DNA from: Escherichia coli phage phiS
Sequence record: PP449093.1
Direction: 5' to 3' (one strand)
DNA: 64,000 nucleotides
Shown here in pieces: positions 1 through 64,000 of this stretch. Numbering within the stretch: position 1 is the stretch's first letter; each line of letters begins with the position of its first letter. The translations under genes were made by a program, and so were the position numbers. Under the pieces are notes generated by a model. The model had not been told where the DNA came from. It saw nothing but the letters and a program-made list of their open reading frames with translations, and did not search any database.

Positions 1-1
1 G

Positions 2-958
2 CGCGGCAACTGTCTTGATATGAAAGAAAAGAATCCTTTGCGATTCAATGGTTATAATGTCGGCAATATGTATGGTATGGCGTGGCGACGCAAACCGATT
101 CATCCACACGGTGAAATCAAAATTAAGCGCGTTAAGAGCAAATATACACATACATTTAAGCACCCGTGGGTAGAAGACTTTACGCCAACCAATGAAACAG
201 AAGACCGTTTATGTGCTATCTGGCGTGGTATGCGTTATGAAGAGTTTGATTGTATTCTGGTAGCAGACCACTGGAAGACTCAATCTAATTTTGTTAATGA
301 TGCATATTGCTTGTGGGGATTCCAGGAATGGGTAGATAGTGGTTATTTCGATTATCTGCTTGATAGTGATTATCTGGGCGGTGACATTTTAGCACCGGAT
401 ACCACGATCTTTGTTAGTATGGACGTAGACACATCAAGCCCTAAAGACGATGAGGAATATGTATATCGCCAGAAGATTTGGGAAGACCAGTTACAAAACG
501 TGATTGAACAAATTAAAAACAATCCAACAGATCGCCGGATCATTATTGACTCATGGAACGTACAAGGAACACATAATGCTGTATTAGGTGTATGTCATCC
601 TTTCGTGCAATTCTATGTCAATGAAGGTAAACTGTCTTGTATGTGGTTTCAGCGAAGCGTAGACAGCTTTTTGGGCTTGCCCTTTAACGTCGCCAGCTAT
701 GCGCTGTTAACTCACATCATAGCGAAAATGTGTGATCTTGAGGTAGGAGAACTGATTTTCTCTGGTGGAGATACTCACATTTACAAAAACCACTTTGATC
801 AAGTTATGGAACAGTTAAGCCGTGTTCCGTTTGATAAACCAACAATTGAGTTGCCGGAATTTAAATCTTTAGATGAGATATTGACAAAGACTCCGAAAGA
901 CTTTAAAATTCACAACTATCAAAGCCATCCAGCGATCACAGCTCAAATGGCAGTATAA
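2..958 (+). CDS. td: Thymidylate synthase, 5' end truncated by window edge; carries a ~125-aa insertion relative to E. coli ThyA/T4 Td between the GxxYGxxWR motif and the DRR motif
   Basis: Frame open from base 2; motifs NVGNMYGMAWRR, TDRRIIIDSWN, CHPFVQFYV (catalytic Cys), FLGLPFNVASYALL, GDTHIYKNH and C-terminal HPAITAQMAV match the ThyA family. Confidence 0.85.
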   Translation, partial: RGNCLDMKEKNPLRFNGYNVGNMYGMAWRRKPIHPHGEIKIKRVKSKYTHTFKHPWVEDFTPTNETEDRLCAIWRGMRYEEFDCILVADHWKTQSNFVNDAYCLWGFQEWVDSGYFDYLLDSDYLGGDILAPDTTIFVSMDVDTSSPKDDEEYVYRQKIWEDQLQNVIEQIKNNPTDRRIIIDSWNVQGTHNAVLGVCHPFVQFYVNEGKLSCMWFQRSVDSFLGLPFNVASYALLTHIIAKMCDLEVGELIFSGGDTHIYKNHFDQVMEQLSRVPFDKPTIELPEFKSLDEILTKTPKDFKIHNYQSHPAITAQMAV

Positions 959-1028
959 ACAAAGGGGGCGAAAGCCCCCCAAATATGGAGGATAAACTTG
1001 TTCCTGCTAAAATATGAAGTGAGGTAAT

Positions 1029-3272
1029 ATGATTAAAAATGTTGTTAAGTCTTCCGGTCTGACTGTTCCGTTTGAAAAAGAAAAAGTAATGAAAATTCTT
1101 GAAGCGGCAGCCGAAGGTCATAACGTTGATCCATATGAATTGTTTGATATGGTTGAACCACTTCTGACAGAAGGTATGTCTACCAATGATATCCAGAAAG
1201 TATTGATTAAGGTCGCAGCAGATAACATTACTGTAGAAACACCAGATTATCAATATGTAGCAAGTAACCTTGCAATGTTCGCGCTTCGCAAATCAGTATA
1301 CGGTCAATTCCAACCGATTGATTTTTATAGCCATATTGAGCGTAATATTGCAACCGGAAAATATGATCGCGAAATTCTGCAAAAGTATTCCCGCGAAGAA
1401 GTGGAATATCTGGAGAAATTCATCGATCATAAACTTGATTTTAAAATGACCTACGCTGGTGCGATGCAGTTAAAAGAGAAATATCTTGTTCAGGATCGCA
1501 GCACTAAGAAAATCATTGAAACACCGCAGTTTGCGTATATGCTGATCGGTATGTGCTTACATCAAGAAGAGACAGAAAATCGACTTGAACATGTGATTGA
1601 TTTTTATAATGCTGTTGCGAATAAGCAAATTTCTCTGCCTACTCCGATTATGGCGGGTGTGCGTACCCCGACACGACAATTTAGTTCGTGTGTGGTTATT
1701 GAAAGTGATGACTCATTGCAGGGCATCAACGAAACAGCAAATGCAATCATCAAGTATATTAGTAAGCGTGCTGGTATCGGTATCAATGCTGGTATGATTC
1801 GCGCGGAAGGATCTAAGATCGGGCATGGTGAAGTTCGTCATACTGGCGTTATCCCATTCTGGAAACATTTTCAGACTGCCGTTAAGTCATGCTCACAAGG
1901 CGGTATTCGTGGCGGGGCGGCGACTCTCTATTACCCAATGTGGCATTTAGAGTTTGAAAGTCTTATTGTGTTGAAGAACAACAAAGGGGTAGAAGATAAC
2001 CGCATTCGTCATCTTGATTACGGCGTACAGATTAATAACCTGATGGTAGAGCGATTCCTTAAACGGGATTACATTACTCTGTTTAGTCCAGATGTTGCAG
2101 GTGGCTTGTTGTGGGATCTGTACTTCCGAGATGAGGAAGGTTTCCGCCAGCTTTACGAAAAACTGGAAAAAGATCCGAGTGTTCGTAAAACTCGTGTTAA
2201 AGCCGAAGACCTGTTTTTAGCGGTAGCAATTGAACGTTTTAACACTGGTCGAATCTACCCAACATTCACAGACAACATGAACAATCACGGGGCGTTTATT
2301 CGTAATGTAGCACCAATTAAACAATCTAACCTGTGTTGTGAAATTGCTCTGCCAACAAAACCGATGGGTCGTGATGATTCAGAAATTAGCCTATGTACTT
2401 TGGCAGCATATGTTTTAGGTAATTTCGATATCGAAAATATGGAAGAAGTAGAACGCATTGCTATGGTTATGGTGCGTGCACTTGACAACCTGTTAGATTA
2501 TCAGGATTATCCTGTAGAACAAGCTCTGACAGCCAAAAAACGTCGCTCTCTGGGTGTTGGTGTTACTAACTTTGCATCATATCTAGCAGATAATTTCTTC
2601 ACATATGAAGACGCTAACGAGTTTACGCATAAAACGTTTGAACGCTTGCAATATGCTCTGATTAAGGCTAGTGTGCGACTGGCTAAAGAGAAGGGTGCTT
2701 GCGAACTGATGCACGAAACACGTTATGGTCGCGGTGAACTGCCTATCGACTGGTACAAAAAGACAGTAGATGAACTGGTTGATCCGGTGTATGAGATGGA
2801 TTGGGAAGAACTGCGCGAAGACCTGAAAAAATATGGCATTCGTAACAGTACACTTTCGGCGCTGATGCCGTGTGAGTCGTCTTCTCAGGTATCTAACAGC
2901 ACAAACGGTATTGAACCGCCTCGCGGGATTGTATCGGTTAAAGGATCGAAAGAAGGGCAATTTAATCAGGTTATTCCGAACGTAGAGAATAATGCTGATG
3001 TTATTGACCTGCTTTGGACACTGATCAAGAAAGGTAACAAGCCTTATCTGACACTGGCAGCGATCATGCAGAAGTTTGTAGATCAGGCGATTAGTTCCAA
3101 TACATCCTATGATCCAAGCACTTATAAGACTGGTAAAGTCGATATTGCTGATGTGTTAGATGATATGTTGTTCGCTCAACATTACGGTCTGAAAACCCTG
3201 TATTATGCGAACGTTCGCGACGGTGCAGATGGTACGGAAGACGCTAGCGAGTGCTCATCTTGCAAGCTGTAA
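1029..3272 (+). CDS. nrdA: Ribonucleotide reductase class Ia large subunit
   Basis: 747 aa; N-terminal ATP-cone-like segment, C-terminal CESSSQVSNSTNGIEPPRG active-site region; RBS GAGGTAA before ATG; position td-nrdA-nrdB as in T4. Confidence 0.95.
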   Translation: MIKNVVKSSGLTVPFEKEKVMKILEAAAEGHNVDPYELFDMVEPLLTEGMSTNDIQKVLIKVAADNITVETPDYQYVASNLAMFALRKSVYGQFQPIDFYSHIERNIATGKYDREILQKYSREEVEYLEKFIDHKLDFKMTYAGAMQLKEKYLVQDRSTKKIIETPQFAYMLIGMCLHQEETENRLEHVIDFYNAVANKQISLPTPIMAGVRTPTRQFSSCVVIESDDSLQGINETANAIIKYISKRAGIGINAGMIRAEGSKIGHGEVRHTGVIPFWKHFQTAVKSCSQGGIRGGAATLYYPMWHLEFESLIVLKNNKGVEDNRIRHLDYGVQINNLMVERFLKRDYITLFSPDVAGGLLWDLYFRDEEGFRQLYEKLEKDPSVRKTRVKAEDLFLAVAIERFNTGRIYPTFTDNMNNHGAFIRNVAPIKQSNLCCEIALPTKPMGRDDSEISLCTLAAYVLGNFDIENMEEVERIAMVMVRALDNLLDYQDYPVEQALTAKKRRSLGVGVTNFASYLADNFFTYEDANEFTHKTFERLQYALIKASVRLAKEKGACELMHETRYGRGELPIDWYKKTVDELVDPVYEMDWEELREDLKKYGIRNSTLSALMPCESSSQVSNSTNGIEPPRGIVSVKGSKEGQFNQVIPNVENNADVIDLLWTLIKKGNKPYLTLAAIMQKFVDQAISSNTSYDPSTYKTGKVDIADVLDDMLFAQHYGLKTLYYANVRDGADGTEDASECSSCKL

Positions 3273-3280
3273 AATAAGTG

Positions 3281-3309
3281 TTGACGCGGGGAGAAATCCC
3301 CGCTATAAT
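3281..3309 (+). promoter_or_regulatory. sigma70-type early promoter with stem-loop in spacer (PeSL-like): TTGACG - 17 bp - TATAAT
   Basis: TTGACG 3281-3286, inverted repeat GCGGGGA gaaa TCCCCGC 3286-3303, TATAAT 3304-3309. Confidence 0.6.
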
Positions 3310-3341
3310 ACAACCATCAAAAACAAGTGAGGATTTTTATT

Positions 3342-3509
3342 ATGACCAAATTAAAATGTGTTGCTGTAGATTTTGAGCTAGCTGATAGCTTTGTTGTCGG
3401 TGATGTATATGATGCTCGACATGATGGGGCTTGCTACTACGTTGAGGATGAATATGGCGTAGAATGGGCTATTCTTCCTGATGATAAATGCTTTGAGGTT
3501 GTAGGATAA
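3342..3509 (+). CDS. Hypothetical small protein (55 aa)
   Basis: ATG preceded by GAGGA RBS; downstream of PeSL-like promoter. Confidence 0.35.
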   Translation: MTKLKCVAVDFELADSFVVGDVYDARHDGACYYVEDEYGVEWAILPDDKCFEVVG

Positions 3510-3682
3510 TGGCTACTGTATGGTTATTGATTGCAATCAGCAATTCAATGTATAATTACGGAAATATGTCAAGCATTGAGTTTGCAACAAAGCAGGATTG
3601 CGTTAAAGCTCGCGAGGTTATCCGCGAAGACAATAAACGCTTTATGAATCTGTACTGTGTTGAAAAGCAGAAGGTGAACTAA
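3509..3682 (+). CDS. Small membrane-anchored protein, tandem paralog 1 (57 aa)
   Basis: Not in the ORF track (<60 aa); MATVWLLIAISNSMY hydrophobic N-terminus; TAATG start-stop overlap; paralog of 3682..3849. Confidence 0.4.
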   Translation: MATVWLLIAISNSMYNYGNMSSIEFATKQDCVKAREVIREDNKRFMNLYCVEKQKVN

Positions 3683-3849
3683 TGGCTACATTATGGTTAT
3701 TGCTTTCCGTTAGTGTTGGTGTGTATAATAAAGGCACGGTCACTGGTGTAGAGTTTACATCTCATCAAAGTTGTTTTGAGGCTTTGCGGGAACTACAACA
3801 GGATAGCGAAATAAACAGAAATACTAAGTTCTTTTGTGTTAAAAAGTGA
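3682..3849 (+). CDS. Small membrane-anchored protein, tandem paralog 2 (55 aa)
   Basis: MATLWLLLSVSVGVY N-terminus, same architecture as 3509..3682; TAATG overlap. Confidence 0.4.
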   Translation: MATLWLLLSVSVGVYNKGTVTGVEFTSHQSCFEALRELQQDSEINRNTKFFCVKK

Positions 3850-3918
3850 TAGTGAGGTGAATTAATCCTTCTTCTGGATACCTGATAAATAATGGTATAC
3901 AGAAAAGAGGATTTATTC

Positions 3919-4566
3919 ATGAACTTACAAAAACTACACGACGCAATCATAGAAAAAGCAAAGATGAGAGGAACCGTTGAAGGATATAAGGAAACACATC
4001 ACATTTTACCGCGATCTATGGGTGGCAGTGATGAAGTCGATAACCTGATTGATTTGACAGCAAAAGAACATTTTGTTATTCATCACCTGCTAGCAAAAAT
4101 TCATGGTGGACCTATGGCGCAAGCATTTGGTATGATGTGTTTGGCAAAAAATGCTAAGACCAATAAAAGAGATTATGTTGTTTCGTCTAGGGTATATGAA
4201 CAAGCTAGGGTACTGATATCTGAACAAAGAAAGGGTAAGCCTATGAAAGAAGAAACGCGAAGAAAGATTAGCGAATCTTCAAAGGGTGTATTGAAATCAG
4301 AAGAAACAAAAGCTAAAATGCGTAAACCAAAAACAAAGGAGCACGCGTTAAACATTTCAAAAGCTAGAATGGGAAGTAAAAATCCTATGTTTGGTAAACC
4401 ATCACCAACTAAAGGAATACCACATAGCGAGGAAATGAGAAAGCTGATTGCACAAAGGACAAAGGAAGCAACGATGGCAGATCCTTGTCCGCATTGCGGT
4501 AAAATTACCAATAAAGGCAATGCTCTACGATGGCACTTTGATAACTGTAAAATGAGGAATATGTGA
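3919..4566 (+). CDS. mobE: HNH homing endonuclease between nrdA and nrdB (MobE-like)
   Basis: HNH core HHILPRSMGGSDEVDNLIDLTAKEHFVIH; repeated NUMOD3-like K/R-rich segments; RBS AAGAGGA before ATG 3919; stop overlaps nrdB ATG; same position as T4 mobE. Confidence 0.75.
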   Translation: MNLQKLHDAIIEKAKMRGTVEGYKETHHILPRSMGGSDEVDNLIDLTAKEHFVIHHLLAKIHGGPMAQAFGMMCLAKNAKTNKRDYVVSSRVYEQARVLISEQRKGKPMKEETRRKISESSKGVLKSEETKAKMRKPKTKEHALNISKARMGSKNPMFGKPSPTKGIPHSEEMRKLIAQRTKEATMADPCPHCGKITNKGNALRWHFDNCKMRNM

Positions 4567-5760
4567 ATGGGAAATACGGTATTTAATCGTGAACATGTTG
4601 ATATTATGAATGAACCGATGTTTCTGGGTAGCGGTTTAGGTATCGCTCGTTATGATATTCAGCGTCATCAAGTATTTGAAGAATTAATTGAAAAATCTCT
4701 GTCATTTTTCTGGCGTCCAGAAGAGATTTCACTTGCAACTGACCGCATTCAATATCTTAATATGGGTGACGTTGAAAAGCGTTTCTTTACTGAAAACTTG
4801 AAGTATCAGACATTACTTGATTCTATTCAAGGTCGCGCACCGTCCGCAGCATTTGGTCCAATTGTATCTGATCCAACTCTCGATACATGGTTACAAACAT
4901 GGACATTCAGCGAAACGATTCATAGCCGCAGTTATACTCACATTATGCGTAACTGTTTTATTGATCCGGCTAGTGAGTTCGACCAGATCATCGATAACCC
5001 TGCTATCATGAAGCGAGCGGAATCTATCGGGAAATATTATGATGATGTTCTTTATTGGATTCGTAAGTATGAGAATGCAAAAGAAGATCTCCGCTATTGG
5101 GAAGAAGAAGTTCTCCACCACTATTGGGAAGAACGAGACGATCAGACAGAATTAGATGATGCAAGAAGATTTTTTGAAGATACAAAACGAGATCTGATGG
5201 CTTCGATTTATCTGTGTGCACACTGCGTAAATGCACTGGAAGCAATTCGTTTTTATGTGTCCTTTGCATGTACTTTCAGCTTTGCCGAACGTGGTTTACT
5301 GGAAGGTAACGCGAAGATCATGAAATTTATTGCGCGTGATGAACAACTTCACTTAAAAGGCACACAATACATTATTCGTCAATGGCAAACGGGGGTTGAT
5401 GGTGATGAGTGGAAACAGATTGCGGAAGAACTTGAAGGCGAAGCAACGAAAATCTTTCTGGATGTTGTCGAGCAAGAAAAAGAATGGGTAGACCACCTAT
5501 TCGCAATGGGGGCAATTCCTAACCTGTCACCGGAAATTCTGAAAACCTATGTAGAATACCTGGCAGATTCCCGTATGCGCGCCGCCGGACTGAAAAGCCC
5601 GTTTAGTGTTCGTCGTCATCCGTTACCGTGGATGCGTAAATGGTTGAACTCTGACGAAGTACAGAATGCAGCGCAGGAAGTAGAGATTATGTATCTGGTA
5701 TCTCAGGTTAATACCGATTTAACAGACGACGACTACAACCGATTCGGGAAATATCTATGA
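4567..5760 (+). CDS. nrdB: Ribonucleotide reductase class Ia small subunit; no intron evident
   Basis: 397 aa continuous ORF; di-iron ligand motifs (EALEAIRFYVSF, ARDEQLHL); C-terminal acidic tail. Confidence 0.95.
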   Translation: MGNTVFNREHVDIMNEPMFLGSGLGIARYDIQRHQVFEELIEKSLSFFWRPEEISLATDRIQYLNMGDVEKRFFTENLKYQTLLDSIQGRAPSAAFGPIVSDPTLDTWLQTWTFSETIHSRSYTHIMRNCFIDPASEFDQIIDNPAIMKRAESIGKYYDDVLYWIRKYENAKEDLRYWEEEVLHHYWEERDDQTELDDARRFFEDTKRDLMASIYLCAHCVNALEAIRFYVSFACTFSFAERGLLEGNAKIMKFIARDEQLHLKGTQYIIRQWQTGVDGDEWKQIAEELEGEATKIFLDVVEQEKEWVDHLFAMGAIPNLSPEILKTYVEYLADSRMRAAGLKSPFSVRRHPLPWMRKWLNSDEVQNAAQEVEIMYLVSQVNTDLTDDDYNRFGKYL

Positions 5761-6233
5761 TATATTTTGTCGATTTAGATTTTACGATCACAGATCCAAC
5801 GCATCGACTAGCAAAGATGCCAACCGAAAATCTTGATAAAGTCGAGTCGTGGATCGAATATAACAAGGCATGTGGGGGAGATTCCCCCATTTACGATGTA
5901 ATTCGTGTTATTAATGCTCTTTCCGACAACGGGCATTTGATTTACATCCTCACCGGACGAAGTTCACATGCTTACATGGAAACAATTGATTGGTTAATTT
6001 CTAACGGGGTGTGTTTTGATAAAATCTTTATGAGAGGCCGTACCGATTCCCGTAAAGACTATCACATCAAATTAGAGGTAATTAAATCCTTTGATAAAGA
6101 TGAAGTTGTCGGAGTCTTTGAGGATAACCCAGAAGTGATTAAAGTTTTGCGTGAAAATGGTTATCGTGTCTTTGACGTAGGAAATCACAAAGATAAGACG
6201 CGAGCGGATATTGCAAATCACGGTCATGATTAA
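5757..6233 (+). CDS. HAD-superfamily phosphatase-like protein
   Basis: N-terminal DxD motif in VDLDFTITD (HAD motif I); ATGA overlap with nrdB stop. Confidence 0.5.
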   Translation: MIYFVDLDFTITDPTHRLAKMPTENLDKVESWIEYNKACGGDSPIYDVIRVINALSDNGHLIYILTGRSSHAYMETIDWLISNGVCFDKIFMRGRTDSRKDYHIKLEVIKSFDKDEVVGVFEDNPEVIKVLRENGYRVFDVGNHKDKTRADIANHGHD

Positions 6234-6244
6234 TGTTTGTTCAA

Positions 6245-6271
6245 AGTCGCCCATAGTGGCGACTTTTTTTG
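6245..6271 (+). terminator. Rho-independent terminator
   Basis: AGTCGCC cata gt GGCGACT followed by TTTTTTT. Confidence 0.6.
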
Positions 6272-6281
6272 TTATTGGGTG

Positions 6282-6310
6282 TTGACAATCGGATCGTGGT
6301 ATAGCATAAT
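6282..6310 (+). promoter_or_regulatory. sigma70-type early promoter (PeSL-like, degenerate stem): TTGACA - 17 bp - CATAAT
   Basis: TTGACA 6282-6287, CATAAT 6305-6310, conserved leader ...cccatcgaaacGGAGGaacatATG. Confidence 0.55.
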
Positions 6311-6334
6311 GCACCCATCGAAACGGAGGAACAT

Positions 6335-6553
6335 ATGGAAACAGAAGAACAAGTCATTGCATATTTTCATCGTAAAAAGATGAAACTTAGAATCGAAAAA
6401 CAGTACATCAATCACTACATTGACCAAGTTCACTTAACAAGTACACCTTACCTATTCCGGTTGATAAACCCTAGAAAACGGTGGGAGAAGTTGGATAGAA
6501 ACACAAAAATAATTGATAAGCTCACCCAATGGTGGAATGAATACAACAAGTAA
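6335..6553 (+). CDS. Hypothetical protein (72 aa)
   Basis: ORF with GGAGGA RBS downstream of PeSL promoter. Confidence 0.45.
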   Translation: METEEQVIAYFHRKKMKLRIEKQYINHYIDQVHLTSTPYLFRLINPRKRWEKLDRNTKIIDKLTQWWNEYNK

Positions 6554-6560
6554 AAAGTAG

Positions 6561-6589
6561 TTGACACTGAATAACGGGGGTAGTAAGAT
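6561..6589 (+). promoter_or_regulatory. PeSL-like early promoter: TTGACA - 17 bp - TAAGAT
   Basis: TTGACA 6561-6566, TAAGAT 6584-6589, imperfect inverted repeat GGGGGTAGTA/TACTCCC around the -10. Confidence 0.55.
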
Positions 6590-6622
6590 ACTCCCATCGA
6601 AACGAAACAAAGGAGAATCAAA

Positions 6623-6841
6623 ATGAAATTTACTTGCACCGACTCTATCAACAAACACTTTGTAGTGGGCGAAGTATACGAATCTACTACTATTCGTCAA
6701 CGTGACCTGATGGGTCGCCTTTACAATCAGCCAGTATTCATTATTGGTGAAGAATTGTTCTACATTGAAAACCGTCCGTGGGTTGCTTTCAATAAACGAG
6801 GACGCAAGGTAGCAAAATTCGAACTTGTCATTAAAAAGTAG
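6623..6841 (+). CDS. Hypothetical protein (72 aa)
   Basis: ORF with GGAG RBS downstream of PeSL promoter. Confidence 0.45.
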   Translation: MKFTCTDSINKHFVVGEVYESTTIRQRDLMGRLYNQPVFIIGEELFYIENRPWVAFNKRGRKVAKFELVIKK

Positions 6842-6870
6842 TTGACAGCATATCACGGGAGTAGTAAGAT
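6842..6870 (+). promoter_or_regulatory. PeSL-like early promoter: TTGACA - 17 bp - TAAGAT
   Basis: TTGACA 6842-6847, TAAGAT 6865-6870, inverted repeat GGGAGTA gtaaga TACTCCC. Confidence 0.55.
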
Positions 6871-6903
6871 ACTCCCATACCAAAACAACTAAGGAGTATC
6901 AAG

Positions 6904-7302
6904 ATGATTAAATTTCAAACTCGCAAAGACGTTCTGGACTTCGTTAAAGTTTTCGGTTACGCTGCATTGCAACATGCAATGGACAAAATGACCATCTCCC
7001 CAGATCAGACTATGCTGATCCGTATGGTTAAAGCAACCGCCTACAAAAACGACATTACCCTCTCAGAAATCAACGACGGTAATACTGTCCGCGAGGTAAT
7101 TGTTTCTTTCGAATCACCGAAAATTGGCGGTTTTCATACCACGATGTTAGGTGAAATCACTGTCACTGTATACGGGCAAGGTGGCGGAGTGTTTACCGTC
7201 AAAGAAGCAATGGAAAATGGAACGCTGAACAAAGAAAAACTGGAATTTGTCCTGAAAATCATCAAGGAGCGTAACGAAGCTCGCGATATTCTGGAAAGTT
7301 AA
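6904..7302 (+). CDS. Hypothetical protein (132 aa)
   Basis: ORF with GGAG RBS; followed by terminator-like hairpin. Confidence 0.5.
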   Translation: MIKFQTRKDVLDFVKVFGYAALQHAMDKMTISPDQTMLIRMVKATAYKNDITLSEINDGNTVREVIVSFESPKIGGFHTTMLGEITVTVYGQGGGVFTVKEAMENGTLNKEKLEFVLKIIKERNEARDILES

Positions 7303-7309
7303 TAAGGTG

Positions 7310-7334
7310 GGCGGGAGAAATCCCGCCTTTGTTG
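7310..7334 (+). terminator. Rho-independent terminator-like hairpin
   Basis: GGCGGGA gaaa TCCCGCC followed by TTTGTTGT. Confidence 0.45.
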
Positions 7335-7352
7335 TGACGTGAGGAAAGGATA

Positions 7353-7814
7353 ATGATTAATGAGCTAATAGAAAACTATGGATTCGTTAAATATTCATGT
7401 TTAGAGTGTAAAGATGGTGATGTGATTCTACCGCCTCAGAAGAACCGTTTAAATGTTCTTTACGCTATTGTTGTTGATGATGAACTGGTATACATTGGTC
7501 AGACTGTTAATCTCAGAAAGCGGATCAATTATTACCGGACTAGCATTAACAGACAAACACCAACAGCGGATACTCGCAAGAGTAAGAATATTCATAAGGC
7601 GCTAGAGGAAGGTAAGACAGTAACATTCTATTACCGACAGTGCTTTGAGTTGTACATCGAGAATCCAACGGGTAAGGATATTATAAGCACTGCCGATATC
7701 GAAGAACCTGTTTTGATCACCAAATTTAAACCAGAATGGAACACAAATTATGTCAACAAAAGAAAACAACAAAAAAGTTTTAGCATTGTTCAAAAATCTG
7801 ATGGTACTATGTGA
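7353..7814 (+). CDS. denA: Endonuclease II (GIY-YIG family)
   Basis: GIY-YIG core NVLYAIVVDDELVYIGQTVNLRKRINYYRTSINRQ closely resembles T4 EndoII as I recall it; position upstream of rnlA. Confidence 0.75.
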   Translation: MINELIENYGFVKYSCLECKDGDVILPPQKNRLNVLYAIVVDDELVYIGQTVNLRKRINYYRTSINRQTPTADTRKSKNIHKALEEGKTVTFYYRQCFELYIENPTGKDIISTADIEEPVLITKFKPEWNTNYVNKRKQQKSFSIVQKSDGTM

Positions 7815-8919
7815 CGGATCTGATACGTTCTATTACAAAGATGAAATTACGGCGATGCAAACCCGTATGCGCATTTTTAGCTATCTGTACTTGAGCAAAC
7901 CGGAAATGTGGAATAAACCAGATGCGTTAGAGTGTCGCGGGATCATGTTTGAAATTGACGATAAAGGTCGTCCGGTCCGCATCGCATCTCGTCCTATGGA
8001 GAAGTTTTTTAATTTGGGTGAGAATGATCGCGCTCGCTTTAAGCCGGAAGATGTGGAAATGGTCATGGACAAAATGGACGGTAGTCTAGTAAGTACATAC
8101 ATTGATAACGGCTATGTTCAGTTGAAGTCTAAAGCGGCCTTGTACTCAAGCCAGGCAGAGAGAGCAAACGGTCTTCTGTATTCAGAGAAGTATGCGGATC
8201 TACGCGCTAAGATTGCTGATATTGGGTCTGATTATACTTTCAACTTTGAATATACAGCGCCCAGCAACCGAATTGTTGTAGAATATTCTGAACCGTCGCT
8301 AACACTTCTGAATGTACGCCATAACGTCACAGGAGAGTATGTACCGCATCAAATGCTATTCGCTGATGCAATCCTACGTCCTCATCTGGTAAATGCGTTA
8401 CAGGTTGATTCAGCGCGTTTTAGCAATATTCTTGATGAAGTTCGGATCGCAGAAGGTATCGAAGGAATTGTTGCACGCACTAAAGACGGTCAAATGTTCA
8501 AAGTGAAGAGTGAATGGTATATTGGTGTGCATAACATTAAAAACACATCGATGTTTCCTAATAACCTGATCTACTATGTAGTAGAAAGTGAAACCGATGA
8601 TTTGCGTGCTGCATATGAAGGCGAACCGGAAGCACTGGAACGAATCGAGCTATTCGAGGAAGCATTCAGGTCTATTCTTCGCAATGCCTTCACGACAGCA
8701 ACAGAATTTTATAACGCACACGCGGGAGAAGACAGAAAGACATATGCATCCAATGCGACTATCGAATCACGTAAACATGGTGATGCACAAGCATATATTT
8801 TCATGTGTCTGATGATTGCATTTGATGGTCTTGATTATGACCGTATTCTGGATTCAATGAAAACTTACTATCTACGGAATTATAAGAAACTGATTCCGGC
8901 TGATAAGATTGATTGGTAA
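7750..8919 (+). CDS. rnlA: RNA ligase 1; start uncertain (overlaps denA 3' end)
   Basis: Nucleotidyltransferase KxDG motif in VMDKMDGSLVSTY; ALECRGIMFE and IASRPMEKFFNL blocks as in T4 Rnl1. Confidence 0.85.
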   Translation: MSTKENNKKVLALFKNLMVLCDGSDTFYYKDEITAMQTRMRIFSYLYLSKPEMWNKPDALECRGIMFEIDDKGRPVRIASRPMEKFFNLGENDRARFKPEDVEMVMDKMDGSLVSTYIDNGYVQLKSKAALYSSQAERANGLLYSEKYADLRAKIADIGSDYTFNFEYTAPSNRIVVEYSEPSLTLLNVRHNVTGEYVPHQMLFADAILRPHLVNALQVDSARFSNILDEVRIAEGIEGIVARTKDGQMFKVKSEWYIGVHNIKNTSMFPNNLIYYVVESETDDLRAAYEGEPEALERIELFEEAFRSILRNAFTTATEFYNAHAGEDRKTYASNATIESRKHGDAQAYIFMCLMIAFDGLDYDRILDSMKTYYLRNYKKLIPADKIDW

Positions 8920-8925
8920 TAATAA

Positions 8926-8947
8926 GCGGGGCTAGTTCCCGCCTTTT
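8926..8947 (+). terminator. Weak terminator-like hairpin
   Basis: GCGGG gctagtt CCCGC then CTTTTGTC. Confidence 0.3.
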
Positions 8948-8962
8948 GTCGTTGGGGGTAAT

Positions 8963-9286
8963 ATGTCAAAGCTGATATACATTGTTATCATCTCTGTCTT
9001 GCTAGGGGTAGGTGGTAATATGTGGTGGGAAAATAAAAAGGAGGTAGATCGACTGAATCAGGAATTTACAGAGTATAAGAAAAAGACAGATGAAAAGATG
9101 AAGATTGTAGACTCGCTACAAAAGGAGATGTACGGAATAAGAACTAAGTTTGCAGAAGAACAAAACAAAGCAATGAAAGACGCTACACGAGGCTATGTAG
9201 TAGCACAAAAACCCAAGTTGGTAGAGAAACAGCTTAATGACTCATTTAAGGAGTTTACCGAAGAATTAAAGGAGGCTACTAAATGA
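8963..9286 (+). CDS. Putative i-spanin (Rz-like): N-terminal transmembrane helix plus coiled coil
   Basis: LIYIVIISVLLGVGG hydrophobic segment then K/E-rich helical region; sits just upstream of pseT, as the T4 spanin genes do. Confidence 0.5.
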   Translation: MSKLIYIVIISVLLGVGGNMWWENKKEVDRLNQEFTEYKKKTDEKMKIVDSLQKEMYGIRTKFAEEQNKAMKDATRGYVVAQKPKLVEKQLNDSFKEFTEELKEATK

Positions 9287-9735
9287 GCATAGAAATATTG
9301 CATACACAAGATCAGATAAGCAATTTTAATCTGGTTGATTATCTGGGGATAGGTGCAAGCATTATTATCCTGATGGTGTTTTCAATTTTCGTGATACACT
9401 GGATGTTTAAGAAAGCACATAAGAATTTTCAGACCGCCATAATCCATGTCTTCGCTGTGCCTATTGTATTTGCGCTTTCTTCGTGTACACTGGACCATTA
9501 TTCACAGGAACCGAAATTACATCCTCCACTACCAGCACCAATAGAAAAAGTTGACATTGACCTGAAAGTGGATACAATAGACGGTAAACCTAGAGTTTCT
9601 ATGTCGTGGGAGGACTCCCAAAAATTCAGAGTCTGGCTTGCGGATATTAAGAGATATACACTTGAAAGTAAGTTGATCATGTGTTATTATCGAAAAGAAC
9701 TTAATGAGGAACGGTGCAAACCGAAGGAGAAATAA
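9283..9735 (+). CDS. Putative o-spanin lipoprotein (Rz1-like); true start may be the internal ATG at 9403
   Basis: Lipobox-like VFALSSC preceded by MFKKAHK plus hydrophobic stretch; proline-rich mature region; strong AAGGAGG RBS supports 9283 whereas the signal-peptide logic supports 9403. Confidence 0.45.
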   Translation: MSIEILHTQDQISNFNLVDYLGIGASIIILMVFSIFVIHWMFKKAHKNFQTAIIHVFAVPIVFALSSCTLDHYSQEPKLHPPLPAPIEKVDIDLKVDTIDGKPRVSMSWEDSQKFRVWLADIKRYTLESKLIMCYYRKELNEERCKPKEK

Positions 9736-10613
9736 TGCCGAAATGTGAAGTGATTTTAACCGTTGGTTGTTCTGGGTCCGGTAAAACTACATGGGCTATG
9801 GAAACGTGTAAACGGTTTAGTAATTATCGTAATGTGAATCGCGATGATCTTCGTCTTATGTTGTTTGGTGTTGACTCACATTTGAAATACAAGTATACTA
9901 AGGAAAAAGAAAAACTGGTAGAGTCTATTCAGAGAATGATTGCTCGTGAGACTCTATCACGCGGTTTGAGTATCATTATCTCCGATACCAACCTGAAAGA
10001 AAAACATCGTGTATTCTACAAAGAACTTGCAAAAGAATTTAACGCGGTGTATACTGAACAAGTGTTCAATGAACCGTTTGAGACACTAAAGAAACGTAAT
10101 TTCTATCGCGGCGAGAAAGCAATTCCACTTTCTCATTTGCGTAACCAATTTTATCTGATGCAGGAATATATGGGTCAAGAAGTATACAAACCGAATACCA
10201 TGCTGCCGAAGGCAGTGATCTTTGATATTGATGGAACATTAGCGGATAAGGGCGGTCGTCATCCGTTTGACTGGACAAAGGTCAAAGAAGATAAACCTCG
10301 TCCGCAAGTGATCGAAATGCTTAAACTGTATCGTGATAATGGCTATCGTATCATTACATGCTCAGGGCGTGAGGATGTTTGCGAAGAAGATACTCTGCAA
10401 TGGTTGCGTGAACAGGGTATTGAACCGAGTGATCACTTTCAACGTGAAACTAATGATCGTCGTCCTGATCATGAAGTGAAGAAAGAGATTTTCTTCTCTG
10501 AAATTGCACCGCGTTATCATGTTGTGTTGGCAGTAGATGATCGTGATCAAGTGGTTGACATGTACCGCTCAATTGGTGTAGAATGTTTTCAGGTTAACTA
10601 CGGAGACTTTTAA
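9735..10613 (+). CDS. pseT: Polynucleotide 5'-kinase/3'-phosphatase
   Basis: P-loop GCSGSGKTT at N-terminus, HAD phosphatase DIDGTL in C-terminal half, C-terminal GVECFQV; RBS GAAGGAGA. Confidence 0.9.
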   Translation: MPKCEVILTVGCSGSGKTTWAMETCKRFSNYRNVNRDDLRLMLFGVDSHLKYKYTKEKEKLVESIQRMIARETLSRGLSIIISDTNLKEKHRVFYKELAKEFNAVYTEQVFNEPFETLKKRNFYRGEKAIPLSHLRNQFYLMQEYMGQEVYKPNTMLPKAVIFDIDGTLADKGGRHPFDWTKVKEDKPRPQVIEMLKLYRDNGYRIITCSGREDVCEEDTLQWLREQGIEPSDHFQRETNDRRPDHEVKKEIFFSEIAPRYHVVLAVDDRDQVVDMYRSIGVECFQVNYGDF

Positions 10614-10816
10614 TGTTTACCGATAAAATCAAGCAATTAGGCGAAGCACTTGCTAAACGTGGTTTTAGTGTTGATATTGAACCAGCGCCAGTTATGCCGT
10701 TTAGCGATGAACGTCGCAGTGTATATGTCATCATGAGAAATAATCATGGTGTGAATACATTCAATGTAAAACAGTATAGCGACGGATCAGTAGAATACTT
10801 TCGCGTATACGGTTAA
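10613..10816 (+). CDS. Hypothetical protein (67 aa)
   Basis: ATGA overlap with pseT stop. Confidence 0.4.
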   Translation: MFTDKIKQLGEALAKRGFSVDIEPAPVMPFSDERRSVYVIMRNNHGVNTFNVKQYSDGSVEYFRVYG

Positions 10817-10837
10817 TTAATATGTGAGGATTATATT

Positions 10838-11344
10838 ATGTTGTCACAAACTTACATGCAGATCGCCTATCTGATCGCAAAGAACTCTAAATGTGTTTCG
10901 TGGAAGGTAGGCGCACTGATCGAAAAAGACGGGCGAATCATTTCTACTGGATTTAACGGAACTCCAGCAGGGCAAGTAAATTGTAGCTGTCATGCACATA
11001 AAAACGGTTGGCTGGATGATGACGGCAAAATGATCCCAGAAAAACGACCAGAGCATAGTGCATGGTCACAGAAAAACGAGATCCATGCTGAATTAAATGC
11101 TATTTTGTTTGCTGCCCGTAGCGGTGTATCGATTGAAGGCGCTAGTATGTGGTGTACTGCTTCACCGTGTCCAGATTGCGCTAAAGCAATTGCAAACAGT
11201 GGAATTAAACATTTATACTATTGCGACACATATGATCGAAATGGTGGGCGTGATTGGGCTGATATTTTGGATAAAGCCGACATTACGGTTACGCGTATTC
11301 CAAAAGCATTATTGGCTGATTTGAAGGGTATTGATAATGACTGA
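10838..11344 (+). CDS. cd: dCMP deaminase
   Basis: Zinc-binding deaminase motifs HAELNAI and PCPDCAKAI; strong resemblance to T4 Cd as recalled. Confidence 0.9.
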   Translation: MLSQTYMQIAYLIAKNSKCVSWKVGALIEKDGRIISTGFNGTPAGQVNCSCHAHKNGWLDDDGKMIPEKRPEHSAWSQKNEIHAELNAILFAARSGVSIEGASMWCTASPCPDCAKAIANSGIKHLYYCDTYDRNGGRDWADILDKADITVTRIPKALLADLKGIDND

Positions 11345-11657
11345 ACAAATTGATAATATCGCACTTCGTGAAGCACTCAAGAAAATGTTTTCGGTCGGTA
11401 CTCACTCTTTGCAGTTTACTAAGAAAGATGGTACTGTCCGTGAGATGATCGCCACGCGAGATCCGGCACTGATGCCGTTTGAAACATACGAAAAGTGGTT
11501 AGTTCCTAATGTTGAAAAACCGCGTAAAGAATCAGAAACATCTTTGCCAGTATATGAAATTGCAGTTGAAGGTTTCCGTAGTTTTGGGCTTGATAGTCTG
11601 ATTAATGTAGATGGATTGACTCCAGCGCAGATCATCGAAATGTACGGTGGTAGTTGA
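11331..11657 (+). CDS. Hypothetical protein (108 aa)
   Basis: ORF in operon context; no recognisable motif. Confidence 0.4.
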   Translation: MIMTEQIDNIALREALKKMFSVGTHSLQFTKKDGTVREMIATRDPALMPFETYEKWLVPNVEKPRKESETSLPVYEIAVEGFRSFGLDSLINVDGLTPAQIIEMYGGS

Positions 11658-12271
11658 CAATGGAAATAAAAGATGATAATATCATATTACCAGCACCGGA
11701 AGAATGGAGACAAGCTGTAGGTTATCCGTGGTATGAAATCTCTAATTATGGTAGATTGAGATCTATTGACCGAAATATCGAATTTTATAGAGAAGTTTCT
11801 CCTGGTAATATTAAGCTAGTAAAACAAAAACGTGCTGGTAAAATAATAAAACCGATTTTAGACCGATATGGGTATTATTATTCAACACTGTCAAAACAAA
11901 AAGACAATGGTAAAATCTCAGTTAAAGCCGAAAAGATACATCGACTTGTAGCAAATGCATTTCTAGGAGACGTTACCGGACTGGAGGTTAACCACATCAA
12001 TGGTGTAAAAACCTGCAATTATGTGTGGAATTTAGAAATAGTAACCTTACTAGAAAATATGAGACATTCATTTAGAACTGGACTCAATAACAATGTTGGT
12101 GAAAACCACTCACGGGCAAAACTGACAAATGCGCAAGTCGAAGAAATAATGCGACTCAAAGGAAAGGTTAAGAAGCAAATTATAGCCGATATGTTTAATG
12201 TTTCTTATTGTTGTATAGCGCAAATACATTCTGGTCTGCGGCGAAATCCAAAGGTCGCTAAATATAAATAA
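11654..12271 (+). CDS. HNH homing endonuclease (NUMOD4 + HNH + C-terminal HTH-like)
   Basis: NUMOD4-like WYEISNYGRLRS; HNH-like VNHINGVKTCNYVWNLEIVTLLENMRHS. Confidence 0.7.
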   Translation: MTMEIKDDNIILPAPEEWRQAVGYPWYEISNYGRLRSIDRNIEFYREVSPGNIKLVKQKRAGKIIKPILDRYGYYYSTLSKQKDNGKISVKAEKIHRLVANAFLGDVTGLEVNHINGVKTCNYVWNLEIVTLLENMRHSFRTGLNNNVGENHSRAKLTNAQVEEIMRLKGKVKKQIIADMFNVSYCCIAQIHSGLRRNPKVAKYK

Positions 12272-12307
12272 TTTACTATTGAACTGAATTGAAGAGGTAA
12301 GAAAATT

Positions 12308-12631
12308 ATGACCGTTAAAACTCCTAAAGCACTTGGTGACTATGTGATCATTGAAGCTAAAGCGGAAAGCGCAGGGACCGAAGTAAAGAGCGACTTTGGT
12401 ATTATCATCGAACAAAAACGAACTATGGGAGAGATTCCTTTAGTCGGTAAGATTATTGATATCGGTGATAACGTTGATAAAGAATTGCTGGGTAAGACTG
12501 TATTGCTTCCTCATGGGAAACTTAATAAAGTTCCTCATCCAGACGTTATTAACGGCGTTAAGAAGGAAGAAGAGATCGACCTGAAATGGACTGTAACACA
12601 CAAACAGAATATTGTGGTAGTTTACGGTTAA
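12308..12631 (+). CDS. 31: Co-chaperonin GroES-like protein (T4 gp31 homolog)
   Basis: 107 aa; GDYVIIEA and VPHP motifs resemble T4 gp31; position between cd and gene 30. Confidence 0.75.
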   Translation: MTVKTPKALGDYVIIEAKAESAGTEVKSDFGIIIEQKRTMGEIPLVGKIIDIGDNVDKELLGKTVLLPHGKLNKVPHPDVINGVKKEEEIDLKWTVTHKQNIVVVYG

Positions 12632-12642
12632 TGATTTTAAAC

Positions 12643-12669
12643 GGCGGGAAATAATCCCGCCTATATTTT
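12643..12669 (+). terminator. Terminator-like hairpin
   Basis: GGCGGGA aataa TCCCGCC then TATATTTT. Confidence 0.45.
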
Positions 12670-12713
12670 GGCTATATGATTTTGTAAGTTATTGATTATT
12701 AAGGAATTTTATT

Positions 12714-12878
12714 ATGAAAACTATGAATGTAAACATCCACGAAATCCATACCGAAGTATTCACCGATGAAGACCAGTTTGGTGTATGGGTAAATCCTCAT
12801 TCGATTACTATCGATATTCCTAATGACGATTATGATCCGTTCTCTCTGATTAGCGAGATTAGTTTCAATGACTTCTGA
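12714..12878 (+). CDS. Hypothetical small protein (54 aa)
   Basis: ATG with upstream AAGGAA; overlaps start of next gene. Confidence 0.25.
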   Translation: MKTMNVNIHEIHTEVFTDEDQFGVWVNPHSITIDIPNDDYDPFSLISEISFNDF

Positions 12879-13347
12879 AATTGATATCTATGCGGGTGGA
12901 CCTTATCCATCGGGTGAATTGAGTAATTTCAATAAAAGACCATTCCGTCTATTTGGTTGTGATATTAACAGCACAGAAGGATTTTTACAGGGGCTAAGAT
13001 TTAAGAACCCTCAGAGACAAAGAGAAATCTTTTTGATGCACGGTGGCAAAGCAAAAAGAACCGGAAGAACTGAAAAGATTGAGAATCACATGTTATATTT
13101 TCAGGGTCGCCAGATTCATCGAATGAGTGAGCATTATTACAGACTGGTACATCTGGCATTTGTTACGATGGCACGGAATAACCCAGAATTTTGTAAAGCA
13201 TTACTCGCTACAGGAAATAAGAAATTACGTCATAGCATAGGTGGAACTGATCCGTTAAAGACTATATTGACTGAATCGGAATTTTGTAGTATCCTCAATG
13301 ATATTCGTGAACGTTTAACAAAACGAGGTGAAAATGTCAATTCTTAA
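12868..13347 (+). CDS. NADAR-domain (YbiA/DUF1768-like) protein
   Basis: ELSNFNKRPF...STEGFLQGLRF and ALLATGNKKLRH blocks match the NADAR family signature. Confidence 0.6.
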   Translation: MTSEIDIYAGGPYPSGELSNFNKRPFRLFGCDINSTEGFLQGLRFKNPQRQREIFLMHGGKAKRTGRTEKIENHMLYFQGRQIHRMSEHYYRLVHLAFVTMARNNPEFCKALLATGNKKLRHSIGGTDPLKTILTESEFCSILNDIRERLTKRGENVNS

Positions 13348-14830
13348 TATCATTAACCAGCTTGCAGCGACCGACAAAACATCGCTGAAAGAAAAGATCC
13401 TGAAAGAATCCGCAAGTAATGAAACTCTGAAAGAATGCTTTTATCTGGCATATTGCAAACAGGTTACGTTTGGCGTAAAGAAATACGATAAACCATCGCG
13501 TTATTCGTCTGTATTGTCTTTATCCGGTGCATTACAGGTCTTTAAAAATAAACTTGCCACGCGTCAAGTAACTGGTAATGCAGCATTACAGCTAGTTACC
13601 GATACTCTGACTTGCTTGTCAGAGGATGATGCTAAAGTTGCAATGATGGTCCTGAATCGTGATCTGGAGTGTGGTTGTTCCGCTACCACTGCAAACAAGG
13701 TATGGAAGAAACTGATCCCCCAGCAACCGTGCCACCTTGCATCGTCATGTTCTGATAAGACTATTGCCAATATCAAATATCCGGCGTATGCACAACTTAA
13801 AAGCGATGGCGCTCGTGGTATGGCTGATATTGACGGGGAAACATTAGCAATCTATACCCGCTCAGGTAATACCTATCAAGGGCTTGATGATTTGTTTGCG
13901 GTTTTAGAGCGTCTACGAGGCCGTGGAATTGTTCTAGATGGCGAATTGGTATATATGCCTACCCTTTCGCAAACACCAGCGCAGAACTTCGTTGAGAGCG
14001 TTTATGATGGTACTCTGTCATGGATATTTGAAGAAGAGGAAATGCCATTAACGCCAGTAGCGGAAGCAGTGAAAGAATCCGTTGTTGCAGATCGTCAGAC
14101 CGGAAATGGTATCCTCAACAAATCACTTAAAGGAACTATTCCAAAAGAAGAAGCCCAATGTATTGTTTACACTGTCTGGGATGTTATCGACCGTGATGTG
14201 TATTACGGAAACGAGAAAGCAACGAAGCAATATAAAGATCGATTCGAAGAACTAAAACAGATTGTTGAAGAACTTAACGATCCTCGTGTTCAGATAATCG
14301 AAAATACTGTAGTTAACAATATCGATGAAGCTCGCGAAGTATATCATCGCTATGTAAACATGGGATTAGAAGGCATTATCCTTAAAAATTTACATGGTGT
14401 ATTTGAAGATCGTCGCAGTAAAGATCAGGTTAAATTTAAAGAAGTGATTGACTTCGACGCGGAAATTGTTGATGTATATCCGCATAGTAAAGATCCTAAT
14501 AAGGTAGGCGGTTTTACTGTCCGTAGTGCGTGCGGACGAATGATGACTAACACCGGATCGGGATTGACCGACACCACAACCGAAAAAGGCGATGATGGTA
14601 TTGAACGTGTGATTCCGTTTGACCGTCGAAATGAACTTGACCGAGAAATGTTATGGGCTGACCGTCATAACCTGATTGGAAAAGTCATTGAGATGACATG
14701 CAACGGGTATATCCGCAGCAAATCACGTAAAGAAGATGAACCGGAGTTCTCTTTATTTCTCCCAATCATAAAACGTATTCGCTACGACAAGACCACTGCA
14801 AATACAGTAAAAGAGGTATTCGATGTGTGA
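13334..14830 (+). CDS. 30: ATP-dependent DNA ligase
   Basis: Adenylation motif AQLKSDGARG (KxDG); overall resemblance to T4 gp30; RBS GAGGTGA. Confidence 0.95.
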   Translation: MSILNIINQLAATDKTSLKEKILKESASNETLKECFYLAYCKQVTFGVKKYDKPSRYSSVLSLSGALQVFKNKLATRQVTGNAALQLVTDTLTCLSEDDAKVAMMVLNRDLECGCSATTANKVWKKLIPQQPCHLASSCSDKTIANIKYPAYAQLKSDGARGMADIDGETLAIYTRSGNTYQGLDDLFAVLERLRGRGIVLDGELVYMPTLSQTPAQNFVESVYDGTLSWIFEEEEMPLTPVAEAVKESVVADRQTGNGILNKSLKGTIPKEEAQCIVYTVWDVIDRDVYYGNEKATKQYKDRFEELKQIVEELNDPRVQIIENTVVNNIDEAREVYHRYVNMGLEGIILKNLHGVFEDRRSKDQVKFKEVIDFDAEIVDVYPHSKDPNKVGGFTVRSACGRMMTNTGSGLTDTTTEKGDDGIERVIPFDRRNELDREMLWADRHNLIGKVIEMTCNGYIRSKSRKEDEPEFSLFLPIIKRIRYDKTTANTVKEVFDV

Positions 14831-15299
14831 TAATGAAGGGGCGAAAGCCCCTAAACCTAAAAAATTGTCAAAGAAAGAGCAACGCCAGATCCTGAAAATG
14901 AAATATGGTGGACGTTGTGCCTATTGTGGCGAGGAACTAGGGGATCGCTGGCACGCAGACCACATCAAACCAGTATTGCGACGCTCAAAGGTAGTCTATG
15001 ATGAAAATGGACGAATTGCCCGTAATGATGATGGATCGTGGAAGTATAAGGTTGTAGGAATGCATAAACCGGAGCATGATATACTTGATAACATGAATCC
15101 GGCGTGTGTGCAATGCAATCTTTACAAAAGCTGTATGGGCTTAGAATACTGGCGTAAGTGTATACGCGAGAACTTCCAGAAGTACATTCAGCACAATATG
15201 GGATTGCGAGCGGCTAAACGCTTTGGCTTGCTGTCAATTCATGACCAGCCAGTAGAATTTTATTTCGAAAAGTACGAGCGCGAGCATCAAGAAAAATAA
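14823..15299 (+). CDS. HNH nuclease (McrA-like zinc-finger HNH)
   Basis: CAYCG ... HADHIKP ... CVQCNLYK pattern typical of HNH nucleases. Confidence 0.65.
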   Translation: MCDNEGAKAPKPKKLSKKEQRQILKMKYGGRCAYCGEELGDRWHADHIKPVLRRSKVVYDENGRIARNDDGSWKYKVVGMHKPEHDILDNMNPACVQCNLYKSCMGLEYWRKCIRENFQKYIQHNMGLRAAKRFGLLSIHDQPVEFYFEKYEREHQEK

Positions 15300-15313
15300 T
15301 TCAAAAAAAGTTG

Positions 15314-15342
15314 TTGACAGGGGATCACCGATCCCCTATACT
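15314..15342 (+). promoter_or_regulatory. PeSL-like early promoter: TTGACA - 17 bp - TATACT
   Basis: Spacer is the perfect inverted repeat GGGGATC acc GATCCCC. Confidence 0.6.
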
Positions 15343-15387
15343 ACACACATCAAAACGAAACACACTTTCTTAAACGGAGAATCAAAA

Positions 15388-15555
15388 ATGTTCCAGACTA
15401 AAGCAGAATGCGAAGCATACATTGTAGCAAACCACGGTGAAGACTACCTGAAATTCGATATCGTAGTAGCACAGAAGATCACCGGAATGGTTGCAAAATA
15501 TCTGGGTGTTAAAGAAGGTTACTATCCAAGCAACGCACCAGAAATTAACAAATAA
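15388..15555 (+). CDS. Small protein (55 aa), paralog of 18645..18812
   Basis: Not in ORF track; MFQTKAECEAYIVANHGEDYLKFDIVVAQK...; near-identical second copy at 18645. Confidence 0.5.
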   Translation: MFQTKAECEAYIVANHGEDYLKFDIVVAQKITGMVAKYLGVKEGYYPSNAPEINK

Positions 15556-15558
15556 TAG

Positions 15559-15587
15559 TTGACAATGATTAAAGGGAGTAGTAAGAT
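15559..15587 (+). promoter_or_regulatory. PeSL-like early promoter: TTGACA - 17 bp - TAAGAT
   Basis: Inverted repeat GGGAGTA gtaaga TACTCCC. Confidence 0.55.
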
Positions 15588-15619
15588 ACTCCCATAAAGA
15601 CAACAAACGGAGAATCAAA

Positions 15620-15799
15620 ATGAAAGCTATCGAAGTTCAGAAGTACATGGAACTCATCATTGAAGGTAAAGCACATACAGTATTGACTACCCACGTAGGA
15701 TATGATAAAAATGTGCATATGCTGGTAGACAATATCGGTTGGATGAAGTTTAATCCTAACGAGAATGTACAAGCTCAAGAAATGACCATCCCTTTCTAA
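15620..15799 (+). CDS. Hypothetical small protein (59 aa)
   Basis: ATG with GGAG RBS downstream of PeSL. Confidence 0.4.
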   Translation: MKAIEVQKYMELIIEGKAHTVLTTHVGYDKNVHMLVDNIGWMKFNPNENVQAQEMTIPF

Positions 15800-15811
15800 G
15801 AGGAATATATT

Positions 15812-16090
15812 ATGATGCGAATTACTGCAACGCTGGATAAGACACACAAAGAAAGATTTTTCGGTATGATCTTAAAAACGCCGATTTTCGATAATTACCT
15901 TTATGTTGACTATGACGGTCACATTAGCTATAAATGTAAAAATGATATTCGTGATTCCTTTGGTGATAAATCACAAGCCGATATTCATGACCACTGGTGG
16001 AACCATGACGAACCTTTACGAGTTATCGCAGTTGATGTAAAAACAACAAAAGAAGCTGATAAGGTAGTGAATGATTATGAGCAAATTTAA
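15812..16090 (+). CDS. Small protein, member A of a 4-copy paralog family (HxHW motif)
   Basis: YLYVDYDGHISY ... HDHWW ... RVIAVDV shared with 16491, 16816 and 17513 ORFs. Confidence 0.5.
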   Translation: MMRITATLDKTHKERFFGMILKTPIFDNYLYVDYDGHISYKCKNDIRDSFGDKSQADIHDHWWNHDEPLRVIAVDVKTTKEADKVVNDYEQI

Positions 16091-16286
16091 AGAATACAAA
16101 GCATATCAACAGATTTTGCGAGTATACGCACCAGAGTTCGCCGAAAAGATGATGGAAGATGCATCAAAATGCCCGTCCTTTTCTGGAAACAAAAACCATT
16201 ATTCGACTGGTATTGTGTCATGGAAAGAAACCGCATATACTCAACAATGGATAGAGGTTTTCTCAAAAACTCTTGATTGGTGTTAA
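16077..16286 (+). CDS. Small protein, tandem paralog 1 (MSKFK family)
   Basis: MSKFKEYKAYQQI...MMEDA...WKETAY; paralog of next ORF. Confidence 0.45.
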   Translation: MSKFKEYKAYQQILRVYAPEFAEKMMEDASKCPSFSGNKNHYSTGIVSWKETAYTQQWIEVFSKTLDWC

Positions 16287-16288
16287 TT

Positions 16289-16504
16289 ATGAGCAAATTT
16301 AAAGATTATCGAGCATATAAAGCGATCTGCGATATATTCGATGAAAAGACCGCTCATGCAATGATGGAAGATGCAGAACAATATGAATCATTCGTCAATT
16401 CCAAAGATTGCACAGTAAACGGGATTGTGTGCTGGAAAGATACAAAGTATGAAGAAAAATGGATTACTGTGTATTACGGAGAACTAGAATATGAAATTAA
16501 CTAA
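16289..16504 (+). CDS. Small protein, tandem paralog 2 (MSKFK family)
   Basis: MSKFKDYRAYKAI...MMEDA...WKDTKY. Confidence 0.45.
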   Translation: MSKFKDYRAYKAICDIFDEKTAHAMMEDAEQYESFVNSKDCTVNGIVCWKDTKYEEKWITVYYGELEYEIN

Positions 16505-16811
16505 AAAGATTTTCCCAGAATTGCGTAACTGTCTGTTATTGGTTACTGAATATAAGCCGTATGCGATCTACTTGTATGTTGATGAAAATCTGAAAATCCG
16601 TTACTATGATTATACGTCTCCAGTGATGAAATCATTTGCTCACTCGATAGCAAATAACTGTATGAATCACAATCATTGGGTATCAGAAACGGATGACGAT
16701 GCGTCAGAAGTTGTAGTGGTTGCATGGAATCTATCACCAGCGGAAGCAGATCAAGCACGCATTAAGCATTATGCGAAAAACAATTGGTTTGACCTTATAA
16801 GTGAGGACTAA
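16491..16811 (+). CDS. Small protein, member B of the 4-copy paralog family
   Basis: ELRNCLLL...YLYVDENLKIRYYDY...HNHW...VVVVAWNL. Confidence 0.5.
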   Translation: MKLTKKIFPELRNCLLLVTEYKPYAIYLYVDENLKIRYYDYTSPVMKSFAHSIANNCMNHNHWVSETDDDASEVVVVAWNLSPAEADQARIKHYAKNNWFDLISED

Positions 16812-16815
16812 TATT

Positions 16816-17094
16816 ATGTTCAAAGTAGGTGATAAGTTTATTCTTAGTCGTGATATTCTACCTAATCTGAAAGGTTGTATCATCAATCCTAGTAAAAATT
16901 CATGGTTTTATCTGTTTATCGACGACAAACTGAATGTACGCGCCGAATATAAAGAAGGTCTTCGCACTGGCCTCGGTTTCTTTAACGATCACGATCATAG
17001 CCATTGGCTAAACGGTGGATTCGAAGCAACGGTGCTCGCGGTTGATGTGACCTACACAAACATCATAGAAAAATATCAAAAAATTATTTTATAA
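16816..17094 (+). CDS. Small protein, member C of the 4-copy paralog family
   Basis: FYLFIDDKLNVRAEY...HSHW...VLAVDVT. Confidence 0.5.
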   Translation: MFKVGDKFILSRDILPNLKGCIINPSKNSWFYLFIDDKLNVRAEYKEGLRTGLGFFNDHDHSHWLNGGFEATVLAVDVTYTNIIEKYQKIIL

Positions 17095-17100
17095 AAAGTG

Positions 17101-17129
17101 TTGACATAAGATCGGGTGTATAGCATAAT
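17101..17129 (+). promoter_or_regulatory. PeSL-like early promoter: TTGACA - 17 bp - CATAAT
   Basis: Inverted repeat GGGTGTAT agcataa TACACCC. Confidence 0.6.
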
Positions 17130-17175
17130 ACACCCATCGAAACGAGATACACTTTCTAACTAGGAGAATCAAATT

Positions 17176-17463
17176 ATGGCATACATCACCATCACTCTGA
17201 AAGTTAACAAATTTGCTCACGCTGCACACGAAACCGATAATGCAATCCGTAACAACAAGTTCGCACGTCTGGTACGCGATGCGGTAGCTAAAGAGTTCAA
17301 CTTCAAATTTGCCGATGGTAAAGTTATCACTAAATGGACTCATGACGGCGAAACTAAAGTAGAACTTGCTGACAACTTCGCAAATCAGGAATATGCACAC
17401 CGTCGCATTAATGAAATTATCAGCGATGAACTCTACTACGGTGTACAGGAAGGACTGTTTTAA
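17176..17463 (+). CDS. Hypothetical protein (95 aa)
   Basis: GGAG RBS, downstream of PeSL. Confidence 0.45.
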   Translation: MAYITITLKVNKFAHAAHETDNAIRNNKFARLVRDAVAKEFNFKFADGKVITKWTHDGETKVELADNFANQEYAHRRINEIISDELYYGVQEGLF

Positions 17464-17512
17464 TATATGGGGCGTTAAGCCACTTTTAATCTATCTGAAT
17501 GAGGATATCACT

Positions 17513-17821
17513 ATGAAAAATCTTGTAGTTGAATTTACCCGCGAGAATTTACCACAATTACGCAACTCTCTGCTTAAACTAGAGAACAGTAATTATGATG
17601 TATATTTTTACATCACAGAAGACCTAGAGATCCTTTACGCAGATTATCCAGGTCCGATCCGTACTTTCGAAACAGCATCAAAGTATAAAAATGTTTACGG
17701 TCATGAGCACTGGTTACGAGAAAACCCAGGTCGCAAGAAAGCACGCGTTAAAGTGCTGGCGATTGACATAACACCAGCATACGCCGACCGGATTGCACAG
17801 AATGATTATTTGTCTAAATGA
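17513..17821 (+). CDS. Small protein, member D of the 4-copy paralog family
   Basis: LPQLRNSLLKL...VYFYITEDLEILYADY...HEHW...VLAIDIT; GAGGA RBS. Confidence 0.5.
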   Translation: MKNLVVEFTRENLPQLRNSLLKLENSNYDVYFYITEDLEILYADYPGPIRTFETASKYKNVYGHEHWLRENPGRKKARVKVLAIDITPAYADRIAQNDYLSK

Positions 17822-17828
17822 TTTTATT

Positions 17829-17855
17829 AGCCGACCTTAGCGTCGGCTTTTTTAT
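17829..17855 (+). terminator. Rho-independent terminator
   Basis: AGCCGAC cttagc GTCGGCT followed by TTTTTT. Confidence 0.6.
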
Positions 17856-17877
17856 TGCATAAAATTTTAAAAAAGAA

Positions 17878-17906
17878 TTGACACCAGATCACGCCTATAG
17901 CATAAA
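17878..17906 (+). promoter_or_regulatory. PeSL-like early promoter: TTGACA - 17 bp - CATAAA
   Basis: Conserved leader ...cacccatcaaaacgagataccacttaGGAGaatcaaacaATG. Confidence 0.5.
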
Positions 17907-17947
17907 TACACCCATCAAAACGAGATACCACTTAGGAGAATCAAACA

Positions 17948-18217
17948 ATGGCACTGACTAAAACCACTACCAACTTTGCAAAACGTCACGGCTTCGACCT
18001 TGAAATCAATAGCTTTAACGATTACACCCTTCTGTGTGTATATGAAATCGAAAATGATTGCGAGTGGATGTTCAGCTATCGCGTAAACGAAGACGGATCT
18101 TTCACTTGGAACGGAAATATCTATCTTGCACAGGAAGTAAAAGAAGAACTTCCGGCGACCATCAAAGATGAGAAACATTTACGTCAAGTTTTAAAATTTA
18201 TTTCTGAAAATATCTAA
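17948..18217 (+). CDS. Hypothetical protein (89 aa)
   Basis: GGAG RBS, PeSL upstream. Confidence 0.45.
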   Translation: MALTKTTTNFAKRHGFDLEINSFNDYTLLCVYEIENDCEWMFSYRVNEDGSFTWNGNIYLAQEVKEELPATIKDEKHLRQVLKFISENI

Positions 18218-18225
18218 AAAAGTTG

Positions 18226-18254
18226 TTGACACTAAAGTAAGAACATAGCATAAT
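18226..18254 (+). promoter_or_regulatory. PeSL-like early promoter: TTGACA - 17 bp - CATAAT
   Basis: Consensus hexamers with 17-bp spacing. Confidence 0.55.
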
Positions 18255-18287
18255 ACACCCATACCGAAACGAACTGGAGAATCAAAA

Positions 18288-18569
18288 ATGAAATTCATCA
18301 AAGCAACCGAAATCCTGAAAAACAAAGAAGCATACATCGGAAACATCGTTGGTATGAACATTCGCGGCGCTGGTAGCCAGTGGACCAAACTGGTTGATGT
18401 TAAAGCTAAAGGCGATAAAATTGAGTTCACTGTAAAAATGCTTACGCATAACGCACATATGGGTATCAAGACAAAAACGATGGCAGCAGATAAAAGCATT
18501 AACTATCAGGATCTGGGTGATTGGCTGAACTGGTGCAAAATGCACAACATCGAAACTAATCACGAATAA
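18288..18569 (+). CDS. Hypothetical protein (93 aa)
   Basis: GGAG RBS, PeSL upstream. Confidence 0.45.
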   Translation: MKFIKATEILKNKEAYIGNIVGMNIRGAGSQWTKLVDVKAKGDKIEFTVKMLTHNAHMGIKTKTMAADKSINYQDLGDWLNWCKMHNIETNHE

Positions 18570-18582
18570 TTTAAAAAAGTTG

Positions 18583-18611
18583 TTGACGGGGATCGGGAGA
18601 TCCCCTATAAT
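18583..18611 (+). promoter_or_regulatory. PeSL-like early promoter: TTGACG - 17 bp - TATAAT
   Basis: Inverted repeat GGGGATC ggga GATCCCC. Confidence 0.6.
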
Positions 18612-18644
18612 ACACACATACCGAAACGAAATAGGAGAATCAAA

Positions 18645-18812
18645 ATGTTCGAGACTAAAGCAGCATGTGAAGCATATATCATTGAAACCTACGGTGAAGA
18701 TTATCTGAAATTTGACATTGTAGTAGCACAGAAGATTGTAGGGATGGTTGCGAAATACCTGGGTGTTAAAGAAGGTTACTATCCTAGCAACGCACCAGAA
18801 ATTAACAAATAA
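18645..18812 (+). CDS. Small protein (55 aa), paralog of 15388..15555
   Basis: MFETKAACEAYIIETYGEDYLKFDIVVAQK... Confidence 0.5.
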   Translation: MFETKAACEAYIIETYGEDYLKFDIVVAQKIVGMVAKYLGVKEGYYPSNAPEINK

Positions 18813-18826
18813 TTTTATAAAAAGTG

Positions 18827-18855
18827 TTGACAGGGGAGGATAACTCCCCTACAAT
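18827..18855 (+). promoter_or_regulatory. PeSL-like early promoter: TTGACA - 17 bp - TACAAT
   Basis: Inverted repeat GGGGAG gataa CTCCCC. Confidence 0.55.
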
Positions 18856-18895
18856 ACAACCATCAAAACGAGATACCACTTAGGAGAATCAAACA

Positions 18896-19147
18896 ATGGC
18901 TAACATCGAAACCGCAAAGAAAATCGCTAAAGACCTGAACGTTAAAGGCTTCCGTAAACTGAAATTACAGCGTGTACGCTACACCATCGGCAAACAGTGC
19001 TCTTTCATGAGCGAAGAAATTGCTAACAGCCTGATTGATAACCTGATTGCGGCTGGCTGGGAAGTTGCGGATCTGAAAACTTGCCGCGAACTGGCTAACA
19101 AAGGTCTTTTAGATTCTGTTACTATCAAACCAATGGGGGCAGCGTGA
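18896..19147 (+). CDS. Hypothetical protein (83 aa)
   Basis: GGAG RBS, PeSL upstream. Confidence 0.45.
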   Translation: MANIETAKKIAKDLNVKGFRKLKLQRVRYTIGKQCSFMSEEIANSLIDNLIAAGWEVADLKTCRELANKGLLDSVTIKPMGAA

Positions 19148-19680
19148 ACAATATAGACTGGAAGAAATACTTTAATTATGATCCTGATACTGGTATTCTT
19201 ACATGGAAGGAGAGAACAGATATACACCCATCAAGAATAAAACAATGGAATGCTGCATGGGCTGGAAAGGAGGTCGGGTCACTAGGAAGTGGTGGACGTT
19301 ATCTTGAATCGTCAATAAAAATTGACGGTAAAATTATTAACTACAAAGTTCATCGAGTATGTTATATTATCCACAATGGACCTATACCAGAAGGATATGA
19401 AGTAGACCATATTAATCACATTAAGACAGATAATAGAGCGGTGAATTTTGAACTTAAGACACATCAAGACAACATGAGGAATCAAACAAAATCTAAAAAG
19501 AATACAAGCGGACACAGTGGAATACATAAAAACAAATACAATAAATGGGTAGTTAGAATTGGCAGCGGTCGTCGTGGTGATAGAAAATATCTAGGATGCT
19601 TCGATACATTAGAAGAAGCTATAGAGGTTAGAACCAAAGCAGAAAGAGAGCATGGCTATCATGAAAACCACGGAAAGTAA
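19144..19680 (+). CDS. HNH endonuclease with C-terminal AP2-like DNA-binding domain; GTG start
   Basis: HNH core YEVDHINHIKTDNRAVNFELKTHQDNMRNQ; AP2-like GIHKNKYNKWVVRIGSGRRGDRKYLGCFDTLEEAIEVR. Confidence 0.7.
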   Translation: MNNIDWKKYFNYDPDTGILTWKERTDIHPSRIKQWNAAWAGKEVGSLGSGGRYLESSIKIDGKIINYKVHRVCYIIHNGPIPEGYEVDHINHIKTDNRAVNFELKTHQDNMRNQTKSKKNTSGHSGIHKNKYNKWVVRIGSGRRGDRKYLGCFDTLEEAIEVRTKAEREHGYHENHGK

Positions 19681-20386
19681 ACTTATATTCTGTAATTTTG
19701 ATGGGTCCGGTATCATGGGTCTAGAATGGGCGAAAGCAGGTCATAAGGTGATCTGCTTTAACGCAGATGATGCGGATCATGGAACATATAAAAAATACAA
19801 CACTCGATTTGAGCATCCCAACCTAACATATGTTAATGCATGGATTGACCTAGATTGGTTGGAAAGGGCAATGGACCTTGAATGGGGCAAACCGGATATG
19901 ATCTTTGCGTTTCCTAGCTGTTCAAATTTAGCGGTTAGTGGCGCTGCACATTTTGAGCGTAAGCGAAAAACTCTAGGTCCACTCATTCAGCATAGAGATG
20001 TTCAAACAGCTAAAATAACCGCTTATTTGGGTGAATGGCTAGGAGTTCCCTACATGATAGAGAATCCTGTAAGCGTTATCTCTAGCATGTGGCGTAAGCC
20101 TGATTATATGTTCCATCCGTGGGAATATGGCGGTTATTTGCCGGAAGATGATAAACATCCTACTTTTCCTGAGTATATTGCCGCCCGTGATATGTACCCG
20201 AAAAGGACTTGCTTATGGACCGGACAAGGCTTTATAATGCCAGAAAAGAAACCGTTGCAGATTAATAAAGGGTACAGTAAACAGCATTCTAAGCTAGGCG
20301 GGAAAGGAACGAAAACAAAGACTATAAGGTCACTTACCCCGCGAGGATTCGCAAAGGCAGTATTTGAAGCAAATAAGGATCTATAA
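19652..20386 (+). CDS. Compact cytosine-C5 methyltransferase-like protein (catalytic domain only)
   Basis: Motif I-like FCNFDGSGIMG, motif IV-like DMIFAFPSCSNLAVSG (PSC instead of canonical PCQ), motif VI-like MIENP; start overlaps 3' end of the HNH-AP2 gene. Confidence 0.55.
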   Translation: MAIMKTTESKLIFCNFDGSGIMGLEWAKAGHKVICFNADDADHGTYKKYNTRFEHPNLTYVNAWIDLDWLERAMDLEWGKPDMIFAFPSCSNLAVSGAAHFERKRKTLGPLIQHRDVQTAKITAYLGEWLGVPYMIENPVSVISSMWRKPDYMFHPWEYGGYLPEDDKHPTFPEYIAARDMYPKRTCLWTGQGFIMPEKKPLQINKGYSKQHSKLGGKGTKTKTIRSLTPRGFAKAVFEANKDL

Positions 20387-20715
20387 TGAGATTGTTTAAG
20401 TATTCGCTAACGTCAAATTACGATAAACAAGGTCATTGCATCCGTTGCCCTGATTGTCATAACCATAACATCGAAAGCAAGATCACCGATCATATTGATG
20501 GACTTTGGTCGCCAGCAAGTGAAATAGAATACTATTGCGCTGATTGTGGAATTGTAGTAGCATATTGGGCATACGGATCATATGATCCATACTTCCAGAT
20601 GGGAGAGCGTTCAATCCCTGCGCTTATCTGGAGAATTAAGAACAATATCCGCCATTCATGGGATGAGTTATTAAAAGATATTGATTTACGTGATGATCCA
20701 TTCAGGAGACTATAA
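20386..20715 (+). CDS. Zinc-ribbon protein (two CxxC pairs)
   Basis: CIRCPDC ... CADCG. Confidence 0.45.
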   Translation: MRLFKYSLTSNYDKQGHCIRCPDCHNHNIESKITDHIDGLWSPASEIEYYCADCGIVVAYWAYGSYDPYFQMGERSIPALIWRIKNNIRHSWDELLKDIDLRDDPFRRL

Positions 20716-20716
20716 C

Positions 20717-21235
20717 ATGAACAGATTAACCCCTAAACGCCGTTACTATACCAATACTAAAAACTTTGTCATCTCTGTTTATGAGGCGTGGTTAGAAGAT
20801 GGCTATATCAACATGAACCCAGATTATCAGCGTCCTTTGGTATGGGACACCGAAAACAAACGTATGTTTATCGAAAACCTGATTAATGATTTTCCGGTTG
20901 GTGCTATCGCAATGGCTAAGATTGATGATGGCTCTCGATATGAGATCGAAATCGTGGACGGTAAACAGCGTTTAAACGCAATATTCTCCTTCATGAAGGA
21001 TGAGTTTAGCATTGCTGGTAATGATGATTCTATGCTGTATTACAGTGATTTTACGCCAGCAGAAAAGCGACGTTTCCGAAATCTCGGACTACCCGCGATA
21101 ATGATGGAAGAGAGCACACGAGAAGACCGATTAGAGTATTTCTACAAAACAAACTTTTTCGGTGTCCCTCAATCGGAAGAACATCGCCAGCATGTGATTT
21201 CCCTATTGCAAGATGAGCAATTAAAAAATAACTAA
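20717..21235 (+). CDS. Standalone DUF262 (ParB/Srx-like NTPase domain) protein
   Basis: PDYQRPLVW ... IVDGKQRLNAI matches the DUF262 signature (DxQR ... DGQQR); AGGAGA RBS before ATG 20717. Confidence 0.55.
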   Translation: MNRLTPKRRYYTNTKNFVISVYEAWLEDGYINMNPDYQRPLVWDTENKRMFIENLINDFPVGAIAMAKIDDGSRYEIEIVDGKQRLNAIFSFMKDEFSIAGNDDSMLYYSDFTPAEKRRFRNLGLPAIMMEESTREDRLEYFYKTNFFGVPQSEEHRQHVISLLQDEQLKNN

Positions 21236-21242
21236 AAAGTTG

Positions 21243-21272
21243 TTGACAGGGGGATCGGTGATCCCCTATAAT
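21243..21272 (+). promoter_or_regulatory. PeSL-like early promoter: TTGACA - 18 bp - TATAAT
   Basis: Inverted repeat GGGGGATC ggt GATCCCC. Confidence 0.55.
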
Positions 21273-21308
21273 GCACACATACCGAAACGAACTACTAAGG
21301 AGTATCAA

Positions 21309-21521
21309 ATGGCTAACATCGAAATCATCATTACCGACGTAACTTATGACCGCATTAACGAAATCGGTACTGCATTACTGGAAGATGAAACAACTCGTAC
21401 CATCAACTACGCAGAATACGTTGAAATGCGTGGCTGGATTAAACGAGTAGGAAAATATACCCTGATTGAAAAAGACTATTCAGGATATACCTTAGAGCAA
21501 TTGCTCGATGGTGCATTATAA
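21309..21521 (+). CDS. Hypothetical protein (70 aa)
   Basis: ATG with GGAG RBS; followed by terminator hairpin. Confidence 0.45.
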   Translation: MANIEIIITDVTYDRINEIGTALLEDETTRTINYAEYVEMRGWIKRVGKYTLIEKDYSGYTLEQLLDGAL

Positions 21522-21526
21522 TAAAG

Positions 21527-21546
21527 GGGGCGTTAAGCCCCGTTTT
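21527..21546 (+). terminator. Terminator-like hairpin
   Basis: GGGGC gttaa GCCCC followed by GTTTT. Confidence 0.45.
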
Positions 21547-21587
21547 CATAAATATAGGTTTATAGGTTATCAACTAGAGGATATAAA

Positions 21588-23639
21588 ATGTTTAACTTAG
21601 AAATCGACGATCTAATGATTGAATCTTTCGAGAAATGGCTGTTGACGGAAGAGGAAGAAAACTTTGGTAGTATTGCCCCGGTACAGTGCTTAAAGCCTAA
21701 GCAGAATCCTAAACAGCTTTTTGCAGTACAGACACGCGATAAAGATGTGATTGTCCGTCTTTGTAACTTCACCAACAAAACACCTAAAATCATTCGTATG
21801 GGTGACAAGACAGCACATGTTGTACTGTGCGAAATGAACAAAAGCGGTCGTATTGTACAGCTTAAAAATGGTCTAGGCGATAACCCGATTGCAGTTATGG
21901 CAAGTGCTTTTGATGTGGTTATGGAAACAGCCCGTAAAGCGCAATTAGACGCTGTTATGTTCCGTTTTAACGTATCCCGCATGAAAGGTAAGACCGAACT
22001 GGTTAAGCGCGTTATAGAGCGTTTGGTGCGTCGTACACCGAAGTTTGAAGTATTCCAGCAGGAAGTAATGACCAGCAAAAAGATCGCTTTAGTTGTTGTC
22101 AAGCGTCGCGGTATGGCGATTGATAAGATTAAAGGGATTAAACTTGATGATTCCTTGTTCACTAAAGTAGAAAGTGATTTAGGTGATCGCTGGGTATCTA
22201 AGGCTACTGGTGAATCTCTGACTAAAGATGAGGCGTATGCGGCTAGTCTTGTGTCAGAAGAAGAACGAAACGCGGAAGCGGAACAACGCGTAGCGGCTAA
22301 ATCTCGTTTGACTAAAGAAGAAATGCTGAAAACTCAAGCGACCTATAACAGCGACTATGTGAATCATCCAGAAAAAATTAATCTTAAACCGGAAGAAGAT
22401 ATCACCGAAGCCGAACCTAAGAAACAGTTTAATACTCTGATTGATCGTCAAGCCTTAGAACGTTCAACCGCTCGTTCTCTGAATGAATGGACAAGTGATA
22501 TTATCACTCGCTATGGTTTCATGCGTACTATTTTTGAAAGCGAAGCCGATGCAAAATACGCAGTAAGCGAACTGGTAAAAGTTCAGGATCAATATGATCC
22601 GTTGTCTGCGGAAGTTATCGCAGCATCAATCAAACGCTTAAAAGAAATCATGAGCGAGGAAGTATTCGAAAACAAGATCACCGCCCTGGCAATGGATCGA
22701 GTAGACCAGTCTATGCCAGCAGATGTAAAAGCTGAAATGCTGCGTAGTCATATCACCCAGATTAAAACCGATGCCCTACGTAATGTTGCTTCCGGTATGT
22801 TTGAAGCAATTGCTAGCAACATGGGTGAAATGATGGCAGATATTGATCTTGATCTGCCGGGCGCGGAAGGTTTTGTATTGAGCGAATATGCCGATGCAGC
22901 ATACATCAATATGAACAACTTCCTAACCGACCGTAAGCTGGAAGAGTTTGAAGGCATCGCAGATCCAGAAGAATTGGTCAAGATGTGCGATGCACTGGAT
23001 AATGCCTTCTCTAACTATGGTGTTAAACTTGATCCGGGTACTATTCTGTATCGTGGTATGGACTTCCGGTCGCAAATGTGGGAAACTGCACGTAAGCAAA
23101 AAGCGTTTTACTTTAAAAACTATGTGAGCACTTCCCTTGCACCTAACATTTTTGGTGGCTGGAATGCAAACGTGGCTAGTGCCATTGCTGGTGTTGATTC
23201 TATGGCTGGCTCTCGCGGTGAAGGTGGCGCTAATGTTGCTTTCTCCATTGCTGGCGCGGAAAACATCCCTGTATTGCCAGTAGGTAACAAAGCATTTGCT
23301 TACAAAGAATGCGAGATTTTACTTCCTCGCGGTGTTGTGTTATCCTTTGATACGGTAACTCGTGCTACGGCATCGACGGATTCACAAGAAACATATTACA
23401 TTGAGGCACATATTATGAACAAAAGTGAACTGGCAGCATTACAAGAATCTGGCGAAATGATCGCGGACGGTGATGCATTCATCCGTGAAGGTGTTGTTAA
23501 ACCTGCTTCTGACCTGTCTTTCTCCAGCTTCATTAGCGAAGCTAAAACCGAACGTAAGAAAGCAGATAAGGCAACTCTACGTCAGCTTATCGCTGATCTG
23601 GTATCTGTAGACGCAATGCCAGATAAATTTAAAATGTAA
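21588..23639 (+). CDS. alt: ADP-ribosyltransferase Alt (head-packaged)
   Basis: 683 aa (T4 Alt is about 682); R-S-E catalytic triad motifs LYRG, VSTSLAP, ECEILLPRG; CATAAATA late-promoter-like box at 21547-21554. Confidence 0.85.
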   Translation: MFNLEIDDLMIESFEKWLLTEEEENFGSIAPVQCLKPKQNPKQLFAVQTRDKDVIVRLCNFTNKTPKIIRMGDKTAHVVLCEMNKSGRIVQLKNGLGDNPIAVMASAFDVVMETARKAQLDAVMFRFNVSRMKGKTELVKRVIERLVRRTPKFEVFQQEVMTSKKIALVVVKRRGMAIDKIKGIKLDDSLFTKVESDLGDRWVSKATGESLTKDEAYAASLVSEEERNAEAEQRVAAKSRLTKEEMLKTQATYNSDYVNHPEKINLKPEEDITEAEPKKQFNTLIDRQALERSTARSLNEWTSDIITRYGFMRTIFESEADAKYAVSELVKVQDQYDPLSAEVIAASIKRLKEIMSEEVFENKITALAMDRVDQSMPADVKAEMLRSHITQIKTDALRNVASGMFEAIASNMGEMMADIDLDLPGAEGFVLSEYADAAYINMNNFLTDRKLEEFEGIADPEELVKMCDALDNAFSNYGVKLDPGTILYRGMDFRSQMWETARKQKAFYFKNYVSTSLAPNIFGGWNANVASAIAGVDSMAGSRGEGGANVAFSIAGAENIPVLPVGNKAFAYKECEILLPRGVVLSFDTVTRATASTDSQETYYIEAHIMNKSELAALQESGEMIADGDAFIREGVVKPASDLSFSSFISEAKTERKKADKATLRQLIADLVSVDAMPDKFKM

Positions 23640-23656
23640 TTTTTAAGAAATAATGG

Positions 23657-23685
23657 TTGACTCAAACGGGGACTAGTTTTATACT
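23657..23685 (+). promoter_or_regulatory. PeSL-like promoter: TTGACT - 17 bp - TATACT, doubling as terminator hairpin after alt
   Basis: Hairpin ACGGGGACTAGT ... ACTAGCCCCGT plus TTTT; hexamers at consensus spacing. Confidence 0.5.
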
Positions 23686-23717
23686 AGCCCCGTTTTCTGT
23701 TATATGGGAGGTTTAAA

Positions 23718-24542
23718 ATGTTCAAGAAATTACAGGATTTTCGTCTTTCGGAAGAAGCACGCGAATCAATGATGGAACGTATGGATAATTACATCGAAAC
23801 ATATGGCATCGAGGGGATTAATGGTTACATGATCACTGAGATGATCAGCGATCAGATTAACTTTGATGATTATGTGAAGGTTATCCGCTTCCTTGAGCGT
23901 GAGACACAAGATTATGGATTTGTCAAGAAAATCATTAATGTGATGTATGAAGTACACTCCGAAGACTTTGGAGATAATGTATTCAAACATTACAAACATA
24001 ACAATATAACCCCAGCAGAATATAATGCAATCTGTGATTATGTGTCTGAACAATACGAATGGGTAAATGGTGCTCTCTTAGGGGAAGAAGACATGACCGA
24101 TGAGATATCAGAGATTGTTGATTTGATGGATTGTGTCATGGATAAAACCGAAAAGTTAAACGGTACTCTTTATCGCGGTCAACATCTTGACATTCAGACA
24201 ATAGAGCGTATTATTGAAGATAAGGAATTTACCTTTAAAAACTTTGTGTCGACCAGCATGACACCAATCATCTTTGGAGGCTGGCTTTCAAACAGCACTA
24301 GCCTTTATTGTGAGAATCGATATGAATCAATGACCGGAAAGATGCAACATTCTTGTAATGTATCGTGGGTAATTGACGTAAAAGATCATAAAGGTTTTGT
24401 CGTTGGGTCAATTGCATGGAACCCTTGCGAATGTGAAGTAATTTTACCGCGCGGGACTTGCGTCAAGGTAAACGACGTAGTAGAATCTTTCGGCGATGAG
24501 AATCGTAGACAATTTACAATTTTCGGTGAGGTGACTAAATGA
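23718..24542 (+). CDS. Second ADP-ribosyltransferase (Alt/Mod-like, 274 aa)
   Basis: LYRGQHL, FVSTSMTPIIFGGW, ECEVILPRG parallel the Alt catalytic motifs. Confidence 0.7.
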   Translation: MFKKLQDFRLSEEARESMMERMDNYIETYGIEGINGYMITEMISDQINFDDYVKVIRFLERETQDYGFVKKIINVMYEVHSEDFGDNVFKHYKHNNITPAEYNAICDYVSEQYEWVNGALLGEEDMTDEISEIVDLMDCVMDKTEKLNGTLYRGQHLDIQTIERIIEDKEFTFKNFVSTSMTPIIFGGWLSNSTSLYCENRYESMTGKMQHSCNVSWVIDVKDHKGFVVGSIAWNPCECEVILPRGTCVKVNDVVESFGDENRRQFTIFGEVTK

Positions 24543-25024
24543 AAATGATTAAACTGATTGGTCTTGCGGCTGCATTCATGCTTACTGGTTGTGCCAACAT
24601 GGAAGCTATGATGAATGCTAAATCAGATCCGGTTTTCTTGCTTCGTGAATGTAAAGCAGCATATGCAAGTGATGGTCAGATCGAATCATGCTTTATTTCT
24701 AAAATGGAACGTCGAGACGTAGATCGAGTTAAAGTTGGTTTAGCACCACAAACTCAGATGTTCAAGGATGCAATCAAAGAAGCGCGGGAAGAGAAAGAAC
24801 AAGAAGAAAAGAAGCGTCAAGAAGAATTGCGCAAGCAGAAAGAAGAGTCTAAACAACTTGATAAGATGAAAGCACGGGATCGCTGTATCATCATGTCTGA
24901 CATGCAGATAGAGCAAGAAGCAAGAAAGGCAGCATTAAACGGTGATTATGACCGTTATGAAGAACTTAACAGCGCAGAATTTCAAACTAAGGCACTAAAA
25001 TATTGCAATGATTTAGCAAAATAA
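24539..25024 (+). CDS. Lipoprotein with coiled-coil region
   Basis: Signal peptide plus lipobox MKMIKLIGLAAAFMLTGC; K/E-rich central segment. Confidence 0.6.
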   Translation: MKMIKLIGLAAAFMLTGCANMEAMMNAKSDPVFLLRECKAAYASDGQIESCFISKMERRDVDRVKVGLAPQTQMFKDAIKEAREEKEQEEKKRQEELRKQKEESKQLDKMKARDRCIIMSDMQIEQEARKAALNGDYDRYEELNSAEFQTKALKYCNDLAK

Positions 25025-25027
25025 AAA

Positions 25028-25050
25028 GGCGGGGGATAATCCCCGCCTTT
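25028..25050. terminator. Bidirectional terminator between convergent early (+) and late (-) units
   Basis: AAAAA GGCGGGGG ataat CCCCGCC TTT; run of A on one side and T on the other. Confidence 0.6.
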
Positions 25051-25056
25051 CGCTTA

Positions 25057-25989
25057 TCAGAACCAGTTAGTGACAGTATTCACCACACGCCCACCAACGC
25101 CATTTAGACGCGATAAAGCATTACCAGCAGCAGATAACCCACTATCAAGTAAATTATTGCCGAAAGTGTTTGTTATTGCGTTTATTGCCTTATCCTCAAT
25201 CCATTCTCGCGCGGCTTGCTCTCCTACAGCACCAGTTTGCATAGAACGATATGCGAAAGTAACATCGAATGTTGTGATTTCGTTGTTGTTTTCATAGTTT
25301 AATTCCGGTGCACTCACACCAACAGGAACACAACCATTAAACATCATGATCGTGTGAGGAACTCCCATTCGGTTATGTAAGTTGACCTGAATATCTGCTT
25401 CAACGTCAACAGGAAGCGCACGAAGCCCTGTAACGGGGTCTTCTACTGAGTTAACCCAATCCTGCATTGCTCTATAGTTTGATGCGCTAGAGTCCATTCT
25501 AAAGCTCAATACAAGCGGATCAAAATCACGTCCGGTAATTCGAATGTTTGGCGCATTGTGGTTACGGTCCATTTCATAATTCAATCTGTTTTCTGGAACC
25601 TTAACAGCATACACCAGAAGACCGCTTGTCTTATATGCCATATTGAACCAGTCAAGCGCATACGTACCAACATCAAATTGCCCCAGAAGAGATTGAACTA
25701 CGCGGGATGACATTGCACCTAAAAGATACTTTTTGACACCGGATGAATCAACAGCACGCCTAACACCCTGTACAGCAAGATTTGTTAATGCGTCAGTATA
25801 ATCACCACGAGTAATCCCGAAATAGTCATTTAATGCATTTGGTATAATATCATATACCGCACCGCCCATACTTTCTAGGATCGCTTGTGTCTTATTACTT
25901 GGAGTGGTGGCAAATGCCACGCTGAATAAGTTGGATCGCTGAAAGTCAAGGTTAGCGGCTTGTTCGTTAAAATCATTTAAATCAAACAT
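25057..25989 (-). CDS. 54: Baseplate tail tube initiator (gp54-like)
   Basis: 310 aa; order 51-27-28-29-48-54 as in T4. Confidence 0.75.
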   Translation of the reverse strand: MFDLNDFNEQAANLDFQRSNLFSVAFATTPSNKTQAILESMGGAVYDIIPNALNDYFGITRGDYTDALTNLAVQGVRRAVDSSGVKKYLLGAMSSRVVQSLLGQFDVGTYALDWFNMAYKTSGLLVYAVKVPENRLNYEMDRNHNAPNIRITGRDFDPLVLSFRMDSSASNYRAMQDWVNSVEDPVTGLRALPVDVEADIQVNLHNRMGVPHTIMMFNGCVPVGVSAPELNYENNNEITTFDVTFAYRSMQTGAVGEQAAREWIEDKAINAITNTFGNNLLDSGLSAAGNALSRLNGVGGRVVNTVTNWF

Positions 25990-27047
25990 TATACCGCACT
26001 CCCAAATATAGTACCACGGGAAAGTGTCAAGATCTCTCTAAATGATACTTCCAGAACAAAGGTACTAGGCAAGTTAGGAGAAATAGCAAGGCCATTAAAC
26101 TTACCATCAGGCGACTTGTCCAGACGTACACTTGAGATCTGAGCGGGACCAAATGCATCGCTACGCCCTTCAAACGATGTACGCTTACCGAAGTTAGAGA
26201 TCATCCATATTGTCGGGTTAGATACAGTAATTGCGTTTGATAGAAAATCGGTGATCCCTTCAAACAGCGTATCATTTCTCTTTGCCTCGGCTGGAGTGGA
26301 TTTGCTCAATAGTGTATTTTTATACCACGCATCAACTTCCGCTTTTAATTCTTTTGCGGTGCTGGAAATACCACTAGAACCATAAGACAACTCTAAAAAC
26401 GTTTCGTATATGATCAGAATATTGCGAAGGTCTTCAATACTACGTGGGGTTAGATGCCATACGTAGTTTTTCGTTCGTGCGTCAGCACCCGCATACATGC
26501 TTCGCGCAGTATTATAAATCTGTTCACCGTGATCGGCAAGGTATCCACCAGTAATACTTTCGATACCACCAAAAACGGCAGTAGATGCCATATTAGAAAG
26601 AGCACCGCCTAAAGTACCACCGCCGCGAGAAATAACAGATTCACCAACATCATTAAACTTATGGCTGGCAGCGTCAACGTCAGATTGACTACGAGGAAGA
26701 AGAATATTAGCAATTGCCTCTCGGTCAAATGCAACATTTCTCCCACCCAAATTTAAATCAAAACCAGCGATATTAACACTACCGCCAAAACCGCTAGCAA
26801 CATTTTTCTTTTTCCTGAAATCACGCAACGATCCGGTAGTACGAGATGTATAATCGTATGCAGTGAATAACAGACCATTATTATATAAGTCGTTGATATA
26901 ATAACCGCTAGCATCATTACCGCTAGCACGTTCAGCGGGGAATTGAGCGGTTAATGTTTTCCCTTTATTTTTTGAGGTAAAACCAGCGGAGGTTTTAACC
27001 CCCGCTTTAAAGCTATCAACGACATCATTGATAACACTAATTTTCAT
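25989..27047 (-). CDS. 48: Baseplate tail tube cap (gp48-like)
   Basis: 352 aa; position and size. Confidence 0.75.
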   Translation of the reverse strand: MKISVINDVVDSFKAGVKTSAGFTSKNKGKTLTAQFPAERASGNDASGYYINDLYNNGLLFTAYDYTSRTTGSLRDFRKKKNVASGFGGSVNIAGFDLNLGGRNVAFDREAIANILLPRSQSDVDAASHKFNDVGESVISRGGGTLGGALSNMASTAVFGGIESITGGYLADHGEQIYNTARSMYAGADARTKNYVWHLTPRSIEDLRNILIIYETFLELSYGSSGISSTAKELKAEVDAWYKNTLLSKSTPAEAKRNDTLFEGITDFLSNAITVSNPTIWMISNFGKRTSFEGRSDAFGPAQISSVRLDKSPDGKFNGLAISPNLPSTFVLEVSFREILTLSRGTIFGSAV

Positions 27048-28780
27048 TAAAAGTTCCCCATATTAATTGTACCCGGGGCATCAATTCTAGTTGTTGGTGC
27101 ACCCTGTTTAATAGTTCTATTGTTTGTTACAATTTGTGTATTATTTACGTTTGAGGTCTGGTTTGTCGTTTGTTGCTGGATTGCAGCTTGTTTCTGCATT
27201 TGTTCAGTACGTTCCGCTTGTTTTGCTGTTTCCGTTTCAGTTGCAGGAACCGGCTGTGTTTGCACAACACCCTTAGTTTTATCAGCATACATCTCATCAA
27301 ATTTTTCAATAAGACGCTCTAACTGAGAACGATCACTTTCAACTAATGTAGGATCTTGAACTTGCTCACGGTAAACATCAATATCCTTTTTCAACTCTCC
27401 CATTCTTTCTTTGTCATAGTCACCGCTCAAATTCTCCATAACTTCATTAATATTATTGATCGCGCCCTCGCTTTTAATTCTAAGTTTACGACTAGCAGAT
27501 CGTTGTTCAGCAGAAACAGACTTGTATTCCCCGCGTTTTAATTCTTCTTGTCGTTTCTCTGCGTCAACATCCTTTTGATCTCGCCAACCCAGACTAACAA
27601 GACCTTCGTTAACTTTATCCTTAATAGAATCCCCAATAGCTTCGCCAATATCACGGGCTTTTCCGGTCCAACCAGTACGCTCTCCATATTTGTCTTCTTC
27701 GTGTTCAGACTCGACCTTATCCATTAATTCGAGTTCTCTTTCATTTGGCGTATAGCCTTGAGCGACAGCAGATTTTAAAGCACCATATTCTAACTTATCG
27801 GCATAATCACCCATACCAGGGATCATACGAAGAATTTTAGCAATACCAGTAGTGATAATTCGATCAAGTTGGATAAAGGTTTTATAGAATGCATCACCAA
27901 TACCCATAACAAGAGATTTAATTAACTCTCCATATTCGCCTTTAGACCAATAATCTCGAACCTGACGAACAGTAGTTAAAATATCGCTAATAGGACCAGC
28001 CCATCCTCCGGCCTTATCCATAAATTCCTTGAATTTTGTTTCGAATAAATCACTCCAATATCTGAAATGAACCATCAGGGTATCAATGACAAAAACAATA
28101 CCCATCAAAATAGCACCCCATTTTGCGGCTTCTGCCATAGCGGTCAATGTGATCTTAAATAACATCCCTAAGACCTTATTAGAGATACCTATGGTTTCTT
28201 TAAATCCTCCACGAACAACTTTAAGAAGATTTTCCATAGAATCCGCATTACGCTTATCTGTGGCGTTCTTTTTCTTTCGGTCATCAACATCTGGTTTTTT
28301 CTTTGGAAGACCTTGATAGTTGTCATTGTTAGGCTGTTCCGGTACAGTAGGCAAAACTGGCTGAGGTGATGGCATTGTTTGCGGTTGTTCCGGTTTTTTC
28401 AATGCTTCTTCAATCGCACCAATACCACTAGCCATTTTACTGACAACACCAAATCTACGTTCCATCATAACACCAAAACCACGTAATTTCTCATTCATCT
28501 GAGAAGAGAAATTATTGAGTTTTTGCAATTCTTCATAAGTTTTTTGGGTATTGCCAGCGGTAGATTGTGTATTTTCTGCCGTCAATTCATTGGCTGCGGT
28601 GTTATCCTCTACCGCACCAACAACTTCATTAGATTTTTGTTCCACTGTCTCCGCCACCAATTCGGTAGCGGCTTGCAAATTATCAATAGAATCAAGTTTA
28701 TCTAATTTGTTAATTTTATCAATCGGGTTTTCTTCCGCTTCCTTGCGCATCCCGCGAAATGATGTTAATGCGTCATTCAT
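27047..28780 (-). CDS. 29: Tail length tape-measure protein (gp29-like)
   Basis: 577 aa; Q/T-rich N-terminus, central hydrophobic segment; position. Confidence 0.7.
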   Translation of the reverse strand: MNDALTSFRGMRKEAEENPIDKINKLDKLDSIDNLQAATELVAETVEQKSNEVVGAVEDNTAANELTAENTQSTAGNTQKTYEELQKLNNFSSQMNEKLRGFGVMMERRFGVVSKMASGIGAIEEALKKPEQPQTMPSPQPVLPTVPEQPNNDNYQGLPKKKPDVDDRKKKNATDKRNADSMENLLKVVRGGFKETIGISNKVLGMLFKITLTAMAEAAKWGAILMGIVFVIDTLMVHFRYWSDLFETKFKEFMDKAGGWAGPISDILTTVRQVRDYWSKGEYGELIKSLVMGIGDAFYKTFIQLDRIITTGIAKILRMIPGMGDYADKLEYGALKSAVAQGYTPNERELELMDKVESEHEEDKYGERTGWTGKARDIGEAIGDSIKDKVNEGLVSLGWRDQKDVDAEKRQEELKRGEYKSVSAEQRSASRKLRIKSEGAINNINEVMENLSGDYDKERMGELKKDIDVYREQVQDPTLVESDRSQLERLIEKFDEMYADKTKGVVQTQPVPATETETAKQAERTEQMQKQAAIQQQTTNQTSNVNNTQIVTNNRTIKQGAPTTRIDAPGTINMGNF

Positions 28781-29295
28781 GATAGGCGATCCAATATGTT
28801 AATTCCACCATAGATAGTACCTTCCGGTGTATCCAGTGCAATAGTTTTTCTTAATCCTGTAGCCCAATCCATAATAAAAGCTGGGAAATCATGGAAGTCT
28901 ACGCTAGGATCGTGATAATGATGACTCAAGAAATCAGCGTCATCGATAATGGGGTCAGAAGTATACATTGGATTTTTAAATTTAAAGACTTTACCATTTA
29001 AAGTAAATTCAGTCTCTGTACAAATATACACATCAGACAGCTTAAGACCATCTTTTTCTTCCAGACACTTACCATTAAACGCACAAAGGTTAAGCATAAC
29101 CAATTCCGACTCGGCAGCGTTTAACCCAGGACAGATTGAATCAAGAAGAATCTTTAATGTTTCATCACAGCTACGAACATCTTTTAATAATCGATGTTGC
29201 TTAATCCCCATTTTTGGGATCTTAATATGTTTCCCGTTTATCTCTAATTTTTTTACAGGAACAACAAATTTTAACATAGGTTTAGTTTCTGTCAT
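28777..29295 (-). CDS. 28: Baseplate hub distal subunit (gp28-like)
   Basis: 172 aa; position. Confidence 0.65.
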   Translation of the reverse strand: MTETKPMLKFVVPVKKLEINGKHIKIPKMGIKQHRLLKDVRSCDETLKILLDSICPGLNAAESELVMLNLCAFNGKCLEEKDGLKLSDVYICTETEFTLNGKVFKFKNPMYTSDPIIDDADFLSHHYHDPSVDFHDFPAFIMDWATGLRKTIALDTPEGTIYGGINILDRLS

Positions 29296-30404
29296 TATAT
29301 CTTACCTTCAAATTTGACTTCCTGTAATTCTTCGCTGTTACCGATCATATACAGGTGAGTTAATGATTGCTCTCGGCTAATTTCATGCACAACTTCGTCA
29401 ACAATAAAATCATTGCGTGCTTGTTGTTTCTCATCAAAGAATCGAATAACCATGCCGGGGCGCAACGAAAAATTACCGTGACACACGGCGGTAGCATATG
29501 AATCATATTGTTCTATTGTGGCAAGTTTAGAACCTTCCAAAAACGCATTCTTATAAGTTAAATTACCATAAGCGCCACCATGAGCAAAGTGTGCAATATT
29601 ATCCCCATTACCAACAACAATTTTATTATACTGCTTAGTAACAAAATCAATAGTTGTGTATGTCACATTGCTAAATGAATTTTTAACTTTAGCATTGCTC
29701 TTAGTCTGCCACTCGAAATTAAAAACCATCAGATTAGGCGACATATCAATAAATTGCCCCATGAGTCTAGGCTCACAGATTATAGCTGGTATTGGCTCAT
29801 TTTTTAATATTGTATCGTATCCAGCAATCGTTATACCATCAAAATCTTCCCAGCAATACACGAAAGACTCGGTTTCTACGCTTTGCCCGTATGCCCTAAC
29901 AAAATCCATATAGTCATTTATGGTACTAACCCACGGACAACGAGGAATAACAACGTTATCACCCTTTATAGTAGGTTTCCATAAAGGAACTTCCTTATAG
30001 ATGGCATCAATCATGCTAGTTACGTTATTAACCGCGTTATTTGTCAATGAGCGAGAAAATTTAAGGTTTAATGTTTCGTGATAGCTCTTTAACTGGAATG
30101 TTAAAATATTGTCGGATTTTTGGTCAATTGTTACATTACTATGAGAGATCCCATAGATTCGGTTAAACACTTCATCTGTATTAGCAGTGGACAGCGAAAT
30201 CTGAATAATCTCTCGTCCGTTTAATTTTGTATGCATCGCTTTATTATCATAGAATTGCAACAATCCTTCATTGACCCCACGGATCGAATCACGCAGAGTC
30301 ATTGTAACAAAGGTAGCACCCAACTCTATAAAGCGATGATTTAGAAACGCCTCATAATCCTGATAAAGTTTTATTGAGACATTAGGAAACCCCGTTCTTT
30401 GCAT
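29295..30404 (-). CDS. 27: Baseplate hub subunit (gp27-like)
   Basis: 369 aa; position. Confidence 0.75.
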   Translation of the reverse strand: MQRTGFPNVSIKLYQDYEAFLNHRFIELGATFVTMTLRDSIRGVNEGLLQFYDNKAMHTKLNGREIIQISLSTANTDEVFNRIYGISHSNVTIDQKSDNILTFQLKSYHETLNLKFSRSLTNNAVNNVTSMIDAIYKEVPLWKPTIKGDNVVIPRCPWVSTINDYMDFVRAYGQSVETESFVYCWEDFDGITIAGYDTILKNEPIPAIICEPRLMGQFIDMSPNLMVFNFEWQTKSNAKVKNSFSNVTYTTIDFVTKQYNKIVVGNGDNIAHFAHGGAYGNLTYKNAFLEGSKLATIEQYDSYATAVCHGNFSLRPGMVIRFFDEKQQARNDFIVDEVVHEISREQSLTHLYMIGNSEELQEVKFEGKI

Positions 30405-31152
30405 TATTTGCCTCTTTTACGTCTTTCTCGACCAGTGTCAGTGCAATGTTTCTCTCAATCGGTAACATATCCATAAGATCACTGATAGAATAATTTGATT
30501 TTGCCAATAGATGGTTTATTCGATAAAAGATGAATAACTCATCTGGATTCAACAACAATTTGAATAATGGAAGAAGACCTATGTATTTCAGGTCATGACT
30601 TTCACAACAAGATATCTTTTGTTCGATCTTGATTGTGTGCATCTGCTTAACAACTTCTTCAAATTCAGCAAATGAGATTGAATCGATAACCTGTTCTCTA
30701 ACTTCTTCCGGTAATTCAGTCCATAGATAATCATTAATACCATCAGATACACGCTCTATCGCATCCAGAAACGTTTTTGCATAGTCGGTTGATGGTTTAA
30801 CATACCGGAAAGTTATTTTAAGCCCTGCGGCCTCTAGAACGATTGGTTTTAGTGCTTCAACCTGTAAGTTAAGCAACATTTTTCTTTCTTTGTTGCAAGT
30901 CGGGCAAGTAAAACAAAGCGGTATCTTAGTTTTACCAATTGAACTAGTAAAGACATTCAGGAAAATATATTCACGAAATGCCGGATCTACTTCTGGATAT
31001 ATTTCTTCTAATAGCTCATCCAGAATCGTTTGTTCTTCTTCTGGATTCATCTTAATTTCAGTTGACACCAGAAGGAAATCTCTATAATCTTTTACCGTGA
31101 ATGGTTTAAATCTCTGCACACCTTCCGGTAGTTTTATTCGGATAATATTCAT
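30382..31152 (-). CDS. 51: Baseplate hub assembly protein (gp51-like)
   Basis: 256 aa; Cys-rich CFTCPTCN; late promoter upstream. Confidence 0.65.
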   Translation of the reverse strand: MNIIRIKLPEGVQRFKPFTVKDYRDFLLVSTEIKMNPEEEQTILDELLEEIYPEVDPAFREYIFLNVFTSSIGKTKIPLCFTCPTCNKERKMLLNLQVEALKPIVLEAAGLKITFRYVKPSTDYAKTFLDAIERVSDGINDYLWTELPEEVREQVIDSISFAEFEEVVKQMHTIKIEQKISCCESHDLKYIGLLPLFKLLLNPDELFIFYRINHLLAKSNYSISDLMDMLPIERNIALTLVEKDVKEANNAKNGVS

Positions 31153-31172
31153 GGTATAATCCCCCTTTCGGG

Positions 31173-31180
31173 TATTTATA
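31173..31180 (-). promoter_or_regulatory. T4-type late promoter TATAAATA (for gene 51)
   Basis: Reverse complement of tatttata, about 20 nt upstream of the ATG. Confidence 0.5.
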
Positions 31181-31222
31181 AAATACTAAATAATTCTATG
31201 TGTTTATAAAGGGTGTTTTATT

Positions 31223-31852
31223 ATGCAATACTTTTTCAAGATCCAATTAGGCGAAAAGTTGATACACGCCCGTGCTTTCACCTTCGGCGAATTTCAAAAA
31301 CTGGTAGCAGCAAAAGAGACTGGCAAGCTGTCAGAGGTTGTTATAGAGATCATACATGAATGTACGGGGATCAATGCATTAGAGCTAGAGAAATGCGAAG
31401 CAGAATATATTTTTCTTCTCTTATGGTGTCACAGCCTCAATAAGATGAAAATTGATGCTACTTGGGTGTGTGGTGTATGCAATAAAGAGAAAGTATACTC
31501 TCTTGATGTTTCACGCACACAGATACCAGAAGTTGAACCGTATATTCTGGACTTAGGACAAGTAAAAATCAAGTTTCGTCAACCTAAGTTTACAGAAGAT
31601 GTTGATATTATGCAGATGGTAATTGCATGTATCGAATATATCGTGATCGGCGATCAGCAATTCAATATAGACGACCTGAACGCACAGGACTTTGACCGCG
31701 TGCTGGATATGCTTACCACGGATAAAGTGGAAGAAGTGATCGACGAGCTAACAAGAAATCAAATCACGCTGGCAGTACCGATCAAGTGCGAATGCGGGGA
31801 ATCTGGTGTATATTCATTATCAGGTCTATCCAGTTTCCTTAAAATTCTTTGA
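31223..31852 (+). CDS. 26: Baseplate hub subunit (gp26-like)
   Basis: 209 aa; divergent from gene 51 as in T4. Confidence 0.7.
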   Translation: MQYFFKIQLGEKLIHARAFTFGEFQKLVAAKETGKLSEVVIEIIHECTGINALELEKCEAEYIFLLLWCHSLNKMKIDATWVCGVCNKEKVYSLDVSRTQIPEVEPYILDLGQVKIKFRQPKFTEDVDIMQMVIACIEYIVIGDQQFNIDDLNAQDFDRVLDMLTTDKVEEVIDELTRNQITLAVPIKCECGESGVYSLSGLSSFLKIL

Positions 31853-31860
31853 GGTATAAC

Positions 31861-32247
31861 ATGGCAACTATTAATCAGATGTATACTGATTTGGATCTCA
31901 ATATATCCAGATCGTGGAATAACGACGTTAAAAAGAACATAGGGATTAAAGCGGTTAAGGATTCTATTCTACTGATCGTGACTACTCGCAAGGGATCTCG
32001 TCCATTTGATCCACTGTTTGGATGCGATCTCAATAAATCACTGTTTGAGAACATGAACCCACTGACAGTGGATACCTTATCAAAAAACATCAATGAGGCG
32101 ATCCGAAACTATGAACCACGGGTCCGAAACCTGACAGTAGAAGTAACTCCGCAGTACGACGATAACTCGATCATAGTATCAATCTACTTTTCAGTAATAG
32201 ATAACCCAGATGATCTTGAACAACTACGCATAAGACTTGCAAAGTGA
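31861..32247 (+). CDS. 25: Baseplate wedge subunit gp25 (lysozyme-like fold)
   Basis: TTRKGSRPFDPLFGCDL and EPRVRNLTVEV blocks resemble T4 gp25; GAGG RBS. Confidence 0.85.
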   Translation: MATINQMYTDLDLNISRSWNNDVKKNIGIKAVKDSILLIVTTRKGSRPFDPLFGCDLNKSLFENMNPLTVDTLSKNINEAIRNYEPRVRNLTVEVTPQYDDNSIIVSIYFSVIDNPDDLEQLRIRLAK

Positions 32248-32294
32248 TTTTGTGTGTGATATGATATAGGTCTTAGTGTGAATAAGGGGATATT

Positions 32295-32702
32295 ATGGAC
32301 CTAAACGATTTGAAAGAACAATTAGAAGCTGACATGAAGATCGATGCGACTAAGTTGCAATGGGAGGCGCTGAATAATCCGGTAGTATACTCAAAGTGGT
32401 TAAGGATTTACAGCGAGGCGAAAAGAGAGACGATTGCTCTTGAGGCTAAAAAGAAAAAGGCTATGAAAAATCGTCTTGACTTTTACACTAACCGTAGTGA
32501 TGACTGGTGTCGCGCTGAATATGAGAAATCAGAATTGAAAGTTGTCATGGCAGCAGACGACGAGATCTTACCGCTTGATACGAAAATTGCATATTACCAG
32601 ATGGTAATGGATTTTGCTGGTCGCGCACTTGATATCGTTAAATCTCGTGGATTTGCGATCAAGAATGCTATAGAATTGCGTATGCTGGAATCTGGACGCT
32701 AA
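32295..32702 (+). CDS. uvsY: Recombination mediator UvsY
   Basis: 135 aa; KLQWEALNNPVVYSKWL and KSRGFAIKN blocks as in T4 UvsY. Confidence 0.85.
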   Translation: MDLNDLKEQLEADMKIDATKLQWEALNNPVVYSKWLRIYSEAKRETIALEAKKKKAMKNRLDFYTNRSDDWCRAEYEKSELKVVMAADDEILPLDTKIAYYQMVMDFAGRALDIVKSRGFAIKNAIELRMLESGR

Positions 32703-32723
32703 ATACATGCAGGAGGAATTTTT

Positions 32724-32900
32724 ATGAAAATCTGTATTTGTTGTAAACAACCTGTCGAGGATGCGTTAGCCGTCCAGACAGAAAACGGCGTTGTTCACAC
32801 TGGCTACTGCTTACAGCTAGTAACAGAACGTTCGATTAGTGAAGATGCGAACGGCGAAGAACAAGAACAACTCGTAGAGCAAACAATGCTGTTAATGTAA
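32724..32900 (+). CDS. Small Cys-rich protein (58 aa)
   Basis: AGGAGGA RBS; CICC..C pattern; followed by terminator. Confidence 0.4.
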   Translation: MKICICCKQPVEDALAVQTENGVVHTGYCLQLVTERSISEDANGEEQEQLVEQTMLLM

Positions 32901-32933
32901 TTTGTTGATAACCGATTTTAATTGGTTTATTTT

Positions 32934-32958
32934 GCCCCATCATTGATGGGGCTTTTTT
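32934..32958 (+). terminator. Rho-independent terminator
   Basis: GCCCCATC att GATGGGGC followed by TTTTTT. Confidence 0.65.
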
Positions 32959-32963
32959 ATATC

Positions 32964-33200
32964 TTAAAAATCCTCTTCCGGCTCCTCTTCTGGCTCGTTG
33001 TCCGCTTCCAGTTGCTTACGGCGTCCAGCGATGGCATCACGGATCGAAATATCATCAGCAGGTTTCAATTCTGTTTCTTTCTTGCGCTTCTCATAATATG
33101 CCTCAAGTTCATTTAATCCCTCGATAGTATTACAAGAATAAATCTTACGCATGAAACCGTCAATAGCGGCCTCAACCAAAAAACGTTTAAAGCTAATCAT
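32964..33200 (-). CDS. UvsW.1-like small acidic protein
   Basis: 78 aa directly downstream of uvsW on the same strand. Confidence 0.55.
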   Translation of the reverse strand: MISFKRFLVEAAIDGFMRKIYSCNTIEGLNELEAYYEKRKKETELKPADDISIRDAIAGRRKQLEADNEPEEEPEEDF

Positions 33201-33243
33201 TTTTAATCTCCGTAGAATAAAGGGGCATTAAAGCCCCTATTTA

Positions 33244-34746
33244 TTAGATCTCGATTGTTTTCGTGACATATTCGAATCGATCGGTGTTATAAATTTTTAT
33301 TCTTTCAAGCGCATGTTTAAGAGCATAATTAAGGTGGCTAAACTGTTTCTTAGCATTCTTGCTCTTTGTCTTAACCGCCAAATGATCGATAAGATCCCAG
33401 ACCGTTGCAATATCCTTAGAACCATGTTTACGCAATGCACGACCGATACTCTGACGAACGATAGTTGATTCCTTCACTGGATGACCGAAAATAACATGAT
33501 GCAAATTCTTAATTGAAACACCAGTAGAGAATACACCATAAGACGCAACACAAATGATCCCGGTGTCACCCTCCGCCATTTTCTTAAATTCATCACGTTC
33601 TTCTGTCTTAACTCCACCGTCAATATAATAAACCTTGTCGTGTACCTTCTGTAACGCGTCATACATAAGTTTTCCGTGCTTAGTATTGCGGAACATAAGG
33701 AATACGTTTTCGCCCTTCTTAGCGAGTTTTAGCGCCAAATTACAAGCAAACTTATTACGTCGTGGGTTAGACGTAATATACTTGATCTCTTCCGCATATT
33801 CTCTACCCTTAACCGCGCTACATTCCTCATCGGTATAACGAAGGAAAAGACAGTTAATTTTCAGTTTTGTCACCTGGCCTTCTTCCATCAGGCGGTCAAT
33901 ACTCACGATCTTAGAAATATCACCGAAAAGCCCGACATACTGCATCATGTTAGCTTTCCCGTCACGAGGGGAACCAGTCATGCCGATCTTAAATTGGCAA
34001 TGATCCATATCAGTAACGATGTTTAGCAGGTTTTTAGCAGTAGCCTTGTGACATTCATCAACAATTACCATCCCAAATTGTTGGAACCACTCACGAGGCT
34101 GTTTACATGCTGACTGCCACGTACTAACAACGATCAGGCGATCACCTACGTGTTTACTAGTACCGCTCATGATAGTATGAATTGCTTCATACGGAAACTG
34201 GCGATAATCAACAAAGTCATCACGCATTTGCAGCACTAGCGACGTGGTAGGAACGATGATCAGCACTTTCCCTTCGTAGTTCTCTAAGTACCAACGAGAC
34301 AACATACAAGCAATCGCAGATTTACCAGCGGACGTAGGCAAAACTAACATACGGCGTTTATGATGAATACCTTCAAAGACAGCCTTTGACTGATACCAAT
34401 GCGGGGTGATCCTGTTAGCACCGGAATATAATTCTAAGTCATTACACCATTTTGTAATTTCTTCTTCTGTAACTTGTTCTTTTTCGAATAAGCGAGGATC
34501 TACCCATACGCTATAGCCCATATTTTTAGCGAAGATTCCCACGGTTTTAGTTAGGCCGATTGGCAGCTTTCCGTTGTAATCTAAAAGACGAATACGCCCA
34601 TCCCAGCCGCCGTATTTTACTCGTTTTTGAAATCTTGCTCCCTCGACTTCAAAACTAAAATAATCTCGCATTTCTAATAAAATTGAATCGCTACATTCAA
34701 TTTGAACATGGGAATAGTTCAGAAAGTGAATTTTAATATCTTGCAT
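33244..34746 (-). CDS. uvsW: UvsW helicase (SF2)
   Basis: Walker A LPTSAGKS, DECH box MVIVDECH; N-terminus MQDIKIHF parallels T4 UvsW. Confidence 0.9.
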   Translation of the reverse strand: MQDIKIHFLNYSHVQIECSDSILLEMRDYFSFEVEGARFQKRVKYGGWDGRIRLLDYNGKLPIGLTKTVGIFAKNMGYSVWVDPRLFEKEQVTEEEITKWCNDLELYSGANRITPHWYQSKAVFEGIHHKRRMLVLPTSAGKSAIACMLSRWYLENYEGKVLIIVPTTSLVLQMRDDFVDYRQFPYEAIHTIMSGTSKHVGDRLIVVSTWQSACKQPREWFQQFGMVIVDECHKATAKNLLNIVTDMDHCQFKIGMTGSPRDGKANMMQYVGLFGDISKIVSIDRLMEEGQVTKLKINCLFLRYTDEECSAVKGREYAEEIKYITSNPRRNKFACNLALKLAKKGENVFLMFRNTKHGKLMYDALQKVHDKVYYIDGGVKTEERDEFKKMAEGDTGIICVASYGVFSTGVSIKNLHHVIFGHPVKESTIVRQSIGRALRKHGSKDIATVWDLIDHLAVKTKSKNAKKQFSHLNYALKHALERIKIYNTDRFEYVTKTIEI

Positions 34747-34782
34747 AGCGAATAGCCTCACTCAATAAATACAGTATACAAA

Positions 34783-34790
34783 TATTTATA
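34783..34790 (-). promoter_or_regulatory. T4-type late promoter TATAAATA (upstream of uvsW)
   Basis: Reverse complement of tatttata. Confidence 0.45.
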
Positions 34791-34816
34791 CAAACACCCC
34801 CAATCAGGAGAATAAC

Positions 34817-35542
34817 ATGTTTGATAAAGAATATTTCGAAGAACTCCTCGCTATTGCGGCGTCCGACGACAAAGAAGCACAGAAAACAGCTAAAACAGAA
34901 TTAGCGGACTACGCAAAACAATTTGACATCAAGGCCAAAAAGACTTTATCACTAGAGAACATGATCGAGTTCGTAGAAACCGAATTAACTAAACTGGCTT
35001 CCGAAATGGAAGAAGAAACTCCGGCAGAAGGAACCAGTATTAACGATCTTATTCTGGCAGCAGACACCGCAGAGGATAAAGTGGTATTCGACGAAGTTGA
35101 CCCGTCTCTGGTTGAAGCAATGAAAGAACCTGAGATCGTCATTGAAGAAACAAAAGAAGAATCTCCAGCAGTTGAACCAGTGGTCGAAGAAGTTAAGTCA
35201 GATGTTGAAGAAGCACCGGAAGTTAAAGTGGAATCTCCGGTAGCAAACATTTTCTCTGACGAAGCAGAACATCGTTCCCCCGCACATGACACTGATTCAT
35301 TTTGCGATCTTACTGGCTTCCGTCCGACCATTTGCTTGATCGGTGGCGGTCGTGGTTACTACTCCTGCCCGTGGTGGATTTTCGACTGGATCGTTAATAC
35401 TCCAGATTGGAAGAAGTATCCAGAACGTTTCCCGCACGCGTATGTACACGACACCCTCAAGTCACTGATCTATTATATCAAACGCGATGGGTCTGTCAAG
35501 GTGCGAGAGACTAAACATAGCCAATTCCACACACTCAAGTAA
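34817..35542 (+). CDS. Acidic protein, possible Inh homolog by position only
   Basis: 241 aa, E/D-rich central region, Cys/Trp-rich C-terminus; lies between uvsW and hoc. Confidence 0.4.
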   Translation: MFDKEYFEELLAIAASDDKEAQKTAKTELADYAKQFDIKAKKTLSLENMIEFVETELTKLASEMEEETPAEGTSINDLILAADTAEDKVVFDEVDPSLVEAMKEPEIVIEETKEESPAVEPVVEEVKSDVEEAPEVKVESPVANIFSDEAEHRSPAHDTDSFCDLTGFRPTICLIGGGRGYYSCPWWIFDWIVNTPDWKKYPERFPHAYVHDTLKSLIYYIKRDGSVKVRETKHSQFHTLK

Positions 35543-35807
35543 TTTTTGGGTGATAAAAGTTGTGAAATATTTGTTATAATTTTAATTGTAGTTCCGTTAT
35601 GCAATTAAAAAGAGGATACTACATGTCTAACAAAATCAATGTATTACATCAAACAGAACAAATACCCAGACGAGATCGATACTATTTCGGCCTCGTTGCA
35701 TCACTATTCTAATACTCATGTATTGGAATCTCGCAATGGTTATCTGGTTGATGGCAATCAACTATTTCAATTAATTAAATTCGGATTTTCTATGGGAGTG
35801 GCTTTAT

Positions 35808-37022
35808 ATGGCTTTCACAGTATCAATTAAATCTAACAAAAGATGTTTTCTTGCTGGAGATGGTTTCACCTTAACGGCGACTTTAGCGGGTGACGACCCA
35901 TTACCCAGCAATTTGACATATACATGGACAAAAGACGGCCAACCGCATGAAAATAAAACAGCTACGCTAACTGTAGAAGGCGCAACAAGTGAAAATGCGG
36001 GTAGCTATAAAGTAACGGTACAAGATACCGATACGATGGCATCAGTAGAATCTGAAGTTTTCCTCATGGAAGAAGCGGAATTAATCGTAAATATCACCGA
36101 ACCGCCGCATTTCTACGTATCATCACAAAAAGACGTAGAATTACATGCAACAGTAAATTTTTCGGGTGGGAAGACTCCAGCAGACAACTATGAACTACAT
36201 TATAGTTGGAGTAAGGGCGAAGAAGTTATAGACACAAAACAGAATACTACAATCAAAAAATTTACAGCAGATAAAAACGGCGTGTATACTGTAAAAGTGT
36301 GGGGTGAGTCGGAAAATTCAGCCGATAGCGCATCGACTAAAATCATGCTGGCAACAATGAACGTAGATCAGGATGTGGTGGAATCAAAGACCGTGGCACT
36401 AGGTAATGAGATCTTACTTAATTATGTTGTGTCAGAGGACATTGTAGGCGATTCTAGCGGTATGCCTGAATTGACGATCAAACATAACTGGTATTTGCAG
36501 CGCGAAGGGCAACCGTCACCGACTCTAATCGGTAGTGAGGACGGCGAAGCACTGGAAGGATTTTCTATCACTCCAGACGGTCATCTGTTCAAAGAGAGTG
36601 CTACTTACGATGACACAGCCAAATTCTGGTGTGTTGCTAAACTATATCAACAGATCGAAGATGAAACAGTAGAAGTTGCAGCAAGTACAAGCAGAAAATG
36701 TTCCATTGAAGTTGTTAAAATGTTTCGTTACGTACACCCGATCCCGTGGCGCAAAACTTCATTTATCTACATTGGATGGTGGGTATTTGACGAGATTGTT
36801 AAATTCAATGAGGCTGGGTTAGAGTGGCGTGACCGAGAAGTTTATTCTACCAGCAAGTACGCCAAAGATCTGGAGACAATCGCGGCAGCGGAAGAACAAT
36901 ATAGTGATTGCACTTGCATGGAATCTCGCAATGGTTTCATGTATCATTCCAAAGATTTACATAAACTGGACCGAGATACGTTAGAGCGAGTTCTACGCAT
37001 TCGTGAAACGCATCCTGCTTAA
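35808..37022 (+). CDS. hoc: Head outer capsid protein Hoc-like (tandem Ig-like domains)
   Basis: Repeated beta-rich Ig-like segments (YTWTKDG, GSYKVTV, GVYTVKVWG); terminator downstream. Confidence 0.65.
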   Translation: MAFTVSIKSNKRCFLAGDGFTLTATLAGDDPLPSNLTYTWTKDGQPHENKTATLTVEGATSENAGSYKVTVQDTDTMASVESEVFLMEEAELIVNITEPPHFYVSSQKDVELHATVNFSGGKTPADNYELHYSWSKGEEVIDTKQNTTIKKFTADKNGVYTVKVWGESENSADSASTKIMLATMNVDQDVVESKTVALGNEILLNYVVSEDIVGDSSGMPELTIKHNWYLQREGQPSPTLIGSEDGEALEGFSITPDGHLFKESATYDDTAKFWCVAKLYQQIEDETVEVAASTSRKCSIEVVKMFRYVHPIPWRKTSFIYIGWWVFDEIVKFNEAGLEWRDREVYSTSKYAKDLETIAAAEEQYSDCTCMESRNGFMYHSKDLHKLDRDTLERVLRIRETHPA

Positions 37023-37033
37023 TGAAATCTATC

Positions 37034-37059
37034 AGCCATCCTTCGGGGTGGCTTTTTTG
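37034..37059 (+). terminator. Rho-independent terminator
   Basis: AGCCATCC ttcg GGGTGGCT followed by TTTTTTG. Confidence 0.65.
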
Positions 37060-37222
37060 TTTTTGTGCTCGACAGAGCGATTTAGAGGCATATAATGGCA
37101 CGCATCGACCTGCTACTGTCATAGTGAGGCGAAGAAAATATTATGAATATGGGGTTGAAAATGGCGTTGATAACTGTTACTGTCCTATTCGTTGTTGTGT
37201 TTATGAATGTATGAGGTGAAGT

Positions 37223-37420
37223 ATGAATGAGATTGTACGATTGATCAAAGAAGCATCAATCGAGATGTATTTTCTGGCTTTGGTTGCAACAATGGTCTAT
37301 CAGCTAGTCGCATGTCATGTGTGGAAGTCAGAAAATGCGTTTATCCGGTTTATTGGTACTGTCATGATCCAGTTTCCGGTACTGATCACTATCCTGTTAA
37401 TCGTCAATGGGGCGAAGTGA
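37223..37420 (+). CDS. Small membrane protein (two predicted TM helices)
   Basis: Hydrophobic segments FLALVATMVYQLVA and VMIQFPVLITILLIV. Confidence 0.4.
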   Translation: MNEIVRLIKEASIEMYFLALVATMVYQLVACHVWKSENAFIRFIGTVMIQFPVLITILLIVNGAK

Positions 37421-37695
37421 TGGACAAGAAAACAGCGTTAATGGTTTACATGCTACGCGAAGACCACGGTCTTAATTTTGTTGATATTGCTAAGAAGATT
37501 GGCGGGATCAGCGGACAAGATGCGGCTAAGGCATGGTTGATGGTAAAAGATGCACGCGAGGCTTACGCCAGCCGTGAAAAGGTTGTTTATCGTAAACACC
37601 ACATCAACAAAAAATTTAAAAATAAAGTTCAAAAACGTGTTGACATGCCAAATAACACTGTTATAATGGACGCATTCAAACGGGCAATGTCCTGA
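37420..37695 (+). CDS. Hypothetical protein (91 aa)
   Basis: ATG overlapping preceding stop (TGATG). Confidence 0.4.
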   Translation: MDKKTALMVYMLREDHGLNFVDIAKKIGGISGQDAAKAWLMVKDAREAYASREKVVYRKHHINKKFKNKVQKRVDMPNNTVIMDAFKRAMS

Positions 37696-37741
37696 TTTGT
37701 AATTAATATTCTGAATAACTAATCAATAGAGGTGACTAATT

Positions 37742-38179
37742 ATGAAATTCCGTAAAAACCACGTAGCAATGAAAAAGGCAATGTTCGAAGCATTCAAAGC
37801 AGTTGATCAGGGCGGTGTTACTCTGATTGAGCAAATTAATGTTGATGTTTGGCAATCTCCGGCGATCACTTGCTCCCGTCTTGCTACGGCTGGCCTTCTG
37901 AAAGTTCACAGCTCTACCGCATACGACGAAGCATTGCAAGTTATTAAGGCTTTTGCTGGAGACGTTACCAGCAAGTGGGTCTATGAGAATAAAGGTGAAA
38001 TTGCGGTTGCTCACGTAGGCAACAATATCCAGATGGAAATCAAGATTAAGGAAGGGTCTAAACGCAATCAGATGCTTGTTCGCTTCCAGCCATACAAAAC
38101 TAACGTAGTGCCGGATGATCTGATCATCTCTAAGAGTAATGTTACCATTCGCCGAAATCAGATCGTTATCAACAAATAA
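37742..38179 (+). CDS. Hypothetical protein (145 aa)
   Basis: GAGG RBS; terminator downstream. Confidence 0.5.
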   Translation: MKFRKNHVAMKKAMFEAFKAVDQGGVTLIEQINVDVWQSPAITCSRLATAGLLKVHSSTAYDEALQVIKAFAGDVTSKWVYENKGEIAVAHVGNNIQMEIKIKEGSKRNQMLVRFQPYKTNVVPDDLIISKSNVTIRRNQIVINK

Positions 38180-38187
38180 TTAACATT

Positions 38188-38213
38188 AGCCGTCCTTCGG
38201 GGCGGCTTTTTTG
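38188..38213 (+). terminator. Rho-independent terminator (near-copy of the 37034 terminator)
   Basis: AGCCGTCC ttcg GGGCGGCT followed by TTTTTTG. Confidence 0.65.
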
Positions 38214-38592
38214 TATCTGTTATTAACATAATTTTAGTTTACATGTGCACAATATTAATACTGTTTGATTAAATTATGATCAAAACGAAGAAAGATCTTT
38301 AGAACATAGAAAATGTATCTTTGGTTAATTATTAATCACTACATATTGTAACACAAATGTTATACTCCGTAGGAGTTCGCGAAGCGATATCCTTTTGTGT
38401 AGTTTTTACATGTATGATTAAATTATGATCAAAACGAAGACTTATCTTATAGAATAATAAAAATTTGTTTCGAACATTTATTAATCAATTACTGGGAGTG
38501 TTTTATTGCTCGCTGTGCTCGCTTCCGCTACGCGGATACTTGTATTTGTTATTAACTTGTAGTATGATATTGCTTTCTATGGAGGAAATATT

Positions 38593-39180
38593 ATGTTTGA
38601 CCAGTTACAAGATCTATTTGGAGTAAAACCACTTCGTAGATGTGCTTTAATCGGCTCTAGAAAAGCGCCTAGCGACATTTTGATAATGGCTAGTACCATT
38701 GGGAGGGTATTGTCAGAAAATCGCGTTGTAGCGCATTCTGGAGGGGCTTACGGTATGGACAATGCTTTCATGAAGTATTACGATCCAGATTATAGAAAAA
38801 TTTTCATTCCAAATTGGAAGTTTTATGACCACAAGCATAACGGGCATGATGTGATTGCATGGCAAACCTTAGAACAAAAAAATCTGGCGATGGATGAATT
38901 AGAACATGTTTATGATAATCCTCGTTCTATACCGTTATACATGCAAAATCTGTTTTCTAGAAATGTTGCTCAAGTCTTAGGTGAGACACTTGATGACCCT
39001 GTAGATTGTGTGATATTTTGGGCGAAAGAAGTTAATGGAATCGTTTCGGGAGGAACTAGAATTGCTGTTTATGTTGCCCGTAGACATGGGATACCATGTT
39101 TTAACTTATATCATCAAGAAAATAGATCCGCCGTCGAAAAAATCTTGGGCGGATCTGACTTGTCTTGGTTAGATATTTAG
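38593..39180 (+). CDS. DprA/Smf-like (SLOG-type Rossmann fold) protein
   Basis: ALIGSRKAP, HSGGAYGMDNAF and GIVSGGTRIAVYVARRHGIPCFNL resemble the DprA/LOG nucleotide-binding family. Confidence 0.45.
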   Translation: MFDQLQDLFGVKPLRRCALIGSRKAPSDILIMASTIGRVLSENRVVAHSGGAYGMDNAFMKYYDPDYRKIFIPNWKFYDHKHNGHDVIAWQTLEQKNLAMDELEHVYDNPRSIPLYMQNLFSRNVAQVLGETLDDPVDCVIFWAKEVNGIVSGGTRIAVYVARRHGIPCFNLYHQENRSAVEKILGGSDLSWLDI

Positions 39181-40422
39181 TTAAGCGTTGTCAATCTCAA
39201 GCGGTGGCAGTTCGATTCCTAAAATGTAGGACATTTCTGAACGTCCAGCCATTTTACCCCAATCGTCACCCTTGATGACCTGGTGTTCTTCCTGATCAAC
39301 TTTTGATGTATATGGGTTGACAGAGAGTGAATAACGATTCATAATAGCTACATGATGCTGGAAGCTATTAGGGTCAATTACACTCTTATACGCGCCAGCG
39401 CCGTCGGCTTCTGTATATGGGGAGTAGAACAGAGAACCTACACTCTCCATATCACCGATCATGTGCTTACAACCAACGAGCATATAATCGAAAGGTGTTG
39501 TCGTGTCTGCGTACACTTCCAGACCGCAACGTAGACGACCTTCGCTTAGAGCATTGTCGGTTTCTTCCATCCATCCGGTAGATTGCAGGAGGCCAACCAC
39601 GCGAGAAGACGCCAAAACGTATGTACCAGCAAAGGAGGAAGTCCGCAACATTTGATTGCTCATTTCGCAAGCATAGCGGTAAAGTTCACGCGCTTGTGTT
39701 GGTGCATCCTGAACGCTAACGAGAGAAAGTATGCCATCAGGGGTGATCCCTTTAATTTTATAGCGAGATGATACAGTGATCAACTTCTGAATAATATCTT
39801 TGTTGATCTCTTCGGAAGCAACAGTAGCCAGAAGATCAATTACAGAGTTTTCAGAGTTGATTTGGCTTGCCTCAAGATCCTGCATTAATTCAGTGGTGAA
39901 CGAGGTTTTCAGTTTACGGGAACCTACATTAACCTGCCATTTATCAAACTGCATAGAGGTAGACGAAATTTCGGTGTTTTTATCTTCAAAGTATTCTACC
40001 GATGCACAATCGCTATAGAAACGAATTTTGTTTGTCATTATGCCTTTAAAGATTGCAGCTTCTGGAGTTTCGGCATCTTCACCGACTGTACCAGCGGTTA
40101 CAACTTCGTATACAACATCGTCTGATTTGAATAGTGCGCCTTCGTCATAAGATTTTTCTTTTGAAAACTCTTCAATCTCTGTGCGATCACCAGCCGCGCC
40201 ACCATAGGTTGTAGCAGTTCGGAAAGTCATCTGACCATCACGATTAAGATAACGTAGGCCGTACAATGCAGATACTGGTTGATCCGTTGGCTGGATTGCT
40301 ACCAGGTCAGAGAAAATCAGGTTGTTTACCGCGCGAGTTAATGATAATAGTTGCGGTCGCGCTGTCTGGTTAGCTACTGAGGAAGTAGATTCCCGCAACA
40401 GTTCAGTAAAAATATGAGTCAT
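39181..40422 (-). CDS. 24: Head vertex protein gp24
   Basis: N-terminus MTHIFTELLREST... parallels T4 gp24; gp23-like fold signature; late promoter 40462-40469. Confidence 0.85.
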   Translation of the reverse strand: MTHIFTELLRESTSSVANQTARPQLLSLTRAVNNLIFSDLVAIQPTDQPVSALYGLRYLNRDGQMTFRTATTYGGAAGDRTEIEEFSKEKSYDEGALFKSDDVVYEVVTAGTVGEDAETPEAAIFKGIMTNKIRFYSDCASVEYFEDKNTEISSTSMQFDKWQVNVGSRKLKTSFTTELMQDLEASQINSENSVIDLLATVASEEINKDIIQKLITVSSRYKIKGITPDGILSLVSVQDAPTQARELYRYACEMSNQMLRTSSFAGTYVLASSRVVGLLQSTGWMEETDNALSEGRLRCGLEVYADTTTPFDYMLVGCKHMIGDMESVGSLFYSPYTEADGAGAYKSVIDPNSFQHHVAIMNRYSLSVNPYTSKVDQEEHQVIKGDDWGKMAGRSEMSYILGIELPPLEIDNA

Positions 40423-40461
40423 GTTTATGAATCCTGTATTTGCCTTAATGGATATATCATA

Positions 40462-40469
40462 TTTATACA
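40462..40469 (-). promoter_or_regulatory. T4-type late promoter TATAAATA (gene 24)
   Basis: Reverse complement of tatttata, about 40 nt upstream of ATG 40422. Confidence 0.55.
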
Positions 40470-40506
40470 AAAAGAAAAAGGAATCCGAAGGATTCCAAAA
40501 ATAAAC

Positions 40507-40659
40507 TTACTTCTTCCTAGAAACATTATCAACGCTACGGTTAACTTTGTTTACCAGATTAATTGCATGATCAGAACGAATAATTGCATAAGCTAATGCT
40601 AACATCAATTCGTTGTATTCCTTACGAGTCATAACATAGCTGTTTTCTTTCTTACTCAT
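40507..40659 (-). CDS. Hypothetical small protein (50 aa)
   Basis: Strong AAGGAGGAAA RBS before ATG. Confidence 0.35.
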   Translation of the reverse strand: MSKKENSYVMTRKEYNELMLALAYAIIRSDHAINLVNKVNRSVDNVSRKK

Positions 40660-40934
40660 GCATTTCCTCCTTATGGAGAATTTGTGGTTAATTCAGGGAA
40701 CAGCGTACCAAAACCAAAATTACCGCTAGCGTCACGCTGAAATGTCATAACAAGGTCGGCATACACCAGATCTGTATATCTACCAAATCTATCCGACCTA
40801 ATACTCATTTCATTCATTGGTCCTTTGCCATGTAGTTACTACGAAAATTGGTGGAATTGTTTGTTGTGTATATCTATTTTAGCTCCCAATAGAATATAGG
40901 CTTGCAACCTTATTTATGACGGGTTATAATACGC

Positions 40935-40964
40935 AAAAAGGGAAGACCCTTTCGAGTCTTCCCT
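40935..40964 (-). terminator. Rho-independent terminator downstream of gene 23
   Basis: On the - strand GGGAAGAC tcgaaagg GTCTTCCC followed by TTTTT. Confidence 0.6.
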
Positions 40965-41048
40965 TTGGAATTAACACTTTACACTGTCATAAGGTTTATG
41001 ATAGGTCGGGTATTGCACCCGACCGGAGTTTTTCAGGAATGGCTTATA

Positions 41049-42635
41049 TTAGCAACCTTTAACCCATACACGACGGAAGTATGCGTTTTTACCTACGCTG
41101 TCTTTGCTCAACATACCGGAGGTGATGCGAGCGGACGGCGCCTGGGATTTGCTGTCAGCAAACGGGTTGATGCCAATGCCATAGCGAGTCTTGAAGCCCA
41201 GAACCGGGTGGAAAGACTGCGGATCAGTTGCACGCAGCGGAGTCAGAGCAACATACGGAGCATAGTAGATACCAGCATCCATTTCGTTGTCACCTTTGTA
41301 ACCTACGGTGAAGTAGTCCTGACGAGCATACTGGTCGATGAATACTTTGTACTTACCAGCCAGAACACCAGCGAAAACAGCTTTAGTGGTGTCGGTATTC
41401 AGACCTTTTGCAGCACCCTGCATAGCAAGACTGATACCCTGATCAGCAGAAGCCAGAATGTTTACAACGTTACGGGAAGCGATAACAAAGTTACCAGCAC
41501 CGCGACCAGTCTGACGAGCGATTTCAGCAGCTTCTTTGTCGATCTGGTAAATCAGAGACTTGAAGGATTCACCAGCCCAACGAGCACCGCGAGTATCAAT
41601 CGGGTCTTGCAGGTCAAATACACCAGCTTTAGAACCAACGGTCTGAGTCATACCAGTCTTACCAACCTGAGCGGTAAAGTTGATCACATCAACGATTTCA
41701 CGGTTGATTTCCAGCAGAACTTCGTTAGCCAGAATAGCATTCAGTTCAGCGTCAGCGTCCATACCGTGAACAGCACGCAGATCCTGCGCAACTTCGATAG
41801 AGTAACGAGCTTTCAGTTGGCGAGATTTCGCTTCAACAACCTGTTTGTCAATACGCATTGACATTTCAGCCCACGGGTTATTCTGAGAACCGTTAAAGCC
41901 TTCCTGAATTTCGGCAATGGAGGTCGCCATACCGAAAGCGATTTCAGCCAGATCGCCTTTTTCGATCAGTTTCATAACCGTTTCGTCTGGGGTTTCTTGA
42001 CCTGCTTTGGTCGGGGTTACTGCCCCTGCGGTAACGTTTTGCAGATATGCAATGCCAGTTTCTGCGAAGGTGTGGTATACAATATCACCTGCGTCAATCT
42101 GAGTACCGATTGCCAGTTGCTTGAATGCAGTACCAGTTGGAGATTCAGTCGTTGCACCTTTAGCAGCAAGAGAGCTATGGAAAGCATCAGGCGCATACAT
42201 CGGGTGGAATGCTTCTTTAGCCTGAGGCGCCAGCGGGTTAGGACCGTATACAGAACGGATTGCAAAGATCTGGCTAGTCGGAGTGCTCATCGGCTGAACG
42301 CCACAAATATCAAATGCGATCAGGTTAGGAATAGCACGGCGAACCATACCGATAACAGCCGGACCTACGTTGGTGATTGCGCCAGTAGTCTGACCAGCCG
42401 CGATGTGAGATGCGTCATAACCGTGGTCGCCAGCAACTTCGGCTTCTGCGATAAAGCCACCAAATGCTTCAACAACTTTTTCATCCTTATAGATCGGGTC
42501 TACAGCAAAATCCGCTTCCTGAGATTCCAGAATTTTAGCAACCAGTTTCTGCTTAGACGCAGTTGCGATTTCCGGCAGTTTTTCGTTCTCCAGCAGCGGG
42601 GACCATTTTTCCATCAGTTCTTTGGTAGTTTTCAT
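41049..42635 (-). CDS. 23: Major capsid protein gp23
   Basis: 528 aa; long conserved blocks (GPAVIGMVRRAIPNLIAFDICGVQPM, NAYFRRVWVKG) as in T4 gp23. Confidence 0.95.
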   Translation of the reverse strand: MKTTKELMEKWSPLLENEKLPEIATASKQKLVAKILESQEADFAVDPIYKDEKVVEAFGGFIAEAEVAGDHGYDASHIAAGQTTGAITNVGPAVIGMVRRAIPNLIAFDICGVQPMSTPTSQIFAIRSVYGPNPLAPQAKEAFHPMYAPDAFHSSLAAKGATTESPTGTAFKQLAIGTQIDAGDIVYHTFAETGIAYLQNVTAGAVTPTKAGQETPDETVMKLIEKGDLAEIAFGMATSIAEIQEGFNGSQNNPWAEMSMRIDKQVVEAKSRQLKARYSIEVAQDLRAVHGMDADAELNAILANEVLLEINREIVDVINFTAQVGKTGMTQTVGSKAGVFDLQDPIDTRGARWAGESFKSLIYQIDKEAAEIARQTGRGAGNFVIASRNVVNILASADQGISLAMQGAAKGLNTDTTKAVFAGVLAGKYKVFIDQYARQDYFTVGYKGDNEMDAGIYYAPYVALTPLRATDPQSFHPVLGFKTRYGIGINPFADSKSQAPSARITSGMLSKDSVGKNAYFRRVWVKGC

Positions 42636-42668
42636 GTTCTTTAAACCTTGTTTGTTGTTAACCTAAAG

Positions 42669-42676
42669 TATTTATA
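42669..42676 (-). promoter_or_regulatory. T4-type late promoter TATAAATA (gene 23)
   Basis: Reverse complement of tatttata, 34 nt upstream of the ATG. Confidence 0.6.
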
Positions 42677-42694
42677 AAGTAGATTTGAATTACA

Positions 42695-43489
42695 TTAGAT
42701 GAAATTCAGGTAGCGGGATACGCCGGAATCTACAGTTGCCTTTTTCTCTGATTCTTCGACAGCTTCTGCAATAACATTCAGCTTGTCGGCATCAGTATTT
42801 AGTGATTCTTCAATCTTCGCTGGTTTGTCTTCTTTCTTAGCCACCATTTCGACAATTGCAGTTAATTTCTTATCGAAAGTTTCGCTATATTCCAGACCTT
42901 CAATCAGCGCGGTTACTTTTTCTTTCTGAGTATCGGAAAGATCACGAGTGCTTTCATTGATCGCTTGTTCGCGCTTCATGTCACGAATTTCGCTTTCAAG
43001 TTGCAGTTTGGCATCAAAGAGTTCAGAGGTTTTTTCTTTTTCTTCTTTGAGTGCTTCGTCAAGTTCAGCAACAACGTCTACAGATTCTTCCGGTACTACA
43101 ACATTGTGAGTAACGAAAACATCTTTCAGAGAACCAATCAGGGATTCGCACAGATCCGCTTTAATATTACGGGTGACGGCTTCTTTATTTTCTGCCAGCC
43201 ATTTAGCGCCTAAGTGATTCAGGAATTTATCTGCATCTTCGTACAGTTTGGTTTCAATCTCGGTGCGTGCTTCTTCGACCTTTGATTCTACCAGTTCATC
43301 GGCTTTAGCGGCGATTTTTTCAAGGTGGCTTTCTGCCAGTGCAACAGCATTAGCTTTTACCGCCTGAGCGTAGATAGTACCAAAATTTTCTTTTACTTCC
43401 GGCGACAGTTCGACGGATTCAAACAGGTCATCGAGAGCAACGTCTACGGTGATCTGTTTTGCTTCTTCGAGCAGCATTTCTTTAAGCAT
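42695..43489 (-). CDS. 22: Prohead core scaffold protein gp22
   Basis: 264 aa, highly acidic coiled-coil; position. Confidence 0.75.
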   Translation of the reverse strand: MLKEMLLEEAKQITVDVALDDLFESVELSPEVKENFGTIYAQAVKANAVALAESHLEKIAAKADELVESKVEEARTEIETKLYEDADKFLNHLGAKWLAENKEAVTRNIKADLCESLIGSLKDVFVTHNVVVPEESVDVVAELDEALKEEKEKTSELFDAKLQLESEIRDMKREQAINESTRDLSDTQKEKVTALIEGLEYSETFDKKLTAIVEMVAKKEDKPAKIEESLNTDADKLNVIAEAVEESEKKATVDSGVSRYLNFI

Positions 43490-43520
43490 GGTTATAACCT
43501 TCTTGTTGATAACGACGTTA

Positions 43521-44216
43521 TTATTTATAGCGTTTAGATAACGCTTCTGCGAGCGCCATAAACGCGCTATTATTCGATTCTACGATGTTTTGTTGTGAGG
43601 CTGTAGGGTTAGTCACTTTTTCGGTTTTATCGCTTTCTGGTGCGTCTGACGCGCTAGAATCGCTATCCGTTGACTCAACCACCGGAGTTACCCACGCATC
43701 CGGTGCGCTCGGACCCCAAACAACATCAACACCAACCGTCAACACAAAACCTTCCTGTACAATATTGTATCCGCGACCAGAGTCTTTCAACCGACCCAAC
43801 CCACGGGAGGAAACGCCAGGAATCCAGCCAGCGCGAATCAGTGCAGCAAGTTTATCACCTGCGCCTTTATCCCCTTCAATAACACGGGCTTTACCCATCA
43901 CGTTATTACCTTCCCACCATAATTTTTCAATTATGATGCAAGCATTAGATGGATCTGGCATTGCTCTTGCTGGGTGATTAAGTTCGCCTAGAGCTTGATG
44001 TGTCTCAACTTGTTCATGTATGTATTTAGTAACCGCATTTTCTAGAACACTGCGAGGATACCAGCGTTTATTACGGTTTACCGTTTCGGCTTGCAGGAAA
44101 ATCCCTTGAATATAGAGATTTCCTGTAGCCTTATCATCAAATGATTCAAGCAATGACGAACTACCGCGAGCACAAGGAACGCCCCATTGTTCGATCAGTA
44201 ATTCGTTCTTTTCCAT
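43521..44216 (-). CDS. 21: Prohead protease gp21
   Basis: ALGELNHPARA, GWIPGVSSRGLG, WGPSAPDAWVTP blocks as in T4 gp21. Confidence 0.9.
   Translation of the reverse strand: MEKNELLIEQWGVPCARGSSSLLESFDDKATGNLYIQGIFLQAETVNRNKRWYPRSVLENAVTKYIHEQVETHQALGELNHPARAMPDPSNACIIIEKLWWEGNNVMGKARVIEGDKGAGDKLAALIRAGWIPGVSSRGLGRLKDSGRGYNIVQEGFVLTVGVDVVWGPSAPDAWVTPVVESTDSDSSASDAPESDKTEKVTNPTASQQNIVESNNSAFMALAEALSKRYK
43522..43529 (-). promoter_or_regulatory. T4-type late promoter TATAAATA (gene 22), inside the 3' end of gene 21
   Basis: Reverse complement of tatttata. Confidence 0.5.
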
Positions 44217-44227
44217 GTTGTTTCCTG

Positions 44228-44635
44228 TTATAATCCTAACGCCTTACGTTTACGCATTGCTTTTTTGCGCTTACGTTCCGCATGACGTTCGATAGATGGA
44301 TTTGCACGTTTGGTTTTTGCAGCACGACGGGCAATTTGACGGCGTTTAGCTTTGCTTAGGCCAGTAGTCATGTAAGCATTACGCTCACGGGTTTTGCGAT
44401 CTTTCTTACGTTCAACTTCCCCGCGTGCGTTTACATGTTTAACCATTGCTTCATTTACAGTAATTCCGTCGATGATAGACAGCATTGCTACCGCCAGTTC
44501 AGGCTCATCCTCGGAGATACCTTCAACGATTTTCAATAGTTCTTCTGACTCAAACATAGCCAACATGTCCAATTTTTCCTGTGCTTCCGGCAGAAAAGTT
44601 TCTAAGTCAGCTTTAGGAGTAAAATCTTTAATCAT
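44228..44635 (-). CDS. 68: Prohead core protein gp68-like
   Basis: 135 aa, basic C-terminus; position. Confidence 0.6.
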   Translation of the reverse strand: MIKDFTPKADLETFLPEAQEKLDMLAMFESEELLKIVEGISEDEPELAVAMLSIIDGITVNEAMVKHVNARGEVERKKDRKTRERNAYMTTGLSKAKRRQIARRAAKTKRANPSIERHAERKRKKAMRKRKALGL

Positions 44636-44647
44636 GTTGGCTTCCTA

Positions 44648-44890
44648 TTATTCGTCGTCTTCTTTGTCTTTTTTATCGTCTTTGCGATCTTCGTCTTCGT
44701 CGTCCTCATCTTCCATATCTTCTTCATCATCGCGGTCTTTTTCTTCTTCACCTTCGATCATGATACTGGATGCGATTTCGACACGCTGGGATTCGATGAT
44801 CTGGGCTTTTTTAGCCTCCATGATCTTATCAAATTCTTTTTCGATCAGCGTTAGATCGCGAGTTTTAATTGCTTCGATAAATTGTTTCAT
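44648..44890 (-). CDS. 67: Prohead core protein gp67-like
   Basis: 80 aa with D/E-rich tail; position. Confidence 0.6.
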   Translation of the reverse strand: MKQFIEAIKTRDLTLIEKEFDKIMEAKKAQIIESQRVEIASSIMIEGEEEKDRDDEEDMEDEDDEDEDRKDDKKDKEDDE

Positions 44891-46456
44891 TTAAAAATCC
44901 TCTATTTCATCGGGAGTTTGTTTAAAGCGCGGATCGTTCGCTTCTTCTTCGATCTGTTTCTTCTCGGTGTCCATCTGGTCATCGGTATATTTCAGAATGT
45001 CACGCATCACTGTCTGGTTAGAGAAATATTTACCAATGTAAGGTGTAATACGTTCGATTAGACCGATTCGACGTTCTAAAATTTCCGCGTCTTTAACTTC
45101 TGTATAGTAAGAGTCCCGATGGAAAACCACCTTGATATTATTTATTTCACGATCCCAATCGTCTTCCGTAATTACATTTTTGAGAATCAGATTATATTTC
45201 AGAGGATCGCGCAATACTTCCGAAAACTGTGATTGCAGAGTTCTAATGAATTTCGAAAATTCCAACTCATCGCGAGTAATTTCTGAACCGTCACCACCGA
45301 TCACCATATTAGCATCGGAGAGATTACTACGTGACAATGGCACACGCAACGCTTCATACAACTTACGGTTAAAGTAGCGAATATCATCGATATCACTCAT
45401 ACCGGATGCACCGGGTAAAGTAGTAACGTCGGTGATTGCTTTACCATCTCGACGCTGTAACCAGTAGTCCTCTGTCATTGATAGATTTGCTTGCTGGTTT
45501 TTAAGTTTACCAGTCGATGCATCATAAACAACGCGGTTTTTAAAAGACTGTGCCACTGAGTTCATGTGCTGTGCAGCCTTGCGGTTGTTCATGTTTCCGG
45601 TATCAATAAAGAACACTCGGCGTTCCGGTGCACGCGTGATACGATAAACGACCATTGCGTCTTCCAACAATTTAAGCTGGTTTGCTGGCTTAACCGCCCG
45701 ATGCAAATAACCAATGATATATTTATCATCGCAATCCATCAAGCCGCTGTGAGCGTATGTAATAGCACTACGCGGGATTTTAACGCGACTATTAGGAGAG
45801 AATACTTGACCACCTGCGCAATAAGAGCTATTACCTACAGTGTAGATGAAATATTCTTTCGTTGCTTTATAAATTTTACCTTCCGGTGTGTCTTCTGTAA
45901 TGATCTCTCGAACGTATTCAAGATTTCGTGGATCAAGCTGGCGTAATTCTACGATACCATCTTTTGGATTTTTGCCGATGATTTTATGGAAGAAAATACG
46001 AGAATCGACATACCAGCGACGGAACATATCCTGACCACGCTTATCAAACTGGATAGTGTTTAAAAGATCTTTAAATTCTTCATGAATGCGCTCTTTTACA
46101 GATTCACTAAAGCCAGTCGCCTCAAGATTTAATGAAACAACGTCATGACCGTCTTCGAATACAATAGCATCGTTAACGATATTTTGTACAGCGTTTTCGA
46201 CTTCATGGTTATTCATCAAACCGCGATATGTGTTAACTAATTGCTTAGTTGTACTGATTTTCTGGTCGGTGCTGTAAAATTGCTGGGTAAGAGAGTTCCA
46301 CGCGCTAGCAGGTGAATTATCATTAATTTCTACTTCCGTAGCACCATCATTGTTTTTAGGTGCGGCGATAGACTCTGCTTTATCTTTAATTTGTTCTTCG
46401 TATTTGTCGTTGTCAAAATCAGCCCAACGCGCAAGCATTTTTAATCTACTAAACAT
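44891..46456 (-). CDS. 20: Portal protein gp20
   Basis: 521 aa; FRRWYVDSRIFFHKII and YLHRAVKPANQLKLLEDA blocks as in T4 gp20. Confidence 0.95.
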   Translation of the reverse strand: MFSRLKMLARWADFDNDKYEEQIKDKAESIAAPKNNDGATEVEINDNSPASAWNSLTQQFYSTDQKISTTKQLVNTYRGLMNNHEVENAVQNIVNDAIVFEDGHDVVSLNLEATGFSESVKERIHEEFKDLLNTIQFDKRGQDMFRRWYVDSRIFFHKIIGKNPKDGIVELRQLDPRNLEYVREIITEDTPEGKIYKATKEYFIYTVGNSSYCAGGQVFSPNSRVKIPRSAITYAHSGLMDCDDKYIIGYLHRAVKPANQLKLLEDAMVVYRITRAPERRVFFIDTGNMNNRKAAQHMNSVAQSFKNRVVYDASTGKLKNQQANLSMTEDYWLQRRDGKAITDVTTLPGASGMSDIDDIRYFNRKLYEALRVPLSRSNLSDANMVIGGDGSEITRDELEFSKFIRTLQSQFSEVLRDPLKYNLILKNVITEDDWDREINNIKVVFHRDSYYTEVKDAEILERRIGLIERITPYIGKYFSNQTVMRDILKYTDDQMDTEKKQIEEEANDPRFKQTPDEIEDF

Positions 46457-46514
46457 TATTCACCTCGAATTGGGAGAAATTAAGCGGGGAACTTCTCCCC
46501 GCATGATAATATAT

Positions 46515-47009
46515 TTATTCTACCCAATCGATAGCAAAAGTAACTTCAAACGTTTCAACTTCGTTGTTTTGTTCCCAATCGAGGGTTACTTCACCAACGT
46601 TGGTCGGGAAAATACCGTACAATGTTTTTTCGCTAGTTGATTCGGTGTTACGGTTAAGTTGACGAACAATAGCTTGTTTCTTATATTGTGCAGGAGTTGC
46701 ACCAGTGATCGCCGAACCTGTGCCATGTGTCTGATCGCTCCATGCAACGATAGCATCACGGATCTTGTGTGCGTCATCGTTGAATACAGTGATGGTCCAG
46801 TCGTCGTATACACGGTCGCCAGCGATGTTAATTTTACGGTTTTGATAGCCTACAGCAATTTTTTCTACGGTTGCGGCCGGGACAGTCGCAGCCTTACACA
46901 TCAGCTTAAAGTTTTGCCCCAGATACGGGATCTCAACTTCAAACAGGTTAGGACGAGCAAAATCGCCAGACTCGAAACCGCGTGTAATATCATTCAAATC
47001 GAGTGCCAT
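46515..47009 (-). CDS. 19: Tail tube protein gp19
   Basis: 164 aa; position. Confidence 0.85.
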   Translation of the reverse strand: MALDLNDITRGFESGDFARPNLFEVEIPYLGQNFKLMCKAATVPAATVEKIAVGYQNRKINIAGDRVYDDWTITVFNDDAHKIRDAIVAWSDQTHGTGSAITGATPAQYKKQAIVRQLNRNTESTSEKTLYGIFPTNVGEVTLDWEQNNEVETFEVTFAIDWVE

Positions 47010-47052
47010 AATTGATATTCCTTAATAGAGCGGGGATTTTCTCCCCGCTTGA

Positions 47053-47613
47053 TTAATCTAATAATTCCCAGACGTCAATACTATTTTTAGTGTATTTCTG
47101 TCTATTGTTTTCCCATGTGATTATTTCTAAATTCTTTATGCCGCCTATGATATGCGGCGGGATGTGATTATCAAATCCATAACGTATAGAAACTTTATGG
47201 TCTAGTTGATATGCACCTTTTTTACCACACATTCCTAACTTATCGGCATTTTCCCATTTAGACCATATTGGCTTATGTTTTCGTGTCTCTGAATAAACAC
47301 GGGCTTTATATTCCGCCAATTTATCCTTATCAGTTTTCCATCTTGGGTGATTTTCACCGCTAACGTGAGGGCGATGTGTGTTTTTTGTTTTTAACCCAGA
47401 TTTGCGAGATGCATCTTTCTTTGCACAAGAATAACATAAATGAATATCCCTTTTCATTAAAATTTGAAACTGTCTTTCAAATTTAGACCCGCATTCATCG
47501 CAAATACAATTTACTTTTTTATTACTATTGATCGGTAGATTTTCTACAGGAACTTCAATAATAGAAAATGGTTTAACTTCATATCCTAAATGCTCTGTCC
47601 ATCTTTTAGACAT
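47053..47613 (-). CDS. Free-standing HNH-type homing endonuclease inserted between genes 18 and 19
   Basis: Zn-ribbon CICDECG ... CYSC and HNH-like QLDHKVSIRYGFDNHIPPHIIGG...NLEIITWENN; start moved to ATG 47613 (TATAAATG box and RBS upstream); the longer ORF-track start overlaps gene 18. Confidence 0.6.
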   Translation of the reverse strand: MSKRWTEHLGYEVKPFSIIEVPVENLPINSNKKVNCICDECGSKFERQFQILMKRDIHLCYSCAKKDASRKSGLKTKNTHRPHVSGENHPRWKTDKDKLAEYKARVYSETRKHKPIWSKWENADKLGMCGKKGAYQLDHKVSIRYGFDNHIPPHIIGGIKNLEIITWENNRQKYTKNSIDVWELLD

Positions 47614-47704
47614 TGCTCTTACATTTATAAAGACCGGTTTAGTAGTAATCACATGGGAATCCTCGCTTGTTAATGGGGGGAGTTGACCTCCCCCTTCATT
47701 AATG

Positions 47705-49705
47705 TTATGCTTGGTTGGGTGGACCGATAATTTCGTCAAAATCAGCACCAGTTGCAACAGCCGTGAAGTTCAATAGAATGTAGTTAATCGATTTTGCTGG
47801 TTTGATGAACATACTGGCAACAAATTCGTTACGATCAATTACATCCGGCGTGTTATTCGTGGTGTCGCATTGTACTCGGAAGTCATAAATGCCGCCCAGA
47901 GAGCGAATCGTGCTGAGATATTGCGAAACCTCCATACGGAAGGAAGCGCGAGTAAAGTTATCGTTGTTTTCAAACAGTTTGTATTTGCTTGAATCGCCGA
48001 TATTCTTTTTCAGCATGTTAAACAGACGACGAACGTTAATGCGGTCAAACGGGCTAGGAACAGTCGTAGCGGTTTTATCACCCATCAGGATAAACCCTTC
48101 ACCACCAGCACCGATCACCGGGTTAATTGCGGACTGATACAGACGATCGCGGTGCGCTTTGCGAGGCTCAATTGCCAGTTTAACCACGTTCATGATCTGA
48201 CCACGGTTATAACCTGCCGGACTCATCCACGGCTGGGATACAGCATCAGTACGAGCGCACAGACCAGCAATATCAGCAGCCAACGGAACCCAACGGTTTA
48301 CGTCGTTGTATTTGTCATACTGATATTTGTAGTTACCATCAATAACCGCGTAAGTGGTATTAATGTTCATGTTGTTTTCATTATAGTTTCCTGAACCTTC
48401 GCGCCATGCAATCAGGTTATCAATTGCGGTAGTCACCGGAATATTAACAACAGTGCTACGCGGCGGAGAAACCATTACTAAGCAATCCTGACGCTCATCA
48501 CCGATGGAAACAGCATGTTTCTGTACGGTAGAGAACGCATCGCCTTCGCCAGCACATGCACCAGCGATCAACAGGTTTACGTGAATAGATTCACGTTCAG
48601 CAAACAGATCCCAACCTTGCATCATCGCACCGATGAACGGATCAGCACCAACTCCACCAGTCGTTGCTTCGTTAGCAGAAACACCACCAGCAAGAGAGAT
48701 AATACCACTGAAACCATCTACCCACCCTTGAGCGGTTGCATAGATGTACTGGCTAGAACCACGAGCAAAGAAGTCGTCCATGTAGATAGAATTGCCGTAT
48801 ACGTCTTTATCCCCTTTCAGAGTAGACAGTACATAGGATTCTACCACAACACCATCGCGACGAACAATAAATGCATATTGATTATCATTCTGCGGTGCAT
48901 ATGGAATCAGGTTGCGTGCTGCGGTGCGCTCGCCACCATAAGGATACATGGTCAGATCCGGTGCAGTATTCTTAAACGCACTACGTGCCAGAATTTCAAC
49001 TTCCAGAGAGTTACCAATCTCACCAGCATAGATCGCGCTTACCGCTGGCATGTCATATTTCTTGAGTTTAGTCAAGAAAGTTTGACTTGTGATATTGGCA
49101 CGGGAAGTTTCCAGATCCGTTAAGAGAAGACCGGAATCGGTAACAATTTTAGTTACTGACAGCGCCGCACTACCGTTACCTGACGAAGAAGTGAACTCTG
49201 CCGTCCAACCTCCATCAAGTTCTGGATATACACCGATTGCTTTAGCGTGAGCGATAATTTTACCAGTTGGGATAAATACGCCCTTAACTTTACCATCACC
49301 ATCAACTTTAGTTACTTTACCTGCCGTTTCAATCTCTTGACGGTTATGTTTAATCTTGATGGTATCGCCTACTTTATAGTTTGAACCTTCGTTTGTGATT
49401 TCAAACTCTACGTTACCAGCTAGGGCAGTTGCGTTTTTTGCTTTTTCTTTATTGAGTACACGAACAACACGCAGGTCATTGCCATACTGGAGGAAGTTAG
49501 CCCCGCTCATGAAATAGTCTGCGGTGTTATTATCCGGCTGACCAAATTTATTAACTAATTCAACTTCATTAGTTACTTGAATAATCTGGAAAGCTGGACC
49601 CCATTGGAATTTACCCACCAGTGCCGCGCGACCAGTCGCAGATTGCACAATGGTAGTGGAGAGAGTAGTTTCTTTCGTTTCGAAACCCGGTGATAATAGA
49701 GTCAT
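47705..49705 (-). CDS. 18: Tail sheath protein gp18
   Basis: 666 aa; position. Confidence 0.9.
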   Translation of the reverse strand: MTLLSPGFETKETTLSTTIVQSATGRAALVGKFQWGPAFQIIQVTNEVELVNKFGQPDNNTADYFMSGANFLQYGNDLRVVRVLNKEKAKNATALAGNVEFEITNEGSNYKVGDTIKIKHNRQEIETAGKVTKVDGDGKVKGVFIPTGKIIAHAKAIGVYPELDGGWTAEFTSSSGNGSAALSVTKIVTDSGLLLTDLETSRANITSQTFLTKLKKYDMPAVSAIYAGEIGNSLEVEILARSAFKNTAPDLTMYPYGGERTAARNLIPYAPQNDNQYAFIVRRDGVVVESYVLSTLKGDKDVYGNSIYMDDFFARGSSQYIYATAQGWVDGFSGIISLAGGVSANEATTGGVGADPFIGAMMQGWDLFAERESIHVNLLIAGACAGEGDAFSTVQKHAVSIGDERQDCLVMVSPPRSTVVNIPVTTAIDNLIAWREGSGNYNENNMNINTTYAVIDGNYKYQYDKYNDVNRWVPLAADIAGLCARTDAVSQPWMSPAGYNRGQIMNVVKLAIEPRKAHRDRLYQSAINPVIGAGGEGFILMGDKTATTVPSPFDRINVRRLFNMLKKNIGDSSKYKLFENNDNFTRASFRMEVSQYLSTIRSLGGIYDFRVQCDTTNNTPDVIDRNEFVASMFIKPAKSINYILLNFTAVATGADFDEIIGPPNQA

Positions 49706-49736
49706 TAGAATTTCCTCATCTTTTTATGCATTATCG

Positions 49737-53345
<3,609 letters not shown>

Positions 53346-53358
53346 AATAAATTACCTC

Positions 53359-54192
53359 TTAAAATTCTCTTACAATACGTGGACCCGGTGGAGTCGGTGC
53401 AACTGGTATTGGAATATCACTAGAATATGATTCTTTGATAGTTCCGTCCCATTCTTCTTGCTCGACGTCACGTTTAACGACCTCGTGATCCACAGATTCA
53501 AAATTACCGCTAGGATTTAATTCACGAGAATTAGCATGAAAATCAAGATAAATCGTTCTGATTTCCCCCTTAACGTCGGTAGCTGGAGGATAGATAAACC
53601 CGATGAACTCAAACATAATGGTCCACTCAAGACGACGACGAGAAAACTTATCTTCGCCTACCTGTTCATCTGGAGTAATAGAACTAATTGTGACCTGAAT
53701 ATCTCGATCAATCCATACATCATTACCGTGTAGTTCTTTAATCTTACAGTTAAAATGAGGCTGGAAGTAAGGAAGAATCTGTTCAATTATCTGAAACATA
53801 TCATCTTCGTTACGTGTATAAATCCCCAGCTCGAAGGTAAACTTATATGGTACAGGATTATATTGTGTCACACTCCTGATACCATCAGCCGTATATTTTG
53901 GTACTGTCTTATTTGCAATATTTGTTTTAAAGTTCTGGGCGTATGTCATATCAATCAAAGAAAGACACATACGAGGTAAAATAGTTTCTACCTTTGCTAC
54001 GTCTTCCTCGCTTAAGATATTGTTATATTTGTCCAGACTCATCATGAATTTTTCTTTCTTTGCGTAGGTGATAGGAACTTTAATAAAACGCTCACCGTCA
54101 CTACGCACCCTTTTAATTTGTACGCCGGAGAATAAATTACCCAGCAATACAATATATCTTCTAATTGACGAATTATAGTGCCAACCGAACAT
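53359..54192 (-). CDS. 15: Tail sheath stabiliser / tail completion protein gp15
   Basis: N-terminus MFGWHYNSSIRRY and YFQPHFN blocks resemble T4 gp15; AAGGGGG RBS. Confidence 0.8.
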   Translation of the reverse strand: MFGWHYNSSIRRYIVLLGNLFSGVQIKRVRSDGERFIKVPITYAKKEKFMMSLDKYNNILSEEDVAKVETILPRMCLSLIDMTYAQNFKTNIANKTVPKYTADGIRSVTQYNPVPYKFTFELGIYTRNEDDMFQIIEQILPYFQPHFNCKIKELHGNDVWIDRDIQVTISSITPDEQVGEDKFSRRRLEWTIMFEFIGFIYPPATDVKGEIRTIYLDFHANSRELNPSGNFESVDHEVVKRDVEQEEWDGTIKESYSSDIPIPVAPTPPGPRIVREF

Positions 54193-54218
54193 TTGACCCC
54201 CTTGTTTATGAGTATTTA

Positions 54219-54959
54219 TCAAAAATTAGCAAAAGGTGAACCAGTGCCATTAATAGGATCAAACGGGTCAATAAAATCTTGTCCTTCGCTTCTGAATTGC
54301 TTATCTTCTTTGTACTGATCTAAGTTGATATCTGTTAACCCGTCCAGATTAGTGATCGGTGCAAGGTCCAGATCCGCAAACTCATCAACATTAATTCCCT
54401 CATTGCGTTGTAATTCTGGTCGCAATTCCTCACCGCTATACACGAATTTCTCTGCAATAATTTTACGCATGGCATTTTTGCCAGCCTGAAAAAACGGCTG
54501 ATATGGCTCTACATATGAGATTTCAAATAAATCATTGCTCATAGGAATGTAAAACAAATCACCGGATTTAGGCTCTTGGTTATCTACTTGATGTTTAAAT
54601 AAATTTGGATTTATAGTTATGGTTAACTCATCATTAGCGGTATAACCGAAAGATTGAAAGAAATTGCCAGCACCCTCATACCCATCGAAAGAATTTATGT
54701 ATGCTGCAAACTTCCACGCCTTAGTGAATTTGCTTTGCACGTCCTCCCCAAATATCATATCAGGTTTCACAAATTCTCTCGGTATGTAGTACATCTCGAC
54801 GCCGCGCATTTGTATAGACTCGGCAACCATAATATCGGCTAGAGTTTGTGTATTTGTATGTGAATTGAAATTCACATAAGGATTGAGAATTTCTGTTTGT
54901 CTAGTGTTCTCATAATCCTTCTGTGACTCCAATCTGGCAAATAATGTAGAGTCAAACAT
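54219..54959 (-). CDS. 14: Neck protein gp14
   Basis: 246 aa; LNPYVNFN and KNEGINV blocks. Confidence 0.75.
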
Positions 54960-55536
54960 AATAAAACTCCTTCCATTTTTCTGCGGTTGACTTTACTCGT
55001 TTCCTCATAGAAGCGGCTGATATCCCATACTTTCTACAACATTCTTGAGTGGTTAAGTATAGAACACCTTCTGCCATAATTTTTCTTGCGCCTTTAAAAT
55101 TTTCCCAATCTCTATTTCTATTTTTTGCCGATTGACTCATTTTATTTTTAGTCTCGTCTGAGTGAGATTCTCTTTTTCGACTGGATGCTTTTTCAGATAT
55201 TTTTCTTCTTGCTTCATTTTTGGTTTCTTCGTCCATGTCATCCCACAAAGAACCTCTATTCACTCCACCCAGAGCAATATTATATGTATCTTCTCTTTCT
55301 ACAAATTCCTTAGTCACTATCTTTTTTTCTGCTAAAGCTAGTTCTTCTAACGTGTTGTGTGTGGAAAGAATAGTTTTTGTGAAGTTCTCTATTCCATACT
55401 TTTTTATTGCTCTTTTAATTCGTTTTCCGCTCCCCCAATAAGAATCCTTTTCTATTGGTTTTCTGGACGTTCTCATACCAACATAGACCATCCCATTTAA
55501 ATTATTTGTTATTTGATATAGATAATAATATGCCAT
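54952..55536 (-). CDS. GIY-YIG homing endonuclease (Seg-like) inserted between genes 13 and 14
   Basis: GIY-YIG core [20 protein letters not shown]...YWGSG; K/R-rich NUMOD3-like repeats; C-terminal HTH-like. Confidence 0.7.
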
Positions 55537-55603
55537 ATGATTCTCCTTTTTATGTTCTCGTCAGATCATACACTAACGAGAACATATTAGTCAACACATT
55601 TAA

Positions 55604-56536
55604 TCAAATCATGAGGATGCCGAACGGAGGATCTAATAATTCTAGTTCTTGTCGCAATTTCTCAATGTCGGCTCGTGCTTCTTCAATGATTCGGATACCA
55701 TCAACAGTGACACCACCGGGTAATTGCAGACCTTGATGTTTAGCCATGATGGACCCCCAAACCTCCTTAGTGAAGGCGGTGGCCATATCTTTCACCCAAC
55801 GGTTATTATATGCGCCCTGCTTGTTCTCACTGATCGGTCCCATGCCAGCAACAATCCCGCTTAAACCAGCAGTTGGGTTATCATAAACGGCGCTAATCCC
55901 GCCAGCGGTAGAACATCCTCCCGCATGAGCATAACCAGCAACCGCACCGATCATATCAGGAACGTCTATATAGCTTTTAACATATAATTCAACAACAATG
56001 AGATCACCTTCTCGGAAGTTTCCTGTAATCTTAAGTTGTCCGTTTGCGCTATTATACCAATAATCTGGAAGCGGATTGAGCATATTTTGCATAGTTGCGC
56101 GATAGCTCATAAGCTGTTCGAAATATCCCAGATCACCGCCCATTGCATTTGGACCATAAAATTTACTACAGCCAGATCCTAAACCGCCATTTACACCCGC
56201 TAAACCCAACAGAAAGTCAGTAAACCACGGATAAACGGCAGTGCCATCCATCGTAGCCGCGCTACCTACGTTTGTTCGAATTATTTTAGTTACTGCGAAT
56301 ACTCCAGAATCGCTTAAATCAAATACCCCGTGTTGCGCTTGCTCTGCACTAACACGAAATACTTTATATCCTTTATTCACACCATCGAAATGATATTCCC
56401 CATAGAGTTCTAGTGCTCTCTGAATACAATCGTAAATCTGGTCTTCTGTGACTTCTACGTTAATTACTGGTGCGCCTAAACGACGCAGAATAGCGTCTTT
56501 TAATTCTCTTGGGTTATTGGTTACATATCCTGACAT
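55604..56536 (-). CDS. 13: Neck protein gp13
   Basis: 310 aa; position. Confidence 0.75.
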
Positions 56537-56582
56537 AATATCACCTATAAACGGAAAAGGGGCTTAACGCCCCTTTAATTTC

Positions 56583-58352
56583 TTATACCGGAGAAATTCC
56601 AAAGAGGAACTCTTTAATTTGTAGCTGTTGCGCTAATGCTTCTTCGGATACGCCCTTAATGCGAATATCGATCCGGTCGCCCTTTTCAATATTTAGGAAA
56701 GCACTGGTAGAATAGCTAATTAAATCATCAGGTCCATAATGACCATTTCGTACCTCATGTACAATCAGACCATTTTTAGCAATACCGACTACGAAAGTAG
56801 CGTTATGTGCCGCATTTACAGAACAACGGAAATCACAACGGAATAAGCCTTTGTCGTTAACCGTAACAAGAGATTCGCTCTTAACCATTCCACGCGCAGG
56901 AACTTCTTCGGTCATATCGTTTAGCGGGATTCCTTTGTATTGATCTTGTCCGTCGAGAGTAATATCAATCTGAGCGGTGTTTTTAAATGCACCAGCCGCC
57001 CATGCGACCTGAACCCATTCCCCGTGCTTACGTAGATAATGGAAACCATCATCAGGAACGTCTGTTACCTTGCTTGCATTTGATGTGCTCAATTCCTTAA
57101 CAGTTTTCACGATCCCATCTTGTTCAAGCTGCGTGCTTCCTTCTGGATTGCCGTACATGTCGCTTGACAGCTTAATAACCCCGGCGGTTAGACCGGAATC
57201 TCGATCTCCGATCATTTGCTCGATATCCTGTACGCTAGCTTCTAGTCGTCCCTGTGTATTTTCTACAATTTTTAGACGACCTGCGATAGTATGACGCTCA
57301 CTATCAGTACCAACTGTGTTAGAGATTCGTGCAACCTCACCACGTAGACCATCAGCACCACTAACACCGACAATAGATTTAAGATCTACAAATTCCCGTT
57401 CTTGATTAGTCAATCGATAATCAATACTTCCAGCGGCTTGAGGACTGCCAATCGTATTTTCCAGAAGAGTTAAACGAGGACGGATACCAGCGTCAACCCC
57501 GTTGACTTCATCATTAAGCTGTGTATAATCAGATTGTAGCTTAGTTACTTTAGTACCGATATCAGGAATTGATTCAAATAGAATCGCTTTCTTTACTTCC
57601 TGAACTTCGTTTGATATACTAGCGATATTGCGAGTATTTGTGCGAAGACGAAGATAAACATTGTCCTGTGTTGCTAGTGATGTGTCGCCTAGCTCGCTTC
57701 GCATTTTGTTAACTTGTTCTGTTAGCTCTCCAACGTCAGAATCTTGCCAGTCGTTTTCTAGTTGGCGGATTCGCTGACCGTGGTTGTTTAATGCTTCCGT
57801 ATTCTGGATAACTCGATATTTGATACCGGAACCGGAACTACCCGGATCTGGAGAGCCGTTGATATTGAAGTTAGGGAAAGCGCCCAATTCTTGTTTGATG
57901 AAAGAAATATCATCATATATTGTTCGTGTACTCGGATCTGCTGCCGGACGAACACCAATTTTCTTTCCTGTCTCTGCCAGTTCATCTACTGTGGTTTGTA
58001 ATGTCCTTGAAGTTTCTCCTAAATTTTCTTCTACAGACTCAACCTTTGAAATAGTTTGATTGACAATATCAATAATACTACCATCAGCAACCGCGCCTAA
58101 AGTAGTTTTAATATCATTAACTGCTGTAACAACTTCGTTAACTTTTGTTACCGTTGTCTTAGAATTTTCATCCAGACGAACAATATTTTCTTGAATAGCA
58201 TAAGGGGCGCGGTTAAGCGTCCCCTCATGTCCTGTTTCTGTGGTTGCTGCGCTTAGACATTCACCATTTTTAATCCAGCTAATAGAATGCTGTCCCTCTC
58301 CAGGGACACCATCGACGTTAGGGATCTTTCGAATGTTTAACTGTTCGATCAT
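56583..58352 (-). CDS. wac: Fibritin (whisker, wac-like) with an extra C-terminal domain
   Basis: Long heptad-repeat region; foldon-like GFHYLRKHGEWVQV; about 140 aa more after it. Confidence 0.6.
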   Translation of the reverse strand: MIEQLNIRKIPNVDGVPGEGQHSISWIKNGECLSAATTETGHEGTLNRAPYAIQENIVRLDENSKTTVTKVNEVVTAVNDIKTTLGAVADGSIIDIVNQTISKVESVEENLGETSRTLQTTVDELAETGKKIGVRPAADPSTRTIYDDISFIKQELGAFPNFNINGSPDPGSSGSGIKYRVIQNTEALNNHGQRIRQLENDWQDSDVGELTEQVNKMRSELGDTSLATQDNVYLRLRTNTRNIASISNEVQEVKKAILFESIPDIGTKVTKLQSDYTQLNDEVNGVDAGIRPRLTLLENTIGSPQAAGSIDYRLTNQEREFVDLKSIVGVSGADGLRGEVARISNTVGTDSERHTIAGRLKIVENTQGRLEASVQDIEQMIGDRDSGLTAGVIKLSSDMYGNPEGSTQLEQDGIVKTVKELSTSNASKVTDVPDDGFHYLRKHGEWVQVAWAAGAFKNTAQIDITLDGQDQYKGIPLNDMTEEVPARGMVKSESLVTVNDKGLFRCDFRCSVNAAHNATFVVGIAKNGLIVHEVRNGHYGPDDLISYSTSAFLNIEKGDRIDIRIKGVSEEALAQQLQIKEFLFGISPV

Positions 58353-59755
58353 TATTGTACCCTTATCATGTAGTTTAATGCAAGGCTTTTAACGCGAGTT
58401 TCGCCAGACGTTCTAACCTGTCTTGCGCTGTCAAAGTTAACAATACTACCCCAATCATCACCACCACCGTTTTTATAGTTCGTGCTCCATTGACCACCTG
58501 TGATGGAAAATGCACCACCAGTCCAACCGCGCCAACGGTTAGCTACAGGGAAGTTACCTGTCATATGTTGCATGGTGTCGTCTTGATAAGTACCAAATCC
58601 ACGACCTGGGTCTAGTCCTCGACCGTGGTCGCATCCTCTAGCAACAAGCCCTCGCATATCGGGTAGAGCAAAGTTGTCTCCGCCATCTCCGCCGTAAGTG
58701 AAACCGATTCGTGAAAATAATACTGGATATTGGTGTTTATTTAACCATTGACCGTTACAGATTTTGAATTGTGCGTGGTCGAAACTGTTAAATGCTGTAA
58801 GAATGATGCCACCAATAGGCATACAAAGACCATCCAGTTCATTTTTAATGATAAACTGGTTTCCGTCGCCTCCGCTATGACGATACACATCACCAGTAAC
58901 GACACCACCACTTAGAGGCAATACACGAGCATTTGCCGACAGTGCTGTGTTTGCCTCGCCTGATCCTGGGTTATCTGTTAGCTTAACAACACCGAATTGT
59001 CCAGTGGTTGCTTTAGTGTTCGCAAATTTTTGTGCTGATACTACTACTGTGTTGTCATTGCCGTCAATCATTTGTTGGGATGAGGCAATTTTAACAGTAC
59101 CCGCCTGATTTTCATTGGCTCTTGCGTTGGAAAATGCATATGGACTAACGGCAAATCCTTCTCTGATAGTACCAGCAAGCGTTTGTTGGCTTGTCGCCAG
59201 TCTAACTAAACCCTCACGGGACTCGGTCGCCGTGTTTTGTTCTGGAATCAACCCAGGAACAATCTGAGCAATAGCAGCGTGCATCTTTTTAGGCGTTACT
59301 GCCATAGTGTCATCGCTACCTATTTTTGCCGCATCCATAGAACAGATTTTAATTGTACCCTGTACGGTTTCCGTTGCTTTCTTGTTCTCGAATACATGGG
59401 TTAATGTATCAGGACCAATTGCAATATTTGGAGTATCGCCCATAGCTTCATCGTTATTAGCATAGCGAGTGATCCCTTTGACAAGTTTTGTTGCGTCCGG
59501 TCTTGACAGCTTAACAGCCAATGTTTTTGGGGTAACAATTTTAGTTCCATCCAACCCATCATCTACTTCTTGTTGAGTAGCAATTTCAGCAATACCCGCT
59601 GTTTCTTCGGTTGCCGTTGGAAGACCTGCAATCGCAAATCCCTGAATAGCGGCTAATGCCGCTTGTACGTTTTTTATATTGCTAGGCCAATTTCCGGTAG
59701 GGTCAAACTTAACATACTGTGCATCGTCTTTTACGTGATTAATAGTGTTATTCAT
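58352..59755 (-). CDS. 12: Short tail fibre gp12
   Basis: N-terminal repeats (ETAGIAEIATQQEVDDG, ETVQGTIKICS, REGLVRLATSQQ, QAGTVKIASSQQ) typical of gp12. Confidence 0.75.
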   Translation of the reverse strand: MNNTINHVKDDAQYVKFDPTGNWPSNIKNVQAALAAIQGFAIAGLPTATEETAGIAEIATQQEVDDGLDGTKIVTPKTLAVKLSRPDATKLVKGITRYANNDEAMGDTPNIAIGPDTLTHVFENKKATETVQGTIKICSMDAAKIGSDDTMAVTPKKMHAAIAQIVPGLIPEQNTATESREGLVRLATSQQTLAGTIREGFAVSPYAFSNARANENQAGTVKIASSQQMIDGNDNTVVVSAQKFANTKATTGQFGVVKLTDNPGSGEANTALSANARVLPLSGGVVTGDVYRHSGGDGNQFIIKNELDGLCMPIGGIILTAFNSFDHAQFKICNGQWLNKHQYPVLFSRIGFTYGGDGGDNFALPDMRGLVARGCDHGRGLDPGRGFGTYQDDTMQHMTGNFPVANRWRGWTGGAFSITGGQWSTNYKNGGGDDWGSIVNFDSARQVRTSGETRVKSLALNYMIRVQ

Positions 59756-59766
59756 AATTTTACACC

Positions 59767-60411
59767 TTACGCAATACGCTTAAAATAAAATAGTGTTGAA
59801 TCAAATTTTTCTTCCGTTCCCAATCTGGACCATGCACCATAACCATAACGAGCAGGGGAATTTATTTCCCCACGAACGCTAATACCATATTTTTCTACGA
59901 CCGTTGCTTCGTGTGCGTTTGAATCAATATACTGAATCTCTATTTTATCATTACCAGTGCCTTTCCGCTCAACTTTAGAGAATAAGATACTTTTGTCTTT
60001 CAATTCAGTAAATTTTGTTGTGACCATTTCGCATAATGCAACATTCGATGTTCCAACATTAACAACAAATGGATAACCCAAAACTTCAATTACAACTTTT
60101 GTCGCGGCTGGATCGTGTTTATTTGTTACCGTTCCAGTGAAAGAAAGAGTTTCTATTTGTCCCGCCGCTTCCGGTGGAGTTGAATTTGTAGTTACCAATA
60201 CATCACCGACATTAAGCATAGAAATGCTATACAAATCATCAATGGCTGATTGTACGTTGTTAATAAAAGAACCTTTGCGAGATTGGTCTACGTTTAATCC
60301 ACCAATTGGGCGAATGTCACCAATAATGGGGTCTTTCGACCCCGGATCGTATGAAATGAATGCTGCGTCGCTAGAAAATACGCTTGCTTTAGAACGTGTT
60401 TTAGAAATCAT
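59767..60411 (-). CDS. 11: Baseplate wedge / short tail fibre attachment protein gp11
   Basis: 214 aa; position. Confidence 0.7.
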   Translation of the reverse strand: MISKTRSKASVFSSDAAFISYDPGSKDPIIGDIRPIGGLNVDQSRKGSFINNVQSAIDDLYSISMLNVGDVLVTTNSTPPEAAGQIETLSFTGTVTNKHDPAATKVVIEVLGYPFVVNVGTSNVALCEMVTTKFTELKDKSILFSKVERKGTGNDKIEIQYIDSNAHEATVVEKYGISVRGEINSPARYGYGAWSRLGTEEKFDSTLFYFKRIA

Positions 60412-60412
60412 A

Positions 60413-62215
60413 TTAACCTACCCTTAACCAGCGATGAACGGTACGATATGGAGGAAGAATACCCATCATTGATGGATCAGCATTTCCAGAATTAACTTTT
60501 ACGATATCCTCTCTATATTTCGTAAACGCTGGACCTGCCGCATCAGGATCAACTTGACAACCACCAATGATAATTGACCCTGTATCGTCTTTCACCAAAA
60601 CACGATCGCTGGATTGTAATTCAGGAATCATATCTTTCTTGATTTGATAGGCAACTTCACCACCAGTACCACCAGCGGTGTGTGTAGGTTGTCCATGAAT
60701 ATCAAGATCGTTATTGTTTAATGCAAAATTCTGGTCGCTGGCATCAGAAGACCAACCAGCAAGAAATTCTCCTTCCGCATACCGAACCCAGATACCAATA
60801 CCCATATATGTCGCTGGGTTAGCTGGGTTATGTGCGTTTTCGTATATCGTGCCGATCGGATGGAAAATATCAAACAGTGCATATATATCCATAATTCGAC
60901 CTGAATACTCTTCTGCCGGACGAGTGTTTTTCTGGCTAGGATTCTGGAAGTCGGTATATTCAATTTGTTTTGTTAAATTAACTTCGTCTTCGTTATTGAG
61001 ATAAATCTTGTCTGCTTTTTCTTTAATTCCGCCGACACCATCCCATTCTAATAGAGTTCCGATATCGTTATTAAACCAACGAATTGTTATAGTATCTCTA
61101 TTGTCCAACGCTTTAGCTAATTTAATCCCTGTTACAATGCTATTCTCATCAAATACCAGTGAATAATCTTCTCCAGACTGTACCCACTGACCGCCAGCAA
61201 GTGCGCAACTCTCTTCGGTTTCTCCGTCAGCACCTTCACAAACAAACGAAGGAAGATCAGCATCACCAGCTTTAATCATTTGAGTACCATTTATTAATAA
61301 CTCAAATGAATTTGGGTTAATTATATCACGTTTACTAACTCCCAAATCAGCATTGGTAAATTCTTTTTTCGTCGATAAATCACCTACCCACACTTCACCC
61401 GGAATAGTTTCTAGTGCTGTCATTCCGGTATCATACACTCTAATTGTGTGTGTGATATAACTAGATCGGAATGATGCAATTCCGTCCATATATGTAATAA
61501 TTTGAACGGTGTCCCCAGCCGAACAAGGAAAACGAAGTTTTATGCTTTTGCCATCAAGTTCAACAAGTGATCCATCCTCACCAATTGAACCGTAGTTAGA
61601 GTCATTACTAAAAGACTTGCCATAATATAAAAGGTTTCCTCGATAATATACTTCAACATTTCGAGTGTTATATGTGTTAGAACCAAATACATTAGGGAAA
61701 TCTGTTTGCCCTTCTGTGGCAATATAAACTTCCTTAGCTACTGTGCTTAGGTCAGACGTGGTGATCGTGTCAACTCGCTTGTTTTCGATATATTCCCAGC
61801 GTCCAGGCGCACAATAAACCAGTTCAACATCCATAAAATCTTTATACAACTCACGGTCGATTGGAGATCCCTTAATGGTATCACCTTGTGCTGGCTTCAA
61901 TGTTACGTTATGTGCAGCCCATGAGCGCCAAACATCACGAAGTTTAATTGTTTTATTGTAATCACTCGCGCTTCCTTTAGGCAATTCAACAGAAACAGCG
62001 TTGTTCGTTGTATTAATTGCCCATGCATCACCAAAATTTGGTTTTAATACTGGTTGTGTGTGAGTTTTCCACGCGCCGGATGCATGGGGGATATCACCGT
62101 CCCCCAGCTTAGTATAAAGTTCAGAAAAGTTGTCATTAATCTTTTGACCGCCTTTTCTTAGATAATCACCTGTACCGTCATCAACAACGTTACCGATATT
62201 AATTAATTGTTTCAT
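60413..62215 (-). CDS. 10: Baseplate wedge protein gp10
   Basis: 600 aa; position. Confidence 0.8.
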   Translation of the reverse strand: MKQLINIGNVVDDGTGDYLRKGGQKINDNFSELYTKLGDGDIPHASGAWKTHTQPVLKPNFGDAWAINTTNNAVSVELPKGSASDYNKTIKLRDVWRSWAAHNVTLKPAQGDTIKGSPIDRELYKDFMDVELVYCAPGRWEYIENKRVDTITTSDLSTVAKEVYIATEGQTDFPNVFGSNTYNTRNVEVYYRGNLLYYGKSFSNDSNYGSIGEDGSLVELDGKSIKLRFPCSAGDTVQIITYMDGIASFRSSYITHTIRVYDTGMTALETIPGEVWVGDLSTKKEFTNADLGVSKRDIINPNSFELLINGTQMIKAGDADLPSFVCEGADGETEESCALAGGQWVQSGEDYSLVFDENSIVTGIKLAKALDNRDTITIRWFNNDIGTLLEWDGVGGIKEKADKIYLNNEDEVNLTKQIEYTDFQNPSQKNTRPAEEYSGRIMDIYALFDIFHPIGTIYENAHNPANPATYMGIGIWVRYAEGEFLAGWSSDASDQNFALNNNDLDIHGQPTHTAGGTGGEVAYQIKKDMIPELQSSDRVLVKDDTGSIIIGGCQVDPDAAGPAFTKYREDIVKVNSGNADPSMMGILPPYRTVHRWLRVG

Positions 62216-63066
62216 GTAGCAACCCCGATTTTAATAGTGTCTACGGCTTTAACTGCTAAACGAATATTTTCGCCAGTAGCCTTATACTCTGCATATACTT
62301 TATCGCCGGAACCGATGAAATAACGAACTTTGTATAGCTCATCTTCTGTCTTCTGCAAAACTGCATATTCCGTCGCATAAACTTTTCCGGCTTTAGAATC
62401 AATCATCAGTAGCGTTTCACTTGAACGCATTTTTGAACCGGATGTATTGCTAGCGGTAGTTAATAATTTGATGGAAACGTATTCTGTTTTTGCGGCAATA
62501 GCAACGTTTGTTGCTACTCCAGTTACGTTAACTGTTTTATCTAATGGCATTGTTGTATCGGTAAACATACTTTCGATACCCAATCGCCATGTTACGCGAC
62601 TACCTTCAACGGCAGTACACCAAACAGTGACTTTTGAGAAAGGTTGAGTTATTACCGCGTCACCTGAATACCCGCTAATAGAATCACCTGCTTGAGTTCG
62701 AATATTGAGCGGTGTCGTCGTTGAAAAGCTACCGTTACTATTTATGAATACAACACCCTCACCAACCTTTGCTTTAGGTAGAATAGCAATAAGTGCGCCT
62801 TGAGTTGTATCGATATCGTGTAGACTCCCAATCTCAACAGCGGAACCAGCGTAGCTTTGACGTGGATGTTTCTGATAGTATCCGGTTGCATGAATAACCA
62901 TTCTTCCCACGCCGTGGTCTATGTCTTTAAACCGTTGATCAGCGAATGCGTCATAGATTGAATCAAAGTTATCGTTAATTTTATTACCGCCATCATATAA
63001 GATATCGCCAGTCGATGGATTGCCGACAGTACCTGTGTCTATTCTTTTCTTTGGAACTTGTGCCAT
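62212..63066 (-). CDS. 9: Baseplate wedge / long tail fibre connector gp9
   Basis: N-terminal IDTGTVGNPSTGDILYDGGNKINDNF and C-terminal KIGVA resemble T4 gp9. Confidence 0.8.
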   Translation of the reverse strand: MAQVPKKRIDTGTVGNPSTGDILYDGGNKINDNFDSIYDAFADQRFKDIDHGVGRMVIHATGYYQKHPRQSYAGSAVEIGSLHDIDTTQGALIAILPKAKVGEGVVFINSNGSFSTTTPLNIRTQAGDSISGYSGDAVITQPFSKVTVWCTAVEGSRVTWRLGIESMFTDTTMPLDKTVNVTGVATNVAIAAKTEYVSIKLLTTASNTSGSKMRSSETLLMIDSKAGKVYATEYAVLQKTEDELYKVRYFIGSGDKVYAEYKATGENIRLAVKAVDTIKIGVAT

Positions 63067-63141
63067 TGTTTAATTCCTCATGTTATGATGTATTATTTAT
63101 AAAATACATACAAAAAAGCCGCCCACAAGGACGGCTTATAA

Positions 63142-63981
63142 TTAAATGTCAAACAAATCTGAGAGCGTCCCAGACTCGCTTTCCTGTTTCGGTAAGGTAA
63201 TATCCTTACTTTCTTCTATTTGTTCGTTAGGACGTGATTTAGGCGCTTCTACGGCTTCTTTCTCGTAATACCGAACCTCAACCACTTCTGTTAAAACGTT
63301 GGTACTATGCCATTCATCGCGATAGATTGATGTATCGATCCCGCATCCGGCGTAAGTCACCAAACCAGTTTGTTTGCTCCATTTTAGATATTTATTAGAC
63401 TTCACTGATTCATCATAATAAGGTCTGCCGGAATAAGCAAACCCAGCGGAACTAGCAGGAACAATAAAATAACCTACATCGGCAAACTTCTGGCCTAACG
63501 TCATAACCTTAAATTCAAACTCACCGCCAGTATATTCAAATACATCCTTTGTGTCTGTAGTATTGATTTTACCGAAAGGTGGATTGCTGATCACCACATC
63601 GAATTTTTCGTTTGACTCAAATTCGAATACATCGCTGGTGATCCATTCTGCCTCCGGTAATAGTCGCTTGCCAATCAGCGCAAATTCTGGATTGAGTTCG
63701 ACGCATACGATCTTTTCTGGCTTACAACGATGTAACATACAAAAAGATAAGCGACCGATCCCCGCACAAAGATCTAATACTTTTCCGGTGCAATATGCAT
63801 CAATGGTAAAATCCCAGGCAAGCCATTCTGGGGTAAAGAATGCACCGGAACCACCTAGTCCATCGCCATGATAGTTGTTATAGCAAAATTCTTTTTCTTC
63901 AAATGTCAATGGACGATCTGAATTAATCAACTCCATCACCCGATCGTGTAATTTTTGTTCTTGTTTAGAAAGTCGTGCCAT
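63142..63981 (-). CDS. Class I SAM-dependent methyltransferase, gamma-class amino-MTase-like (candidate DNA N6-adenine/N4-cytosine MTase)
   Basis: Motif order X-I-IV: FFTPEWLAWDF, VLDLCAGIGRLS, VISNPPFGK; acidic C-terminal tail. Confidence 0.55.
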   Translation of the reverse strand: MARLSKQEQKLHDRVMELINSDRPLTFEEKEFCYNNYHGDGLGGSGAFFTPEWLAWDFTIDAYCTGKVLDLCAGIGRLSFCMLHRCKPEKIVCVELNPEFALIGKRLLPEAEWITSDVFEFESNEKFDVVISNPPFGKINTTDTKDVFEYTGGEFEFKVMTLGQKFADVGYFIVPASSAGFAYSGRPYYDESVKSNKYLKWSKQTGLVTYAGCGIDTSIYRDEWHSTNVLTEVVEVRYYEKEAVEAPKSRPNEQIEESKDITLPKQESESGTLSDLFDI

Positions 63982-64000
63982 TATTTAACCTTTGCTGTGA

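What the first reader, a model, noticed from the sequence alone, without database searches (positions are those of the whole stretch)
56583..57002. Fibritin with a foldon-like motif followed by an extra ~140-aa C-terminal domain
In T4 the foldon is the extreme C-terminus of fibritin. Here a foldon-like GFHYLRKHGEWVQV is internal and followed by a Cys-containing domain (RCDFRCSVNAAHN...), which may be an added receptor-binding or environmental-sensing module on the whiskers.
Basis: inference. Interest (0 to 1): 0.35.

Follow-up and report, generated by a model that had tools for sequence, protein, structure and literature searches.

The report
Fibritin whisker with C1q-like end knob
The neck-whisker protein of this RB49/JSE-type T4-like phage keeps its foldon and carries a 139-residue C1q/TNF-fold knob after it; this fibritin type is already described and annotated, so the finding is real but ordinary.

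Summary
ORF 56583-58352 (- strand, 589 aa) is fibritin (wac), lying between gene 12 and gene 13 of a Krischvirus. Its last 139 aa are 100% identical to phage JSE wac.

Residues 428-450 are a genuine foldon homologue: the Pfam Fibritin_C match runs to profile position 91 of 93, and the P, Y, R and W residues are conserved across genera.

Residues 451-589 are a separate all-beta domain. AlphaFold2 with a 14-sequence alignment gives pLDDT above 90 there. Foldseek places it in the C1q/TNF jelly-roll superfamily (ExsFA/BxpB, C1QL, Cbln1, 4-1BBL and phage receptor-binding heads; probability 1.0).

This is the "RB49-type" fibritin of Letarov et al. (2005, 2013). They report that it needs its enlarged C-terminal domain to fold and trimerise.

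The likeliest role is therefore a trimeric folding nucleus and cap at the whisker tip. A binding role (long tail fibre or host glycan) is not excluded, but I found no positive evidence for one.

The domain is confined to about 66 phage genomes (Krischvirus and Muldoonvirus) plus a few metagenomic relatives. Two points may go beyond the papers I could read: the fold assignment, and that the foldon is retained rather than replaced. Interest is low.

The parts
56583..58352 (-). wac gene, encoding fibritin (neck whisker and collar protein), 589 aa plus stop codon
   Evidence: ORF. T4 fibritin 2bsg_A matches at E 1.8e-52. PHROG 1056 matches at E 6.6e-181. The gene is syntenic with gp12-wac-gp13 in RB49 and JSE.
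58203..58352 (-). N-terminal neck-binding domain, residues 1-50
   Evidence: It aligns with the N-terminal fragments of T4 fibritin 1ox3 and 2ibl at E about 2e-14. It is 80-100% identical within Krischvirus and 44-56% identical in other genera. dN/dS is 0.05.
57072..58202 (-). Shaft, residues 51-427, taken to be a segmented coiled coil by homology to the T4 shaft
   Evidence: It aligns with T4 fibritin residues 6-435. dN/dS is 0.09. Heptad periodicity was not tested separately.
57210..57287 (-). Residues 356-381, the counterpart of T4 fibritin helix alpha11 (T4 residues 361-386). In T4 that helix contacts the gp35 kneecap of the long tail fibre. This is a candidate docking site, by inference only.
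   Evidence: The mapping comes from the alignment (T4 numbering = window numbering + 5 after the 6-residue gap). The T4 contact is reported in preprint 10.64898/2026.03.06.709160. It was not tested for this phage.
57003..57071 (-). Foldon-like segment, residues 428-450 (KVTDVPDDGFHYLRKHGEWVQVA)
   Evidence: The Pfam Fibritin_C match extends to profile position 91 of 93. A PDB profile search returns only T4 foldons at these positions. P, Y, R, W and Q are invariant in 8 phages of two genera. It is the most conserved part of the C-terminal half, with dN/dS 0.05.
56586..57002 (-). C-terminal knob, residues 451-589: a C1q/TNF-type beta jelly roll
   Evidence: AlphaFold2 with a 14-sequence alignment gives mean pLDDT 85.9 and pTM 0.78, and 10-residue block means of about 90 or more over most of the domain, with one block at 79. 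Foldseek against the PDB finds ExsFA, BxpB, 4-1BBL, C1QL1, Cbln1 and the phage 1358 receptor-binding protein at E 2e-6 to 3e-5, probability 1.0, with 208 hits at E <= 1e-3. Pfam BclA_C is hit by 11 of 14 relatives (best E 4e-7) and C1q by 8 of 14, all below the gathering score.
56556..56576 (.). GC-rich hairpin between the wac stop codon and the gene 13 start codon; terminator-like
   Evidence: Found by the pattern scan. The same site is annotated as a putative transcriptional terminator in relatives G37-3, G2494, G2248 and GEC-3S. It also coincides with the point where identity to RB49 jumps from about 79% to 99%.

Best explanation
The gene is the ordinary wac (fibritin) of an RB49/JSE-type T4-like phage (genus Krischvirus). 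Its architecture is: N-terminal neck-binding domain, shaft homologous to the T4 coiled coil, retained foldon, then a 139-residue C1q/TNF-fold beta jelly-roll knob joined to the foldon by only about 3 residues.

Domains of this fold are obligate trimers that commonly cap trimeric fibres, for example C1q, collagens VIII and X, Bacillus BclA and ExsFA, and many phage fibre heads.

The most likely mechanism is that the knob, together with the foldon, forms the C-terminal nucleus that brings three chains into register so that the coiled coil can zip up towards the N-terminus. It then remains as the globular tip of each whisker or collar strand.

Shown here: the domain boundaries, the foldon homology, the fold class, the domain's restriction to one clade of T4-like phages, and purifying selection on it.

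Taken from the literature: RB49 fibritin needs its expanded C-terminal domain to fold and trimerise.

Inferred: that the knob is trimeric in this protein, and that docking of the long tail fibre uses the conserved alpha11-like shaft segment rather than the knob.
For: - **Fibritin identity and synteny:**
- **Foldon homology and conservation:**. The foldon's dN/dS is 0.05.
- **A confident all-beta model of the knob:**. Foldseek finds C1q/TNF-superfamily trimers in the PDB and many C1q-headed or collagen-repeat phage fibre proteins in BFVD. Sub-threshold BclA_C and C1q Pfam hits recur in most relatives.
- **Short linker:** the first strand of the knob starts 3-4 residues after the foldon.
- **Positions invariant across genera** are few: D-x-G, N-G and one I. 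I read them as turn and core residues rather than a surface site.
- **Experiment on this fibritin type:** Letarov and Krisch 2013 (PMC3797505) list RB49-type as one of eight C-terminal types. [quoted passage not shown]
- **One relative points the same way:** in the distant relative P0022 the foldon is degenerate (W lost) while the knob persists. This would fit the knob being able to carry the trimerisation role, though it rests on a single sequence.
Against: - The model is a monomer, and its foldon part has pLDDT of about 50.
- The statement that folding depends on the C-terminal domain is second-hand. The primary paper (Letarov 2005) is not held.
- A pure folding cap would not need a nonsynonymous-to-synonymous ratio three to five times higher than the rest of the protein (odds ratio 3.3-5.6, p 0.001-0.014). 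Nor would it explain why a functional foldon is still so strongly conserved next to it.
- Phage fibre heads of the same fold are often ligand-binding.
Confidence: 0.6

Rival explanations
1. The knob is the whisker's docking head for the long tail fibre. It would hold the fibre knee (gp35/gp36) in the retracted position and release it under favourable conditions, taking over the environment-sensing function ascribed to the C-terminal part of T4 fibritin.
For: PMC3797505 summarises genetic and structural evidence that the C-terminal part of T4 fibritin interacts with the fibre near its knee. PMC9569957 notes that RB49-like Wac carries a different C-terminal moiety and suggests that the fibre's pre-adsorption conformation may differ from T4. 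From my own recollection, which I could not check, Letarov 2005 reported covariation of the gpwac and gp36 C-termini across distant phages. RB49-type gp36 is 496 aa; from memory, T4 gp36 is much shorter.
Against: - In T4 the resolved contact is between fibritin helix alpha11 (residues 361-386) and the gp35 kneecap, not the C-terminal tip (preprint 10.64898/2026.03.06.709160). An alpha11 counterpart is conserved here.
- Within Krischvirus the knob differs by 24% between the JSE and RB49 lineages, while gp34, gp35 and gp36 are 98%, 98% and 95% identical.
- ECD7 combines a JSE-type knob (residues 476-589) with an RB49-type gp36 that is 99.8% identical to RB49's. There is therefore no knob/gp36 covariation at this scale.
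Confidence: 0.2
2. The knob is an accessory adhesin or lectin on the whisker tips. It would bind a host surface glycan or another environmental ligand weakly and so aid adsorption.
For: - Structural neighbours include sugar-binding phage receptor-binding heads (lactococcal phage 1358 protein with GlcNAc, the phi812 knob) and C1q-type recognition heads.
- Many phage tail-fibre proteins in BFVD end in this fold.
- The knob has a higher nonsynonymous-to-synonymous ratio than the rest of the protein. Sites 482, 486, 513 and 570, all predicted to lie in loops, vary in both lineages.
- wac is co-inherited with the LPS-binding short tail fibre gene 12 as one divergent cassette. A 2026 preprint found k-mers predictive of LPS sugar specificity in gp12 and in the neighbouring fibritin gene.
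- Letarov and Krisch proposed an accessory adhesin role for other fibritin types.
Against: - Omega is about 0.3, which is overall purifying selection.
- There is no hypervariable or mosaic pattern like that of gp37, which is 72% identical with length changes.
- No surface motif conserved across genera stands out in the alignment.
- The k-mer signal and the cassette are most simply explained by physical linkage to gene 12.
- No binding data exist.
Confidence: 0.15
3. The extension is not a real domain. It could be more coiled coil, a read-through or frameshift artefact, or a chance resemblance of the motif to the foldon.
For: None found. One apparent relative, P0003, seemed to end right after the foldon.
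Against: - The 139 residues are conserved in frame in 57 Krischvirus genomes, about 9 Muldoonvirus-type genomes and several metagenomic relatives.
- They evolve with dN/dS below 1.
- They are predicted with block-mean pLDDT of about 90 or more over most of the domain as an all-beta fold, not as helix.
- P0003's contig is a hairpin assembly chimera ending in an Illumina adapter.
Confidence: 0.01

Closest known systems
RB49-type fibritin (gpwac of phages RB49, JSE and Phi1; Letarov et al. 2005; Letarov and Krisch 2013)
   Same: It is the same protein family and the same architecture. The knob is 100% identical to JSE wac and 76% identical to RB49 wac. All are 589 aa, in the same gp12-wac-gp13 position.
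   Different: Nothing substantive. [quoted passage not shown] They mention neither the retained foldon nor the C1q/TNF fold.
T4 fibritin (PDB 2bsg, 1aa0) and its foldon (1rfo)
   Same: The N-terminal domain, the shaft and a foldon-like motif are all shared. The motif keeps P, D, G, Y, R, K, G, E, W and V in common with the T4 foldon. The genomic position is the same.
   Different: T4 fibritin ends with the foldon (487 aa). Here the foldon is internal and is followed by a 139-aa jelly-roll knob. According to PMC3797505, the foldon alone is not sufficient for folding outside the T4 and JS98 types.
C1q/TNF-superfamily trimeric heads: Bacillus BclA C-terminal domain (PF18573), ExsFA/BxpB (7r1m, 8d02), C1QL, Cbln1 and 4-1BBL
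   Same: The fold is a beta jelly roll: Foldseek E 2e-6 to 3e-5, TM-score 0.5-0.7. In BclA and C1q the domain likewise sits at the C-terminal end of a trimeric fibre and nucleates its trimerisation (established knowledge). Weak sequence-profile hits recur.
   Different: Sequence identity is only 10-18%. The Pfam scores are below the gathering threshold. The preceding fibre is a coiled coil rather than a collagen triple helix. The trimeric state and any ligand are untested.
Phage fibre heads with the same fold: lactococcal phage 1358 receptor-binding protein (4l92, 4rgg), phi812 central spike knob (9eul), and collagen-repeat or C1q-domain proteins of uncultured phages (BFVD)
   Same: They share the jelly-roll head at the end of a trimeric virion fibre.
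   Different: Those proteins are tail or baseplate receptor-binding proteins. This one is on the neck whiskers, and no receptor role is known for it.
Other fibritin C-terminal types: JS98 (two foldons), RB43/KP15 (Ig-like domains) and Aeh1 (a long fibre plus a chaperone)
   Same: They follow the same principle: a conserved N-terminal domain and shaft with a variable C-terminal module (PMC3797505).
   Different: The module is different. Only the JS98 type is described there as containing foldon motifs.

Membership tests
Fibritin / gpwac of T4-like phages | Conserved N-terminal domain of about 50 aa that binds the neck | tested here: met
   Residues 7-84 align with the T4 fibritin N-terminal constructs 1ox3 and 2ibl at E about 2e-14. 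This is among the best-conserved segments across genera.
Fibritin / gpwac of T4-like phages | Long shaft homologous to the segmented coiled coil of T4 fibritin | tested here: met
   Residues 7-430 align with T4 fibritin residues 6-435 at E 1e-50. PHROG 1056 matches over the full length. Heptad periodicity was not analysed separately.
Fibritin / gpwac of T4-like phages | Gene located between gene 12 (short tail fibre) and gene 13 (neck protein) | tested here: met
   Window ORFs. The same order is annotated in RB49, JSE and others and seen in distant metagenomic relatives.
Foldon (C-terminal trimerisation motif of T4 fibritin) | Sequence signature of the beta-hairpin motif (P..DG..Y.RK.GEWV) | tested here: met
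   Pfam Fibritin_C matches to profile position 91 of 93. The fragment alone scores 22.1 bits against a cutoff of 21. The PDB profile search returns only foldons. P, Y, R and W are invariant across two genera.
Foldon (C-terminal trimerisation motif of T4 fibritin) | Forms a trimeric beta-hairpin propeller that is sufficient to trimerise the shaft | not testable with these tools
   Only a monomer model was available, and the foldon part has pLDDT of about 50. PMC3797505 states that only T4 and JS98 fibritins fold with the foldon motif alone.
Foldon (C-terminal trimerisation motif of T4 fibritin) | Located at the extreme C-terminus | tested here: not met
   It is followed by 139 residues.
C1q/TNF-like jelly-roll superfamily (Pfam BclA_C PF18573, C1q PF00386) | Compact beta jelly-roll fold | tested here: met
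   The AlphaFold2 model has block-mean pLDDT of about 90 or more over most of the domain, with 11 strands of 3 or more residues. Foldseek gives probability 1.0 to ExsFA, BxpB, C1QL, Cbln1 and TNF ligands, with 208 PDB hits at E <= 1e-3.
C1q/TNF-like jelly-roll superfamily (Pfam BclA_C PF18573, C1q PF00386) | Sequence membership at Pfam's gathering threshold | tested here: not met
   BclA_C scores 16.7 bits against a cutoff of 38. Hits are recurrent, in 11 of 14 relatives (best E 4e-7) for BclA_C and 8 of 14 for C1q, but all are below threshold.
C1q/TNF-like jelly-roll superfamily (Pfam BclA_C PF18573, C1q PF00386) | Assembles as a threefold-symmetric trimer | not testable with these tools
   No multimer prediction was available. 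It is inferred from the fold, and from the position directly after a foldon on a fibre that PMC3797505 describes as trimeric in every T4-like phage examined.
RB49-type fibritin (Letarov and Krisch 2013) | C-terminal module homologous to that of RB49 wac | tested here: met
   The knob is 76% identical to RB49 and 100% identical to JSE over the 139 aa. The genome is Krischvirus-like.

The most novel reading that the evidence does not exclude
The whisker-tip knob is not only a folding cap. It is a C1q-like recognition head that binds a host envelope glycan or another environmental ligand, giving RB49/JSE-type phages six or more extra low-affinity adhesins (or a ligand-gated release of the long tail fibres). 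The two deeply diverged gp12-wac cassettes in the genus would then correspond to different surface specificities.
Probability: 0.12. Interest if true: 0.55.

Novelty: already known. Interest (0 to 1): 0.18.

Why it matters
There is little to add for phage biology as it stands. This fibritin type was described in 2005 and 2013, and it is annotated in dozens of genomes.

Three small points go beyond what I found in the papers I could read:
- The RB49-type C-terminus is an addition downstream of a retained and strongly conserved foldon, not a replacement of it.
- The added module has the C1q/TNF trimeric jelly-roll fold. This rationalises the reported need for it in folding.
- It evolves faster than the rest of the protein, and it lies in a gp12-wac cassette that exists as two divergent alleles in the genus.

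If the knob proved to bind a ligand, it would give whiskers a direct role in host or environment recognition.

Tried and rejected
- **Sequence searches with the knob alone were nearly empty.** The word-indexed search gave 3 hits. The exhaustive HMMER scan of 1.84 billion representatives also gave 3, one of which (P0006) is a repetitive protein and probably spurious. A profile of three C-termini added nothing. Only a full-length profile recovered 17 relatives.
- **PDB sequence searches** found nothing for the knob, only foldons.
- **Single-sequence AlphaFold2** was poor, at pLDDT 51.
- **P0003 looked like a natural foldon-terminated variant.** Its contig is a palindromic assembly chimera ending in adapter sequence, so I rejected it.
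- **The cysteine pair as a disulfide or metal site.** Rejected, because it is not conserved.
- **Swap of the knob as a module at the foldon boundary.** ECD7, E26 and ELT3 are recombinants, but the breakpoint is at codon 475/476, inside the knob. This is plain homologous recombination.
- **Knob/gp36 covariation within the genus.** Not seen.
- **tblastn with the most divergent knob (P0022)** found nothing in the phage collection.
- **Letarov 2005 could not be read,** either by DOI or by PMC id.
- **Pfam PF28231** is precomputed for four close relatives. The local Pfam scan did not report it, so I do not know what it covers.
Full report
**1. What is at the coordinates**

The interval 56583-57002 is the 3' end of a 589-codon ORF on the minus strand, 56583..58352. 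It holds the stop codon plus residues 451-589.

The ORF is flanked by homologues of T4 gene 12 (58352-59755) and gene 13 (55604-56536). A GIY-YIG homing-endonuclease ORF, gene 14 and gene 15 follow.

The protein is fibritin:
- T4 fibritin 2bsg_A matches at E 1.8e-52 over residues 7-430.
- PHROG 1056 'fibritin neck whisker' matches at E 6.6e-181 over residues 1-581 of a 582-position profile.
- Pfam Fibritin_C matches at E 1.5e-24, residues 368-450.

The window is a Krischvirus (RB49/JSE-like) genome. The 6-kb neighbourhood is 95-97% identical to phages G37-3, MIZ4/5, JSE and FL15. The last 139 residues are 100% identical to JSE wac.

**2. The foldon-like motif is a real foldon homologue**

- The Fibritin_C match runs to profile position 91 of 93. 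Scanned alone, the 25-residue piece still passes Pfam's gathering score (22.1 against 21 bits, E 1.7e-4).
- HMMER aligns NASKVTDVPDDGFHYLRKHGEWVQV with T4 [25 protein letters not shown].
- A profile of 14 relatives retrieves from the PDB only T4 foldons and foldon tags, always at profile positions 4-24.
- Across eight phages of two genera (Krischvirus and Muldoonvirus) plus a metagenomic relative, the P, Y, R, W and Q positions are invariant.
- The segment is the most conserved part of the C-terminal half: 83-100% identity within the Krischvirus-like set and dN/dS about 0.05.
- In T4 the motif aligns at residues 456-480 of 487, at the C-terminal end. Here it is internal.

**3. The 139 residues after it are a separate C1q/TNF-type jelly-roll domain**

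- A single-sequence AlphaFold2 run was poor, at pLDDT 51.
- With a 14-sequence alignment (identities 91% down to 19%) the model reached mean pLDDT 85.9 and pTM 0.78. Block means of pLDDT are about 90 or more over most of model residues 28-164 (protein 453-589), with one 10-residue block at 79. The domain is all-beta, with 11 strands of 3 or more residues.
- The foldon part stayed at about 50, as expected for a monomer model of a motif that is stabilised by trimerisation.
- Foldseek against the PDB gave 208 hits at E <= 1e-3. The list is led by Bacillus exosporium proteins ExsFA and BxpB, the TNF ligands 4-1BBL, EDA, RANKL and LIGHT, the C1q-family heads C1QL1, C1QL3 and Cbln1, and phage fibre heads (lactococcal phage 1358 receptor-binding protein, the phi812 spike knob).
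- Foldseek against BFVD returned a 594-aa protein with 25% identity that looks like a related fibritin, then many phage proteins annotated as collagen triple-helix repeat, C1q domain or tail fibre.
- Sequence profiles agree weakly. Pfam BclA_C is hit by 11 of the 14 relatives (best E 4e-7) and C1q by 8 (best E 0.002), all below gathering score. One relative, P0021, carries a precomputed BclA_C hit.
- The first strand of the knob begins only 3-4 residues after the foldon.

**4. The cysteines are incidental**

'RCDFRC' reads RCVFRT, RVTFRV, RIAFRA, RVDLRV and RLEGKL in relatives. The two cysteines sit at alternating positions of a predicted beta strand, and relatives carry V, I, L, A, T or G there. 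Nothing points to a conserved disulfide or metal site.

**5. Distribution**

- tblastn finds the knob in 57 phage records, all Krischvirus-type, at 74-100% identity.
- More distantly, it is in Serratia phages 4S, WSPA, PS2 and Muldoon and in Cronobacter phage VP8, at 16-25% identity. About 66 records in all carry it.
- It is always the C-terminus of wac, between genes 12 and 13.
- Metagenomic relatives P0005, P0021 and P0022 extend the family. P0021 and P0022 lie in the same gp9-10-11-12-wac-13-14-15-16-17 synteny.
- An exhaustive HMMER scan of 1.84 billion representative proteins with the knob alone found only two credible hits, both fibritins. At the sequence level the module is confined to this clade.
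- In P0022 the foldon is degenerate (W lost) while the knob persists.
- An apparent foldon-terminated relative, P0003, is an assembly artefact: a hairpin chimera ending in an Illumina adapter.

**6. What is already known**

Letarov and Krisch 2013 (PMC3797505) classify fibritin C-termini into eight types, one named after RB49.

They report that only T4 and JS98 fibritins fold into trimers using the small foldon motifs alone. [quoted passage not shown]

They also note that the function of the non-T4 modules is unclear, and they speculate on accessory adhesin roles for other types.

A 2022 paper from the same group says that RB49-like Wac carries a C-terminal moiety 'unrelated' to T4's, and that the fibre's pre-adsorption conformation may differ (PMC9569957).

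I could not read the 2005 primary paper. Full-text searches for fibritin with C1q and with Krischvirus found no paper describing the fold.

**7. Mechanism**

The best-supported reading is that the knob is a trimeric C1q/TNF-type cap. Together with the foldon it registers the three chains and nucleates the coiled coil. The C1q-like C-terminal domains of BclA, C1q and collagens VIII and X do the same for their fibres (established knowledge). This fits the reported folding dependence of RB49 fibritin on its C-terminal domain.

Tail-fibre docking is more likely to use the shaft:
- A 2026 T4 preprint resolves the whisker-fibre contact as fibritin helix alpha11 (residues 361-386) lying in a groove of the gp35 kneecap, not the tip.
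- The counterpart here, residues 356-381, lies in the well-aligned Fibritin_C region.

Within Krischvirus:
- The knob differs by 24% between the JSE and RB49 lineages, whereas gp34, gp35 and gp36 are 98%, 98% and 95% identical.
- ECD7 pairs a JSE-type knob with an RB49-type gp36.

So I see no co-variation between the knob and the fibre knee at this scale.

**8. Evidence that keeps a binding role open**

- Region-wise Nei-Gojobori dN/dS medians are 0.05 (N-terminal domain), 0.09 (shaft), 0.05 (foldon) and 0.30 (knob).
- Minimal counts of nonsynonymous against synonymous changes are skewed in the knob relative to residues 1-450:

| Set | Knob (N:S) | Residues 1-450 (N:S) | p |
|---|---|---|---|
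| Seven close JSE-type genes | 10:3 | 19:32 | 0.014 |
| Ten JSE-type genes | 22:21 | 35:110 | 0.001 |

- Sites 482, 486, 513 and 570, all predicted to lie in loops, vary in both lineages.
- This pattern could reflect a relaxed, surface-exposed globular domain or mild diversifying selection. It is far from the mosaic hypervariability of gp37 (72% identity with length changes).
- The positions invariant across genera are few (D-x-G, N-G, one I). I read them as turn and core residues, not as a surface site.

**9. Verdict**

The functional guess is untested, and the feature is the standard, previously described wac of a well-sampled phage genus.

Two modest points may go beyond the papers I could read: the fold assignment, and that the foldon is retained rather than replaced.

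Novelty: already known. Interest: low.

Noticed in passing
window 56583-59755 (gene 12 and wac), compared with L001 (RB49): Gene 12 and wac together form a divergent cassette. Against RB49 they are 70-75% identical at the nucleotide level (73-78% amino acid). Identity jumps to 97-99% exactly at the wac/gene 13 junction, at the terminator-like hairpin, and gp13 is 99.7% identical. Krischvirus therefore carries two deeply diverged gp12-wac alleles, JSE-type and RB49-type. The left boundary, towards gene 11, was not determined.
   Followed up: partly
L010 (ECD7), L017 (E26) and L018 (ELT3), wac codons 475/476; equivalent to window about 56925-56930: These three phages have a recombinant wac. It is RB49-type up to codon 475 (99% nucleotide identity) and JSE-type from codon 476 to the stop codon. 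The breakpoint lies inside the knob, in the conserved IPLNDM stretch, not at a domain boundary.
   Followed up: yes
window 54952-55536 (- strand): A 194-aa ORF with a GIY-YIG-like N-terminus lies between gene 13 and gene 14. ECD7 and Phi1 have an ORF annotated as SegC homing endonuclease just after gene 13, and other relatives have other endonuclease ORFs there. RB49, JSE, G2494, FL15 and others have none, with gene 13 directly followed by gene 14. This is a mobile insertion that varies between close relatives.
   Followed up: partly
window 56556-56576: A GC-rich hairpin (AAAGGGGC-TTAAC-GCCCCTTT) lies in the 46-nt gap between wac and gene 13. Several relatives annotate it as a putative terminator.
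   Followed up: partly
L007 (ENA contig k141_11135), positions about 1720-1888: This metagenome contig folds back on itself: it carries the reverse complement of its own fibritin sequence and ends in an Illumina adapter. That produced a false 'foldon-terminated' fibritin, P0003, in the protein database.
   Followed up: yes
BFVD hits A0A1J0MHA5 (Klebsiella phage KPV15, 159 aa) and A0A192YAF6 (Morganella phage MP1, 141 aa, annotated 'fibritin neck whiskers'): These small stand-alone phage proteins have the same predicted knob fold (TM-score 0.6-0.75). KPV15's aligns over the whole 164-residue query at 24% identity, so it may be a free-standing foldon-plus-knob or a split fibritin C-terminus.
   Followed up: no
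P0007, P0009, P0010 and P0011 (close relatives of the window protein): They carry a precomputed Pfam accession, PF28231.1, that the local Pfam scan did not report for the window protein. I do not know which part of fibritin it describes.
   Followed up: no
L027, L028 and L029 (long tail fibre genes of RB49, JSE and ECD7): Krischvirus gp36 is 496 aa (from memory, much longer than T4 gp36) and is 95-99.8% conserved between lineages. gp37 is only 72-79% identical and varies in length.
   Followed up: partly

Follow-up and report, generated by a model that had tools for sequence, protein, structure and literature searches.

A 279-residue protein encoded next to baseplate gene 9 of Escherichia coli phage phiS is, in our view with moderate probability, a small orphan SAM-dependent DNA methyltransferase that is recruited to the gp45 sliding clamp by a polymerase-like terminal peptide. 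The gene and its family are already known as annotations, and the clamp-tethering reading is what is new. The gene lies near the end of the stretch of DNA that was analysed (64,000 nucleotides of sequence record PP449093.1, hereafter the window). A methyltransferase-like gene had been proposed at this place in an initial annotation, and a single open reading frame (ORF) with the motifs as quoted there was found on the minus strand. The gene and its parts are as follows:

63142..63981, minus strand: methyltransferase coding sequence, ATG start, 279 amino acids plus stop; orthologue of RB49p143, identical to WWV92368.1
63808..63840, minus strand: motif X, FFTPEWLAWDF, residues 48-58; F48, F49 and T50 at least 90% conserved, P51 invariant
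63745..63780, minus strand: motif I, VLDLCAGIGRLS, residues 68-79, SAM-binding loop; G74 and G76 invariant
63568..63594, minus strand: motif IV, VISNPPFGK, residues 130-138, with the catalytic NPPF; N133 and P135 invariant, position 136 always aromatic
63172..63267, minus strand: acidic linker, residues 239-270; low AlphaFold2 confidence, varies among Krischvirus copies
63145..63171, minus strand: terminal peptide GTLSDLFDI, residues 271-279, putative gp45-clamp-binding motif; matches the gp43 tail

Protein WWV92368.1 is that of Escherichia coli phage phiS. Over this region, identity to RB49-like coliphages (genus Krischvirus; 58 matching records) is 97-98.6%, and the RB49 locus shares 96.9% DNA identity with it over the queried stretch, which includes RB49p143. 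A HMMER search of 1.84 billion representatives detected homologues in 698 clusters (50% identity) at E<=1e-3 and in 174 at E<=1e-30. Its presence in each of the 58 Krischvirus records (92-99% identity) and its matches to these 698 clusters show that it is not a chance ORF. Nearly all homologues align to residues 1-238, which sets the core at about 238 amino acids, with tails of variable length beyond it. Among the long homologues, fusion partners were limited to one N6_N4_Mtase fragment and one zinc-ribbon region, neither of them decisive.

The family is essentially limited to phages and prophages. Outside Krischvirus, T4-like carriers are Slopekvirus KP15, Karamvirus-like phages, Aeromonas phages and one Morganella phage, whose cytosines are unmodified or of unknown status; further carriers are jumbo phages, Rhizobium and Sinorhizobium phages and many alphaproteobacterial prophages. 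Krischvirus phages are the only T4-like coliphages with the gene, and no copy was found in Tequatrovirus or Mosigvirus, which are hmC phages. Proteins of the phrog_3820 type carry database names that are unspecific or conflict with each other (DNA MTase, RNA methylase, prmC). Orthologues of RB49p143 are recorded as “DNA methyltransferase”, “putative methyltransferase”, “hypothetical protein” or “release factor glutamine methyltransferase/prmC”, the last label being found in the records of kaaroe, kvi, ECD7 and vB_EcoM_011D4. In a collection of 15 billion proteins, the names are generic throughout. The literature searched contained no paper on the function of this methyltransferase or of a characterised homologue.

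The gamma-class order of motifs claimed in the initial annotation, FFTPEWLAWDF followed by the SAM-binding loop and VISNPPFGK, is present in the sequence as X - I - IV (FFTP at residues 48-51, DLCAGIG at 70-76 and NPPF at 133-136). In an alignment of 77 sequences, P51, G74, G76, P109, N133 and P135 are invariant, and F48, F49, T50, C72, A73, I75 and E95 are nearly so. The SAM site and the NPPF amino-methyltransferase site are therefore intact. The fold is directly seen in the AlphaFold2 model (pLDDT 91, pTM 0.84), which is confident for residues 1-240 and of low confidence in the tail. The core is acidic, with a pI of 5.0 (family median 5.3). Pfam scores were above cut-off for MTS (36.4 vs 23 bits), a generic catalytic-domain model, for Methyltransf_25 (31 vs 27 bits) and, only barely, for Eco57I (PF07669; 26.2 vs 25.3 bits); N6_Mtase (PF02384) stayed below threshold (15.8 vs 20.4 bits). 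As suggested by NPPF, the product would most likely be N6-methyladenine.

Sequence-profile comparisons gave E values of 5.9e-7 for RsmC, 7e-7 for PH1948, 2e-4 for HemK, 1.7e-3 for EcoR124 HsdM and 9e-3 for BseCI. By this measure the solved structures closest to it are those of RNA and protein methyltransferases, and DNA methyltransferases score lower. When fold and profile searches are taken together, RsmC, METTL5/PH1948, HemK, M.TaqI, HsdM and BseCI all fall in a similar range, in line with the earlier view that the motifs alone leave the substrate open: RNA, protein and DNA methyltransferases match about equally. Homology to a HemK- or RsmC-type enzyme had been named as an outcome that would count against a DNA substrate. 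It was found weakly at the level of the generic catalytic domain, but not with the curated models, which are far under their cut-offs. The NCBIfam scores supported membership neither in HemK/PrmC (TIGR03534 / TIGR00536; 35 vs 199 bits) nor in RsmC (NF007023 equivalog; 25.9 vs 295 bits). With the PrmC model at 35 bits against a cut-off of 199, the prmC labels in the databases are unsupported. No separate target-recognition domain was found: the core stops at residue 238 and is followed by a disordered linker and a nine-residue motif. An insert of 55 residues (176-230) is the sole candidate recognition element. The missing domain, the acidic core, the N6_Mtase score and the order of the profile matches all speak against the DNA reading. 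Neither an S subunit nor a restriction gene was found near the methyltransferase loci examined (RB49, KP15 and enterobacterial prophages).

The tail is what sets the clamp reading in motion. It was correctly described as acidic, the last 41 residues comprising 11 D/E against 5 K/R (pI 4.3). A short hydrophobic motif closes many of the tails in the 77-sequence alignment. The methyltransferase ends in ...ESGTLSDLFDI* and the RB49 DNA polymerase gp43 in ...KVASLTDLFDI*, so that six of the last seven residues are identical. The scan covered about 650 six-frame ORFs, each 40 amino acids or longer, from the RB49 pieces and the window, which together amount to essentially a whole Krischvirus genome. 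An L[ST]DLFDI ending occurs in gp43 and the methyltransferase only, and the looser [DE][LIVMF]F[DE][LIVMFW]$ ending adds one protein, a DNA ligase, which is the only other window protein with a polymerase-type C-terminal motif and serves as a control for the specificity of the motif:

13334..14830, plus strand: ATP-dependent DNA ligase, 498 amino acids, PF01068, ends in ...TVKEVFDV*

RB49 RNase H carries TLNDFFDD near its N-terminus, at residue 13. The documented gp45 clients of T4 include polymerase, ligase and RNase H (PMC3012046; PMC6212786); gp45 itself is not encoded in the window. In T4, the gp43 segment EKASLDFLFG mediates binding to the sliding clamp (PMC6212786), and RNase H has its clamp-binding motif at the N-terminus (PMC3012046). 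Because gp43, ligase and RNase H are the only other proteins that share the motif, it marks known gp45 clients plus the methyltransferase; both the identity with the gp43 motif and this specificity are direct observations. In 57 phage records the gp43 tail shows at least 99% conservation, and in one more 95-99%; this total of 58 equals the count of methyltransferase-bearing records. Among Krischvirus copies, the linkers drift (KQESES, EQETAS, EDKSPS, EPVNSS), while SGTL[ST]DLFDI is fixed.

Some further observations concern the clamp motif in these phages. The RNase H gene of RB49 (rnh, L015 5830-6777, minus strand) has TTATLNDFFDDPE at residue 13, which fits the Krischvirus clamp-motif consensus. 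In the window ligase the motif stands at the extreme C-terminus, whereas T4 ligase binds gp45 via an internal loop (PMC6212786), so the docking site may have moved within the ligase family. A 195-residue ORF of the window (38593-39180, plus strand), with a weak, sub-threshold DprA-like Pfam match (22.3 vs 29.6 bits), begins with MFDQLQDLFGVK, an N-terminal QLxDLF-like motif, and may be a further clamp client.

Homologues in other phages end differently. The bacterial beta-clamp motif is QL(S/D)LF (PMC9690074), and homologues from alphaproteobacterial prophages and IMG/VR end in Q[LAM][SD][LI]F, of the beta-clamp type; examples are ...SQLSLFDAA, ...QADLFGVAA, ...GQMDLFGEAA and ...EQLALL. Among 90 representative tails (50%-identity representatives with a tail of at least 10 amino acids), Qxx[LMIFV][FL] was present within the last 10 residues of 34, against 1.1 expected from shuffled tails, and the strict Q[h]x[h]F form in 19, against 0.1 expected. 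Complete genomic copies from species-representative genomes carry the beta-clamp motif in 54 of 77 cases, and most of the remaining ones show a QxDLF-like motif that lies inward by a few residues. In an alignment of 12 beta-motif homologues, F is invariant and Q nearly so, and the linkers differ in both length and sequence. The QL[SD]LF pentapeptide is absent from the C-terminus of the Krischvirus methyltransferase, which has the gp45-type motif instead; the switch to a beta-clamp motif in other phages is read directly from the tails.

Mimicry of the polymerase tail is not a rule for every T4-like lineage, an option that we considered and rejected: it is exact in Krischvirus, partial in KP15 (methyltransferase ...KSDLFTFTIE, its own polymerase ...SLNDLFGDW, with S-x-DLF shared) and absent in Morganella phage Mm5 (...INVLEGI, unlike its own polymerase tail ...LTDVFDI), and the AS-zj homologue has no tail. 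Enterobacterial prophage homologues are tail-less as well. Overall, tails are lacking in 36 of 138 representative members, about a quarter, and in 28 of 80 IMG/VR loci. These tail-less members and the Mm5 tail count against the clamp reading. As a separate observation, an MT-A70 DNA methylase encoded directly upstream of one family member (contig L088, 9408-10001) ends in ...ANDNQDLLGRVA, resembling the ...ANDNQPPLQASLFGDAA with which the family member itself ends. Clamp-type tails may therefore be carried by other phage DNA methylase families too.

The genomic neighbourhoods, again seen directly, are those of replication modules in many carriers. In KP15 and Morganella Mm5, the methyltransferase gene stands between those of helicase gp41 and primase gp61, and gp41 is at most 1.3 kb away in 9/9 Slopekvirus/Karamvirus-like contigs. 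In phages with the beta motif, it is found beside DnaB, Prim-Pol/AAA, SF2 helicase and RecT genes and directly adjoins MT-A70 and C5 DNA methylases. Helicase adjacency was rejected as a universal feature, since only 4/34 beta-motif contigs show it; those without it have Prim-Pol, SF2 helicase or RecT instead. A conserved two-gene module was likewise rejected, since KP15_26 and MM5_106 are mutual homologues with no homology to RB49p142. The SF2 helicases near the methyltransferase on two alphaproteobacterial phage contigs (L088 6301-8076 and L096 6372-8129) have ...DDDIPF or ...DDDVPF as their last residues, a hallmark of the C-terminal tail of SSB. In Citrobacter, Enterobacter and Salmonella, the tail-less copies occupy the outermost position of lambdoid prophages, with no replication genes near. 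Those of Citrobacter and Enterobacter (L003-L010; 54-55% identity) are the last prophage gene and abut host genes, a moron-like position, and one tail-less sequence variant occurs on 887 Citrobacter contigs.

The polymerase-like tail, the beta-clamp motif of the homologues and the replication modules beside DNA methylases are the reasons why we favour DNA as the substrate. A competing idea is that the enzyme, akin to RsmC/RsmD, METTL5 or HemK/PrmC, is an amino-methyltransferase for RNA or protein, which would modify rRNA, tRNA or a translation factor of host or phage and whose likeness to the polymerase tail would be incidental. We regard it as unlikely. The curated HemK and RsmC models are far under their cut-offs, and in essence only phages and prophages carry the family. 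The idea also leaves unexplained why a terminal peptide is conserved after hypervariable linkers, why it switches between gp45 and beta types according to the phage, and why the gene is located in replication modules beside DNA methylases.

Published data on Krischvirus DNA count against the DNA reading and bear on how dense a methylation could be. No modified nucleosides were found by HPLC-MS in the DNA of phage TB34 (PMC13390438), whose methyltransferase copy is 95% identical to that of the window. However, m6dA is never mentioned in that paper (PMC13390438), despite the fact that full Dam methylation of GATC would by computation amount to about 1.9% of adenines; the result thus speaks against dense, non-specific methylation but leaves room for site-specific methylation. 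A T4-type Dam (GATC) is encoded in RB49 (dam, L011 39922-40734, minus strand), with a C-terminus free of any clamp-like motif, and Krischvirus therefore has at least two adenine-methyltransferase-like genes. RB49 DNA has served as an unmodified control, DraI, HpaII and NheI all cut it, and Krischvirus cytosines are generally reported as unmodified (PMC4041780). TB34 and phage SAP are 99.96% identical but differ completely in cytosine modification, none versus glucosyl-hmC, with no known modification pathway genes present (PMC13390438). This difference is apparently unrelated to the methyltransferase, which both should carry.

A benefit against host restriction is likely, given that the gene is distributed over phages with unmodified cytosine and clusters with phage DNA methylases. 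The protein could also be bound to the clamp for some purpose other than DNA protection: it could modify a clamp-associated protein, place a mark on replicated DNA, which might serve late transcription, packaging or repair discrimination, or simply compete for the clamp pocket. We consider such roles improbable. The catalytic residues are invariant, which makes a pure pocket competitor unlikely, and the close linkage to MT-A70 and C5 methylases suggests the usual role of phage methylase clusters, which is anti-restriction. The tail-less copies at prophage edges, without linkage to the replisome, would in any case still require a clamp-independent substrate.

The position of the gene among late genes was examined next to its transcription signals. 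Baseplate gene 9 had been named as its neighbour, and the ORF downstream indeed encodes gp9 (T4_gp9_10_N, E 1e-40), followed on the same strand by gp10, gp11, the short tail fibre and fibritin. A further wedge gene had been expected upstream of gene 9; in RB49 it is gp8, four small genes further upstream, past the end of the window. The elements that flank the gene are:

62212..63066, minus strand: gene 9, baseplate wedge tail-fibre connector (context)
63094..63101, minus strand: TATAAATA, T4-type late promoter box for gene 9, downstream edge of the cassette; read from the sequence
63116..63137, minus strand: intrinsic terminator closing the cassette, 9-bp stem with 6 GC pairs, then a T run; a terminator in the TB34 annotation
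RB49 L001 9575-9602 and 9616-9643, minus strand: cassette promoter and preceding terminator, just beyond window position 64000

In RB49, the order is gene 8, a terminator, TTGACA-16-TATAAT, three small ORFs, the methyltransferase gene, a terminator, TATAAATA and gene 9. The methyltransferase gene is thus the last of four ORFs in a cassette that has been inserted among the late genes, between 8 and 9, and this promoter/terminator architecture is plain in the sequence. The sigma-70 promoter of the cassette matches the consensus at 12/12 positions, with a terminator ahead of it, and in five Krischvirus loci its hexamers do not change, unlike the spacer. Since the cassette has its own consensus promoter and flanking terminators, the methyltransferase is probably expressed early despite its position in a late operon. 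The TATAAATA box, which we take to be a late promoter by the T4 late promoter consensus, is predicted to restart late transcription for gene 9. The three small ORFs encode 51, 32 and 109 amino acids, and no homologues of them were found beside the methyltransferase in other genera. That the gene is a decaying or functionless passenger of a mobile, moron-like cassette, with tail likeness and motifs as relics, accords with its place in an insert that separates genes 8 and 9, with small companion ORFs that lack conservation in other genera and with the separate promoter and terminators, but is very improbable in view of a full-length gene in 58/58 Krischvirus records, of catalytic residues invariant across 77 homologues, and of a terminal motif and promoter hexamers that stay invariant while the linker drifts.

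In the mechanism that we propose for the clamp-tethered DNA methyltransferase, the enzyme would be transcribed early from the sigma-70 promoter of the cassette, and its flexible acidic linker and terminal peptide would dock it on gp45. It would then ride the clamps loaded on replicating phage DNA and methylate nascent DNA, so that it probably acts at or behind the replication fork. The clamp would supply DNA tethering in place of a recognition domain and for an acidic core, and phage DNA with unmodified cytosine would be shielded from host restriction. Within this scheme, we infer the physical binding to the clamp, DNA as the substrate, the N6 of adenine as the methylated atom and the anti-restriction purpose. 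That the phage-specific family as a whole consists of minimal DNA methyltransferases that are clamp clients, with a constant core and a docking peptide swapped to suit the replicating clamp, is a proposition that we regard as evenly balanced. In T4-like phages the peptide would fit gp45, by copying the polymerase tail, and in temperate alphaproteobacterial phages it would fit beta (QLSLF-type). No description of such a clamp-client methyltransferase family, or of a clamp-binding motif on a methyltransferase from bacteria or phages, was found in the literature searched.

Phage orphan methyltransferases are usually seen as free enzymes in competition with host restriction enzymes for the sites on new DNA. 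If the proposed mechanism is true, it would explain how a small enzyme without a recognition domain could prevail in this competition, because the enzyme would meet the DNA just as the replisome releases it. Such an enzyme would represent a new class of clients for the gp45 and beta-clamp tool-belts, and the terminal motif would provide a simple sequence rule for finding replication-coupled modification enzymes in phage genomes. Krischvirus is also a genus used in phage-therapy collections, and the methyltransferase, present in every Krischvirus, may influence sensitivity to R-M and BREX systems.

Compared with known systems, the protein is a direct member of the group formed by phrog_3820, RB49p143 and KP15_25, from which no difference was seen; it matches the phrog_3820 profile, “DNA methyltransferase” in PHROGs, with an E value of 3.2e-115 (residues 1-250 against profile positions 1-246 of 255). 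Unlike gamma-class N6-adenine DNA methyltransferases (M.TaqI, type I HsdM, Eco57I/MmeI-type), it has no separate recognition domain, S subunit or restriction partner, and consists of an acidic core of 238 amino acids plus a disordered tail with a putative clamp-binding peptide. With RsmC/RsmD, HemK/PrmC and METTL5/PH1948 it shares the best profile similarity over motifs I-IV, a compact single-domain build and an NPPF/Y catalytic loop. It differs from these MTS-type enzymes in falling far below the curated family cut-offs, in being restricted to phages and prophages, and in having a conserved N-terminal MAKLTK...H segment, the 55-residue insert, located between strand 5 and the last strand, and the putative clamp-binding tail.

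On the side of the tail, the gp45 clients (gp43, ligase, RNase H, gp33 and gp55) have in common with it a short hydrophobic/acidic terminal peptide after a flexible segment; that of the methyltransferase is nearly identical to the gp43 peptide and resembles those of ligase and RNase H in Krischvirus. The gp45 partners described (PMC3012046; PMC9690074) include no methyltransferase, and ours is a candidate partner. The route to it is the same as for T4 ligase, whose contact with gp45 was noticed through a loop resembling the gp43 C-terminus and then confirmed by ITC and crystallography (PMC6212786). A parallel in mechanism is DNMT1-PCNA, in which a methyltransferase has a short clamp-binding motif and methylation follows replication (PMC9690074); here the motif is putative. 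The catalytic domains are unrelated, DNMT1 being a C5-cytosine enzyme and the phage protein an amino-methyltransferase. The phage enzyme is moreover a viral orphan with a C-terminal motif, and no maintenance logic is implied. If the clamp reading is true, it would be a viral counterpart of DNMT1-PCNA, by analogy and not by homology.
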